A stretch of DNA of 63,283 nucleotides, filler included, from Basidiobolus ranarum (Eukaryota), in NCBI GenBank assembly GCA_040143965.1. It is 18 parts of 18 records of this genome, joined end to end, with 100 filler letters (N's around TTAATTAATTAA, not from the genome) between each part and the next. Parts side by side here need not be neighbours in the genome. Positions count along the whole stretch, not along the records: positions 35,293 to 38,712 come from JASJQH010009377.1; 17 more parts are not named here. One strand, given 5' to 3'. A model generated the notes under the pieces. The model did not search any database. It worked only from the letters and a program-made list of their open reading frames with translations, and was not told the origin of the DNA. The position numbers and the translations under genes are program-made. Positions 1-63,283 of this stretch are shown piece after piece; the first letter of the stretch is position 1; every line of letters starts with the position of its first letter.

Positions 1-310
1 ATAAAAATATTCAGGAAAATATATCAAAAAACTAGTGATTTTGAAGGCAACAAATCAGTGTCCAAGTGGTAAATGTGTAAAATTTGAGTTATGTTTTTTG
101 CACATATGTTGATCCATAATTCTTGGAGTTTATAGCCAATTATGTGCAACTATTGTGCAAGATATTGAAATTTCACTCCTGAAACTGAAAAAACTGATTC
201 AAATCAAATCTAACTTTTCAGTTCTATGATGGTAAGTAAACAGTCAATCCCAAATGGATTAAAATTGTGATGGTTTTCCCACATTAACAATCCTCAAATT
301 TCTGTCAGGG
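1..310 (+). mobile_element. Terminal fragment (end A) of CACTA/EnSpm-like element carrying the 3' end of a decayed accessory ORF
   Basis: Homologous to 17664-18380, 24719-25133 and (minus) 34394-35192. Ends ...AAATTTCTGTCAGGG and abuts the middle of a transposase relic. Confidence 0.6.
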
Positions 311-1698
311 GAATGAGCCATTTAAGATAGGATCAAAGTTTGAATTGATTGGGAAAATGCTTGAAAACATCAAGATACCATCACATTTTACCAGTACTCC
401 AATCAAAATCCACTCATCAGATGTTTATTCAAATGGAAGACTGGAAGTATTGGATTTGTATTTATTCAAGCAGAGTATTGAAAATATTTCTGCCCAATAG
501 GTATTGGCAACATTGGGAGTTGTTTGTGGATATTGTTAATATATTCTTTTTGCATCAACTAACATTGGCAGATCTCAGCCAGATATAGTGACTGTGTAAA
601 GATTTTGTAAATGGATATGAGAAATTTTACTACAGGTTTAAAGATGAAAGACTAAATCTGCACTGGTATTGAATACTTTCCCTGCTGCCTCTTTCACAAT
701 GCTTAGTGATAATAGGCCCTTGCTATACATTCTGGGAGTTCACAATAGAGCACATCTGCAGTGAAATGATGCTCCAAGTGAAATTGTTGGTATTACCATA
801 TGCTAATCTGATTAACAATGTATCAGCAAAATAAGTGATGGATCTAATGCAATGGTTAAAGCAGACTCCAGACTATAGTGACCTTCCAACAAATGACTCT
901 TTTCAATGTGCTCATTGGTTTTTGCATTGTTTGAGCACAATAGCAGCAACAAAGCCCAATCCATGGACACAGAGTAAGTACCTCTATAATTGGGACTAAT
1001 CTGTTTGTGTGATAGTCCAACAATATTTCTAGGAAAGCAGCAAGACAGACTTTTTGGAGAGATGCATTTTGATATGCAGTATTATTGTTTTAGCTATGGG
1101 GTAATCTCTCCAATTGATGACACATCTACTTGTGGCAGGACATTTGTTGACTTCAAGTCAGGGCTATATTAGCTGAATTCTTTATGGAAATATGCCAAAA
1201 TCCAAGAGGTTATTCTCATTGTTAATGGTAACAAGAGTCGGCTATTTGCCAAGTGTTGGTGCTATACAAAATTTCAGATGTTTAGCAATTTTTCCACTCT
1301 TAGTTTGCTGTTAAAGCATATTGATGTTGTTGAGTTATGTCTCAGCAGTCAAGTATGGGTATATATAGAGACTAAACACAATAAGATTCTTGTTATGGCT
1401 AGAAAACAAAGCCTAAAATATCTAAATAATGGCATGCATATTGATTGAAATTCCTACAGCAGTTAACCCAGTAATTTGCCATTCAAAAATTGTCAGAAAT
1501 TAAATGATGCATGTCAGATGTGAGGACCAATATTTTACCAAGTATGAATATTATCATATTACCATCCAGAACCTGCCATCTTAACATCAAAATCCCTGGC
1601 AGAATGCAATCCACCAATAATGTGATGGTCCTCTGATGGTTTTGTGATCCAGAAGGGTGGATCCAATCTGGATCAAATTGATTTTATTTTTGTTAGGA
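311..1698 (+). mobile_element. Decayed CACTA/EnSpm (Tnp2-type) transposase, C-terminal half, plus terminus (end B)
   Basis: Frame fragments DWKYWICIYSSRVLKIFLPNRYWQHWELFVDIV...YEKFYYRFKDERL...GPCYTFWEF match the CACTA transposase C-terminal region. Many stops. Ends ...TTTTTGTTAGG like the other copies. Confidence 0.75.
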
Positions 1699-1699
1699 A

Positions 1700-1839
1700 A
1701 ATTTGGGGCTTCTCTGAAAATCTATATATCAGAGAGCTTCTAGAAAGTTCCTCTTGAGATGATATGTAGGTTCATATAGGATAACTCAGTTCTAAGCTAT
1801 ATATCACAATATTGGTGTTAGACCATTGTAATTTCAAGA
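1700..1839 (-). repeat. Degenerate fragment of copia LTR family B
   Basis: Similar by eye to 58823-59165 (GAAAATCTATATATC...AAGCTATATAT...TAATTTCAA). Confidence 0.5.
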
Positions 1840-2129
1840 GCAACAGGTTTATATTAAATCAATATTTTTTCCATTAAAAGATAATGAATTGTAAAACTAT
1901 TAGTGAAATAAGTTATTTTGCTGGTCATTTCCAAAACAATCCAAGTTGAGAAAATATCATCCTGTTTATATAGGAAACTTGCAGGGACAACAACTAAAAC
2001 TATAGTGTTGAAAGTTCAGATCTTTCAATAGTGTTGGAAAATGTATTTCATTATAGACAATTTTGGTGCAAAATAAATGTTGAGCTCAAAACTGATTCAC
2101 TAATGATAATAAATGTGCATGTAAGTAAC

Positions 2130-2292
2130 ATCACCAAGAGTTGTGGAATAGCTTTCATAGTTTCAAAGATTGCTATTTGAGCTCTGCTTTGGTTTTCTGA
2201 CAAATAGCCAGTAGATATAGGAAGTGAATGCAGAGATATTGCCGTTTGAAAAGTGTATGCAAGAAAAGGGAATCAGTTACGAGTGCTAGCGC
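2130..2292. repeat. Degenerate end of the Tc1/mariner-like element found at 29134-30765
   Basis: Aligns by eye to the reverse complement of 29134-29295, including the TIR (...GAATCAGTTACGAGTGCTAGCG versus ...GAATCAGTTATGACCGCTAGTG). Confidence 0.5.
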
Positions 2293-3256
2293 AGGTATCA
2301 TCCGAGAGCTTGTTTGACCAGCTTTGTTTGGCCAGTGTATGGATTTGCCATTATATGTGATGTTCTAAAGACCGTGAAGATAGAATGCATTTGAAACGCT
2401 TTAGTCATCACTTTGCTTTGCATCAATAGACTTGCGGCAAGGCCTGTATGAAGTAATAATAATAAGAATTGATCTATGATCATACGGACAAATTAGGTGG
2501 TTAAAAGATTCAGGAGGTGGAAAGAATTTCATACCATGGCTAATTCTGAGGAGAAAGTAGCTACATCTGAATTCGGTTAGTGTACCAACATGATGCAACA
2601 TTGCTGTGTAACCTGTACTGATAGTGGTATTCAGTGGCACAAGGACTTATGGTTGTGCTAATTTTATCAGATTTTACTTTACTAGTCCTAACCTTAACCC
2701 CTCTTGTGCTCGTCGGAATTCAATCCCAAGTGAAATATCGTAGATAAAAGTCAAATGCCCAATTACAACCCTAACCCTCTATCTGATAACAAGATGCTAA
2801 AAACGGAACATGTCAACTTTCAATAACTTGATTATCAATTGTACAAAAGCGAACAAAATATAAACTTAGTAACTAATTCGTGCAGTTTCTCTGCTTTGTT
2901 CCTATCAGCATATATAGCTCAGTTTTCCTCAGGCCAATGGCCGAAATATCGCACATCATTAATTACGGATAGTGTTCCTTGCACTTCCCAAAGAAGGAAT
3001 TCCCATTGACCAATGGCTTAAACCTCGCCACTGTGGAAAGATTGGACAGAAGTAGAAGGGGAAGTACCTTACCGATCTGTTCTAGAATTCAGTGGACCAA
3101 TCCAAATTAGGTTTTTGGAAATGGCATCAAATGATATAAAGCTTCCAGTGTCGCCATGATATTCAGTAACACATTTCAGTATTATAGTAGATCAAGCCTA
3201 CACCAACTTAACCCAGTTATCCCTTTACAGTACATACATCACATATATATATAACA

Positions 3257-3437
3257 ATGTCAGCAAATACCGACTTACAGGGTGTGTTGATTTCTCAGCC
3301 CGAACAGAACTTTTTGTATAGAGCTATTATGCAAATAGAAGGGATGACCTGCTCATCTTGTGTTAAAACCACTGAGAAGGCCTTGGCTGCCATCGACTCC
3401 ATCGTCACAGATTGTATTAGTGTCAGCTCTCTTACCG
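3257..3437 (+). CDS. Heavy-metal-associated (HMA) domain, probably the N-terminus of a P1B-type Cu ATPase; truncated by contig end
   Basis: IEGMTCSSCVKTTEKAL contains the GMxCxxC metal-binding motif. AT-rich TATA-like run immediately upstream. Confidence 0.75.
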
Positions 3438-3537
3438 NNNNNNNNNNNNNNNNNNNNNNNNNNNNNNNNNNNNNNNNNNNNTTAATTAATTAANNNNNNN
3501 NNNNNNNNNNNNNNNNNNNNNNNNNNNNNNNNNNNNN
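3438..3537. other. Artificial contig linker (first of 17 identical ones)
   Basis: 44 N + TTAATTAATTAA (stops in all six frames) + 44 N. Linkers start at 3438, 6972, 10505, 14035, 17564, 21092, 24619, 28145, 31669, 35193, 38713, 42232, 45748, 49258, 52767, 56274 and 59779. Contig lengths never increase along the window. Confidence 0.98.
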
Positions 3538-4170
3538 TTAGGATACATGCAAAAATGTGCTTTACTGCATTTGAAGATAATCAAAGTTGTATTTCATTAG
3601 CTAAAAACCCTACAATTCATGTAAGAACAAAACATATAGATATTAGGCTTCATTTTGTTAGAGAAGCAATAGAGAATGATATAATATGAACTTGCCTCTT
3701 GCCCTACTGAAGAAATGATAGCTGATATCTTAACCAAACCTTTAGTTAGAGCACAATTTGAATTATTAAGATATAAGTTAGGTTTAAGAGAAATACAAAA
3801 TAATTGGTTGAGTGGGAATGTTGAAATTACGTAAATAGCAACTCATTATTTATTAGTTAGTTAATTCATCTTCTGATTAATTAGTACTCAATTCTGTCAT
3901 TCAAAAACGTGTGTTTATTGCTCTAATAGATAGAAATATCAATTGGGTCACTTTTACCAATTTTCACTATTTTCTCAAAATTTCTCCAAATCACCTCAAA
4001 TTGTCACCCATGCTTAACAGGCATGTTTGTTATGATCTAATCACATCCAATAGTCCTTTTTCATAGTAAACTATAAATAGTACATATTCAATTCAATAAA
4101 ACTTAAGTGTCTAATTCACAAATCCAAATCTTGTCCGAAACACTTCCAAATCCCCTAAACACTTTTATCT
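3538..4170 (+). mobile_element. Ty1/copia family A 3' end: RNase H relic, polypurine tract and 3' LTR (about 3819-4170)
   Basis: FEDNQSCISLAKNP...RTKHIDIR...ADILTKPL, then GTTGAGTGGGAA, then TGTTGAAATTA...CCCTAAACACTTTTATC. Same LTR at 41698-42045 and 62115-62466. Confidence 0.9.
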
Positions 4171-4759
4171 TCCTGATCACTACTATGATACTGCTGATAA
4201 ATCTATCATCAAGTGCTGTGATTTGTCACTGGTGTGCCAGAATTACTGGTGTTTTGTAATGCAGGAGCTGTTGTGCCAAATTGAAAATTGGGATAGTGTG
4301 TTAGTGAGGGACAAATGATTGGCCTAAAAGCATGTGAATGTCTCAGTTATACATTTGATTGGGTAAGTTAGAGTATAAATTGTTTTTTTTTAAACATTCA
4401 GTAATTTGTAAGTTCCAAACTAGGCAATAAACTTACTTTGTGAGTTACCTAAAATCTTGATTTGGCAATACTAAATTGGTTAACTTGGTATAGGCTGCCA
4501 CAATATCTCAAATAAAATCATTGTGTCCAATTGTGGTGGGATAGTGCCATATTGTTCCTTATGGTGTCCAATTGAGCATTATAGGACCCAGCCACGGTAA
4601 TTGACAGATTGCGCCAGATGGTGCACTAGCAGGCTGGATCAAGCAGCATAATCTGACCTGGTCCAATGGAACAAGTCTAATAAAGATAGGAAAGTACAAG
4701 TAGCACAAGAGTAATAAGTATTTGACTAGGTTTGAAGCACTACATGCTTATTTGCTTCT

Positions 4760-5690
4760 GTTATTTTTGTTGTATCCTTGATGTTCCCTCCATAGGAACT
4801 GTGCCTCAGTTTCCAGACTAGGTTGATTGGTGTGCTCTTGCTAAAGTTGCTCTGTCTTGGCCTGCATCAATTGTGGCTTGAGACTGCTGCACTGTGGTAT
4901 GTGCTGGCTTTTCTGGTCACCTTTGTGGTTTATTTGTATCTACAGTTTCTAATAGTTTGCTTTCAGGCATCAGATCTTCATTCGAACATAGTGGAATGTT
5001 CAATATATCCAGCAGTTGGCCTTTGTTGCCATTACATAGTAGAACTCATTAAACCAGCATACTTCTCTGATGGCATACTCCTCACAGCTGACACCTCTCC
5101 AGATGTAAAAAGCTCACTGATTGGTTTGGATGAATCAGGTACATCATGTGCATTGAAGCATGAGAATGCAGGTCACCTCTTCATAGTTCTTGATTGACTA
5201 CTTGCTCTTAGTCAAAAACAACTGAAGAGTCACAATCCCTACCAAGATGGCATTGCTATAGATATGTACTACTGGCTGTTGAACCAGCTTATTGAGCACT
5301 TGCCTATCTAAATGTAATTCCCATTTCAGTGGTGAGTTGTGTAGATTCCTTCTGTGAAACAGATATCTTGTTGGAAGTTTCTTTGCTTCATAGTGATCTA
5401 GTACATCTGTGCAACAATTTTAACAGCTCCAATTAGCCTTGCAGAATAACTTGTGATTAATATTTTGACTTGCTTTTCTCTTTACATTTGTATTGATTAC
5501 TCTTACCATAATGTCCTGAAGCATTGTTCCATATTCTGTAACCCCAATTGAATGGTGCTGAAAAGTCCCCTTGAGCAATTATTAATATATAACTAGCATA
5601 TCTTTGGTAACAGAAGTTGAGGTGGCAATGGTTGCTTATGGTATATACAGACTAAATGTAATTTGAATTTTTCTTTGCCAAATCTAAATT
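4760..5690 (-). pseudogene. Decayed copy of an unclassified repeat-borne ORF (homologue of about 15900-16715)
   Basis: Minus-strand pieces LQDIMVRVINTNVKRKASQ and AQ*AGSTAST...GRDCD...VNQEL*RGDLHSH match FQDTIARVITRELKRKARQ and AQKVGSSASST...GRACD...VNEELQEGGQHSH. Confidence 0.55.
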
Positions 5691-5709
5691 AAAGTTCCTA
5701 TCTCTTGAT

Positions 5710-6036
5710 GAAAGTGTTTTCAACATGATTGAGATTTGGGAACTACACACTTAAGTTTAATTGAAGTGAATATCTCTTATGTATAGTTTACTATGAGATA
5801 GTATTATTGGACATGCTTAGATCATAACAAACATGCCTGTTAAGCAAAGGTGAAGATATCTGGTAATTTGGAGAGTTTTGAGAAAATAGTGAAATATGCA
5901 AAAGTGATCTAATTAATATTTATATCAATTAGAGCAATAAACACTTGTTTTTAAATGGAAGAATTGAATGCTAAATAATTAGAATATCAATAAAATAACT
6001 ACTAATTAATGAGTAACTATTTACCTGATTTCATCA
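5710..6036 (-). repeat. Degenerate copia LTR family A, antisense
   Basis: Reverse complement of 3819-4170 (TAGATCATAACAAACATGCCTGTTAAGCA; GAGAAAATAGTGAAA; TATTTACCTGATTTCATCA). Confidence 0.8.
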
Positions 6037-7129
6037 CACTTGTTCCATCAGACCAGTTCAGATCATGCCACTCAAATCCAGCCTGCTATTACACCATCTG
6101 GTGTGATCTGTCAATTACTATGGCTAGGGCTTTTAACACTTGAGTTTCCCAATTTAGTATTGCTAACTTAAGATTTTGGGCAACTGACAAAGCCAGTTCA
6201 TCCTCTAGTTTGTAACTTATTAATTACTGAATGTGTAACAATAAGTAATATATACTGTAACTTACCCAATCAAATGTATAGCTGAGACATTCACATGATT
6301 TTAGGCCAATCATTTCTTCCTCACTAACACAATATGCTGGTTTTGATTGTGCCCAATGGCTCCTGCATTAAGAAAGACCAATAGTTTTAGCACACTGGTG
6401 ACAAATCACGGCACTTAATGATGGATCAATCTGCAGTGTGATTGCAATAATCAGGATCACTTAATTCATCATTCTTAGATCAGCAAATTATTCATCCAAT
6501 CATATAGGCTTCTCATTGGGTGAGAACATAAATGGATTGAGCCATATCAAGCTAATACAGCTACTCAAGCCCTTTATTGACAGACATTTTTCATTTAATT
6601 GTATTGAAATTGCTTGTATTGATAGGCAGTCAGTGATTTTTTGATATATGATGGTTTCATGCAATCAGTGCTTCATAAAGCCATTAGCAATTGTGATCTA
6701 ACTAAAACAATTGATGCAATATTCAACTTCAATCCATATTGATTTCACATGATATGCTAAACAGTAAAGATAGGATAATATAAGTATTAACAAAAGTATT
6801 CAGCAGTTGCCTAGGTTTGAAGTAGTGTAGTTGTTTTAGGGTGTAAGCAGCAACTATAACTGCAATATCCTAAGGGTTTTGTGAGGTGTTCAAAGGGTGC
6901 AATAACCACGGTTGAAGAACTAAGGGATGTATTGTAATATGGGTCTGTCTCTTGCGTCTTGGGTCTTGGTGNNNNNNNNNNNNNNNNNNNNNNNNNNNNN
7001 NNNNNNNNNNNNNNNTTAATTAATTAANNNNNNNNNNNNNNNNNNNNNNNNNNNNNNNNNNNNNNNNNNNNGTACCATACATTGACAGACTAGGTTAAGG
7101 TTCCCTAGCAATATAGGCATAGCATACAA

Positions 7130-7202
7130 GGACTGGTAGCTCAGTGGTTAGAGCACCTTGCTAGAGTGAAGGAGGTCCCAGGCTCAAATCCTGGCCAGAC
7201 CA
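7130..7202 (+). tRNA. tRNA-like pseudogene or tRNA-derived SINE head (73 nt)
   Basis: Cloverleaf GGACTGG-TA-GCTC AGTGGTTA GAGC-A-CCTTG CTAGAGT GAAGG-AGGTC-CCAGG CTCAAAT CCTGG-CCAGACC-A. A-box intact. One mismatch in the acceptor stem and one in the anticodon stem; T-loop TTC changed to CTC. Confidence 0.7.
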
Positions 7203-7224
7203 ATATTTCTCCTTAAATAATTTC

Positions 7225-8255
7225 ATTAATATATAGCTTAGTACCTAGTTATCTAATATTTCACTAAGATATTATCCATTATTCTCAATTGGAATTTACT
7301 CAAAATATTTCATCAACTTGGAAGTTCTCAGATATATAGATTTTTCTAACTTGTACTAGAAGCCCCAAACTTTTCACACATGTTTGTGGGACCTTCCTAG
7401 ACATATCCTGGCTGTTGGTTAGTTTGTATCCTGACAAAAATCTAAATGACAACTTTTTACTCAAAAAATCAGTAAGTGAATATCATCAGTTTCTATGATT
7501 CTCCATAACATTTCCAACAGGCTCCCAAATTCTTTAACAGGTTATGAGTCCCAAGCTTGAACTTTCCATAATGTCCACTTCTCCAACTTCTGGAACTTTT
7601 CCCACTTCTGAAAAATTGGATGGAACCAATTATGAAGTTTGGAAAATGAAAATGAAAATGCTGCTACAAGAAAAAGGACTTTAGGACACTATTGTAGGAA
7701 ATGAAACCAATGGAAAACTATCTGAAACCAAAGTTTTGCTCTGAGTTAAAAAAGAACAAAGTATCTTTAACACAATTTGTCTTGATATTAAAGATAAATT
7801 GCTAATTCAATGTTCAAGAGCTAAAACTGCCAAGAAGGTATGGAAAGCCTTGGAAGATACCTATCAAACAAACTCTTTAACTTAAAGATAAAACTAGAGA
7901 CAACATTAAATCACTAAGTAACAAATTCACTATCTTAGTGGATGAAAACAAATGTATTGGAATACCTACTCCTGATCAGGATATCATAGTTATAGTCCTG
8001 AATAGTCTGTCATACAAGTTTCAGAGCCTGTTAATGGTTCTAGAATCAATAACTGAAAATTTGACCTTAAATTATATATTTGGCAGACTTCTGGATAAAG
8101 ATTAAGATCAAATCAAAAGAATGAAGAAGATGCTTTAATGGGCTATGGACAACCTTCCTATAAAGGTCAAAAGCACTTTAAGAAGAAAAGTAACATATGC
8201 TACAATTATTGTAAAAGAACTGGCCATTTAGGCAAAGATTGCTTTGACTTCAAAT
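7225..8255 (+). mobile_element. Ty1/copia family B 5' end: partial 5' LTR (to 7539), PBS (7540-7552) and decayed gag from ATG 7571
   Basis: LTR ends ...CTTTAACA, then GGTTATGAGTCCC. Gag reads EKLDGTNYEVWKMKMKMLLQEKGL* and carries the zinc knuckle CYNYCKRTGHLGKDC. Confidence 0.9.
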
Positions 8256-8549
8256 TTTTTGGGGATATTTTCAAAGTGAGTTGGGCACAATTAGGAATAC
8301 TAAAGCTAAGGTTTTCCTGATGAGTGGCTTTTTGTTGAGGGAAAAATAAGTACATATACCTTTCCTGGAAATAAAATAGAATGGAACTGTACTCAGACAG
8401 AGAGGAAGTTCAAGATGACAACTTCGAAATCTCTGCCCGTTTCAAGCCATTTCCATGGATAGAAATACGCGGGTATCTCAGGCAAACGGCCACACATTGA
8501 TCCCAACTAACATAAATGTGTATGGATACCACAGCATGTAACACGCACA

Positions 8550-9004
8550 ATGCTGTACTACTTCCTTCTCTGTCTTGTGCTCTGCCTTCCATGTGCACGA
8601 GGTGTTGCTATAAATTTCCGTTGGCGTGATTCCCCAGGTTACTACGTGGATATTAGATCCATTTGTACTAGCCAGTGGGGTATACTCCATCTGGCACCTA
8701 TTGGTGCGTCGCTGCTTGGTATAATGGCTACTTTGGGGTACAAAGAGCAAGGAACGGACGCTATATTTTCATCACCTCGGTTTGGAATCAGGGCACAAAA
8801 TCCCCTAGAATCGATCTAGCGTTTCCAGATGGCACCCCTTCAGAATGTGAGAATGCCAGTTACTGTGTTGAAGGTGCTGTTGCCCATGATCTTATCTGGG
8901 GTGACTCCTGACAACCTGGAGTCAGATACGATTTCATGGTCGATTGCGAACGCATGGGAGACGATGGAATATTCAGCAGCTACATCTTCAAAGATAATAT
9001 GTAA
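8550..9004 (+). pseudogene. Pseudogenised paralogue of the secreted DUF3472-like gene at 9872
   Basis: Signal peptide MLYYFLLCLVLCLPCARG; frameshift near 8670; then GYTPSGTYW...GYFGVQ...SVWNQG...CENASYCVEGAVAHDL; TGA at 8909-8911 where the paralogue has Trp; TAA at 9002-9004. Confidence 0.8.
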
Positions 9005-9131
9005 GTGGCCATCCAGGGGATCAACCACACGATGAGTAATGGGAACTCTTATTTCCATATTCCCCAAATGATGCAACGTGCTCGAAGTGAAGCAATTGCC
9101 TCAAATCCAGACTTTCCACAGTAGTCGATTA

Positions 9132-9257
9132 GGATATACCAAATCCGGGGATGAAGAATTGGCAAATTGGGACTAAGTGATCCAATTTAGTGATAGGGAT
9201 ATACCCAATCTGGGGATGAAGAATTGGCAAATTGGGACTAAGTGATCCATTTAGTGA
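9132..9257. repeat. Two-copy tandem repeat, 65-bp period
   Basis: GGATATACC(A/C)AATC(C/T)GGGGATGAAGAATTGGCAAATTGGGACTAAGTGATCCA... starts at 9132 and at 9197. Confidence 0.9.
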
Positions 9258-9871
9258 AATGCCTGGTTATCCGTTCTTGTGATGGTCAAAGCTGCTAATT
9301 CCATAATTGTGCCATGTACCAATTAACAGTCTTGTATATCCCCAGGCGAGTGATTAATTGGTTTGGGTGGCCAAATATCCCATTTTATCATGTAAGGCAA
9401 ATCAGTAGCATTTGATGTTATTAAAGAAAATCATTCCTTTCTGCCGCGAATGCGATTAACCACAAATCATTGAATCAAGTCGGAGATGGAGCTGGGTAAT
9501 GATTTGAGGTGTTGAGCCTGTTGGCTTGTTGAATATGCTCAAGGTGTTGGCAATGAGTTGAGGCGATATGAATATCTTGGAATCTTTCAGTTCTCTTCAA
9601 AAAACTTGCAACCGTAGATAATATAAGTTGAGTGTAAATGGTTCTACTTCGTATAGCACCGTAATGCTAATAAAAGGATGGGATGAGTAGATTCTTGCAA
9701 GAATATGCATAAAACTTGGTAATGATCATTATCGTGCTCCATATGAAAGTCAATGACTAAGGCACATTCTACGCCATAGGCAGATATACCTCAAATGATG
9801 TCAGATACCAATGTCGATGGTACGATTTGATATAAATAACTTGAAATACCTCTTGCTCAACCGTCGCAAAC

Positions 9872-10504
9872 ATGTATTTTTTCCTACTATTTCTGTTACA
9901 CCTTTACTTGGCGCAAGCGGTCGATGTAGAATTGTCCTTTGCAAACTATAATTGGCCCTACCCCGATGCCAAGTCCCTCTATAGCAGCGTAATGGTTCCA
10001 AAAGGATATGATCCCAAAACATCTTATTGGGGTGTTTTTATGTGGTCATATGGCTACTTCGGCATTCAGAATATGAATGGATCCGCCAACTACATTATGT
10101 CCGTTTGGAACGATGGTAACAAAACGGCCCGAGTCGATCTTGGGCTTCTCAGAGGTGAAGCTTCTGATTGCGAGAATGCAAAGGGTTGCATTGAAGGAGC
10201 AGTTGCCCATGACCTCGTGTTCTCAGAGCCTTGGCAAACGGGTGTACAATATAACTTCATGCTTGATTGCGAAGGCGACGGAGAAACTAGGAAATTGTCA
10301 AGTTATGTTTTCAAGAATGACCATTGGTTATTGATTACTCAGTTTGTCCTCCCCGGTTACAACGAATGCTACTCCCCTCCGTTCTTTCAATTTTTGGAGA
10401 ATCCGGCGTGGAACAGTGGTGCCTGGTGGTTGGAACATGAAGCATCCCGCCATCAAAAGAGAGGGTTTTATTACAACCAGCATATGAAAACTGTCGACTC
10501 TGAC
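9872..10504 (+). CDS. Secreted DUF3472-like protein, no intron in the visible part, truncated by contig end
   Basis: TATAAATA at 9831; signal peptide ending LAQA. Motifs SYW...GYFGIQ...MSVW...W.TG.QY.F...W.LI..F..P...FLEN...RGFY.NQ follow the DUF3472 pattern as recalled. Confidence 0.75.
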
Positions 10505-11879
10505 NNNNNNNNNNNNNNNNNNNNNNNNNNNNNNNNNNNNNNNNNNNNTTAATTAATTAANNNNNNNNNNNNNNNNNNNNNNNNNNNNNNNNNNNNNNNN
10601 NNNNTTGTACAAAGATGAAGTGTTAAATGGTAGAAAGGCTGAAAGGGTCTTGTCAAGTCGTACTTTCATTCGCTTATGGAATCAGTTACTGCCTCAGATT
10701 AGAGTGCTTCCCTCAAAGACTGGTGAATTAAGAGATTCCAACTCTACCAACCATTTAGCTCATGCACAGGCTACTGTACGTCCAACTACATTGGCTGAAT
10801 TCACACTTGACCCGTTTGTATAAAACATTTTCTTCAGTCTTGTCGAGGCTGAATTGTAGTTATTTTATTTGCACATTTTTCTTACATGGATATAAATAAT
10901 CTCGGCCTATTCTTCCCGGTAATAATAAGAAACTACTGCACATAAGGAAACCGCGATATTGTATTTGGCAAGGATGTACTTTAAGTGTACCCAGAGAGGA
11001 CCTTTGACGTCTACTGAGCTACATACATTTAGAGAGTAACGGTGGTTTTTTTACTTATTGCGAACTTTACCGAGCAACAACTCCTCATGAATACCAAGAT
11101 TCCAAGGATCATCTTTTAAAACTACTTCACGTGTTCTACTTGAGTAATTCAGAGGGTGTATTCTACTTCTCTATTGTACTCTCGATTGGGAGCGTCGCTC
11201 TCAGGAAACCATTTTCAATTGAAGAAATCCAACTCAAGATGGTGATTTTGGTTGACGTGACTTTGGAATCCAATCTTAGTACTGTTTGACTTAAAGCGCT
11301 AAACGTTATTTTTTTGGATAGCTTCAATGGTGCATTTCAACTGATGATACTACTTGTAAACATCACTAGCCAAGACCCAAAACAAGTAACAATGTCAAAT
11401 ACTGTGTGAGTGGTTATGGTTTCTGACAATAGGAAAAGACAGGATGAGTTGACACAAATAGAGGCAACTCGATGATGATGCCCTGATCGTCAATATTGCA
11501 TTAAGTACATTATTTGTTAGTGGATGCGGATGTGAATGTCATGTAAAGTTGTTCAGGAGACATGTTCCAAACTCAAGGCCTGATCTTAAACTATGTATCA
11601 AGAACGAGAGCGAAACAGAGGCTTAGTGATCAGCTGGTTAAAGGTGCATAAATCGTCAGCAACGATGAAACAAGAAATGAGGGGTGCTAAGTGTAATTGA
11701 GTATCTTACAACAATGGTTTCTAATTATGATACTGTTCTACCCCTGAGGTTTCCACACCTTATCTCATATAAATATCATCCCCTTCATTAGCAAGCAGAA
11801 CCCTATTCGCGCTGGTCGACTCAAATTAATAGCTCTAGATAATATCTTTGAAAGATCTTCCCTCACATACGTTATCATA

Positions 11880-12824
11880 ATGGGTCTCTTCAAATACGGT
11901 ATCGTTCTTATCCAAGCAATCTCCATCTTGATGGTAGATCAAAGTTCTGCTTTTGTGTACAAAACCTCACAAAGCATTTCTAGCAAGAGCTGGGAGAATG
12001 TCCAAGATCTTGGCTTTTCTCGCATCTCTGTTGGCTTAGATGATGCAGCTTGGGCTATTACTGCGGGACAAGAACTTTATCGTAATACTGATGGTAAGAG
12101 ATGGGCACGTATCCCTGGAAGTCTTTCAGATATTTCTGCTATTAATGCTAATGTGGCTTGGGGAGTTAGTCCAAACAATATCATTTACCGTTATCAAAAT
12201 GGTCAATGGTTTGTAATTAATGGTAAGCTGACCACTGTTTCAGCTGCAGTTCACGACGAGTATGTGCAAAATGTAGAGCATATTTGGGGAATTAGTCCAT
12301 CAAATACACTCTGGTATTGCTACTACCAAAGGACTACTCGAGGCTGCGCCTGGAAAAATATAAACAAGCCAAACCAGTTGCGAGTCATGGCTGTAGCGTC
12401 TGCCGGAGATGGCACAGCTTTTGCTTTGTTTGATGTACGTGATGCTACCGGATATGTAATGTATAGGTGGAATGGCCAAAGTTGGTCACTGATCGATGAA
12501 CGTCTTGTTCAAATCCAAGCAACTTCAAACCGTCGTATTATAGGTGTTAATGCTCTTGGTGAAGTTCGCAAATTCAATCTTGATGACAACACTTGGACTA
12601 CCATCAATAGTTTCAGCAGCACCAGATCCTTCTTTGCCGCTGCGGGTGTAAATGCTTGGATTTTATCTACACAACAATTAGATTGTGTTACTGGTTCTGT
12701 GGCTGTTTGTTACGAGTGGGTAGGAGAGGGGGGTCGTGGTGGTTGTTGTGGGGGTCCGCGTGCAATTTATGGAAGTGAAACTGATGTTACTTATGAGACA
12801 GTCTACGAAACTATCGATGGATAG
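11880..12824 (+). CDS. Secreted tectonin-type (TECPR) beta-propeller lectin, 314 aa, intronless
   Basis: Hydrophobic N-terminus; repeated blades of about 35-45 aa (RISVG..AWAI...LYR...W.RIPGSLSDISA...AWGVS..NIIYRY...W..INGKL..VS); TATAAA near 11768; AATAAA at 12851. Confidence 0.85.
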   Translation: MGLFKYGIVLIQAISILMVDQSSAFVYKTSQSISSKSWENVQDLGFSRISVGLDDAAWAITAGQELYRNTDGKRWARIPGSLSDISAINANVAWGVSPNNIIYRYQNGQWFVINGKLTTVSAAVHDEYVQNVEHIWGISPSNTLWYCYYQRTTRGCAWKNINKPNQLRVMAVASAGDGTAFALFDVRDATGYVMYRWNGQSWSLIDERLVQIQATSNRRIIGVNALGEVRKFNLDDNTWTTINSFSSTRSFFAAAGVNAWILSTQQLDCVTGSVAVCYEWVGEGGRGGCCGGPRAIYGSETDVTYETVYETIDG

Positions 12825-13288
12825 ATGTGTACTTCATCAATGCGAAGGTTAATAAATCGGTTTAAAAAAAAGAACTTTATAACATTTGATGGTTTCTACT
12901 CATTGTGTGAAAGTTATCTTACAATACAAAGTGCTCTTAGTTATTTGCAGGAAATTTCTTTCAAATATTAGATTGATTTTACTGGTGACTAGGAAAGTAG
13001 TGCATATTGTCCAATAATGATCAGAAATTCATAATTTACAGATGGGTGAATTTGGCGAGTATTTACTGAATTCCGGATTGACAAGCTGAGCCAAATCTTA
13101 GTGGTACATTTGGTGGGACAGAAAAGCCAAACAAACATGTCCAAAAATGGTAAGATCTGGTCTACTAACCAAGCCTTTGGCTGTAATTTGAAAAAATCAG
13201 GCTTAAACAAATATTATACCCTTATCTTTCTTTCAACTAGCGAGTGGAATTTATTTACCAAACTTCTCTAAAGAGAAAGTATTGAACC

Positions 13289-14034
13289 ATGTTGAACTAT
13301 CTGAACTTCCCCATACTTTTGCTTATAATCACCATATACCCTGACCAAGTAGAGGCCATCGGACCATTTAGCAATACGGCTTTAACTGTAATACTGCTGA
13401 CAGTGCTACTTGTGTCAATAGTTGGAATCTTTCTATGTCGAACCCTTGGATCAAAATGTCAAAGAGAATCAGATACCCTTGGAGTTTCTCAAGTGGAAGT
13501 ATACGACACAGACCCAAAGACAATACAGGGCTCTATCGTTCCGTCGTATTGGACAGATGCAGATATTCGTAGCTATCTCTTGGCACGTACTTTTGAGCAA
13601 CAATTCCCGCCTAAGGATCCGGATATTACTTCAGAGCAATTCTCTTTAATAAATGAAAGAGGCGTAGGTGCATGGGAAATGGAAAAGTACTCATACATGA
13701 ATGTAATGATTAGAGAAAACACCGAAGTGACCTTTCTGAGTGATGAATGTTGTGTTCAAAGCAATTTACCATTTCCCCAATGGGAAGACGTGTGCTATTA
13801 TGAGGTGAAGATTTTTGAGAAACCTGCAGATACAATGGTGGCTATCGGGGTAGCATCCAAACCATACCCTTCTTGGCGATTTCCAGGTAACTTGTTCAAT
13901 TTTTGACTGGGTTTCCTATCAGAATTCTTAGAATTTCTTAGTTTTAAATAGGCATTCAGTAGGCTATTATTCCACAGGCCAGAAGTATTGCAACGATTCC
14001 TTTGAAGGAAAACCTTATGGATCTTTGTACAACG
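13289..14034 (+). CDS. SSH4: SSH4/EAR1-like membrane-anchored SPRY-domain protein; probable intron 13887-13941; truncated by contig end
   Basis: N-terminal TM segment; I.ERGVGAWE, VQSNLP, YYEVKIFE, AIG.A.KPYP.WRFP; after the intron RHSVGYYSTGQKYCNDSFEGKPYG. Confidence 0.8.
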
Positions 14035-14134
14035 NNNNNNNNNNNNNNNNNNNNNNNNNNNNNNNNNNNNNNNNNNNNTTAATTAATTAANNNNNNNNNN
14101 NNNNNNNNNNNNNNNNNNNNNNNNNNNNNNNNNN

Positions 14135-14245
14135 TTCATAGTAAACTATAAATAGGACATATTCAATTTAATAAAACTTAAGTGTCTAATTCACAAATCC
14201 AAATCTTGTCCAAAACACTTCCAAATCCCCTAAACACTTTTATCA
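14135..14245 (+). repeat. 3' part of copia LTR family A
   Basis: Near-identical to 4060-4170; ends CACTTTTATCA. Confidence 0.85.
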
Positions 14246-14249
14246 ATAA

Positions 14250-15520
14250 TTTCAATTAAGTTAAATGATCCTCCTTCTGAATGGCATAAGAGTCATTATA
14301 TTTTGCTACTATTTTTCATATCTGGATCTAAATCACCAGTGCTAATAGATAGCTTCATGGAGCCTTTGATTGCAGAATTTGATTAGGTATCTAATGGGGT
14401 TCAGATGGGTGAATATTTTTACAGCTAATATATGCTATATATTTTGTCAAATCAATGGAGTTTACTCTATCAGAAATATGCATTACTGCCATCCAAATAC
14501 ACCACTAAATTTCATGCCTTCCCCGTGAAGAGCCTAGTCACAATTCAACATTCTTACTGATATCAATTCACCAAATAGTCAATCTGACATCAAACTTGCT
14601 ATTAGGCATAAGTCAAAGATTATATTTGGTAAAGGGGATCAAATGGAGCCAGAGCCTCCTCTTAGGCATATGCACTTACTTATCAACAACATTCCAATTC
14701 TACTTACTCAGTTAAATAGTGGAAAATATATCATGAATGATCCATTTGAAATAGGAACAAAGTTTTAAATGATTGTTAAACTACTTGAAAACATCAAGAT
14801 AGCATCATATTTATCACAACTCCCATAAACATCAACTCATCAAGGCATTTATTCAAATGCAAAGACTGCAAGTATTTTATATGTACATATTCAGAATCTT
14901 GAAAGGATTTCTAGCTGATAAGTATTGGCAACCTTGGGAGTTGTTTGTGGATATTGTTAATATATTCCTATGTAATCAACTGACATTGACCAATCTCAGG
15001 CAGATACAGCAACTGTGGGATGATTCTATAATTGGATATAAAAGACTTTATTGGAGGTTCAAAGAAGACATACTGAATTTATGCTGGCATTCAATACATT
15101 GCCTGCTGCATCCTTCACAATGCTTAGCAATTACAGGCCCTTGCTATACATTTTGAGAGTTCCCAATGGAGCACACATGCAGTTAATTGATGTGCTGTGT
15201 GAAATTGTCAGTATTACTATATGCTAATTTGATTAACAATGTATTAGCAAAATCAGCAATGGATGTAATGTGATGAGCTTGAAAACTCCAGGGTATATTA
15301 ACCTTTGAACAAAGGGATCTCTTCAATGTGCTCATGGGTTTTTGCATTGTTTGAGCTCAATAACAGCAACATAACTCAATCCATGGACACAGGGTAAGTA
15401 CCTCACCATCAAAATCCCTGATAGAATGCAGGCAACCAATATTGTGATGGTTCCCTAATAGTTTTGCAATCAAGAAGGGTGGATCCAATCTGAATCAAAT
15501 TGATTTTATTATTGTTAGAG
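14250..15520 (+). mobile_element. Decayed, internally deleted CACTA/EnSpm Tnp2-type transposase with end B
   Basis: LNDPPSE.HK...LLLFFISGSKSP..IDSFMEPLIAEF...NGV is the Transposase_21/Tnp2 core; then MHLL.NN, KYWQPWELFVDIV, GPCYTF; ends ATTGTTAGAG. Confidence 0.8.
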
Positions 15521-15899
15521 ACTTTATTGCCTAAAATTCCCTCCATTGCATATACTAAAATTTCTGTTTGCATTTACTATGCTAATTATCTCAATCATAT
15601 GTAATTGCATGGATATTCTATAATAAACTGTGTCAGCAAATTTAATCATATTTCAATCTGAATCAACTTATTTTGAATACATATCAAAATGGCTCAATGC
15701 CGAATACATCATGGTAGCTCACATTGTAGGAAATTAACTTTGCCATTTTTATCAATAATATGAAAAAATCCCTAATTCTGATTGAAACCATTAAAGTCTA
15801 ACATAATTCATATATATATGGTAGTAACAAATCATATCAAAGCAGATTATTCCTGATTCACAAACTACTTAGGTACTGTACACCACCACTTCCAAAATT

Positions 15900-16715
15900 T
15901 TGTGCATGCAGTCATATGAAGGTGTAGAAGGCATGAAGCTGCATGTGCCTAATGCTTTTATAGATGCCCATGTGCCCACTATGAATTTTTGCTTGGATAT
16001 ATAGTAGTTATTCATAAACAGCACAGAAGCTGGGGAAGAGGGCATCAGACAAAAGTGGAAGCAGCTTTTGACTCTGCTTTGGAGAGAACACTATATCTTT
16101 GTCCCTTCAGAAGTCTGCAAGAGAATATACAATATGACTCATGAGGATAGAAAGTGCAAATTGAGAAATAAGAATTTTGATTTTGAGTCCACAAAGACAC
16201 AATTCCAATCACATTTTAGCTTGTATGGACTAGAAGTAACCATTGCAGCTTCAACTTCAGAGACAAGAGATGTTCTAAATAGATATCTACCACTGCTCAA
16301 TGAGACTTTGCAGCAACTGTTGATGGAGGTTGCAGAGTTCAAAACAGCATTTCAGGATACTATAGCAAGAGTAATCACCAGAGAGCTAAAGAGAAAAGCA
16401 AGACAACTTACTGAATCAGAAGATATTCCCAAAGGCAAATTGGCACAGTTCAGACCATTGCACAGACATACCAAATCACTCCAAATCAAAGAGAGTCCTG
16501 ATATAATATCTTTTTCACTAGATGAATTTACACAACTCACCACTAGATTTGAGGTAACACCTCCAGCAAGGGCATGAGCCCAAAAAGTTGGTTCATCAGC
16601 TAGTAGCACTAATTGACACAAATGCCCACAAGGAAGAGCCTGTGATGTTCCTCCCATTTTTAATGAACAGTAAGCTGTCAATGAGGAACTCCAAGAGGGT
16701 GGCCAGCACTCTCAC
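15900..16715 (+). pseudogene. Unclassified repeat-borne ORF (includes the 169-aa ORF 16068-16577)
   Basis: Long, nearly open frame in CpG-free DNA; divergent homologue at 4760-5690; no recognisable domain. Confidence 0.5.
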
Positions 16716-16937
16716 ACATCATTGTGTACTTTGAAATGGGCTGAGAGTTCAAGCAGAAGGCTACTGAATTGATTTGCTTAATAATCTTAAAAGGCCCTAG
16801 TCTTTTATGATCTAGCTTTTTGCTAGGTCTAGTGTTTCATATTTCTTTGGGGTGGCCATACAAAATCTCCTGGCTTCATATCAAGGCTTCACTTTCTTTG
16901 CTTATCAGCAAAGTTCTTGCATTGTGATTGAGATTGC
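16715..16937 (-). mobile_element. Ty3/gypsy integrase C-terminal fragment
   Basis: KNFADKQRK...PGDFVW...KLDHKRLGPFKIIKQINSVAF; homologous to 26900-27120. Confidence 0.8.
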
Positions 16938-17663
16938 AAAATTTTGGAAGTGGTGGTTTCCTGTACCAAAGTAGGTTGTGAATCAGGAAGAATCTGCTCT
17001 GACATGATACGTAACTACCATATATATCTATGATGTTAGACTTTATTGGTTTCAATCAGAATTAGATATCTTTTTATATTATTGGTTGAAATGTCAAAGT
17101 TAAGTTTCTATAGTGTGATCAAGCATAATGCATTCCGCTTTGAGCCGTTTCAATATATGTGCTAAATAAATTGATTTGGATTGAACTATGATTAACTTTG
17201 CTGATGCAGTTTATTATATAATTTCCATGCAATTACACATAATTGAAATAATTAGGATAATAAACGCAAACAGAAATTTTATTATACAGAATGTAGGGAA
17301 TTTTACCATGATAATTGAAATTCTTAGATAAATAACTTGCATGCGCCAGATCAATCAGTATCATGCCAGCTCAATACAAGATTATTATCATGCTCTCCAT
17401 CTACTCTAAATGGTCATTCCTTATCAATCCAAAAGCAACTACTGGCTTTCCTATCACCTATTATTTAAGTTGTTTGTGAATGGCTTTCAACCTACTTTCA
17501 CATTCGAAGGGAGGGAGACCATTCGGGGTTCTGGATATATGCACACAATGGTTTGACCTTGAGNNNNNNNNNNNNNNNNNNNNNNNNNNNNNNNNNNNNN
17601 NNNNNNNTTAATTAATTAANNNNNNNNNNNNNNNNNNNNNNNNNNNNNNNNNNNNNNNNNNNN

Positions 17664-18380
17664 AACCTCAACTGGAACTTTTCAAAGTGTTGAAATTAGC
17701 CGCAAAGTTGAAGGCAAGCAAAAAGCTGCACAAACACCACAACGCACCCTCAGTAGTGTCACACTACAATGATGTACAAAAATTGTCAAAGTGCTTGAGG
17801 AGTATTTTCAAAAGTATGAATGGAAAACTGCAGTGCAAATATGCAGAAAGTGGCTTCAGAAGAAGAACATTCAACTTGAAATTTAGTCTGGTGTTGATTG
17901 TGCAGATATCTGGGAAGAACTTAATACAGAGTGGCACAATATTGCAGGGTATCCGCCATATAGCTGGAAGAATGTTGATTCAGCAACATTAATACAATGG
18001 TGGGCTTTGATGGAGATATTGATCCAAACTTGTGTTGGGTATGAGCTAAACCTTGGGTATGAAGAACTCTATAAAAATATTCAGGAGATTCTATCAAAGA
18101 GCCTAGAGATTTTGAAGGTGACAAATTAGTGTTCAAGTGGTAATTGTGTAAAACTTGAGTTACATTTTTTGCACATGTGTTGATCCATAGTTCTCTGAGA
18201 TTGTAGCCAATCATGCGCAACTATTTTGCAAGATCTTGAAATTTCACTCCTGAAACTGAAAAAATTGATTAAATCAAATCTAACTTGACAATTTTATGAT
18301 GGTAAGTAAACAGTTAATCCTAAATGGATTAAAACTGTGATAGTTTTCCTAAAATAACAATTCTCAAATTTCTGTTAGGG
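17664..18380 (+). mobile_element. CACTA-like end A with decayed accessory ORF (over 200 codons, in-frame stops)
   Basis: Single frame TSTGTFQSVEISRK...IWEELNTEWHNIAGYPPYSWKNVDS...LEISLLKLKKLIKS broken only by TGA/TAG; ends TCTGTTAGGG at 18380. Confidence 0.65.
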
Positions 18381-19120
18381 ACCCACCATAGCACAACTGA
18401 AGCATAGTACATGGCAGCATCACATACAACAAAGGAGGCTATGTGGTTAAGCAAACTGTTCAAAGACTTTGGCATTTTCAAAGTTCTCTCACCATAATTT
18501 TCAAGGATAATCAAAGTTGTATTTATTTAGCTAAAAATCCCAAATTTCATGCTGGAAGTGAGCACATTGGCATTCAACATTGCTTTGTTAGGTAAGCTAT
18601 TAAGAATAAGCATGTCCAATTACAGTACTGTCCAACTGAGGACATGCTTGCTGACATCCTTACCAAACCATTACCCAAGCCAAAATTTGAAGAATTAAGA
18701 TTTAAGTTAGTACTAAGATATATGAGTCTTTAGTTGAGTAGGAGTGTTGAAGCTTATTGTCTTTATCTTATTTGTTATCTATATCTTTATACACCTAAAT
18801 ATTTCATATAACATATATAAGTTAGTTAGCATTACTCTAGTCAAATATCACTTACCGATAATTGGAACATATATTGTATATATGTGAATAATTGGAGAAT
18901 TAGCATATCTATATTTGAAATTTCAAACTCCTCCAAGTTGCCCAATAGATAGCTCATTTTACTCCCACAGATGTTCTGAACACAACCCCAGTGTTAGTTT
19001 TCTGTATTTCCACAAAAATATATAAATGCTTTATTTCTGGACAATAAATACTTATCCCACAAAGCTATTCACAACTCCACTTTTCTAAAGTTCCTCCAAA
19101 CAGCCCATGTTTTCTCAATA
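18381..19120 (+). mobile_element. Ty1/copia family C 3' end: RNase H relic, PPT and 3' LTR (18745-19120)
   Basis: EAMWL.KLF...DNQSCI.LAKNPKFH...YCPTEDMLADILTKPL, then GTTGAGTAGGAG, then TGTTGAAG...TCAATA. Confidence 0.88.
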
Positions 19121-19124
19121 GATT

Positions 19125-20760
19125 TTACCATCAAGAGCATGGTCTGATTTCAGCATGAGCACTGATATTAATTTGCCAAATAGTCAGTCTAACATCAAAC
19201 TTGGTGTTAGCCATAAGCTTAAGATTATATTGTTGAAGGGGATCAGCTGAAGCCAGAGCTTCCTATTAGGCACTATGCACTTACTATTCAACAACATTCC
19301 AATACTTCTTACTCAGCTATATAGTGGAAGATTAAATATGAATAAGCCATTCAATATAGGATCAAAGTTTGAATCAATTGGGAGAATGCTTGAAAACATC
19401 AAAATACCATCATATTTGACCAGGATTCCCATTAATATCCACTCATCTAGGCATTTATGAAAATGCAAAGACTGGAAGTATTAGATTTGTGTATTTTCAA
19501 GTTGAATCTTGAAAAGATTTCTGCCTGATAAGTATTGGCAACATTGGGAGTTACTTGTGGATATTGTTAATATATTCTTATGGCATCAAATCACATTGGC
19601 AGATCTCAGGTAGATATAGCAACTATGTGAAGATTTTGTAATTGGATATGAAAAACTTTATTACAGGTTTAAAGACAATAGACTGAATCTATGCCAGTAT
19701 TCATTAAATTCCCTGCTCCATCTTTCACAATACTTAGAGATTATAGGCCCTTGCTATACATTCTGGGAGTTTGCAATGGAGTGCACCTGCAGTGAAATGA
19801 TGCTTCATGTGAAATAGTCAGTATTATCATATGCTAATCTGATTGGCAATGTATCAGCAAAATCAGCAACGGATGTAACGTAATGGGTTAAGGAGACTTC
19901 GGAATGAATTAACCTTCCAACAAAGGGCCCTTTTCAATGTGCTCATGGGTTTTGCATTGTTTGAACACAATAACAGCAACAAAGCCCAATCCATGGACAC
20001 AGAGTGAGTACCTCTATAATTTGGCCTAATTTGTTTGTGTAATAATCTGATGGTATTTCTAGGAAAGCTGAAAGATAGACTTCTTGGTGAGATAGATCAA
20101 GATATGCCATATTATTGTTTTGGCCATGAGGTAATCTATTCAAGCAATGATTTACCTACTTGTGGCAGGACACTTGTTGACTGCAAGTCAGGACATATCA
20201 GCTCAATTCTTTATGGAAATTTGCCAAAATCCAAAAGCTTTTTCTCATTGTGAGTGGTAAAAAGAGTCAGCTATTTGCCAAGTGTCAGTGCTATTCAAAA
20301 TTTCAGATGTTTGGCAAATTTTCCATCATTAGTTTGCTGGTAAAGTATATTAATGTTGTTGAGTTAAGTCTGATCAGTCAAGTATGTGCATATGCAGAGA
20401 CTAAACACAATGAGATTCTTGTGTTTTTTTGATTCTCATTATGGCTGGAATTCAAAGCCAAAAATATCTAAATAAAGGCATGCAAATTAATTCAAATTCC
20501 TACAGCAGTAAACCCAGTAATTTGCCATTCAAAAATTAAATTTTTGCAACATTTGCCAGAAATTAATAATGCATGCCAAATCCAAGGATCAATATTTTAT
20601 CATGTACAAATACAATTAAAATACCATCAAGAAACCACTGTCACACCATCATAATCTCTGGCAGAAAGCAAGCCACCAACATTGTAACAGTTCTCTGATG
20701 GTTTTGCAACTTCAAGGGGTGGATCTGATCTGGATCAAGTTGATTTTATTTTTGTTAGGG
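19125..20760 (+). mobile_element. Decayed CACTA/EnSpm Tnp2-type transposase, C-terminal part and end B
   Basis: Colinear with 311-1698 and 14550-15520; ends TTTTTGTTAGGG at 20760. Confidence 0.8.
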
Positions 20761-20962
20761 CATTGGGAACTCCCAAAATGTATAGCAAGGGCCTATAATC
20801 TCTAAGCAATGCAAAAGATGCAGCAGGGAATGTATTGAATACTAGCATAGATTCAGTTTAACTTCTCCAAGCCTGGAACAAAGTCTTTCATATCCAATTA
20901 CAAAGTATTTGCACATTTGCTGTATCTGCCTGAGATCAGCTAATATGAGTTGACACCATAAG

Positions 20963-21091
20963 TGTCATGATTCTGCTCTTGGCGTACTGATCCACTACCA
21001 ATAGAACTTCTCTATTATTAGATTATGACATCATAACTGCTGTGCCATCCCTTCTTGGCAATCTGATGTCAGTTAATCCAGATTACCTTAT
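20963..21091 (+). repeat. 5' part of a Ty3/gypsy LTR
   Basis: TGTCATGATTCTG...; matches the LTR that follows the gypsy PPT at 27431. Confidence 0.75.
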
Positions 21092-21193
21092 NNNNNNNNN
21101 NNNNNNNNNNNNNNNNNNNNNNNNNNNNNNNNNNNTTAATTAATTAANNNNNNNNNNNNNNNNNNNNNNNNNNNNNNNNNNNNNNNNNNNNTT

Positions 21194-21988
21194 CACGAGG
21201 ACTTTGAGCCGCCACATACCCGAGCGGAAGCTCACCATGCTAAGGACCGGAACTCCCGAATGACGGGGGTAGCCCCCAACCCACGACTAAGAGTTTTAGC
21301 TGTCTCAGAGAATGGCTATTCTCATGTGAACAAGGAAATAGCATTCGCGCATGGGATGCAAAATACTATGTTCGGGTTGGGTGACCCACAGATGCACAAC
21401 AACAAAAGCTCCCCATATTTTTTGGGTGGCTATTTCCCCGACAATCAACCAGCCACGTATTTCAAACCTGCTTTAATACAATCAAAATACAAACAGCTTT
21501 ATTATACTCCATCGAAGAGGTTACCGCTATTTCAAGCTGTATTCCACGATAGTGTGATTACTACAAATCACTGGCTGCTTGACAACCTAAAGCTCCAGAA
21601 TATCCAGTCTGATGCCGAGTTGCTGCAAATGTTGTACAATGTACCTCCAATGGTGCATTTAAATTTGGCTACCTCCGATACTAGAATTCAATATCTACTC
21701 CGCATTGACGCTTTCTTCCGGCCTTTACATGAGAGATTAGCGTTCCAGTCTTTGATAGATTTCGAATGGCTATCTAACGACCGTATGGTTCAGGCCACCA
21801 AATTCCAAGATGGAACCAAGTTGATCGCAAACTTCGGTGACCAGTCATATGGTTTGAGCAGCGGTTACGGTCGTAGCCAAACATGCGATTTTGCTGATCA
21901 AACATGTGTCGAGCCCCACTCCATTGTGGCCCTGCTCAAAAATGGTGAAGTTCTTCGGTATAAAAGTGGATCTATTCCCACGCTCTGA
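21194..21988 (+). CDS. Bacterial-type glycoside hydrolase (Glyco_hydro_129-related), C-terminal part; 5' truncated by contig start
   Basis: Frame open from the contig edge. Motifs SENG...IAFAHG.Q...FG..D..M...SPYFLG.YFP...P..YFK, RLPLFQAVFHDSVIT..HW..D.LK, LYNVPP, F.PLHE.L, F.WL..D..VQ.T.F.DG..LIANF; AATAAA downstream. Confidence 0.75.
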   Translation, partial: HEDFEPPHTRAEAHHAKDRNSRMTGVAPNPRLRVLAVSENGYSHVNKEIAFAHGMQNTMFGLGDPQMHNNKSSPYFLGGYFPDNQPATYFKPALIQSKYKQLYYTPSKRLPLFQAVFHDSVITTNHWLLDNLKLQNIQSDAELLQMLYNVPPMVHLNLATSDTRIQYLLRIDAFFRPLHERLAFQSLIDFEWLSNDRMVQATKFQDGTKLIANFGDQSYGLSSGYGRSQTCDFADQTCVEPHSIVALLKNGEVLRYKSGSIPTL

Positions 21989-22907
21989 GATCAGTCCAAG
22001 TTCACCACTTACTAGATATAGAATCCTCAAGATTACCAGCGCAGACGTTTCTAGCTTGCTATATCTGATGCGTTAGTAATTTAATGGCCAATAAATGTAC
22101 CCACTTGACCTGAAGCGAATAAAGACACTGCTTCTTAGCGTTACAAACCACTCTTTTATCAGTCCAATACCACGCTTAATACCAACATCAAGCCCTAACT
22201 TGTTTATTCCTACAGATGCTTGATAGATCGCTATGCCTCAGCAAGAAACTCATACCAAGTACAAAACAGGTATAGGAGCCACCAATTCAATAGGACCAGA
22301 AAGAGAAGTTTTCTGTTATACACCTACATGTATATATTGCTACTCTTTTTGATGACTGGCTTATCAACCTTCCCAGATGTCACAAAATTCCATTTTCTTA
22401 CGCAATGGGCTTTGCTTTGTGCTACCTTGCACGATATTACGAAATTTAAACACCACTTGGTTTAGAATATAAAGGAGAAACCCAGCCAAAGAGCTTGGAG
22501 TATTAGTATGCGTCATTTTACATTAGAGATGCAATCAAACAACTGATTTCTCATTTGCCGAATTATCATAAGGGCGAGTGAGGTACCAGATTACAGGTCA
22601 TGCAGCATAGGGCGGAAAACCAATATTCGCAATACTGGATTAGGTGAGGATCAGCGTATATCACGTCTGTGCAACGTTGAGTGGGATTACAAAGTGATTA
22701 TCAAATCATTTGACGGTTACTTGAGAATTTACCGAACTACAGGACCAGTATCACTGAACACATTTAACAAGGTGCTTCATTCTAGCTTTCAATTTGACAT
22801 GATTATTCGAACCAAGTAGTATATTTTATACGTTTATTCAAAGTCGCAGATAAATTCAGCTTAAATCATTTCACTTATCAGTACTTCGATCTCTTGCTTA
22901 TCGGTGC

Positions 22908-23093
22908 CTAGCATCCTCCGAAGAAGCAGCAACGGTCTCCTTTGGGTCCACATCCATATGCGTGGCAGCAGCCGAGAGCACCTACTTTATCGTCAGTCTT
23001 GTCTTTGATCTCTACTGCGACGGGAGTGGCTTTGACAGATACTGCAATCACCATAACAGTGCTGAAGAGAGCGGCGACGGTGGAGAATTTCAT
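22908..23093 (-). CDS. Small secreted cysteine-rich peptide precursor (61 aa)
   Basis: MKFSTVAALFSTVMVIAVSVKA signal, charged pro-region, C-terminal GCCHAYGCGPKGDRCCFFGGC. TATAAA about 60 bp upstream (23153-23158) and AATAAA about 70 bp downstream. CpG-retaining, gene-like codons. Confidence 0.85.
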   Translation of the reverse strand: MKFSTVAALFSTVMVIAVSVKATPVAVEIKDKTDDKVGALGCCHAYGCGPKGDRCCFFGGC

Positions 23094-24718
23094 GCTGTCA
23101 CAAATAAGAAATGGAAAATGATTGTTGAAGTTATTGGTAATTCTACTTGGTCTTTATACCTCAAAGACTGCATTCGTCATTACACAAGATGGTATAATTC
23201 CCATGGCCAGGCATAGAGTACCCAGGATAATGACTCAAAATACAACGCCATACTTGACATAAGCTCGAATTGTGCAAACCTGCAAATCCTCTGATGCAAT
23301 AGGCAACGTTCAAGTGAGCGGTGTAAAACCCATATCCTACCATGAGTTGACAGATAGATGCGCCCAACATGCTCAAGGTCCACTCTTGTCCTTGCGACCA
23401 ATAATGAGCTGAGATTAAGAGCCGGATTGAGCGAATGGTCATTTTTGTCAATAATTGATCTTCATACGCTTAGTGAAGGTCGACAATTTCCTCCGGAGAA
23501 ATAGTCCCTCTTGAAGTGAATGTTGGAAAGGTCTCAAACGAAGTCCCGAGAATATAGACACCTCACCGTTCTAAATATAGCAAGTCTTTGCAATATGTTG
23601 CTTGCACAATTAATGCTTCAGCTCAAGATCAGTAGTTATGTATGCCTTAGATATAGTAGCGCGAGCAGGTTAGATGTAGTATCTGTTGTCTGCGCAGGAC
23701 CCCACTTGACGAAGCTCAAGCTAATCACACCTATATCATATATCATTCATAGTAGATTACACCATAATTTTACCTCTCACTAGAGCCTTCCGGGTTTCAC
23801 ATAGCTACCACTGTGAGTGCGACATGTGAGGGGATGCAAATTACAGTGTGCATTTATACATTAGTGGTAGCTCAACATTTTGATATGAGCATTAGTTTCC
23901 CTGTACAATCAGTTCGTAGATATACTGCTGCTCAGGGCTCTGGACTTGCCTCTCCATATTAAATGCTTTTAGACGTAGGTTCTACCAAACAGAGAAGGTG
24001 AGCAATCTATGATGAATTTAAAAGTTATGACAGGATTCGTTGATAGCCTTTGTCACTCCCCTGTTTGATATTCGTGAAAAATTCAAATGGGGAGAGTAGC
24101 TATAATTATGCTAGGTAAATTGTAATATCAACCCTCCCATATAAGAACATCTTGAAGCTTTTTCCAGCCTTATAGCATGCTAGAAGAAGGCATAGAGTAT
24201 CATTTTTTACTGGTGGATTTTTGTAGTTAGCTAGTCTTAGGGGGATGATAAACACCACAGGGTGTAATATTTATTTAATAACTAGATAAACTACTATTAA
24301 ACAAATAAGCCAATGTAGCATAATATGCTAACAATAAAAGTCAAAGTTAAAATATAAAGAAAATAACAAGGTATGGAAATACTGAGGTTAGTTGAAAACC
24401 TTAGAGTTAGCTATTTGCCATAGATGTTGAATGTCAAAGTCTAGTGGAGAATGAAGTTCAACTGCTTGTTCACTGTAGTAATTTCTTAGAAAATTGGTGA
24501 CTTGAAGAGAGGGAGAGTTTTTTAGCAGACTGGTGAATCTTGCTAAGAGTTCCTTTTCCAAAGAGAAAGGTGCAAAAAGAGGGCTGTCAATATGCTGTCT
24601 GAAAGTATGATCAAAGAGNNNNNNNNNNNNNNNNNNNNNNNNNNNNNNNNNNNNNNNNNNNNTTAATTAATTAANNNNNNNNNNNNNNNNNNNNNNNNNN
24701 NNNNNNNNNNNNNNNNNN

Positions 24719-25133
24719 AGATAGCTGGAAGAATGTTGATTTGGCAATGTCAATACAAGGGGGGGCTTTGATGGAGATATTGATACAAACTTGTGTTGGG
24801 TATGAGCTAAACCTTGAGTATAAAGAACTATGTAAAAATATCTAGGACATTATATCAAAGAGACTAGGGATTTCAAAGGTGACAAACAAACATTCAAGTG
24901 GTAATTGTACCAAATTTGAGTTACGTTTTTTGCATATGTGTTGATCCATAGTTCTCTGAGATTGTAGCCAATCATGTGCAACTATTTTGCAAGTTCTTGA
25001 AATTTCGCTCCTGTTACTGAAAAAATTGACTAAAATCAAATATAACTTGTTGATCTTATAAAGATATATAAAAGGTCAATCCAAAATGGATTAAAATTGT
25101 GACAGTTTTCCTACAATAACAATCCTCAAATTT
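24719..25133 (+). mobile_element. CACTA-like end A fragment (tip truncated)
   Basis: Homologous to 17958-18372. Confidence 0.65.
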
Positions 25134-25139
25134 CACCCT

Positions 25140-27730
25140 AAGGTGATGGCAACTTACTCCACCCTGTTGCCTTTTATTCAAAAGGTTCTTTGCAGCAGAA
25201 ATCAGCTATGACTTCTATGCCAAAGAAATGTTAGCAGTTATTGCAGTGTTTGAACAATGGCAACAATACTTGGATGGAGTAAATCACACAACATAGTCCA
25301 TGGTGATCATAAGATTCTTCAGTTTTTTGGTGCAACCAAAGTTCTCAACTACTATCATGCTAGATGGTCATTATTTCCGGCAAGTATTGATTTTGTGATT
25401 ACATTTTGATCAGGTAGCCATCAAGGTAGGCCTGAAGCCTAATGATGTAGTGCAGAATATCAGCCTAAAGAAGGGGTTGTGGCCTTTGGGTAACAAATCC
25501 TTCCCTACTGAAGCCCCACCAACTGGAAATTAATGAAACTGCTCTTTCTCCACCTAGTTCAAGCACATTCCATCAACACATTCACAAACTTAAATATGAA
25601 GACCCATTGGTACCATGAATCAAGAAAGCCCAGGATGCACCCTAAGGTGTCTCTGTTGAAGTGTCTTGTCTTTATCATATTTGTTATCTCTATCTTTATA
25701 CACATAGCTATTTCATATGGCACATATAAGTTAGTTAAAATTATTTAGTCAAATATCACTTTACTGAAAATTGGAACATACATTATATTTATATGTGAAT
25801 AATGTGAGAATTTGCAATTCCATATTGGAAATTTCAAACTTGTCCAAATTGCCCCAAAGATAGCTTAATTTACTCCCACAGATGTTATGAGCACAACCCC
25901 AGTGTTAGTTCTCTGCATTTCCACCAAAATGTACAAATGCTTTATTTCTGGACAATAAATAATTATCTCACAAAGTTATTAACAACTCCACTTTTCTAAA
26001 GTTTCTCCAAACAGCCCATATTTTCCTAATACTCTCAAGTTTTGAACATGTACTGCCACTTCTCAATCATCAATGATCTCTTGTTTTAAAAAGGAGCACC
26101 TTTACATTCTAAACTTTACTTCCAGACTCAAAATTGTGAAGGAAAGACATGACTCACCACTTGCAGGACACTTGAGTATTGCCAAATCATATATGCTGGC
26201 ATCCAGGAATTATTGATGGCCAAAATGTTTGCATTTGTCAGGACGTATGTTTCCACCTATGATACTTATGCTTGAGTAAAGACTCCAAGACATCAGCCCT
26301 ATGGCATCCTACAGCCACTTCCAATACTTGCTCAGCAGTGGAAATCTATATTGCTGGATTTCATCACTGACCTACCCTTGTCTGCCAAATCTGAAGTAAT
26401 TCGGGTAATTGTTGCCTGTCTAACAAAGATGGCCCACTTTGTGCCCTGCAACAAGTCTATGGATGCAACACAAACAGTAGGATTGGAATTTAAAATATCT
26501 TCTGCCTACATAGACTTCCTGAAACTATCATCTCTGACCAAGGACCCCAGGTTACTTCCAAAATCTGGAACAGTCTTCTACAAGCCTTGGGTATCAGTAC
26601 CAATATCTCCACTGCCTTCCTTCCCAAATCTGATGGCTAAGCAGAAAGGGTCAACCAAGTTTTGGAACAATATTTACAATGCACTATTAACTATATTGAC
26701 AATAATTGTACATAACTCTTGCCTCTAGCTGAATTTGCATACAACAACTCTTATCAAACCTCAACAAAAAAACTTCTTTCTTTGCAAATTGTGCACTCCA
26801 TCCTAGTTTCACAATTCACCCTCTATTCAATCTACCTTGCCCTGCTGTTTCAGATAGTGCCACTTATTTACAGACATCCATAAACAAAAATATCCAAGTT
26901 GGAGCATGCTCAATCCCAATACAAGAACTTTGCTGATAAGAAAAGAAATCCAAACCCAGATCTCCAGCCAGGAGATTATGTATGGCTGATTCATATGAAT
27001 ATTAAGACCACTAGACCTTGTGATAATCATGATCAAAAACCATTAGGGTTTTTACAATCATTAAGCAAAGCAATTCAGTTGCCTTTTGCCTTGAACTCCA
27101 AGGCTATTTCAAAGTTCACAAGGGAATATATGTGTCTCTCCTAGAGCCCTAGCTCAGAGATATATTTCATAGCTAGTTCATTGACCCACCTCCAGCAATC
27201 CAAGTAGAAAAACACTCTGAATATGAAGTTTGCAAAATTCTAGATTCTTGAATTTTTTAACATATATTGCAATATTTAGTGAACTGGAAGGGCACTCAAC
27301 AAATGCTCAAGCATGGTAGCCAGCAACAAGTCTTTTCAACTCTGAGGAATTTTGTCAGGAGTTCTTTGAATCCTACCCAGAAAAACCTGGCCCTATGAAG
27401 ATAGTGGGCCATCACTAAAGGAAGGGATACTTTCATGATTCTGATCTTGGCATACTGATCTACTGTAAATAGAATTTGTCTATTATTAGATTATCACATC
27501 ATACCAGCTATGCCATCCTTTCTTGGCAATCTTGTGCTAGTTCAGCCATGTTACCTTATATGGAAATCATGTTCTTTGAAACATTCCATGAAACCTTTCC
27601 AATCATATTATCCCACAGATAATATATTTCTGCCAAGACTTTCCATGGATGGTCACCTGATCATCTTTACAACATCCCCCTTTGTACTGGTCTTTGTAGT
27701 CCACAACACCCCAACACTTGAACTTGCCAC
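25140..27730 (+). mobile_element. Decayed Ty3/gypsy chromovirus: RNase H, integrase, chromodomain, PPT and 3' LTR (from 27431)
   Basis: LHPVAFYS, KEMLAVI, HDSPLAGH, LDFITDLP, LTKMAHFVPC, PGDYVWL, EYEVCKILDS...YLVNWKG...YPEKPGP; AAAGGAAGGGATAC precedes the LTR. Confidence 0.92.
25654..26031 (+). repeat. Solo copia LTR family C inserted in gypsy pol
   Basis: TGTTGAAG...CTAATA homologous to 18745-19120; flanks GTCTC and CTCTC (4/5 TSD match). Confidence 0.85.
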
Positions 27731-27751
27731 AGTATATTTCTTATTTAGTAT

Positions 27752-28144
27752 CCCTAACAATAATAAAATTAACTTGATCCAGATTAGATCCATCCTCCAA
27801 AATAGCAAAACCATCAGAGCACCATAGCAGGGATCTTGATGGTGTGATGGCAGTTTCTTGATGGTATTTTGACGGTATTCATACATGTTAAAATATTAAT
27901 CCTCAAATTTGGCATGTGTTATTCATTATCTGGCAATTTTTGCAAAGATATGATTTTTGAGTGGCAAATTACTGGGTTTACTGCTGTAGGAATTTGAATT
28001 AATATGCATGCCTTTGTTTAGATATTTTAGGCTTTGTATGCCAGCCATAATGAAAATCAAAAAGTACAAGAATCTTATTGGATTTAGTCTCTACATATGC
28101 ACATACTTGACTGATTAGACATCACTCAACAACATCAATATGCT
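27752..28144 (-). mobile_element. CACTA-like end B, antisense
   Basis: Begins CCCTAACAATAATAAAATTAACTTGATCCAG, the reverse complement of the 20760 end; colinear with 20345-20760. Confidence 0.75.
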
Positions 28145-28245
28145 NNNNNNNNNNNNNNNNNNNNNNNNNNNNNNNNNNNNNNNNNNNNTTAATTAATTAA
28201 NNNNNNNNNNNNNNNNNNNNNNNNNNNNNNNNNNNNNNNNNNNNC

Positions 28246-28365
28246 GAGTATCTCTTTGGCAGAGGCTGGAGATTGGTCAACCTTGCTGAGTGTTTGCAAA
28301 AGCCACCGATGTACCGTGAGGCCAATCCTTCAGACAACAAATGTGGTATAAAAGCCTGCGTTTAG
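28246..28365 (+). CDS. Possible last codons of a chitin/polysaccharide deacetylase (CE4); 5' truncated
   Basis: EYLFGRGWRLVNLAECLQKPPMYR...* resembles the G(Y/W)xLVTVxECL...Y C-terminal motif of fungal NodB-type deacetylases. Only 39 aa are visible. Confidence 0.4.
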   Translation, partial: EYLFGRGWRLVNLAECLQKPPMYREANPSDNKCGIKACV

Positions 28366-29133
28366 AAGAATTTATCAAAGGTGTGGTTAATTTAAAATCT
28401 CTTTACATCTGCATAACACATTGATCTCAATATACAATTTATTAACAAATTTAGTAAGCATAAAATTATTCGAAGCCAAACTACACTTGGTCTAGTTTAG
28501 TCCCACATAAAGTTACTGTTGCAAAATTAATCAAATCACGGTTAATAGTAGGACTTGTCTTGAATAAAAATCATTGTAATAGAGAAAAGCAGTACTTTAT
28601 GACTAACAGTAATACAATACCTAGCGAAAACTCTGTTTGATCGACATCGTAAATGGTGAGCTATGTATCAGAGATATTTTTCTTCGGTAACTATATAACC
28701 TCAACCAAGAAACGCTTCTCCTAAATAAGTTTAAAGTGGATTTGTATCTTCTCATTACGACATTAGGTATGGGGTTTTTTATGTGAAGTATGGAAATTCT
28801 ATCAACTAAGTACTCTCCTATATTGTATTAAGGAACACCGTCAATTCTCCCATGCCATTTGCGGTTAACCCGATAGATGTGATCTGGATACAGAGATATT
28901 TGATTGATTGAAGGGAAAATTGATCGATGTACGCTGGATTTTGACTTTAGCTTTCGTTCTAGAATTCTGTTTACAGATTTTCCACAGTAACACAAATTCA
29001 GGAATTCAGATATGACAGAATATAGCGGCGTCCTGGAGAGTGTAACTTGTTGGGGAACCTCAAACGTTGAGTCGGAATCAGCTCAAGTTCATTTATTATG
29101 CTGTTTCTGGGAATCCCCTAGACCCTATTTATA

Positions 29134-30765
29134 CACTAGCGGTCATAACTGATTCACTTATTTTGCATGCATTTTTCAAACGACGATATCTTCATTCACC
29201 TCTGTATTAAAGTGATAGCTGTCATATAATCCAAGTAGGGCCAAAATAGCAGTTTTTGATACTATCAAGGGCTTTCACCACTCTTGGTAATAATATACAT
29301 TCATTGCAGTCAATAAATCAGCTTCAGCCCAACATATTTTTGTGCTTTATGAACTATGTTTTAAAATTCCATTCATTAGACGATCCAAACTATTTATTTA
29401 TTATATAGCCTTGGGCAAGTCCATCACTGACTAAGCACAGTTTACAAAAAATTCCAATTGGAGCGGGGTTGGGCTGAGAGTCAATAACATTTGCGCTGCT
29501 ATTGGAAACCGGCTTTCCAATGGAAGCATTGTTAGAAAACTGGCAAACCAAGTAAAAAAGATTGTATTTTCAGTGGGTTCATACATGTGCAAATCTTGGA
29601 CGGATTGATAAGTTGTTAAACTCATATTCAATATTTGCTGCTTCCTCATCAAAGAGAACATGTTTGATATCGCTAAATACTTTGGGAACATCTCCTGCAG
29701 TATGATTGAATAAGTTCGATCATATTCCCAGATAGAACATTCAAATCAAGAGCATCCAGTTGACCTATACTTATAACGGTGGTGCCATTCAAAAGTGCTC
29801 CTCAAATTTTAAAAATTGCACCATCAAAAGGGGTACTTGCATGATTTGCTATCTTATCATCATTTTCAATGGTACAATGATTGTACATTTTACTTGATGA
29901 ACAGTGATAAGATTTTTTGGTAGTAGGCTCCAGTATAACTGAATATATCAATTGTTCAGGCTAGAAATGTCAGGATTGAGCATGAAGAGTATGCCCATCA
30001 GATGTAGTACTGTCTACTAAGATGGTAGGAGCAATGTTAACCTCCAATAATGGCTTGTTTGTGATTATTTTGTTGTCTGTAAATGTTGGCCTAGTCATAG
30101 TACTATCCACCACCATAGTAGGAGTGATTCTAACCTCCAACAATGGCTTCTTGATACTTATTTGGAGGTCATTTCTTGAGTGCTTAGTATCGGTCACAGT
30201 ACCCCCTACTACAATGGTAAGAGTAATAGTGGCTGGGGGGTATGAAAAACACCAGGTGGTGTAAGCCCGGTTTGGCTTATATGCTAATCTAAATAAAGAG
30301 ACAACTAGGAAAACAATCTACTAATATACTCTGACAGGATCAGAGCGTATCCATCCTAAGTATGACTATTAATATATTCAAGTTTTGAGGATGTAACTAT
30401 ACCATCGAGGGGAGAAGGTGGCTAATGAAAGGGAAGCAGGATACATCCTATGGACAATAGGACAGAAAGCTTGAACAACAAACATTAAGAAAAGAATTTT
30501 GGCAGAATGGCACTGTTTCCGAAGATTTATCTAATTGTCTGGCAACAATTTCAGGTTTTTCCGCTTCAAGCATTTGGAAAGTCAAATCAAATTAAATATG
30601 ATTGTTTTGAACAAATTTTCAGCAGGATAGTGAATTTACATTTGAAGAAGGTGCGGTAAGCTACTTCTTGATCAGGTGGGTACTGTAAAGAGTGGTAGAG
30701 TCAGTTTTTAGTATTTGTCATTGGAAAATGCATACAAAAAAGTGAATCAGTTATGACCACTAGTG
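29134..30765 (-). mobile_element. Decayed Tc1/mariner-like DNA transposon with TIRs of about 50 bp and TA target duplication
   Basis: TA|CACTAGCGGTCATAACTGATTCACTTATTTTGCATGCATTTT ... AAAATGCATACAAAAAAGTGAATCAGTTATGACCACTAGTG|TA. Weak HTH-like remnant EIVARQLDKSSETV on the minus strand. Confidence 0.65.
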
Positions 30766-31768
30766 TATTCCAAATGCCTCATGAGTATTTGGAACTGGCA
30801 AGTCTTCTCAACTAACTCAGGATGGTTCATGCCACTGTCACTCCAATTTTAACACAACCATGTTCTTTATTTTGTATATCATCTTGGACCAATTCAAATA
30901 ACCTTAGGGACTTTGAGTTTCAACTCGGGTTAGGGCAGTTTATGTTTTTCAGTGATACCATGTGCGGACAATACTCTAAGTACCTTAGGGTAGGCTGCGG
31001 CAAGTGCTCAACCACTAATATATATGCTGGTGCCTTAGTAAAATCCTATTTATTAGAATATTGACTCTCGATATTAACTGTTAAATACCTTCCACCGCAA
31101 ATTAAACTGAATAGATGTGGTAGACTCCACCTGATGATCACCTTGATATTTTACCGCTAAGATATGGAGTGTGAGTGTTGAAATAGAGTTATTGAAAAAG
31201 ACGCTACGTAGAGCTCAGAATACATTTTATCACTTACAAATTCTACAAAAATATTGTCAATACTCAGATGAGTGACTTGGTCCAACTACTTTTGATTTAA
31301 TCGTTACCTAAGCCATACTTTTCTTATAAAGAACCTGAAGTATATCAATACATTGCTAGGCTACTGTCGTGACTAACAATCACCACAGTAAGCCATCTCT
31401 CTGATACTTACTATGACCCAATATCACCAGCCCTCATCCACAAATACTGGAAAACATAGCCAATCTCATCATGGCCATCAACATAAAACCGGTGGACAGA
31501 AAAATCAACATTTAAGCCTGGTGGGTTAAGGTGGGGGACCTTCCCAAGCAAAGCTGAAGGATAGATTGTTTCCTCGACCCATCCCTAAATCGGTCCTCAT
31601 CCCCCCGCCCGCCCCCCGGTGAAGGATGAGTTCGAAAAAGGCGGGGGGGGGAGACCCGGGGGACAACANNNNNNNNNNNNNNNNNNNNNNNNNNNNNNNN
31701 NNNNNNNNNNNNTTAATTAATTAANNNNNNNNNNNNNNNNNNNNNNNNNNNNNNNNNNNNNNNNNNNN

Positions 31769-33700
31769 AGGCTATCTCTTCTTGATGAGCAGTGGACATG
31801 AGTGTCATATAGTTTGTCCGATGTGTTACAACTCCTGATGATAGCAGCCTTCCATCAATTACTTCTACAAGGACTGGACTAGATTTCTTGATTGTTGGGA
31901 TAGAGTGGGAATTGGCAAAGGCAGAGTCAATAAAAAGGAGGAAGCACCTGAATCAAGAATTGCAGTTGGTTTTATTGGCTTGGAATTTGGTAGCAGGAGT
32001 GTAATAGGCAGCTTTAATGATTGGTATGACAGCAGAGATTGCAATGTATGGTGAAGAAAGATTTTTTAAAGTGGTTGGCCTAGCTGCATGCCCATTATTG
32101 CAGCTGGGCACTGAAGTTTTCCAATGGTTGGGAAGAGTTCTCTTCAACTTGTACAATTTTGATCTTAAATGCAGGATTCTTTTTTGGACAGGTTCTTGCT
32201 ACATGTCCAGGAGCTCCACAATAGAGGCATAGATTCTCTAGCTGGTGCCAATATTTCTCCTCAGAGCTAAGCTTTCAGAATTGAGTTCCATCAATTTGCA
32301 TAGGGTCATCTGCTTGGGCTGTATTTTAGGTTTGATGGAAGGCAGGTCTGAGAGTAGATGAGGAAGGAGAGAAGAAAGGAGACATATTTCTTTGTTGTTG
32401 TCATTCAAAGAACTGGTTGTCACATTTAATAGCCTGATGAATAGCATCAGTCAAGGTCACTGGGTCAGCCAAAGTGAGTAAAAGATTCTTAATATTTCTT
32501 GGAGTCCATATTGGAATTGACTTATTAGGGCAGATTCTCCCCAATTGTGATTCCAGGCAAGAAGGTGGAATTCCGCAGCATAAGTTGCTGCTGGCTTTGA
32601 CTCTAGTTTAAGTGCACATAGCTTGGTGGCTGAAGTCCTTTCCTTATCTGCATTTCTAAATGTGGCTTTCAATTCAGCAAGAAAGGCAAGGAAGTTTGAA
32701 AGAAGTGGAGAATGACTTTCAATCAATGAAGCAAACCAAGATAGAGCTGTTCCTGATGAGAGTGTTCCCACTAAGCCTACTTTTGTTTGGTGTGAGGGGT
32801 AGCAATGGGGATGTAACTGGATGATCAGCTTTACTTGGTTAATAAAACCACAATAGTTTTGGCAAGTGCCATTAAACTTATTTGGTAAGGAGATCTTGGG
32901 TTCAGGAGTTGAATTTGCAGGATAGTTAGGTGGAGCTGCATTCTGCACTTGAGCAAGAGAAGCACAAAGTTCTTGATTTTCTTACTGAAGCTGAGTAAGA
33001 GCTTGCATGATAACTTCCATTGTGGGGGCTGGTGTAGAGATAATACCTACTATGTTGGGAGGGGGAAGTTTTAAATCCACAAGTTTCTCTAGGAATGATA
33101 ATCACAATGCAATGTCCAGCTTTCTGTTGAAGAAATGATTGGTGCCTTGACAAAAGAATATGGTGGGATCAATGTCCTTTGATCTTGATCAAGTTCTAAA
33201 GTTTCTTTGTTTAAAACCAACTGTAAACTCAACCAGTAGTGTACTGACAAGGATGCACTTAGAGCAATTATCAAAAGGTGGAAGGTACCTTTGCCTCAGC
33301 AGGGAAGCTTGGGAAAGATGGGAAATAACAGGGAAGCTAACCTTGGGGGATTTCAAGGTTGGAGAACAGGGATGGACAGAAGTCTACAGGCAAGTGTAAG
33401 TAGTCTGATCAAACTGTCACAGTAAGGAACTGGACAAGGACTGGAAACAATGACAAGAGGCAAGAAGGCAGGATAGTGCTTGGGTGTAGACCACAAGACA
33501 GTACAAGACAGGGAAGATACTTTGGCAAGAATCTTTATTGTTAACTGGCATTGATCAGACTGAGGCCCAATCCAGGAATACATGGGGCTTATATAGTTAT
33601 TTTGAGGGGAAGCATAATATACTGAATCAGGAATATAAGACTTGTTTGATTTCATTAAGCCAGATCAGGCCAGCAAAAAGTGTGCCAGTATAAATTGGCA
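31769..33700 (-). mobile_element. Decayed Ty3/gypsy 5' region: LTR/leader, gag and protease
   Basis: EPKISLPNKFNG...FINQVKL...GTALSWF...YAAEF...WGESAL..QFQYGL; zinc knuckle LCLYCGAPGHVARTCP; FIDS...VEVIDGR. The right boundary is approximate. Confidence 0.88.
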
Positions 33701-33899
33701 TGATTGGGCAATATCCAGCATGAACCTATTTATCATTTCAGAAACTGTAGTTTAAGTTATGTAGTATATTTAGGAAAAGTTCTTTTTGACATTATTGCAC
33801 ATTCAAAAGATGATGAAAGCTTTATTCATAGTGACTTAAGTCTAGAGCTCTCAATGGATATCTTTGAGTGTGAATGCATGAGAATTAAGCAAGATCTTG

Positions 33900-34393
33900 A
33901 CTACTTTGCCTTACTTTGATTGAGGCCCACAAACTGATTTTCCATTATAATTTCCTACTACAATGTTATATCCCTTTAGGACACCAAAGCTATGGTCTAC
34001 TCTTGCTCTAAAATTGGAAAAAATGTAATTATAAAGCTTTTGCCTCCCTGTAAGTATCCCTCCTCTGGGCCTTGTGTTGGCTGTGACACATCCTAGCCTC
34101 TTGCATTCTTCCCCAACATATGCCAAATCGGCCATAGTATTTTCATATCTTACAAGTGGTGCATGCCTCTCAACCCAAAGCCTTTTGTCACAGTGTCTCC
34201 CTGGATGTGGTCCACTAAATCAAATGATGTTTTGTTCCAAATCTGTCAAAGCCTGTAACTTTATACCATGGGCTTTTTACTTGCCAGAATAGAATAGCTT
34301 TTGGTTGCATTTGGCCTTATTAATTCTCACAGGAAATGTGTCAAGAATACTTCTGATATTAACTCTATTTGGAAATAATCCAGGAATTGGAAG
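33900..34393 (-). mobile_element. PIF/Harbinger-ISL2EU (DDE_Tnp_4) transposase relic
   Basis: SILDTFPVRI...FYSGK*KAHGIKLQ..TD...FSGPHPGRHCD...MADLAYVG...PRGGILT..QKLYN..FS.FRARVDHSFGVLK. Confidence 0.8.
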
Positions 34394-35192
34394 CCCTACA
34401 AAAATTTGAGGATTGTTATTGTAGGAAAACCATTACAATTTTAATCCATTTGGGATTGACCTTTTACTTACTGTCATAAAATTGTCATGTTAGATTTAAT
34501 TTTAATCAACTTTTTCAGTTCAGCAGTGAAATTTCAAGATCTTGCAAAATAATTGCACATGATTGGCTACAGTCTCAAAGAACTCTGGATCAACACATGT
34601 GCAAAAAACATAACTCAAATTTTACACAATTACCACTAAAACACTAATTTGTCACCTTCAAAATCCCTAGTCTCTTTGTTATATTCTCTTGAAAATTTTT
34701 ATAGAGTTATGCATACCCAAGGTTTAGCTCATACCTAACACAGGTTTGTATCAATATCTCCTTCAAAGCCCACCATTGTATTAACATTGCAGAATCAACA
34801 TTCATCTAGCTATCTAGCAGATACCCTGTGATATTGTGCCACTCTGTATTAAGTTCTTCCCCAATATCTGCACAGTTGACACCAGACTGAATGTCAAGTT
34901 GAATGTTCTTCTTGTGAAGCCACTTTTGGCATACTTGCACTGCATTTTTCCCTTCTTACAATTGAACATACACCTCAAGCACTTTGACTATTTTTGTATG
35001 TCCTTACAGTGTGACACTACTGAGGGTGCTTTTTGGTGTTTGTGTGGCTTCTTGCTTGCCTTTAACTTTGGGGCTAATTTGAACACTTTGAAAAGTACCA
35101 GTTGAGGTTGGAGAGCCATGAGTTTTATTTGCTGGTGTTTTGGCTTGTTGAGAGATGCCAGGTGTTGGATAAACTTCCAATTTTAGCACTCT
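34394..35192 (-). mobile_element. CACTA-like end A, antisense, abutting the Harbinger relic
   Basis: Begins CCCTACAAAAATTTGAGGATTG; reverse complement of 17664-18380; extends the accessory ORF upstream. Confidence 0.65.
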
Positions 35193-36595
35193 NNNNNNNN
35201 NNNNNNNNNNNNNNNNNNNNNNNNNNNNNNNNNNNNTTAATTAATTAANNNNNNNNNNNNNNNNNNNNNNNNNNNNNNNNNNNNNNNNNNNNTAATAAGA
35301 TTTTGTTAGTCGAAATGAAATTTCAAGAAACCCAAATGTATGAAGAGACGCCTAAACGTATGGCATCTTCAGTTGTGAAATTCTCTCTAAAAATCTCTGT
35401 TTTATGGTGAGTATTCCCAGAGGCGCTTTACCAGCGACAGTCATTTGTATTAACTGAACTAACATAAGCTGTTTGTCCTGTGCTACCATGCACGCGATAA
35501 TGTTTAATCTCATCTTATCTCATTCCAGACCAGGCCTGCCCCATTTCTCCTGTAAATTCATGAATATGTGATTGCTTCGGATTGTTTGGATCATAATTGG
35601 TGTGAACGAATCTAATGACAATAAACCATAAGCGTACAATTGCGGGTACAATTATGAGTACAACTATGGGTGATACAACATCGATTATCACCTTGTTGAT
35701 TGTTTCACGATGCAAAAGTATAATTGTAGCCAGCATCAAACCCTCCACATAAATGTTTGCTATAATGAAAACACCCACCACTAAAACTTGTTACACATTG
35801 ACCCAATACGCTTTATCTTAGAGAATATGTGAAAGATATATCTGCTATTTTTTCTGGATCATGAATTCAGTGTGAAGTATTCCACCGTCAAAAAGCGCTC
35901 CATTAAATCCAAATAAAATTCGTTTCAAACCTTGCATTGACGTATAGAAAGCACTTGTATAATAAACCATGTCTCTATCTTTGGCAGTTCCCCAAGCTAC
36001 CATTTACAGGGTTACCTAGCCTAAGCACCCTTGCACTTGATGAATGGAGAAGAGCCTATATTCTAAATCCAAACATGATACACTAATAGCAATTTATCGA
36101 TTTAAGAGTAATTTGTATACTCCACTGTTGATCTCATGTTTCTGTTTGTTATATTCTACAATGATTTGTCTATACAACAAAAATCAATTTTCATTTCACT
36201 TTATTAAGAAACTCCACGTGAAAAGAGCAACACTGTACCAAGCTTTGAACCATGCGGAACTATTACTTCTAGCAATTTTCCTTAACTACTATATTCCTTT
36301 CTGTACGTTTTTGCTGAGTATGTATCTTAATGAATCCTATAGTTCTCATCCCATTCCGATCCAAAGCCTAGTACTCGCTAGCTGCCTATTTGATCATCTC
36401 TCTACACCCTATAGGGCAAGTAACTGCTATACTGAACTCTCATATTAGTCCCAATTTGCTTTGTTTAACACCCCCAGCTCAGACAGCTCCAAAATCCTGC
36501 ACTGAGCTGTTTCTTTAGTTGAGTAAAGTTCAGGATATTTAATCACTTTTCTTTAATTCACCACAACGACACTAAGAAAAGAATATTAGTATTTA

Positions 36596-37261
36596 CAGTT
36601 GGGGTTATTAATGTTTCGTCAACTCCAGAAATTAAGCAAATTCTCCTCTTCTTCACTTCTACTCCAAGCTATTTTATCAAGTCACAATATGAATGAAACA
36701 GTTGAAACTCCCATTAAAAGATTGAAAGACCCTAGAATATCAGAACAAGAAGTAGCAAAAATGAAATTGAGCGCTGTTTTCTACTTGCAGCAGCTTGGGA
36801 TCAGTCAGCATGACATTCCATGATTGACAAGAAGCGCATAACTGTGCAAAGTGCAATTGGTAGAATAGCTGAACCTGGTATCACTTTGGAAGGAAATCGA
36901 GCACGTTTGGAGTGAGCTGGTTCATGAGTTGCGTAGCCTAAAGGCTACTATTAAAAATACTGAAAGCTTGAGGAAAGCTATAACCAAAGTTTGGGAGAAA
37001 ATGACGATTAAGTTTACTTCGGGATTAGTAGCAAGTATGGGGAGAAGGAGGCAGGCAGTCATAGACGCCAAGGGCGATGCAACAAATTATCGAATTGGAT
37101 GATTTTTTATTTTTCCTAAAAATAAGCATGTATAACTTGTTGTACAAAAAATGTCAGGAAGTTAGACCATGTTGTTCATGAGTAAGATGAACATGAAAAG
37201 TGAGTGTTTATTGTGCTTTTTTTTTGGCAATTTGTGGACGAAGCATTACTAACCCCGACTA
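36596..37261 (+). mobile_element. Internally deleted Tc1-like element (666 bp)
   Basis: TA|CAGTTGGGGTTATTAATGTTTCGTC ... GACGAAGCATTACTAACCCCGACTA|TA. An N-terminal piece (LQQLGISQHDI) is joined to the Tc1 C-terminus IEHVWSEL...LRKAI..VWE...LVASMGRRRQAVIDAKGDATNY; the DDE core is missing. Confidence 0.88.
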
Positions 37262-38368
37262 TATACTCAGGTTTAATTTTAGAGAACTTCCAAAACAGGA
37301 CTTAGAGTTAAGCAAGGTGCTATTTCTATACAGGGAGAAACAGCATGCCCTAGAACCATAGTTTTGCTAATCACAATTTCCGGAACTTGTTTGATAGTTG
37401 ACTTTGTGGTATTATTACTTGCATAACATACACACTAGTATACTTTCTCTTCATATTAAGCTTTCATCGCTTTGAGGATACCAAATGGTAGGCCATTCAT
37501 TAGTGAGTCAATATCATCGAATCAGGTCATTGCCTCGCCCATAGTACCTACAGCAAGTAGCCAAAGGTTTCTCTACAGCGCCATATTCGGCTGCTCAGCC
37601 ACTATTCAAATATTAAACATTACAACTCCAAGTAGTATGTTGTATTTTGAGGCGTAAGCAAGTCAAAGCTCTTAATGGAGTATCTAGAATTCCCACTCTA
37701 CCGGATATATTATACAAGGCAGTTTCGCGTCCCGAGGGAACATGTTCAATAAATATAATGTGAGTACAGCATATATGATGTTTTTAGATAGGATTAGAGC
37801 GCTAATACTAGTAACACTACATGCAACTACAAGTACGGTTTTGGTAATTATCAGTAATGCTATTGACCTATGCCACTACCATCATCCATAATAATAATAT
37901 GCTCATGATAAATGGGGCTATCATTACTTAGTTAGTACTCATCAGTTTTGTTCTAAGCCACCCAAAACTGAGTAGCAAATATTGTTGTAACCCGGTGCGC
38001 TGAAAGTAAAGGATTGACCAAAATCAACATTATAATGGATTGTTGTATCCTGGTACGCCTAAGGCCAGTTGTATCACAGTACGCTAACATCAAGTTCATT
38101 GGTGAATGGTGCAGCACGGCATACGTCTTAGACAAGTTGATTCTTTTCATTATTTGCAGCAATATATATGGCAAGATCGTCAGCCGGATCATCCATGCTG
38201 TATGTAATACACGAATTGTAGTGGATCCCTCTGAGAAAATCATGATCTTCAATCTCTCTAAGAAAAGTATAAGTGCAAGTGGGTTCAACGATTTTAAAAG
38301 GTAGAACTTGCTTGAAGCTTATCTCTCAGGTCCTAACTATTAAACACCAATTACTCTTCTCTTCCATC

Positions 38369-38712
38369 ATGACTGTAGCATCAAACAAAGTGAAGTTCGC
38401 TTATGAGCTGAGCATGCAAGGCAGCGAATTCGAAACCTACGAAAAAGGTCAAACCGTCCGCTTTAATTATGGGGACCCATACAATGACAAATTCCGCTCC
38501 GTGGTTGTAGGTGCTTCAGTTAGATTAAATATCTGGGAGCATAATGAATTTGACACCCCTGTCCCGGGCAAATACGATGAATTAGCCGCAGGTACTTACG
38601 ATAACTTGGACTACTTGAATGGCGTATCCAAATTCCAGGTCATTGGTGCTGAATTCCAATATGGTATCGATGTCAAATTGGTAGATCAATTAAACAAGCC
38701 CGATGGTGCCTA
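38369..38712 (+). CDS. cadA-like: Homologue of Dictyostelium calcium-dependent cell adhesion molecule DdCAD-1 (beta/gamma-crystallin-type N-domain and start of C-domain); truncated by contig end
   Basis: MTVASNKVKF...YEKGQTVRFNYGDPYNDKFRSVVVGASVRLNIWEHNEFDTPVPGKYDELAAG...NGVSKFQV...FQYGIDVKLV aligns almost gap-free to DdCAD-1 as recalled (MSVDANKVKF...[52 protein letters not shown]...NGLSKFQV...FQWAVDVKIV). The true start is ATG 38369. Confidence 0.88.
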
Positions 38713-41697
38713 NNNNNNNNNNNNNNNNNNNNNNNNNNNNNNNNNNNNNNNNNNNNTTAATTAATTAANNNNNNNNNNNNNNNNNNNNNNNNNNNNNNNN
38801 NNNNNNNNNNNNATAACCAAGTCTACTAAGCAAAAGAACTGATACTAAAAAAGCAGAGCTCAAGGATACTTTATCCAGATAGGGGAGCTATAAAATAGAT
38901 TTGCAAGAAGCCACTAAAAGTGGGGTTTGGGACAGTCTATGCTGAGGCATATGAAGTTGCATAGCTAGGAAAGTTACTTACAGACTAAGGATACATATAA
39001 TATGGTGTTATAATTTTGTTTAAGACAGTTGAAGTTTTACTATGTTGACTAAAAAGAATATGCTTCATATTGATCACTCACATCCTGGCCAAACCTTTAA
39101 CTAAAGCAGTATTGGAATTATCAACAAAGAATTTGGCTAAAGAAAATATAAAGTAGTTATTTGAGTGCAACTGCTGAAATCAAGTAAATAGCAACTCATT
39201 TTATGATAACTTTTCATCTAATTCATTGTGACTTTATATTGGCAAATGGCGTTACTACTGACTAATTCTCTTTGCTATCTACAAGGCTAATAACTGCTGT
39301 ATCTGCAGATATACATCAAGGCAAAATACTTTTTACTGATAGTAATAGATCCAGCATATGAAAAGTAACACTTCCACTGCTGCATTTAGCAAGTCCTAGC
39401 AGGCAACTAATTAATTTCTCAGCTTACCACAGCCTACAATCCCTGTTATGACAATAACACTTATTATATCATTGTGGCAAAGACCCACTATACTTAACAA
39501 TACTTAACTACATTCCTCATTGAGTAGTATTGCTTAAATAGGATGCTGTAAAACAGTTTAATAAAGTTTTAATCATAGAAAAGCCTTTGAATTTTTCATG
39601 TGACTATGCTTGCAGCATGGGCAGCAGTGTGTTAAAGGCAGCAATATATTCCACATGCTTTATATAACTAGAAGCCTTCACATTACTGAAGAATATTTGA
39701 CAGCTAAAGCTAATTAGCATAACATATTGTCCACATGGCTAGGAGAAGGAATGTCAGGCCTTCTTCTGATTATCCCTTTTGCAGTGATTTTCTCTCAAAA
39801 AGCTAATAGGTACTTCTTCAAACTATAGTTCTACAATCAACCCTATAGAGGAGGTTAGTACTACCTTACTAGTGCTTGTCAATGTTGATGGAAAGTCTAC
39901 AAACTCTGTTTAAAGAAATAAATTGCCCAGGTCCCAAACTCCAACTAGTATCATTTTGCAAGCAGTGATGGATGGTAAGTGGCTGCATGTTATTGGTGCC
40001 CCCTCTCTATTGCTACTATCAAAGTATGAACCATATTACTACTCAACTTTCATATATTCATGTATTTGCTTTTCCTGCCTGAATCAATATCTAAGCTCAT
40101 GCCAGTTTAAGCTGTAACATCATCTAAAAAAATACTGGTGCTGCAAATGCACAGGTATACTATTGTATAGAAAAGCAAGGTTGGTCAAACATTTTACCTA
40201 TGCTGTTTGCAGTTTCAGTCAGCATGGTAGCCTACAATAGTGTTAAGGATATAAATACACAGTTGATGTAAGGATATTTCATAATCTTCAGAACCCAAGA
40301 GATTATTAATGAGGCCATAATTCACTTCAAGAAGTTACATGACTATATGAAATATATATTAGAATGTTTGCAATATTCACTGATAACTAATAGCTTTTCA
40401 CTCCCTACTTTTCATTATTAACCCACTTACTCTTGTACTTGAAAGCAATCAGTTAGACTGCAATTCTATGCTTCAGCAATGTTAGTTAACAGTAATTGCC
40501 ATACACCATCTAGTTTAGAATTTAAATTGAATTTTCAATTGTATTTCATCCAAACTCTTGTACTCTTAACTTGGTTACATAAATCATGTTGAGTGTTTAA
40601 AAATGAAACTAAAAAACTTGATGAATGTTAGTTTGATGTACATTGAGTTGAAATTAGTTAGTGATGAAGTTAACAGGTTTCCATGATAGGTAGTTTTGGA
40701 AGTTGAGGCTGTCCTTTAATCAAAGCAGTATGAAGAATTGGCTCATACAACTTGCCAAAGTAGCTTTGTGAGTATAAAGTTTCTTCAGCCATACCAATTA
40801 TCAAAAATAAATTTAATTGTCTAATTTTGCTTCTTTTTTAGTGGTTCAGATTGATCTTGGGTATTATTCAATCAGCTGAATATAGTTTTAAGTGGTGTTA
40901 AGTTAAAAAATGGTGGTTTCCTGATTTGTATATGCTGGAAATTACTTGAATCCAGGTACTACAATTTTGGGCATTTGTTAGTGGCTACCAATGGTGCTGT
41001 TACACATTTATTTCCCTTTTGACTGCTTAGTTGATTTAAATGCTTTGTTGTTGGCCTTTTATTGACATCTTCCTTTGTAATCATTGATCAAATAGCTGAA
41101 ATTTCTTAACAAACCTATATCACTTATATCATTTGGGCAACAACATTATACTAGGCTACAGGCCATTAGATTTCCTCTCCTACAATCAAGTTTGATAAAC
41201 ATAGTGAAAGATTGAATCCACCACTTTATTGCCAGAAAGCCTTTATATATCATATTCAAGTTTGTACCTTGGACTCTTAGTCAGATGCAATAATTAAGCA
41301 CCTAGGTTTCTACAGTGAGGCCCTGATTGATTCTTTGATTCTGTTGGCTTAGGCTTGGTCTCATATTTTATAACTACTCTTGAATAATCCAAATTTATAT
41401 ACATTGGAAGCATTCTTTGCTAATGTAAACATGATAGCAAGCCTCTGAGCCATATGATGACCATCAAGTTATATCAAAGTCTTGTGGTTATTTCATCTAG
41501 CCCTATGTGCTTTAGTCATAATCACTAAGTAGGTTATCTGATTTTGGAGTTTTGCTCCCAGCCACCAATCAAATAGTGCCACAATGTAAATTAGCCTTCA
41601 GCCACTCTCTGATTTATTCTGCTTTAAGATATTAGGCTTGCTAACAATATAAATGTTGATACAGAGTTCAATGCCAATTAAGTTTATGCCAAGTAAG

Positions 41698-42045
41698 TGT
41701 TGAAATTAGGTAAATAGCAACTCAAAATTTAGTAGTTAGTTTATTCATATTCTGATTATTAAGTACTCAATTCTGTCATTCAAAAATGTGTGTTTATTGC
41801 TCTAATTGATAGAAATATCAATTAGATCATTTTTACCAATTTTCACTATTCTCTCAAAACTTCTCCAAATCACCTCAAATTTTCACCCATGCTTAACAGG
41901 CATATCTGTTATGATCTAAGCACATCCAATAGTTCCATTTTGTAGTAAACTATAAATAAAACATATTTAATTCAAGCTTAAGTGTCTAATTCACAAATCC
42001 AAATCTTGTCCAAAACAATTCCAAATCCCCTAAACACTTTTATCA
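41698..42045 (+). repeat. Solo copia LTR family A with perfect 5-bp TSD
   Basis: GTAAG|TGTTGAAATTAGG...CACTTTTATCA|GTAAG. Confidence 0.93.
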
Positions 42046-43509
42046 GTAAGTTGGTGTTTTTGAGTAAAGCTTAGCACAATACCAATAGTCTGGCATGCCC
42101 ACTTTTTCTATGTGTATGTCAGTATTTCTGGAATATCTGCAGGGCTTGTTGAGTGAGCTGCTTTTCTGCAAAGAGTCTTACACTTTGAATGTAATGGATA
42201 CATAGAGAGAAGTGGCCACAGGGACCAAAGANNNNNNNNNNNNNNNNNNNNNNNNNNNNNNNNNNNNNNNNNNNNTTAATTAATTAANNNNNNNNNNNNN
42301 NNNNNNNNNNNNNNNNNNNNNNNNNNNNNNNTCTTTGACGCATTATGGCTTGGCTTTATTTCAAAATTGCTAAGCAAGTTCAATGCGCATGCATACACGC
42401 GTACACTCACGGATTCAAAAATGCATGGTATCCAAATAATGCCAGATTGAATACGTACTCCCCTTCAGTGTAAATATCGGTATTGTATAAACGCTCAACC
42501 TGCTGATCAGAAATACATTTCTAAATGGCACCTAATTACATAATGAGTGGAGGGGAGTGATTGGAAAAGGGAATGCGAAACGCTTTAGGATTAATATATT
42601 ATTAATTTTAGATAAAAAGAGGCAAATCATTGTTATTCAGGCCGTTTTTTCATGCTTTCGTAATGGCTCATCTCCACAAATGAAATTCAATCAATGAGGT
42701 ATTTGGGGTTGATAGAAAGTCTCCAGTTTGTCCAAGTTCAGTATGGTTAGCATTGGGAAGCAATTTTGAATGACTTGGAATGATCGAACTTGATTGGTCC
42801 TTCGATTGAGTTGGTCATTAGGGAGTTCGGTAGGATTATTGACATCGCAGGGCCAATGGTGTACTTCAATAAGTGATGATCCAACAGGGGTACTGGCTAA
42901 TTTGTCCCACCTTGTCAATGATATGGGATGAATTTTCTTTTGCATTAGCCTTAGCGTGTCTCCTATCTAAAACTCTGAGTTTCCTAACGCTTATTGTACT
43001 CCAGAAAACAATTACACTCTTCCTTACAACTCATTCCTCAAACCATTAAACTCATAACGTTATATCTCGAGCGTTTCATATTTAACCATCCATCATTTTC
43101 CTTTGTCTCTATTTGACTTTTACTCCTGTTCTTCTTTTATATTGACTCAGTAGTTAAGCTTGTGAACATCTCCGTTCTAATGTGAGTTATCTTTATACTC
43201 CTTGGATCTCTCATGCTCTTAGTTAATCTATCGACATTCGCTTGAATAATTATTTTGCCTTTGTCCAGTATCCATTTCTGATTTTTATATCTTTCCATCA
43301 ATAGCTGTCTTGTACAAAGAAAACTTCATCCACAAGAAAAATCTCTGATAACGTAATCGTTTTCAACCGTGAAAAACTGTCCATCTATAAGCCTATTTAG
43401 ACTGTTCTATACTTCATCCCTGAAAGAAGTTTGAATCCTCCACTTCGAACACCTTTCTTCTAAAACCTGCCAATTTCAAATCGCTGTTTTTGTCAAATAT
43501 TCAACCACG

Positions 43510-45332
43510 ATGGCTTCCCAAAACAATTTCAATGGCCAATACCCTTCGTAAGTTTGCTTGTATTTATAGTTTTGGAAACATGACAGTATCTCAACCTTTT
43601 ATTTTATCCAGTCATGATAATGATAACTGGAAGAAATCTCTAGCACTTCCTCCCAAAGATAGTCGCCCACAGACTGAGGTACCATCTTCTTTAATTATGC
43701 ACCTCGAAGTATACTATATTCATCCCAATTATTCAGGATGTAACTGCCACCAAGGGCAACGAATTCGAAGATTATTTTTTGAAACGTGAACTATTAATGG
43801 GAATCTTCGAAGCCGGATTCGAACGCCCTTCTCCTATTCAAGAAGAAGCCATTCCTATCGCACTTACGGGAAGAGATGTACTTGCCAGAGCCAAAAATGG
43901 AACTGGAAAAACCGCAGCTTTTGTTATTCCATCTTTAGAAAAAGTTAATACTAAGATGACAAAAATTCAGGCACTTTTACTTGTTCCCACTAGAGAATTA
44001 GCTCTTCAAACCTCGCAAGTTTGTAAAACCCTCGGTAAACATATGGGCGTTCAAGTCATGGTTACCACTGGTGGTACCACATTGAAAGATGATATTATGA
44101 GACTCCAAGAAACCGTTCATGTGTTGGTTGGTACTCCAGGCCGTATTTTAGATTTGGCCGGAAAAGGCGTAGCTGATTTTAGTGAATGCCCTACATTCGT
44201 CATGGATGAGGCCGATAAGCTTTTAAGCCCCGAATTCTCCCCTGTTGTTGAACAACTCTTAACCTTCTTCCCTAAAGACCGTCAAATTATGTTGTTCAGT
44301 GCCACTTTCCCTATTATAGTCAAGCATTTCAAGGTAACCATCATTACTTCTGTTGTTACTTACCTATTCCTTCAAATACTAACAACTGTGTTTTAGGATC
44401 GTCATATGACCAAGCCTTACGAAATTAATCTCATGGATGAGTTGACTCTTCGCGGTGTTACCCAGTATTATGCCTTCGTGGAGGAGCGCCAGAAAGTTCA
44501 TTGTTTAAATACTCTCTTTTCGAAACTCCAAATCAATCAATCCATTATTTTCTGTAATTCTACCAACCGTGTTGAGTTGCTTGCCAAAAAGATCACCCAA
44601 CTGGGCTACTCCTGTTTCTACAGTCATGCTAAAATGCTTCAAAGCCATCGTAATAGAGTGTTCCATGATTTCCGTAATGGTGTGTGCCGTAATTTAGTCT
44701 GCTCCGATCTCCTTACTCGTGGTATTGATATTCAAGCAGTAAACGTTGTCATTAACTTCGATTTCCCCAAGAATGCCGAAACCTACCTTCATCGTATCGG
44801 CCGTAGTGGACGTTTCGGCCATCTTGGTTTAGCCATCAATCTTATTACTTATGAGGACCGTTTCAATCTGTATAAGATTGAGCAAGAGCTCGGCACTGAA
44901 ATTCAACCTATTCCCCCTGTCATCGACAAACGTTTGTATGTAGCCCCCAGTGCATTAGAAGATGCTTCCGAAGCACAGCAGCAACAGAATGTTAACAAGC
45001 AGGTTCAACCCCAGCCTCAACCCCAACCTCAACAGCTTCCATCTGCTCAGCCTCAAATATATCAGCAGCAACAACAACAGCAATTCCAACGTCAACAGCT
45101 TCCTCCTCATGCTTATCAGCAACACCCTCCTCAGTATCCTCAGTTCCAACAGCAACCTCAGTCACAGCCTCCATCTCAGCCACAATATGGGTCACAGCCT
45201 CAAGTACAGTACCCTATACAGCAAGGTAGAATGAACAACAATGGTTATTCTCAGCAAAATCAGCAACCACCACATCATGACGGTAGATCTGGCTCCGGAA
45301 TCAATGGCGGTGGTTTAAGAGCCTTCTCTTAA
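43510..45332 (+). CDS. DHH1: DEAD-box RNA helicase Dhh1/DDX6; exons 43510-43547, 43612-43678, 43737-44333, 44397-45332
   Basis: [79 protein letters not shown] introns with TACTAAC at 44377; Q/P-rich tail. Confidence 0.97.
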
Positions 45333-45847
45333 GTCATTGTCAGCTTATTTTGAACATTGGTTGGATTCTTTTTCAATTTCTTTCTTGTTTGATATATATT
45401 CTTTCAGTTTTTTAGTTGTTCTCTTCCGAAAAATTCTTTACCCTTATTTCCTTTTGTCTTGGTTCTCCGATCGTGTGAGAATCGGTTTAATTTATCGGAG
45501 AACCATTTGTCTTTCCTTCACCATTTTCTTAAGCTTTATTAACAAAGTAACCATAACAGTTGGTTCTTGATTTGGAATTCATCGCCCCCACCATCCATCC
45601 TATTCTCCTATAGCTCTCACGAATATACACCACCACTTTCGCCGCCATCTCGTTGTTGATGCAAGTTTGTAGATTTCTTACCAGAGTTTGATACAACCTT
45701 CATCTTTTAGCAATTAGCCCCTCGAATTGCCACTTGACAAGTTTTTCNNNNNNNNNNNNNNNNNNNNNNNNNNNNNNNNNNNNNNNNNNNNTTAATTAAT
45801 TAANNNNNNNNNNNNNNNNNNNNNNNNNNNNNNNNNNNNNNNNNNNN

Positions 45848-48800
45848 ATGCAAACTTGGCAAAAACTGGTGAAATAAGTTGTCAAACATAGCATCAAAGA
45901 TTAGGCCATATTGGGGAACAAAAACTGACCTATATGATCCAAAATCAGCTTGTTTCAGGCTTGGAAATTGGAAATAACACTATATTGGATCTGTGTGAAG
46001 GTTGCATATATGAAAACATCACAGACAGCCATTTTCAAGTTCTGGAGGGATCAAATCCACTCAGAATTTTTCCCAGATTCATTCTAAACTATGTGCACCC
46101 ATAAGAAATGTCTCACTACGTGGGAAAAGGTACCTTATGACCTTTATTGATGACAAAACAAGATATACTTGGGTATTCTTTCTCAAATCAAAATCCGAAG
46201 CCTTAGCTACATTCATAGCACTACAAAGCAATCATAGCGAAAGAATCAGTGCAAAAAATAAGGGTACTATGGAGTGATAATGGTGGTGAATACTCTTCTA
46301 AAGACTTTACTAGTTCTTGCTCTAAACATGGAATTAAGAAACAAACTACTGTACCTTATACTCCACAGCAAAATGGAGTATCAGAGCATACTAATAGGAC
46401 CATAGTGGAGATGCCAAGATCAATGTTTCATGATCAAAAGTTAGATTACCAATATTGGGCTGAATCTGTCTCTACTGGAGACTATATTACTTAGGTAATG
46501 ACTAAACACTAGATGCAGTTGGTATGGGACAGTTGTACTCAATTTAGACCCAACTTCAGCTACCACATTGACAGAATTGGATGATGTAATCCATGCACCA
46601 AATACAGCCAAGAATCTACTCTCAGTGAGCCAAGCAACAATTCAAAGACTTGATTTTGTATTCTGCAAGGCAGGATGCACTATTAGAGATCAGAATAATA
46701 CCAAGTTAGCTATTGGGATCACAACTCAAAACTTATAAAAGCTAGAAATCAACAAATTGCATTCTGAGTATGTAAACATGGCCAAAACTAGTGTAATAGG
46801 CTGTGAAATGTGGCATAGAAGATTAGGTCACATTGGTGCATCAAACCGAACCCAAATGATCTGAAATCAGCTTGCTTCAGGCTTAAGAATTGAAAATATC
46901 ACTAAATTGGATCTGTGTGAAGGTTGCATATATGGATAACATTACACACAGCTGTTTTCAAGCTCTGGAGAGATCAAATCCACCCAGAATTTTGCCCTGA
47001 CTTGCTCTGACTTATGTGGGCAATGAAAAACATCTCACCAGGTGGGAGAAGGTACATTATGATCTTTGTCAATGACAAAACAAGATTTACTTGGGTATTC
47101 TCTCTCAATACAAAATCCAAAGCCTCAGCTATGTTCAAGGACTAAAAAGCATTGGTAAAGAAGGAATTAGCACAAGAAATAAGGGTACAAAGAAGTGACA
47201 ATGTTGAAGAATAATGCTCTAAAGGCTTTACTAGTTTTTGTTCTAAACATGGAATTAAGCAACAAACTACTGTACTTTATACTCCATAGCAAAATGGAGT
47301 TGGAGAATGAGCTAATCATACCATAGTGGAGAGCCAACATCATTGATACATGTTCAAAATTTAGATCACCAATATTGGGCTGAAGCTCTCTCCATTGCAG
47401 TCTATAACAAAAACATATGCCCAATAAGATTGCTACAGAATATTACTCCATTTGAAGCCCTATATGTATCAAAACCAAGTGTGGATCATCTCAGGATCTT
47501 TGGTTGCATAGTCAATTTCCTAATTTGAGCTAAAAAAGGCTCTATATTGGAACCCAAAAGCAGAAAATGCATACTCAATGGTTATTGTGATGGATCTAAG
47601 GCCAACAGACTGTATGACACCAGAAATGATAAGTTATTTATGTTCAGAGATGTGATTTTGATGAAAAGCAAATTCTTCAACTCAAATCACAGTTCTTGAT
47701 CCAGAAAACACAATCAGCACTATTTGGAATGTGTCTGACAAAATTCCAGCTGTATCGGAGCACCATTCAACCAAAATGCAAGTCCCAATTACATCAGAAG
47801 ATGATTCAGGACCTAAAAGATCATCCAGAAGGGGAATTAAGCCAGGAAACTGGTGAAGCACTCCCAATAATGATGCATATGCTTATGGCACATTTTGTGA
47901 AAAGCCAAAGACTCTAGAGCAAGCTTTGGAGTGTCCAGAATCAAAATCATGGGAAAAAGCAATGTCTGATGAGTGTTCATCACTTCAGGATAACAAAAGT
48001 GGGTTTAAAGTCCTCTACCATCAGGGAGAAAGCCAGTAGGTTGCAAATGTGTCTTCAAAGTCATAAACCAATTTGATGGAACCATAGAGAGGAACAAAGC
48101 AACAGCAGTTGCAAAAGGCTAATCCCAGACTCCAGGAGTTGATTTTGATGAAACCTTTGCTCCAGTGGCTGGGTTTACCTCCATAAGAGCAATCCTGGCA
48201 CTCTCAGTTAACCATAACCTTGACTTACCTCAAATGGATGTAAAATAGTGTCTCAGAATGGAAATCTAGAAGTAGTGGTAGGTGGAGTAACCAGCTTAAT
48301 TTCTTGACCCAAAACATACTGATATGGTCAGTAAACTGCAAAATTGCTATATGAACACAAGCAAGCACTCAGTACATGGCTTAACAAGATAGCTACCTAT
48401 TTGGAATCACTAGAATTCCAAAAATTCACAGCAGATCACAGTATTTACATCGAATTAACCAGAAATAGGATACGTATCTTAACACTATATTTGGATGACT
48501 TGATGATAGCCACAAAATATCTAGAAGCACTAAATCAGGCAAAAAGCTGCTTATCAAACCAATTTTGGATGACTGATATAGGTGAATTAAGTTATTTTCT
48601 TAGAATCCAAATGAAGAGAGATAAACCCAATCAAAAAATAATGCTGAATCAGTCTAAAAACATCCTAGAGATCCTAAAATGCTTCAACAGGGAGAATAGG
48701 AAGCCTGTATTAACATCAATGCATGCCATTGTGAAGTTAATCAAAATTTCATCTGATTTAGCCCAAAATAATTTAAACAAAAGCCAGGAGTTCCCCTATC

Positions 48801-49257
48801 AGTCCATGGTGGGTAGTTTATTGTATACAATGGTTGAAACAAATCTAGACATTGCTGTGGCAGTAGAAATGTAGCCAACTTCTCAAAAGTCTAGGATATG
48901 AGCACAAAACTGCAGTAAAACAAATTTTCAGGTATTTAAGAGGAACTTTAGATCTAGTTCTGGAATACTCTGCCACTCCTGATGCATGAATTTTACCAGG
49001 ATACAGTGATGCAGACTGGGGAAGAAATCATGATGCTAGAATATCAACAAACGGGTACCCATTCCTCTATGGTAAAGAAGCCATAACTTGGAACAGTAAG
49101 AATCATCCAACCGTAGCACTTTGCACTCAGAAGCAGAGTATATGGCAGCCTCTGCTGCTAAACAAGAAGCAATGTGGTTAAGAAAGTTATTTACAGACTT
49201 AGGATACATGCAAAAACATGCTATTACTGTATTTGAAGATAATCATGGTTGTATTTC
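45848..49257 (+). mobile_element. Decayed Ty1/copia family A pol with duplicated integrase region, RT and RNase H
   Basis: WHRRLGH, CEGC, FIDDKTR, SDNGGEY, PQQNGVSE, YWAE, IFGC, ETFAPVA, LYLDDL, YQSMVGSLLY, GYSDADW, EAEYMAAS; many stops and frameshifts. Confidence 0.93.
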
Positions 49258-51202
49258 NNNNNNNNNNNNNNNNNNNNNNNNNNNNNNNNNNNNNNNNNNN
49301 NTTAATTAATTAANNNNNNNNNNNNNNNNNNNNNNNNNNNNNNNNNNNNNNNNNNNNATGTATCGAGTGTATGTATCGATAGAACTGGAGAGCGAACATT
49401 ACATCTTTCAATCGTATATTATTGGGTGGTACCTCTCTCTTGGATCTAATATGTGGTTTGCAATGCATTTATTGAGTAAAATCCTGCCTTCATCATATAC
49501 TACAATATTTTGCTTGGATAAGTCGAGCAAGTCATAAGAGACAATCCAGATGCTCTGAAGAATGTTTGATCAAGTGGCAACATATCCGTTATAATGTTTT
49601 GTACTAAGAACAAAACAAGAAGGCTCTATCCTGCATAAACACGAGAGTAAAATTGAAATCCTAGCCTCCAAAATTGAAGTTACAGTCGCAGATTACTACA
49701 TGTGTGGCTTTTGAACATTGGTAAGGGATTTTTGATTTATAATGGCATATTTTAATCACATACTAAAATGCTTCACACTTTGCAATGTGATTTGTCAGTA
49801 TTGCATACTAGAAGAAAGTATTAATATCAAAAGATTTCTTTATAAAGCACACATTGTCACATATTGTAGTGTTTGAGCTCTATGTCTATGGAATGTGCTT
49901 TTGCTAATCAAGTTTCTGAATCAGGTAAACATTTATTATATTCACATATTTTAACTCCATCTGGCATGTTTAGCAAACATATTATAGTATGTGCTGGGAA
50001 TTGCAGTATTAATAATGTATTTGCTAAATCTTTCATAAGCTGTAGTATTCTTCTAATAGATCTTGTAATTACCAGAAAATAGGTCATTACATAGTCAGTG
50101 AAAATTGTGCATTACAGAAGCATATTTAACATCTCAGCCAATCAAAGTCAACTATCCCTTTATGGTAATATGTATAAGTTTATGACACCAAGATGTAATT
50201 GCCAACTTTATCCATATGATCCACATCAGAAATCTTTGTCTCAGATATGACTGATATTAATGTGATGACCAATCACAAATCAGAATTTTACCCCAAAAAG
50301 ATTTATTTCACATTTGAGACAATATTACTTATGTAAGTTTATGATCAATGATCTGAAACATATTCAGCTAATGATATTGGTCCATGCTTCAAATGGCAAG
50401 TTTACAGTAGCTAAATAGGTAAGAAATGCTGCAGTGGCTGTGCTTTCTTGGAATATATGTTCCTCAGCAGTAGTACAGTGATTAGCAGAGTGATAGATGT
50501 CATCATTTTGCATTGGATGTGGTAGATAGACATTTCGACTTGCTGAATCCTGGGTTTTTTTTGGCTATTGAAATATATCGTGGTTGAGAACAAGGCACCA
50601 TCATAGGACACCACGTAGGGGCATAGAAAAGACCTATAAAGTTGTATCAAAAATGATATTGAGTCATGTAAGACTGGCATATATAAATATCACCGCCATT
50701 GTTTTATGTTATAACACTGAAAACACTGGAATCATGGACTGAGCATTAGTGTTTAAAGGCAACTTCCCTTCTCATTTTCTTCATTTCTCCCACGTTTCTT
50801 TGTGAAAATTCACCACACAGTCAAAGACCACCGGACAACATGTTTACCTAATAGAAAGTTTACTTTCAAAGTGCAACCTCAATAGTATAAGCCTTGAAAG
50901 CTGCACTCTCCTGGTAATAATGTAAGTAAGGCTTATTTGAGTGATGCTCAATAAGTTGGCCTTCGAATTTGGGATTCACAAATATTTATCAAGTTGTGGA
51001 CTGACCAAAACTAGATAGAGTAGTGCAGCACTGATTCGGACTTATTGACATTGACGTTATAAGAGAAAACAACTCAAAATTTTAGAACTTTTTGTATTCA
51101 TGTCTGGAGGTAAATCAACGAGGAAGCGATGTCCTGAGTAACAACATATCTGGGTATCAAGCGTCTTGATTATAAGAGGTTAGGTATGTTTAAAGCACAG
51201 AT

Positions 51203-51400
51203 TCACAGTCCATGGGCAGTTTAGAGTATTTTTGTAATACTCAATCATCTTACTCAAGTTTGCCATTGTGTCTCCGATTTCTACTATTCGCAATGCATAA
51301 TTCAATATACATAGATAGATTCTCGGTCAGGAAATTTCAAACTTGGGTAAGATGAATCAGTATTGCATGTATATTCTGAACGATCCATCTACACTGATTA
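51203..51400. mobile_element. MITE-like fold-back element, degenerate copy
   Basis: TGTAATACTCAATCATCTTACTCAAGTTTG pairs with CAAACTTGGGTAAGATGAATCAGTATTGCA; homologous to 52492-52666. Confidence 0.6.
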
Positions 51401-51665
51401 GTGAGAAACTTGCTTGGCCGTCTTTTGCCTATACCTTTGCATTCACTTACTATCAAGATGTTTGATCCTCAGTTATGTAGTTTCTCCTTGCCTTGCCCTC
51501 TCATCTGGGAAATAGTATCCCAATAAATATGCCAGTCATCTTTCGTGGCAAGAAAACGCTTCTTGAGTTGTATTAGGATTGATGTTACCTAGGTTGTAGT
51601 GAATAATTATGAACATTCCAATCAGGATTTGGCTTACACAAATAAACATTACTGATTTTCTACTT

Positions 51666-51735
51666 GACGACCTACGCATTGGATATTCAATGCAATACTC
51701 GATGACCTACGCATTGGATATTCAGTGCAATACTC
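51666..51735. repeat. Two-copy 35-bp tandem duplication
   Basis: GA(C/T)GACCTACGCATTGGATATTCA(A/G)TGCAATACTC twice. Confidence 0.9.
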
Positions 51736-52491
51736 ATATGTGGTAGTAAGGACATACACACACATAATGTTGCAAGATAGCATCGATTATGTGCATCTAT
51801 GAGTAATCTTATAAATAAATCTTGAAATATCCTTGAATTTCTCAAGTTTAAACGTGGTATGTTAGCTGAAGATTATTGCAACTCTTTCTATTGGCTATGA
51901 GACCTGTTGTGACGATTATTGCCTATTGGTGTCACAATGTTAGAAATAAATGCTTTTTTACAGTCGAATTCATTGATCAATGCCATTGCCACTTGGCTCG
52001 TTACTATTTTAGTACAGACTTACGTACGAAAAGAATTGATAAGATATAGTAAGAAGCATTCCGAGAGTCCGAATAGTATGCCGAAGTTTCTGGTTTTTTG
52101 CTTGAATAATTTCTATTAACTGTATAAAAATATCGACGCTGTCGCAGTATGTCAAACCACTCCAAGTCATTAGGATCACTTTGCAGTATTTAGAGGTAAA
52201 ATTTCTTCTCTTTCCTTTACCTTCTATCGTCCTCTTTTCTCTCCCTCTCATGTTGTGCTATGCAAAGGTCTATATTTGTCACTACTAATGATCTATAATC
52301 ACATGTTTAGTCATCTTTGCCTCAAAGAGTTTCTGCGATGGTATTGATGGAGTGAGTGTACATGTAGCTTCAAGTGAACACGCAACTGAGATGTTCACAT
52401 CGGTAGTTCAAGAGAAACTGAATTGAATATGTCCCCCCCCCACTGCTTTCCCTAGCAAGAACCTGTACTTAATCTTTTATCTTTCATACTA

Positions 52492-52666
52492 CTCCAAGTC
52501 CATGGCATGTTTAATGTAAGTATGTAATACTCAATCACCTTGCTCATGTTTGTAATTCCCTACCTCTGAATCTTATAAAGGAAATATTCTTAGTCAGGAA
52601 ACAGCGAACTTGAGCAAGTTGATTGAGTATTACATATCAATATTGAACACACCATTGGTCTTGGAG
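52492..52666. mobile_element. MITE (175 bp) with TIRs of about 60 bp
   Basis: TA|CTCCAAGTCCATGG...TATGTAATACTCAATCACCTTGCTCA pairs with TGAGCAAGTTGATTGAGTATTACATA...CCATTGGTCTTGGAG|CA. Confidence 0.7.
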
Positions 52667-52866
52667 CATACGAAGTGTAAATAAGTATCTCTGGTATACA
52701 TCCTAGTTTTCATCAATTGCCACGATATTTGTCTTCTATCTTAGAATTCTCTTATGTACACCCACCNNNNNNNNNNNNNNNNNNNNNNNNNNNNNNNNNN
52801 NNNNNNNNNNTTAATTAATTAANNNNNNNNNNNNNNNNNNNNNNNNNNNNNNNNNNNNNNNNNNNN

Positions 52867-53176
52867 AGCCTGTCTGAATAAGCTACCGGATAACCCGTCA
52901 TATAGACACCGCCAACCATTTCGTTTCACTATGTTGTTCAGGGTTTTAAAAGCCCCCGGATCGGACTTTTGAAGTTTGGCTTCGTTGGTTTGTAATTGAA
53001 CCTTCACCACATCAAATGGATGGGTGCAGAGTGTAGCAAAACAAGTGGCAAACCCTATACCAAAGAACTTTCACTAAGTCATGATAGTTCGACAAGAAAT
53101 GATAAAAGTATTTTGTAGATTTGAGCAATTCCTACTTACCACCGAACCAGAATGGATATGTTTTAGAGCCAGACAT
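52867..53176 (-). CDS. DIC1: Mitochondrial dicarboxylate carrier-like (SLC25) 5' part; intron 53055-53139; truncated by contig edge
   Basis: MSGSKTYPFWFG|GFATCFATLCTHPFDVVKVQLQ...GWRCLYDGLSGSLFRQA carries the PxDxxK carrier signature and the YPFWFGG start typical of Dic1. Confidence 0.85.
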
Positions 53177-54789
53177 ATTTTACTTCACCATAGAACTGAT
53201 AGGAAAGAAAATAGGCGAACTTTATAAAATTAAATAACACCAACTTTGATAGGGTGATGATCATCTAACGTTTATTATATATGGTTTGATTTGAGCATAT
53301 ATGCTTACCCCACCCTCATCAGCTAGATTTGGATAGCTCTGGTTTTAGGTGGGTGAAGATTTTGCAAAAATTGGGCACAGACTAGCAATGATTTAAAGTA
53401 AATAATTATTGAGAGGAGAAAATAGTGGTTTCTAGCCTCAGGACAAGACTTGCCCCACCATGGGTCACCATTTTACTTATTCGTAGATCGTAAGCATTCC
53501 ACAAATACCATTTTGGAATTGTTGCATCTTGATTGGCCAACCTCCTCATGTGCGATAATAAATCAGTAGTTGATATTAATGGTAAATGCTCTTTAGTGAA
53601 CCATATAGAGAGCTCTCGTCAGTATACTCTCTTTTCTTGGGTGAAAGAAGTACAGGACTCGAAACACATACAAACAAGCCTCACTCAAGATTAATATCTT
53701 AAATCGATTGTGCTAGAGACTTGTGTGGTAGTACACAGGTTCTCAGACTTTTTCCATATCCAGTAAAATATCGAAAGTGAATCCAAGAGAAAAAGGGTGC
53801 TCTCTTGAAGTTGACTGAGATAAATAGCGAATCTTTTGATAGTAGATAAAGTTGTGGAGTAGAATTTGGTCGAACTATATATACCCGTTCTAATCACGCT
53901 AATATCAGTTGGTTTATCTCTTCATGTAGTTCTTCATAAGCTAAGAAACCTTCACCCTTCCTAAACATCGCACAAAGTGTAATTTAACCGACTGCAAGAT
54001 CCTTGTCACAGGAAATTTTTCTTTAGTATCAATATATATAACCGAATTTCCTCGACCTCCGAATTGCACTTCGACCATATCTTAATTCACTTGAACTTCT
54101 TGATATTCTAGTGTAATGGTAGTTGGGATTAAGCAGATTTGAATTTCGGTTTTACCAGTGGCTGAATTTCCATCCATCTAAATGATCTCATCTGGACAGA
54201 CAATTGTGTATGTTACTGGGGCTGATAAGTGTTTTTCAAGTTCATTACGTGCTGGCAACAGAATGATCGAGGCAATCAAGATACAAAAGTCTAATGGAAC
54301 GTTTTCCCTTTATTAAATTATACAACTAGCTGAGAAAACAAAGGTAAATTAACGAGTGAGTTATCTGAAGCCCAGCTTCAGATTTTATCTCCGTTATCGA
54401 AGAAGACTCATGTAATCCTCCAGGTACAAGTTGGATGTCTAAAAAGTTGGAGAATCAAGTTTATGCTCATCACATATCATGATGACTCGTTAATTTACAC
54501 TAGTTTTGCACTAACTTTAATGAAAGGATATTCTAAAGACATAGTTGGTACGCAGAATTTCGATTGTTGGTGTGACTTATGTGACTTTCATTATTTTAGT
54601 AACGCCACAGTATAAAGATGCCAAAAAAAAAATGTTAAAAAAAAGAAAAAAAAGGGGATTAACATTAACTAACAAAAAAGATAGCCATTAGTTTTGCGAT
54701 TACTCGTAAAAACCAGATTTATTTGATTCTTGTGAATAACTTCTCACTGAACAGAAAAAACTTAACCAAAACCAACTCACATAGAAATA

Positions 54790-55724
54790 ATGTCTACTGA
54801 AATTCTCGAAGTTGATCCTGCTTTACAAAAAGTTTGGCCCCAAGTGGTCCAAATCGAAGATGAATTCGAGAAAATAAATGATACTTTGGGTAAGTAAATG
54901 ACTCTTTGTATCACTAGAGAGATCTCTTGAGGTAATTATGTCATACAAATCCACTAACCCTACTTTAGTCGAAGAGACCACTGCACTTGCAACTAAATAT
55001 GAGAATATCAAAGCACCTATTTATGAAAAGAGAAGTGAGATCCTAGCTCAAATCCCTAAATTTTGGAGTACTGCTGTTAGTATTTTTGTTTTAATAGACG
55101 ATCGCGGCTATGCACTTGAACTAATTGTCGAAAAATTGGTTTTATATTATTATTCGAACCCAGTTTGAAAACCATCCTATGCTCAGTATGTTATGAACTA
55201 CGGAACTTTGCACGGCTGATAAGTTATTTAACGACATTTGATAATTTTAGGCGCTCTTTTAGACGAAGAAGATCTCCTTGTATTTGAGTATTTGACTAAT
55301 CTTAAGGTTCAAAGAGACGAGAAGGATTGCACTGTTTACAAAATTATCATGGTATTTGAGATAATCCGTTGATAAGAAAACGCTGAACAAACGCTGATAC
55401 ATAAATATCTTTTGACAGGAATTTTCTGAAAATCCTTACTTTGAAAATAAGGAGCTGATCAAAGAATTCTCGCACGATGACGATGGTTGTTGCGTAAAAG
55501 TGAAGAACCATCCTATTACTTGGAAGGAAGGAAAGGATATCACTAAAAAAAGTGACCAAAATGAGGAAATGGATTCTGGTAGCTTCTTTATGTGGTTCAC
55601 TGAAGACGATGCCGAGATTGGAGAGTTGGTGGCCAACGATCTTTTCCCCAACGCCTTGAGGTACTTCCAAGGTATAGATGAGGAGGAGGATTCCGAAGAT
55701 GACCTAAATGAGGAAGATGAATAA
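54790..55724 (+). CDS. NAP-family histone chaperone (SET/Vps75-like), 5 exons; introns 54890-54968, 55076-55163, 55186-55250, 55352-55418
   Basis: PIYEKRSEILAQIPKFW, NHP, F.ENPYFENKELIKEF, I.WK.GKD, SFF.WF, DLFPNAL.YF and an acidic tail. Confidence 0.92.
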
Positions 55725-56165
55725 GCATTTGTTCCTTCTTGAACATGTGCCGTTTCTATTAGTAGACTAAATGAACCGAAATACCGAATCCACACGTTAG
55801 AATTTCTAACAATTTGTTAATAAACGAACAATATACAATACTTAGCCCTGAAATAGTCTTAATAAGGTGAGATATCATTGCTGAATTTAAGCAGATTTCT
55901 TGTGCAACCCACATGGCTTCATTTTCCTATTTCAAAGCAAATTAGGCTGTAGTCGCTGTATAATTTAGATCAGAAAATCTGTTCTCTGGGTAAGCGCTTC
56001 TTACCCAGCTAGTTATTTAAGTATGTGCTGCTTCCAGCTCAATTTAGTAAATTTCATATAATTACTCAAATATATATATAGACTATATGAAAATTGAGAA
56101 TCCTAAGTTTAGCATCCACAACCTAGATTTTCTTTGCTCTCTTGTTCTTCTTAGGTGTAACATGT

Positions 56166-56273
56166 GTTGAAATTAGCATTGCCTAAACACCTATATAGTC
56201 ATATATAGCTTAGTACTTAGTTATCTTATAATTCACTAAGATATTATCAATTATTCTCATAAGGAATTTACTT
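56166..56273 (+). repeat. 5' part of copia LTR family B
   Basis: TGTTGAAATTAGCATTGCCTAAACACC...; reverse complement of the right end of 58823-59165. Confidence 0.8.
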
Positions 56274-56392
56274 NNNNNNNNNNNNNNNNNNNNNNNNNNN
56301 NNNNNNNNNNNNNNNNNTTAATTAATTAANNNNNNNNNNNNNNNNNNNNNNNNNNNNNNNNNNNNNNNNNNNNGCACTTATTTCTTTATAGT

Positions 56393-56812
56393 ATGGATAA
56401 CTATAAATTTTCTTGTTTTGTTACAACTAACGACAATACCTTAGCTCATCCTTGCCTTCTCAGGCCCAGACATGGAGATATATGGTTCGAAAAAACATAT
56501 GGGATTGTTGAATGGTCTTCTGCCCCAGGCTGTCCTAAAGTGGTTTCAGATCTTACTGCATATGTTTATGCAGATGGTCAGATGGTAGGGGGGTCTACTT
56601 TCGGAGGTCAACCAGATTCTGGGATGAGATTTTCAGTGAGCTTAGGTGGTGACAAACTGTCGGGCCCACTCTTGTTAAAATCGAGCAATGGCTTTAATAC
56701 TACTGTGGACATATGTATTGAGAAATGGGTTCCAAAGTCATCATCAAATATAACTAAGATATTGTATCTTCTTTTGGCACTACCTTTGGTGTCAACCTTG
56801 GTCTTCTTCTAG
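56393..56812 (+). CDS. Small putative GPI-anchored or C-terminally anchored surface protein, possibly a last exon
   Basis: P..G..W....I.W pattern reminiscent of Kre9/KNH-type domains; SSS followed by a hydrophobic C-terminus; TTTCTTTATAG acceptor-like site just upstream; paralogue about 1 kb downstream. Confidence 0.6.
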   Translation: MDNYKFSCFVTTNDNTLAHPCLLRPRHGDIWFEKTYGIVEWSSAPGCPKVVSDLTAYVYADGQMVGGSTFGGQPDSGMRFSVSLGGDKLSGPLLLKSSNGFNTTVDICIEKWVPKSSSNITKILYLLLALPLVSTLVFF

Positions 56813-57427
56813 CTACCTCAGAGCAGATAATACTTCAAAAATCCATAATAAACTGCAACTTATGCCTAAAGTACACAGCCTGTTTAGCTACTTCAATATT
56901 CTCTTAATTTGGGAATATATACTTAGTATGTTCAACACAAAGTTCGCTAAGATGGAACTTTTACATGAGGTGATTATTTGTGCTAGATTGTTATCCACGT
57001 GTTAGTTCGGAGAATACTCTTGCATTATATAGTTAGGTTAATACTACAGATTAATGAAAGCTCAGTAGAGATAAGTAGCCGCTTAGAATATTGGTGTGGA
57101 ATTAAAAGCCCCATCTGATCTCACTATTGCAAAAGATTGTCTAAAAGTTACTTATATATATCATTCGGTAGTGTAACTTTGGTTAATACAATATCTGCTT
57201 TAAAAATGGTTAGCATTATCCCTAAAAAGAGTTTCACTTGGAGAATATTGTTTTATGCGTCTGAGCTACTGGTGAAGCTAAGCAAACTGGATTTAATTGG
57301 CCTGACAACATTTCAAATCATAACCATCGTTGCTCTAAAATGGTTCTTGAACCTGTGTGGTAAATTCACAATGCAACAATTAGAAATGGGATGGATTTTG
57401 CAAGACTTGCACTTATTCCTTTCCAAT

Positions 57428-57793
57428 ATGCCTAACCATGATACTTCTCGTCCTGTTTGCTTCACTGAATCCTTGGCTATCAACACCAAGGCCTTAGCCC
57501 ATCCTTGTCTTCTCCAGCCTAGGCTTGGAGATATATGGTTCCCAAAAGGATCCGAAATTATAGAGTGGTCTTTTGCACCAGAATGTTTTGAGATTGCTCC
57601 AGATCTTTCAGTGTATCTTTATGTAGATGGCTGACTTGTAATTATAGGTGGCGGGAGTAGTCACCCAACGTTTGAATTTTCTTAAATACAGGATTTGGAA
57701 AATCAGTTGTTAGGTCCATTTGTACTAAATTCGAGTAATGGCTTTAATATGACTGTTAAAATATGTATTTCTATCTCTGCATCCAGTATAATT
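57428..57793 (+). pseudogene. Tandem pseudogenised paralogue of 56393-56812, cut by an LTR-B insertion at 57794
   Basis: LAHPCLLQPRLGDIWF...EWS.AP.C...DL..Y.Y.DG* ... GPFVLNSSNGFNMTVKICI with two in-frame stops. Confidence 0.75.
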
Positions 57794-58414
57794 TGTTGAA
57801 ATTAATGATAGCCTAAACATCATATATATCTTAATAATTAGTATTTCCTACTTCACTAAGATATCACTCACTATTTTCAACCGGAATTCACTCAGGACTT
57901 CTCAGATATATAGATCTGTCAAACTTGTCCTAGAGACCCCAAACTGGGCACACATGTTCCTGAGACCATCTTTAACGTATTCAATATAACTTTTGCTTAC
58001 CTCTTGAAAAAACCATAGAAGTAAGCTTTCCACTCAATAAGTCAACAAGTGTAAACAACCAATCACTTTTACAACTCACAAAATACATCAACATTACTAA
58101 GGTATTACATCTCTCTCCTCTTTTTATTCTTCCAGTTACCAAATAAAGCTGGCTTAATCTAAAATAAACCATGCCTTGTATCATTGTTGCTTGGCCTATA
58201 AAAGGCACAATAACTCTGTCTTTCAAGCAATCAAAAGCAAAACCGGTATATACATGCTACATAGTAACAAGCGTTACTTGATGCTGAGCATAAATGATGT
58301 CAACATACAAACACTTGGTAATGTCAAGCATGGTATTCCAAGCTAATGGTAGAGTTGGATCAATGTTATGGAATAATATTAATAAATTATGGGATAGAGA
58401 CAATATTTTGACAC

Positions 58415-59435
58415 TGCTGAAATGAGCATTGCCTAAACACTTATATAGTCATATATAGCCTAGTGTTTAGTTATCCCATATTTCACTAAGATATCACTCA
58501 TTATTCTCAATTGGAATTTACTGAGAAGTTCTCAGATATACAGATTTTTCAAAGAAGCCCCTGTTAAAGTGTTTGGGAGCTTGTTGGAAGCTGTTTGGAC
58601 AATTAGAAAAATTGGTGGTCTTCACTTATTGATATATTGTGTTGAAAGTTGATATTTATATTTTTGTCAAGATGTAAACAAACTAGCATATTGAATGTGT
58701 TAAGCAAGGTCCCAGAATATGTGTGCAAAGTTTGGGACTTTTAGCACAAGTTTGAAAAATCTATATAACTGAGAACTTCTAAGTTGGTGTCAATATTCTA
58801 AGTAAATTCCTTATGAGAGTAATGTTAAAGTATTTGGGAGCCTGTTGGAAGCGGTTTGGGGAATTAGAGAAATTGGTGGTTTTCACCTATTGATTTATTG
58901 AGTAGAAAGTTGGCATTTATGGATTTGTCAAGATGTAAGCAAACTAACATGTAGAATGTATTAAGCAATGTCCCAGGAACATGTGTGCAAAGTTTGGGGT
59001 CTCTAGCATAAGTTTGAAAAGTCTCTATATCTGAGAACTTCCAAGTTGGTCAAAATATTCAAAGAAAATTCCAATTGAGAATAATGGGTGATATCTTTGT
59101 GAGATATAAGGTAAGTAAGTACTATATATGACTATATAGGTGCTTAAGCAAGGCTTATTTCAACAAGTAATGGATAATATCTGAGTGAGTCAAAAGATAA
59201 CTAAATACTAAACTATATATGCCTAAATAGGTGTTTAGGCAATCCTAATTATAACAGCCCCAAACCTTGTATATATGTTCCTGGGACCTTTCTTAACATA
59301 TTGTACATATTAGTCTGTTTAAATCTTGACAAAACTATATATGCCAACTTTCTGCTCAAAAAAGCAACAAGTGAAAACCACCAAAATCTCTAGTTCTCCA
59401 AACTAGTTCTAACAGGCTTGCAAAATATTTCAGTA
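58415..59435. repeat. Three nested solo copia LTRs of family B
   Basis: Outer + 58415-59435 (GACAC/GACTC), middle - 58562-59256 (GCCCC/GCCCC), inner - 58823-59165 (AGTAA/AGTAA). Confidence 0.88.
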
Positions 59436-59878
59436 GACTCAAATAGTGATCTTATTATGGAAATAAACAACATTTGCACTAACTTGTCTCAAAAGATAAG
59501 CCATACTTTTTTGTGTTTTAGATCTATTGTTGAGTCAAAAAAATTATTAACTACTACAACTATAATTCAACTTTTATGTAGGGATGGTGAAAATCTTTTT
59601 GGTATGCATGATCAATAAGGGAAGTAGAAGTTGCCATTATCAAAACAAGCTATTTGACAGGGCCATATGTATATGAAGTAACTTTTCAGAGTAACTGCTG
59701 GTGAAATACTTGGCAAGTTTGTTGGAAGTGGTTTGGATAACTAGAAGAATTGATGGTTTTCACTTATTGATTCATCAANNNNNNNNNNNNNNNNNNNNNN
59801 NNNNNNNNNNNNNNNNNNNNNNTTAATTAATTAANNNNNNNNNNNNNNNNNNNNNNNNNNNNNNNNNNNNNNNNNNNN

Positions 59879-60531
59879 TAAGGAAGCTGTTCAAAGACTT
59901 GGGCATTATTCAAAGTTCACCCACCATAATTTTCAAGGATAATCAAAGTTGTATTTCTTTAGCTAAAAATCCCAAATTTCATGCTAGAAATAAGCACATT
60001 GATATTAAACATCACTTTGTTAGGAAAAATATTGAGAATAAGCATGTCAAACTGAGGACATGATTGCTGACATACTTACCAAACCATTGCCCAAGCCAAA
60101 ATTTGAAGAATCAAGATTCAAGTTAGGATTAAGATATATGAATATTTAGTTGAGTGGGAGTGTTGAAGTTTATTGTCTTATTTGTTAACTCTATCTTTAT
60201 ACACCTAACTACTTCATATATCACATTTAAGCTAGTTAACATTACTTGGTCAAATATCACATAGCTGAAAATTGGAACATATACTATATATATATGTGAA
60301 TAATGTGAGAATTAGCAATTCCATACTGGAAAATTCAAACTCATCCAAATTGCCCCAAAGATAACTCATTTTACTCCCACAGATGTTCTGAACACAACCC
60401 CAGTGTTTGTTTTCTGTATTTCTACCAAAAAGTATAAATGCTTTATTTCTGGACAATAAACAATTATCTCACAAAGCGGTTCCAACTCCACTTTTCTAAA
60501 GTTCCTACAAACAGTCCATATTTTTACAATA
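59879..60531 (+). mobile_element. Ty1/copia family C 3' end with LTR 60161-60531, followed by a short CACTA transposase fragment (60532-60653)
   Basis: DNQSCISLAKNPKFHARNKHIDIKHHFVR; PPT GTTGAGTGGGAG; the LTR matches 18745-19120. Confidence 0.88.
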
Positions 60532-60653
60532 AAAATATCACCATACCATCATATTTCAATGGGACTCCCATCAATATCCACTCATCTAGGCATTTATTCA
60601 AATGCAAAGACTGGGTGTATTGGATATGTATATATTCAAGTGAAATCTTGAAA

Positions 60654-62114
60654 CATATGTGGCATAGAAAATTAGGCCACATTGGGGAGCAAAAACTGAT
60701 CCAAAGGATCCAAAATTGGCTTGTTTCAGACTTAGATATTGAAAATATGACTAAATTGGATCTGTGTTAAGGTTGCATATATGGAAAACATCACAGACAG
60801 CTGTTTTCAAGCTTGGGAGATCATATCCACTCAGAATTTTGCCCTGATTTATTCTGACCTATGTAGGCCCATGAAAAATATCTCACTGGGTGGGAAAAGG
60901 TACTTGATGATCTTTATTGATGATAAAACAAGATGTTTTTGGGTTTTCTTTCTCAAATCAAAATTTGAAGCCTTAGCTACATTCAAGCACTACAAAGCAA
61001 TGGTAGAGAAAGAATTAGCACAAAAAAAAAGATACTAATGACTGATAATGGTGGAGAATACTGCTCTAAAGACTTTACTAGTTTTTGCCCCAAACATGGA
61101 ATTAAGCAACAAACTACTGTACCTTATACTCAAGTTGCAGACCGTGCTAATAGGACCATAGTGGAGATGGCAAGATCAGTGTTACATGATCAAAAGTTAG
61201 ATTACCAATATTGGGCTGAATCTGTCTCTACTGCAGTCTATATCAAAAAATCTGAAATCTTAGCTACGCTCAATGATTACAGAGCAATGGTAGAGAAAGA
61301 ATCAGCACAAAAAATAAGGTTACAAAGGGGTGATAATGGTGAAGAATACTGCTTTAAAGACTTTACTAGTTTTTGTTCTTAATATAGAATTCAGCAACAA
61401 ACTACTGCACCATAAAATCCACAGCTGAATGGAGTTGCAGAATGTTCTGATTGGACCATAGTGGAGATGGCAAAGTCAATGTTACAAGATCAAAAGTTAG
61501 ATTACCAATATTGGGCTGAATCTGTCTCCGCAATAGTCTATATTTAAAACAGATGCCCAACAAGATTGCTATGAAATTCTACTCCACTTGCAGTCCTATA
61601 TGGATCAAACCAAGTGTGGATAATCTCAGGATCTTTGGTTGCACAGCATATTGCCCAATTGCTGCTTAAAAACACTCTAAATTGGATCCCAAAAGCAGAA
61701 AATGCATATTTCTTGGTTACTGCAATGGATCAAAGGCCTGTAGACTGTTTGATACCAAAAATCAGAAGTTAGTCAAGTGCATGGATGTGATTTTTGATGA
61801 AAAAGCAAATTATTTAACTTAAATCACATTTCTTTATTCAGAAAAAAAATCAGCACTATTCAGGAAGTGTCTGACAAAATTCCAGCTGTATATGAGCCCT
61901 ATTGAACTGAAAATCTAGTCCCAATTACATCAGGGGATGATTCAGGCCCCGGAAGATCATCCAGAAGTAGAAATAAGCCAGGAAACTGGTGGAACACTTT
62001 CAATGATGATGTATATGCTGATGCATCATTCTGTGAAGAGCCAAAGACTCTGGATCAAGCTTTGGAGTGTCCAGAACCAAAATTAGGGCAAAAAGCAATG
62101 TCAGATGAGTTTTC
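60654..62114 (+). mobile_element. Decayed copia family A integrase region with internal tandem duplication
   Basis: WHRKLGH, FIDDKTR, TDNGGEY; the segment from KS..LATF to YWAESVS occurs twice (about 60956-61249 and 61250-61545). Confidence 0.9.
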
Positions 62115-63262
62115 TGATAAAAGGGCTTAGGGGATTTGGAAGTGTTTTGGACAAGATTTGGATTTGTGAATTAGACACTTAAGTTTTATTGAATTGAATA
62201 TGTGCTATTTATAGTTTACTATGAAATAGGACTATTGGATGTGCTTAGATCATAACAAACAAGCCTGTTAAGCATGGGTGAAAATTTGAGGTGATTTGGA
62301 GTAGTTTTGAGAAAATAGTGAAAATTGGTAAAAGTGATCTAATTGATATTTCTATCAATTAGAGCAATAAAAACATGTTTTTGAATGACAGAATTGAGTA
62401 CTAAATAATCTGAATATGAATTAACTAGCTACTAAATAATGAGTTGCTATTTACCTAATTTCAACATTACCACTCAACTAATTATTTGTATTTCTCTTAA
62501 ACCTAACTTATATCTTAATAATTCAAATTGTGCTTTAGCTAAAGGTTAGGTTAAGATATCAGCTATCATTTCTTCTGTAGGGCAATAGACAAGCTCAATA
62601 ATATCATTCTCTATAGCTTCTCTAACAACATGATGCCTAATATCTATATGTTTTGTTCTAGCATGAAATGTAGGATTTTTAGCTAATGAAATAAAACTTT
62701 GATTATCTTCAAAAAGAGTAATAGCACGTTTTTGCATGTATCCTAAGTCTGTAAATAACTTCCTTAACCACATAGCTTCTTGTGTAGTAGCAGAGGCAGC
62801 CATATACTCTGCTTCTGTAGTGGAAAGTGCTACGGTTGGTTGCTTCTTACTATTCCAAGTTATGGCTCCATTACCATAGAGAAAAGTGTATCCAGTTGTT
62901 GATCTTCTATCATCAAGGTTTCTTCCCCAGTCTGCATCACTGTAGCCTTCAAAATTTTGTGCATCAGGAGTGGCAGAGTATTCCAGAACTAGATCTACAG
63001 TTCCTCTCAAATACCTGAATATTTGTTTTACTGCAGTTTTGTGCTCAGATCCTGGATTTTTGAGGTATTGGCTGACAGTTCCCACTGCTACAGCAATGTC
63101 TGGACGTGTTCCAACCATTGTATACATTAAACTACCAACCATGGATTGATAAGGGAACTCCTGGCTTTGATTTGAGTCATTTTGGGCCAAATCGGATGAA
63201 ATTTTGATTAATTTCACATTGGGATCCATTGGTGTTGATACAGGCTTGCTATTCTCCATGTT
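62115..63262 (-). mobile_element. Younger copia family A 3' end (open RT/RNase H frame, PPT, LTR 62115-62466) inserted antisense into another family A copy
   Basis: 237-aa open frame YQSMVGSLMY...TRPDI...GYSDADW...RRSTTGY...STTEAEY...RTKHIDIR...ADILT; LTR ends TGATAAAA...TTTCAACA on the + strand. Confidence 0.93.
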
Positions 63263-63283
63263 GAGGCTTCTTTGGTTGTCTAG

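What the first reader, a model, noticed from the sequence alone, without database searches (positions are those of the whole stretch)
38369..38712. Close homologue of the Dictyostelium cell-adhesion protein DdCAD-1 in a fungal assembly
Seen: a 114-aa open frame with no intron and no signal peptide, cut by the contig end. Known: DdCAD-1 (cadA, gp24) is a Ca2+-dependent homophilic adhesion protein of social amoebae with a beta/gamma-crystallin N-domain and an Ig-like C-domain, exported without a signal peptide. By eye roughly half the residues match DdCAD-1 as I recall it, including NKVKF, TVRFN.GD..NDKF, NIWEHNE.DTP.PGK and NG.SKFQV, and the match runs on into the second domain. The same contig carries a eukaryotic Tc1 element. 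Inference: a horizontally acquired (amoebozoan or bacterial) Ca2+-dependent adhesin or lectin-like protein in a fungus, which I am not aware of being functionally described.
Basis: partly seen in the sequence, partly recalled or inferred. Interest (0 to 1): 0.88.

Follow-up and report, generated by a model that had tools for sequence, protein, structure and literature searches.

The report
Slime-mould adhesion gene in a fungus
A fungus of the genus Basidiobolus carries several copies of a small calcium-dependent cell-adhesion gene otherwise known from social amoebae, most likely gained by gene transfer; the copy examined here is real but cut short by the end of its assembly piece.

Summary
ATG 38369 opens a 114-codon frame that runs to the end of a 3,420-base contig (35293..38712; the window is 18 small contigs joined by N spacers). 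It matches Pfam Crystall_3 (E 5.5e-22) and solved DdCAD-1 (1yhp, E 2.2e-35; 63 of 115 identical to cadA). A 94% identical full-length protein of Basidiobolus ranarum (213 aa) matches DdCAD-1 end to end (E 1.6e-79, 60.8% identity), with both Crystall_3 and Membrane_bind domains and a model at TM 0.90 to 1yhp.

B. ranarum holds several diverged copies. No other fungus appeared in three large searches. Neurospora APP (5z6d) shares the architecture but is distant (26% identity). Bacterial two-domain relatives are 28-37% identical.

In trees the fungal proteins fall inside or right beside the dictyostelid family, nearest the Dictyostelium cadA/cad3 group. AU tests do not reject a position outside all dictyostelids (p 0.064-0.24). 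The contig's composition fits the other window contigs.

Best reading: a real fungal member of the DdCAD-1 family, gained from the dictyostelid lineage and then multiplied. Contamination is not excluded. Function (Ca2+-dependent surface adhesion) is inferred only. GenBank already names one copy 'putative calcium-dependent cell adhesion molecule 3'; my searches found no paper on it.

The parts
38369..38712 (+). 5' part of a DdCAD-1-family gene: 114 codons plus 2 bases, cut by the contig end. No intron is needed and there is no signal peptide.
   Evidence: 94% identical to the full-length B. ranarum protein P0038.
38381..38644 (+). Beta/gamma-crystallin-type N-domain (Pfam Crystall_3, residues 5-92).
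   Evidence: 78.2 bits, E 5.5e-22. All 7 invariant and 7 of 8 nearly invariant N-domain columns of the 31-sequence family alignment are kept.
38666..38712 (+). First ~15 residues of the Ig-like C-domain (Pfam Membrane_bind starts at residue 100 in the full-length paralogue). The rest is lost at the contig end.
38273..38368 (+). In-frame open stretch upstream with no ATG. Taken as 5' untranslated leader or promoter-proximal DNA.
   Evidence: M1 aligns with M1 of P0038 and residue 1-2 of DdCAD-1.
36869..37102 (+). Possible degenerate tail of a Tc1/mariner-type transposase. Weak evidence; not part of the gene.
   Evidence: No Pfam hit. Sleeping Beauty transposase residues 167-230 at E 0.3. Atlas cluster with DDE_3 on 25% of members.
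38713..38812 (.). Artificial spacer between contigs (44 N, TTAATTAATTAA, 44 N). This is the 'contig end'.

Best explanation
The frame is the 5' half of a genuine gene of Basidiobolus (most likely B. ranarum) that belongs to the DdCAD-1 (cadA/cad3) family of social amoebae. A full copy encodes a 213-residue, leaderless, soluble protein with two parts: an N-terminal beta/gamma-crystallin-type domain and a C-terminal Ig-like 'Membrane_bind' domain.

The gene most likely entered the Basidiobolus lineage by horizontal transfer from the dictyostelid lineage. The source would have been near the Dictyostelium cadA/cad3 group, and not any sampled species. The gene then multiplied into several copies that are 89-94% identical.

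By analogy with DdCAD-1 I infer how it works. The N-domain binds Ca2+ and makes protein-protein (homophilic) contacts. The C-domain holds the protein on a cell surface or membrane, which it reaches without a signal peptide.

Shown: family membership, architecture, fold, several copies, and composition like the other contigs. Inferred: the transfer and its direction, Ca2+ binding, adhesion and export.
For: Family:
- Crystall_3 E 5.5e-22; 1yhp E 2.2e-35.
- The full-length paralogue P0038 is 107 of 114 identical to the window protein. It matches 1yhp over residues 2-210 at E 1.6e-79.
- P0038 carries Membrane_bind (137.6 bits) plus Crystall_3 (82.4 bits).
- Its model has pLDDT 94.9 and Foldseek rank 1 is 1yhp: TM 0.90/0.91, rmsd 1.9 A, 59% identity.

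Fungal host and several copies:
- The cluster-mates are all B. ranarum: P0038 (213 aa, on a 21,830-base contig), P0037 and P0039. A second 89%-identical type, P0003/P0020, lies on further contigs.

Composition:
- ORF GC 43.6% and GC3 47.4%, inside the range of 7 other Pfam-supported ORFs of the window (GC 34-46%, GC3 31-50%).
- The contig ranks 3rd nearest of 18 to the trinucleotide centroid.
- The 3-kb non-coding flank is 37% GC.

Transfer:
- P0038 is 60.8% identical to cadA, 60.7% to D. purpureum P0054 and 50-58% to other dictyostelid members. cadA itself is only 46.5-52.6% identical to those members.
- Bacteria are at 28-37% identity.
- The eukaryote clade has support 100/99. Basidiobolus plus group-4 cadA/cad3 has 86/96.
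- In the N-domain tree, Basidiobolus plus group-4 has 100/100. In the quick C-domain tree, Basidiobolus plus P0054 plus the other dictyostelids has 98.
- A four-residue insertion after HN[ED] is shared by the fungus and all dictyostelids and is absent from all 9 bacterial-type rows (4 named bacteria, 5 unnamed).
- No other fungus appears among 17 hits of an exhaustive phmmer of 1.84 billion representatives, nor among 26 hits of a profile search.
- The family occurs in Cavenderia, Heterostelium, Acytostelium, Synstelium, Polysphondylium and Dictyostelium. That favours the direction amoeba to fungus.
Against: - AU tests do not reject a tree with all dictyostelid-type rows as one clade and Basidiobolus outside: p 0.064 (39 rows), 0.238 (28 rows) and 0.237 (N-domain).
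- In the 28-row tree Basidiobolus sits in an unresolved basal polytomy. The bacterial root is distant.
- The N- and C-domain trees place the root differently.
- The contig itself carries no recognisably fungal gene. It shares no repeat with the other 17 contigs, so its link to the fungus rests on composition and on the assembly's labels.
- No genome, reads or coverage could be examined.
- No homologue from any other Basidiobolus species turned up. That fits a recent gain but also fits a contaminant.
- The window copy is truncated, so whether it is intact is unknown.
- Fungi have walls and no contractile vacuoles (general knowledge), so the Dictyostelium export route cannot apply as such.
- The distant fungal relative APP is, as I recall, an abundant fruiting-body protein and not an adhesin.
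Confidence: 0.6

Rival explanations
1. Contaminant. The CAD-bearing contigs come from an unsampled amoebozoan (dictyostelid-like) organism sequenced together with the fungus, not from the fungal genome.
For: - Five of the six CAD-bearing contigs are short: 1,084, 1,586, 2,133, 2,847 and 3,420 bases.
- This contig has no fungal marker and shares no repeat with the other window contigs.
- No other Basidiobolus species gave a hit.
- Dictyostelids themselves carry several paralogues.
Against: - Composition matches the other 17 contigs: rank 3 of 18, and GC3 inside their range.
- The flank is 37% GC. As I recall, Dictyostelium intergenic DNA is far more AT-rich. Some other dictyostelids are less extreme, so this is a weak argument.
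- One copy lies on a 21.8-kb annotated contig.
- The protein is at most 61% identical to any sampled dictyostelid.
- Two metagenome scans found no close relative.
- Dictyostelids need bacterial prey, so they are unlikely passengers of an axenic fungal culture (inference).
Confidence: 0.15
2. Ancient vertical inheritance. The family was in the common ancestor of Amoebozoa and fungi, was lost almost everywhere, and survives in Basidiobolus and, much diverged, as APP in Ascomycota.
For: - AU tests allow Basidiobolus to sit outside all dictyostelids.
- A two-domain relative exists in Neurospora (5z6d).
Against: - Basidiobolus is closer to cadA (60.8%) than cadA is to dictyostelid paralogues or orthologues (46.5-52.6%). 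That is hard to fit with a split older than the dictyostelid radiation.
- APP is more distant from P0038 (52.6 bits, 26% identity) than the bacterial-type (unnamed metagenome) relative P0056 is (37% identity). P0056 in turn scores 82.7 bits against APP, so APP is not the orthologue.
- No other fungal hit was found.
Confidence: 0.07
3. Independent acquisition from bacteria, where the same two-domain protein exists.
For: - Two-domain bacterial homologues occur in Photobacterium, Halomonas, Aeromonas and Pantoea.
- The nearest large Atlas cluster is 75% bacterial.
- Basidiobolus genomes are reported to hold many HGT candidates, 2-5% of genes (PMC7466969, passages).
Against: - Only 28-37% identity to bacteria, against 50-61% to dictyostelids.
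- The fungus-plus-dictyostelid clade has support 100/99-100.
- Insertions are shared with dictyostelids.
Confidence: 0.03
4. Functional rival, independent of origin. In the fungus the protein is not an adhesin. It would be an abundant Ca2+-binding structural or stress protein of spores or resting cells, like other microbial beta/gamma-crystallins (Neurospora APP, Physarum spherulin 3a, Myxococcus protein S).
For: - Foldseek lists APP, spherulin 3a (1hdf) and protein S (1nps, 1prr) as fold relatives of the N-domain.
- The protein has no leader peptide.
- Bacterial homologues are also leaderless, stand-alone genes among unrelated neighbours.
- Fungi lack the contractile-vacuole export route (general knowledge).
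Against: - The closest relative by far is the experimentally shown adhesion molecule DdCAD-1.
- The C-domain that, as I recall, tethers DdCAD-1 to the membrane is highly conserved in P0038, including PIPKLTPPDSEIV and VTQDDNTSFIF.
Confidence: 0.35

Closest known systems
Dictyostelium discoideum DdCAD-1 (cadA, gp24; PDB 1yhp/2b1o) and its paralogue cad3 (DDB_G0285817)
   Same: Same length (213 aa in the full fungal paralogue), same two domains in the same order, no signal peptide and no membrane span. The full paralogue is 60.8% identical to cadA and 60.5% to cad3; the window fragment is 54.8% and 57.8% identical. Model TM is 0.90.
   Different: The host is a walled filamentous fungus without aggregative development or contractile vacuoles. 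There are one-residue indels relative to cadA. The C-domain resembles D. purpureum P0054 and the other dictyostelid members more than D. discoideum cadA. Function is untested.
Neurospora crassa abundant perithecial protein, APP (PDB 5z6d, 5z6e; 'DUF1881 domain-containing protein')
   Same: A fungal protein with the same beta/gamma-crystallin plus Ig-like build and similar length (named as APP in PMC11446221, passage).
   Different: Only 26% identical and 52.6 bits, against 269 bits for DdCAD-1. Whole-chain TM is 0.51 because the domains are oriented differently. It is not the orthologue of the Basidiobolus gene.
Bacterial two-domain 'beta/gamma crystallin domain-containing proteins' (Photobacterium galatheae, Halomonas stenophila, Aeromonas jandaei, Pantoea sp.)
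   Same: Crystall_3 plus Membrane_bind, about 200-215 aa, leaderless.
   Different: 28-37% identity. They lack the four-residue insertion and the PIPKL-type segment of the eukaryotic proteins and form a separate clade.
Single-domain microbial beta/gamma-crystallins (Physarum spherulin 3a, Myxococcus protein S, nitrollin, hahellin)
   Same: The fold of the N-domain (TM by target 0.61-0.76).
   Different: No Membrane_bind domain. Sequence identity is 16-21%.

Membership tests
DdCAD-1 family (Pfam Crystall_3 + Membrane_bind) | N-terminal beta/gamma-crystallin-type domain scoring above the Crystall_3 gathering cut-off | tested here: met
   Window protein: 78.2 bits against 27.3, residues 5-92.
DdCAD-1 family (Pfam Crystall_3 + Membrane_bind) | C-terminal Ig-like Membrane_bind domain | tested here: inconclusive
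   The window copy ends at residue 114. Only residues 100-113 of the domain are present, and they align. The 94% identical full-length paralogue P0038 has it at 137.6 bits against a cut-off of 25.
DdCAD-1 family (Pfam Crystall_3 + Membrane_bind) | End-to-end colinear similarity to DdCAD-1, with no signal peptide or membrane span | tested here: met
   P0038 residues 2-210 against 1yhp 1-210, E 1.6e-79. The window fragment aligns 3-113 to 2-112. The N-terminus is hydrophilic.
DdCAD-1 family (Pfam Crystall_3 + Membrane_bind) | Two-beta-sandwich fold of DdCAD-1 | tested here: met
   AlphaFold2 model of P0038, pLDDT 94.9. 1yhp TM 0.90/0.91, rmsd 1.9 A. The predictor may have learnt from 1yhp.
DdCAD-1 family (Pfam Crystall_3 + Membrane_bind) | Ca2+ binding | not testable with these tools
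   The positions of the recalled beta/gamma-crystallin motif are the same as in DdCAD-1 (N39-D40...S44; N84-G85..S87). The actual Ca2+ ligands of DdCAD-1 (Lin et al. 2006) could not be read here.
DdCAD-1 family (Pfam Crystall_3 + Membrane_bind) | Homophilic, EDTA/EGTA-sensitive cell-cell adhesion, and surface display by a non-classical route | not testable with these tools
   Known for DdCAD-1 (PMC3216324 passages; PMC2138044 title and start of abstract). There are no data for the fungus.
Neurospora APP-type fungal family | Closest relatives are ascomycete APP proteins (orthology) | tested here: not met
   5z6d scores 52.6 bits at 26% identity, against 269 bits at 59-61% for DdCAD-1.
Tc1/mariner transposon (claimed on the same contig) | DDE transposase domain and terminal inverted repeats | tested here: not met
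   No Pfam transposase hit on 5 ORFs, nor at E up to 10 on 3 pieces. No convincing inverted repeats flank 36.5-37.1 kb. Only a weak match to the tail of the SB transposase, E 0.3.

The most novel reading that the evidence does not exclude
Basidiobolus has put a dictyostelid developmental adhesion molecule to its own use. The leaderless protein would be exported by a fungal unconventional route and mediate Ca2+-dependent sticking: of its gut-stage cells or adhesive conidia to each other, to host surfaces, or even to amoebae. That would make it the first cell-cell adhesion molecule known to have moved between an amoeba and a fungus. It would also be a second, independent system in which to find the still unknown membrane receptor and export path of DdCAD-1.
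Probability: 0.2. Interest if true: 0.7.

Novelty: new member of a known kind. Interest (0 to 1): 0.5.

Why it matters
DdCAD-1 is a textbook early adhesion molecule of Dictyostelium development. In the searches run here, its close family was otherwise confined to dictyostelids.

A 55-61% identical, multi-copy version in a gut-associated, opportunistically pathogenic fungus would be a clear case of eukaryote-to-eukaryote gene transfer into a lineage already reported to hold many transferred genes. It would widen the known range of a family whose export route and membrane anchor are still unsolved.

It also shows that the two-domain build (beta/gamma-crystallin plus Ig-like) spans bacteria, amoebae and two fungal phyla. 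That helps to frame how this adhesion module arose.

The claim stays modest. The family and fold are known, and a GenBank name already points to it. Neither the fungal origin of the contig nor any function has been shown experimentally.

Tried and rejected
- Whole-genome search of the window's assembly: none is held.
- Word-index search among longer proteins: 471 candidates, none significant. It missed the 213-aa relatives found later, which shows that these searches are not exhaustive.
- Metagenome scans: with P0038, 74 pattern matches and no relative. With an 8-sequence alignment, 379 matches and one locus, L004, at 35% identity.
With 8 bacterial-type rows it gave 3 loci: Photobacterium (2) and Halomonas (1). 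The neighbours in L001 (HlyD, TetR, ACT, GNAT) say nothing about function.
- Repeat links between this contig and the other 17: none by blastn, by blastn with word size 7, or by tblastx.
- Tc1 element: no Pfam support.
- Homodimer prediction for P0038 (two copies): no verdict, score 0.26 and 0.10 against a mark of 0.32. This counts neither for nor against binding.
- Earlier findings of this scan: nothing on this genome or this sequence.
- Literature: no paper linking Basidiobolus or fungi to DdCAD-1 homologues. The search was unproductive. The Ca2+ ligand residues of DdCAD-1 could not be read; only reference entries for Lin et al. 2006 were seen.
- Bacterial-donor and vertical-descent readings were considered and ranked low (see rivals).

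Full report
WHAT IS THERE

The window is not one stretch of genome. It is 18 contigs of 3,405-3,437 bases, each pair joined by 44 N, TTAATTAATTAA and 44 N. The finding sits at the 3' end of the eleventh contig (35293..38712).

ATG 38369 is the first ATG after a stop at 38270-38272. The frame then stays open for 114 codons plus two bases, up to the last base of the contig. This is protein P0001. The N-terminus (MTVASNKVKF...) is hydrophilic, with no leader.

IS THE SIMILARITY REAL?

Yes.
- Pfam Crystall_3 matches residues 5-92 at 78.2 bits (cut-off 27.3), E 5.5e-22.
- Against all solved structures the best hit is DdCAD-1 (1yhp/2b1o): E 2.2e-35, residues 3-113 on 2-112, with two single-residue gaps.
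- BLASTP gives 63 of 115 identical to D. discoideum cadA (P0066) and 67 of 116 to cad3 (P0052).
- Residues 100-113 align with the first strand of the second domain.

WHOSE GENE IS IT, AND IS THERE A FULL COPY?

The 90% cluster that holds the annotated 109-aa product, 100% identical to the window ORF over 96% of it and listed with a 3,420-base contig, the length of this one, also holds three B. ranarum proteins:
- KAK9766041.1 (P0038): 213 aa, on a 21,830-base contig.
- KAK9659758.1 (P0037): an 82-aa C-terminal fragment.
- KAK9759526.1 (P0039): 93 aa, named 'putative calcium-dependent cell adhesion molecule 3'.

A second type, 89% identical, is P0003/P0020 on two more contigs. So the window is most likely B. 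ranarum, and the fungus's assembly holds several diverged copies.

P0038 is 107 of 114 identical to the window fragment. It matches DdCAD-1 from residue 2 to 210 at E 1.6e-79. It carries Membrane_bind (137.6 bits) as well as Crystall_3 (82.4 bits). It is 129 of 212 (60.8%) identical to cadA.

A model built on a 31-sequence alignment has mean pLDDT 94.9. Its best structural match is 1yhp at TM 0.90/0.91, rmsd 1.9 A. The predictor may have seen 1yhp in training.

All 7 invariant and 7 of 8 nearly invariant N-domain columns of the family alignment are kept in the window copy. The exception is V for L at position 86, as in P0038.

HOW WIDE IS THE FAMILY?

An exhaustive phmmer of 1,835,955,588 cluster representatives found only 17 proteins at E up to 0.001. 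Six were at E up to 1e-10 and one at E up to 1e-30. The last is a B. ranarum copy.

A profile search found 26 (names):
- 12 from named dictyostelids: Dictyostelium discoideum, D. purpureum, D. firmibasis, Polysphondylium violaceum, Acytostelium subglobosum, Heterostelium album, Cavenderia fasciculata and Synstelium polycarpum.
- 4 from named bacteria: Photobacterium, Halomonas, Aeromonas and Pantoea.
- 10 without an organism name.
- No fungus. The B. ranarum cluster representative, at 109 aa, fell below that search's length limit.

These word-index searches are not exhaustive. One of them missed all the 213-aa relatives.

Two metagenome scans found nothing close.

The solved Neurospora crassa abundant perithecial protein (5z6d) has the same two-domain build. 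It is distant: 52.6 bits and 26% identity (named in PMC11446221, passage seen). The bacterial-type (unnamed metagenome) relative P0056 is nearer to P0038 (37%) than APP is. So a characterised fungal relative exists, but it is not the orthologue.

ORIGIN

Pairwise identities:
- P0038 is 60-61% identical to the Dictyostelium cadA/cad3/P0054 group.
- It is 50-58% identical to the other dictyostelid members.
- It is 30-37% identical to three bacterial or bacterial-type relatives in that call; 28% is the lowest in the profile search.
- cadA is only 46.5-52.6% identical to those other dictyostelid members.

The fungal protein therefore lies within the span of dictyostelid diversity. That is hard to fit with descent from the common ancestor of fungi and Amoebozoa.

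The alignment shows a four-residue insertion after HN[ED] and the PIPKLTPPDSEIV segment. Both are shared by the fungus and all dictyostelids and are absent from all 9 bacterial-type rows (4 named bacteria, 5 unnamed).

The 39-row tree used 216 columns and rooted on the bacterial and bacterial-type rows. I left out three groups:
- near-identical cluster members;
- the partial B. ranarum rows P0003, P0020 and P0037;
- the repeat proteins P0005, P0014, P0018 and P0019.

In that tree the eukaryote clade has support 100/99. Basidiobolus joins group-4 cadA/cad3/P0054 at 86/96, and all the other dictyostelid rows form a clade at 92/92.

The 28-row tree dropped the partial rows P0001, P0039 and P0059. 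It also dropped the long rows P0006-P0009, P0011, P0012, P0013 and P0060. There the second clade is 100/99, but Basidiobolus sits in an unresolved basal polytomy with the cadA-type rows.

By domain (exploratory):
- The N-domain tree puts Basidiobolus with the group-4 rows at 100/100.
- The quick C-domain tree puts it with P0054 and the other dictyostelids at 98, excluding D. discoideum and D. firmibasis cadA/cad3.

Both domain trees have it nested. Against this, AU tests of 'all dictyostelid-type rows are one clade' gave p 0.064, 0.238 and 0.237. The group was named after I had seen the first tree, and the bacterial root is long. So nesting is favoured but not established.

The family is present in every sampled dictyostelid genus, and among fungi only in B. 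ranarum. The likelier direction of transfer is therefore amoeba to fungus (inference).

CONTAMINATION

For a resident gene:
- ORF GC is 43.6% and GC3 47.4%, inside the range of seven other Pfam-supported ORFs of the window.
- The contig is third nearest of 18 to the trinucleotide centroid.
- The non-coding flank is 37% GC.
- One copy is on a 21.8-kb contig.
- There are several diverged copies.
- No sampled organism is closer than 61% identity.

Against, or left open:
- The contig has no fungal marker gene and shares no repeats with the other contigs.
- Five of the six CAD-bearing contigs are short.
- No other Basidiobolus species gave a hit.
- Coverage and reads could not be examined.

Basidiobolus genomes are reported to contain HGT candidates at 2-5% of genes, with composition like resident genes (PMC7466969, passages seen). 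That study, as I recall, looked at bacterial donors. Its supplements were not seen.

HOW IT LIKELY WORKS

DdCAD-1 is a 213-residue, Ca2+-dependent adhesion molecule without a membrane span or cytoplasmic domain (PMC3216324, passages). It lacks a signal peptide and reaches the surface through contractile vacuoles (PMC2138044, title and start of abstract).

As I recall from Lin et al. 2006, of which only reference entries were seen, the N-domain makes the homophilic contact and the C-domain tethers the protein to the membrane.

The fungal protein keeps both domains at about 60% identity. I therefore infer a Ca2+-binding, surface-associated binding protein. Since fungi lack contractile vacuoles, its export, if any, must differ.

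The main functional rival is a non-adhesive, abundant Ca2+-binding protein of spores or resting structures, as in other microbial beta/gamma-crystallins (fold relatives). Bacterial homologues are leaderless, stand-alone genes among unrelated neighbours. A homodimer prediction gave no verdict and is not used as evidence.

THE TC1 CLAIM

No Pfam transposase hit was found, and no flanking inverted repeats. The 77-aa frame at 36869..37102 weakly resembles the last 64 residues of Sleeping Beauty transposase (E 0.3). It also resembles an Atlas cluster in which 25% of members carry DDE_3. At most this is a decayed remnant.

NOVELTY AND VERDICT

The family, fold and architecture are known. GenBank already labels one copy by similarity.

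No paper linking Basidiobolus or any fungus to a close DdCAD-1 homologue was found in the searches. That library lacks most subscription journals.

I class the finding as a new member of a known kind: a probable amoeba-to-fungus transfer of an adhesion gene. Interest is moderate at 0.5. My confidence is about 0.97 that it belongs to the family, about 0.8 that it is truly fungal, and about 0.4 that it acts in adhesion.

Noticed in passing
window 1-63283: The window is a chain of 18 contigs of 3,405-3,437 bases, sorted by length and joined by 44 N + TTAATTAATTAA + 44 N. GC per contig is 33.5-40.8%. Features that run into a spacer are cut by contig ends, not by biology.
   Followed up: yes
window 11748-12824 (+): A 358-aa open frame with a Tectonin domain (Pfam E 7.3e-31). 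It matches solved Tectonin 2 (5fsb) at E 1.3e-20. As I recall, tectonins were first described in the slime mould Physarum, so this may be another lectin-like gene worth an origin check in this fungus.
   Followed up: partly
window 21194-21988 (+) and 9845-10504 (+): Fragments of a GH129 glycoside hydrolase (E 1.6e-67) at a contig start, and of a DUF3472 protein (E 7e-21) at a contig end. I recall both families as mainly bacterial. They are possible further transferred genes, in line with the reported HGT load of Basidiobolus.
   Followed up: no
window 43695-45332 (+): A DEAD-box helicase split into two same-frame ORFs (DEAD, Helicase_C). The 'stop' at 44394-44396 is the AG end of what looks like a short intron (...ctaac...ttttag|gat). 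The contigs therefore carry spliceosomal introns with a fungal-type branch site.
   Followed up: partly
window 32457-32981 (-) and 48335-48874 (+): Retroelement fragments: a Ty3-type gag (DUF4939/Retrotrans_gag) and a copia-type reverse transcriptase (RVT_2).
   Followed up: no
proteins P0037 and P0001 (B. ranarum contigs of 1,084 and 3,420 bases): The 82-aa C-terminal fragment P0037 is, by eye, about as similar to P0038 as the window fragment is (94%). It could be the missing 3' half of the window's gene on another small contig. The two fragments do not overlap (17 residues are missing between them), so this could not be tested.
   Followed up: partly
proteins P0004, P0034, P0040, P0042, P0044, P0059, P0080: A tight group of unnamed 214-aa DdCAD-1-like proteins from metagenome or Logan contigs of up to 175 kb. 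They branch inside the dictyostelid clade (98/94 and 100/99) and are probably unsampled dictyostelids.
   Followed up: partly
protein P0012 (Cavenderia fasciculata, 1,169 aa): A dictyostelid protein in which the two-domain DdCAD-1 module is fused to a long extracellular region with a membrane span near the C-terminus. It would be a membrane-anchored form of the family.
   Followed up: no
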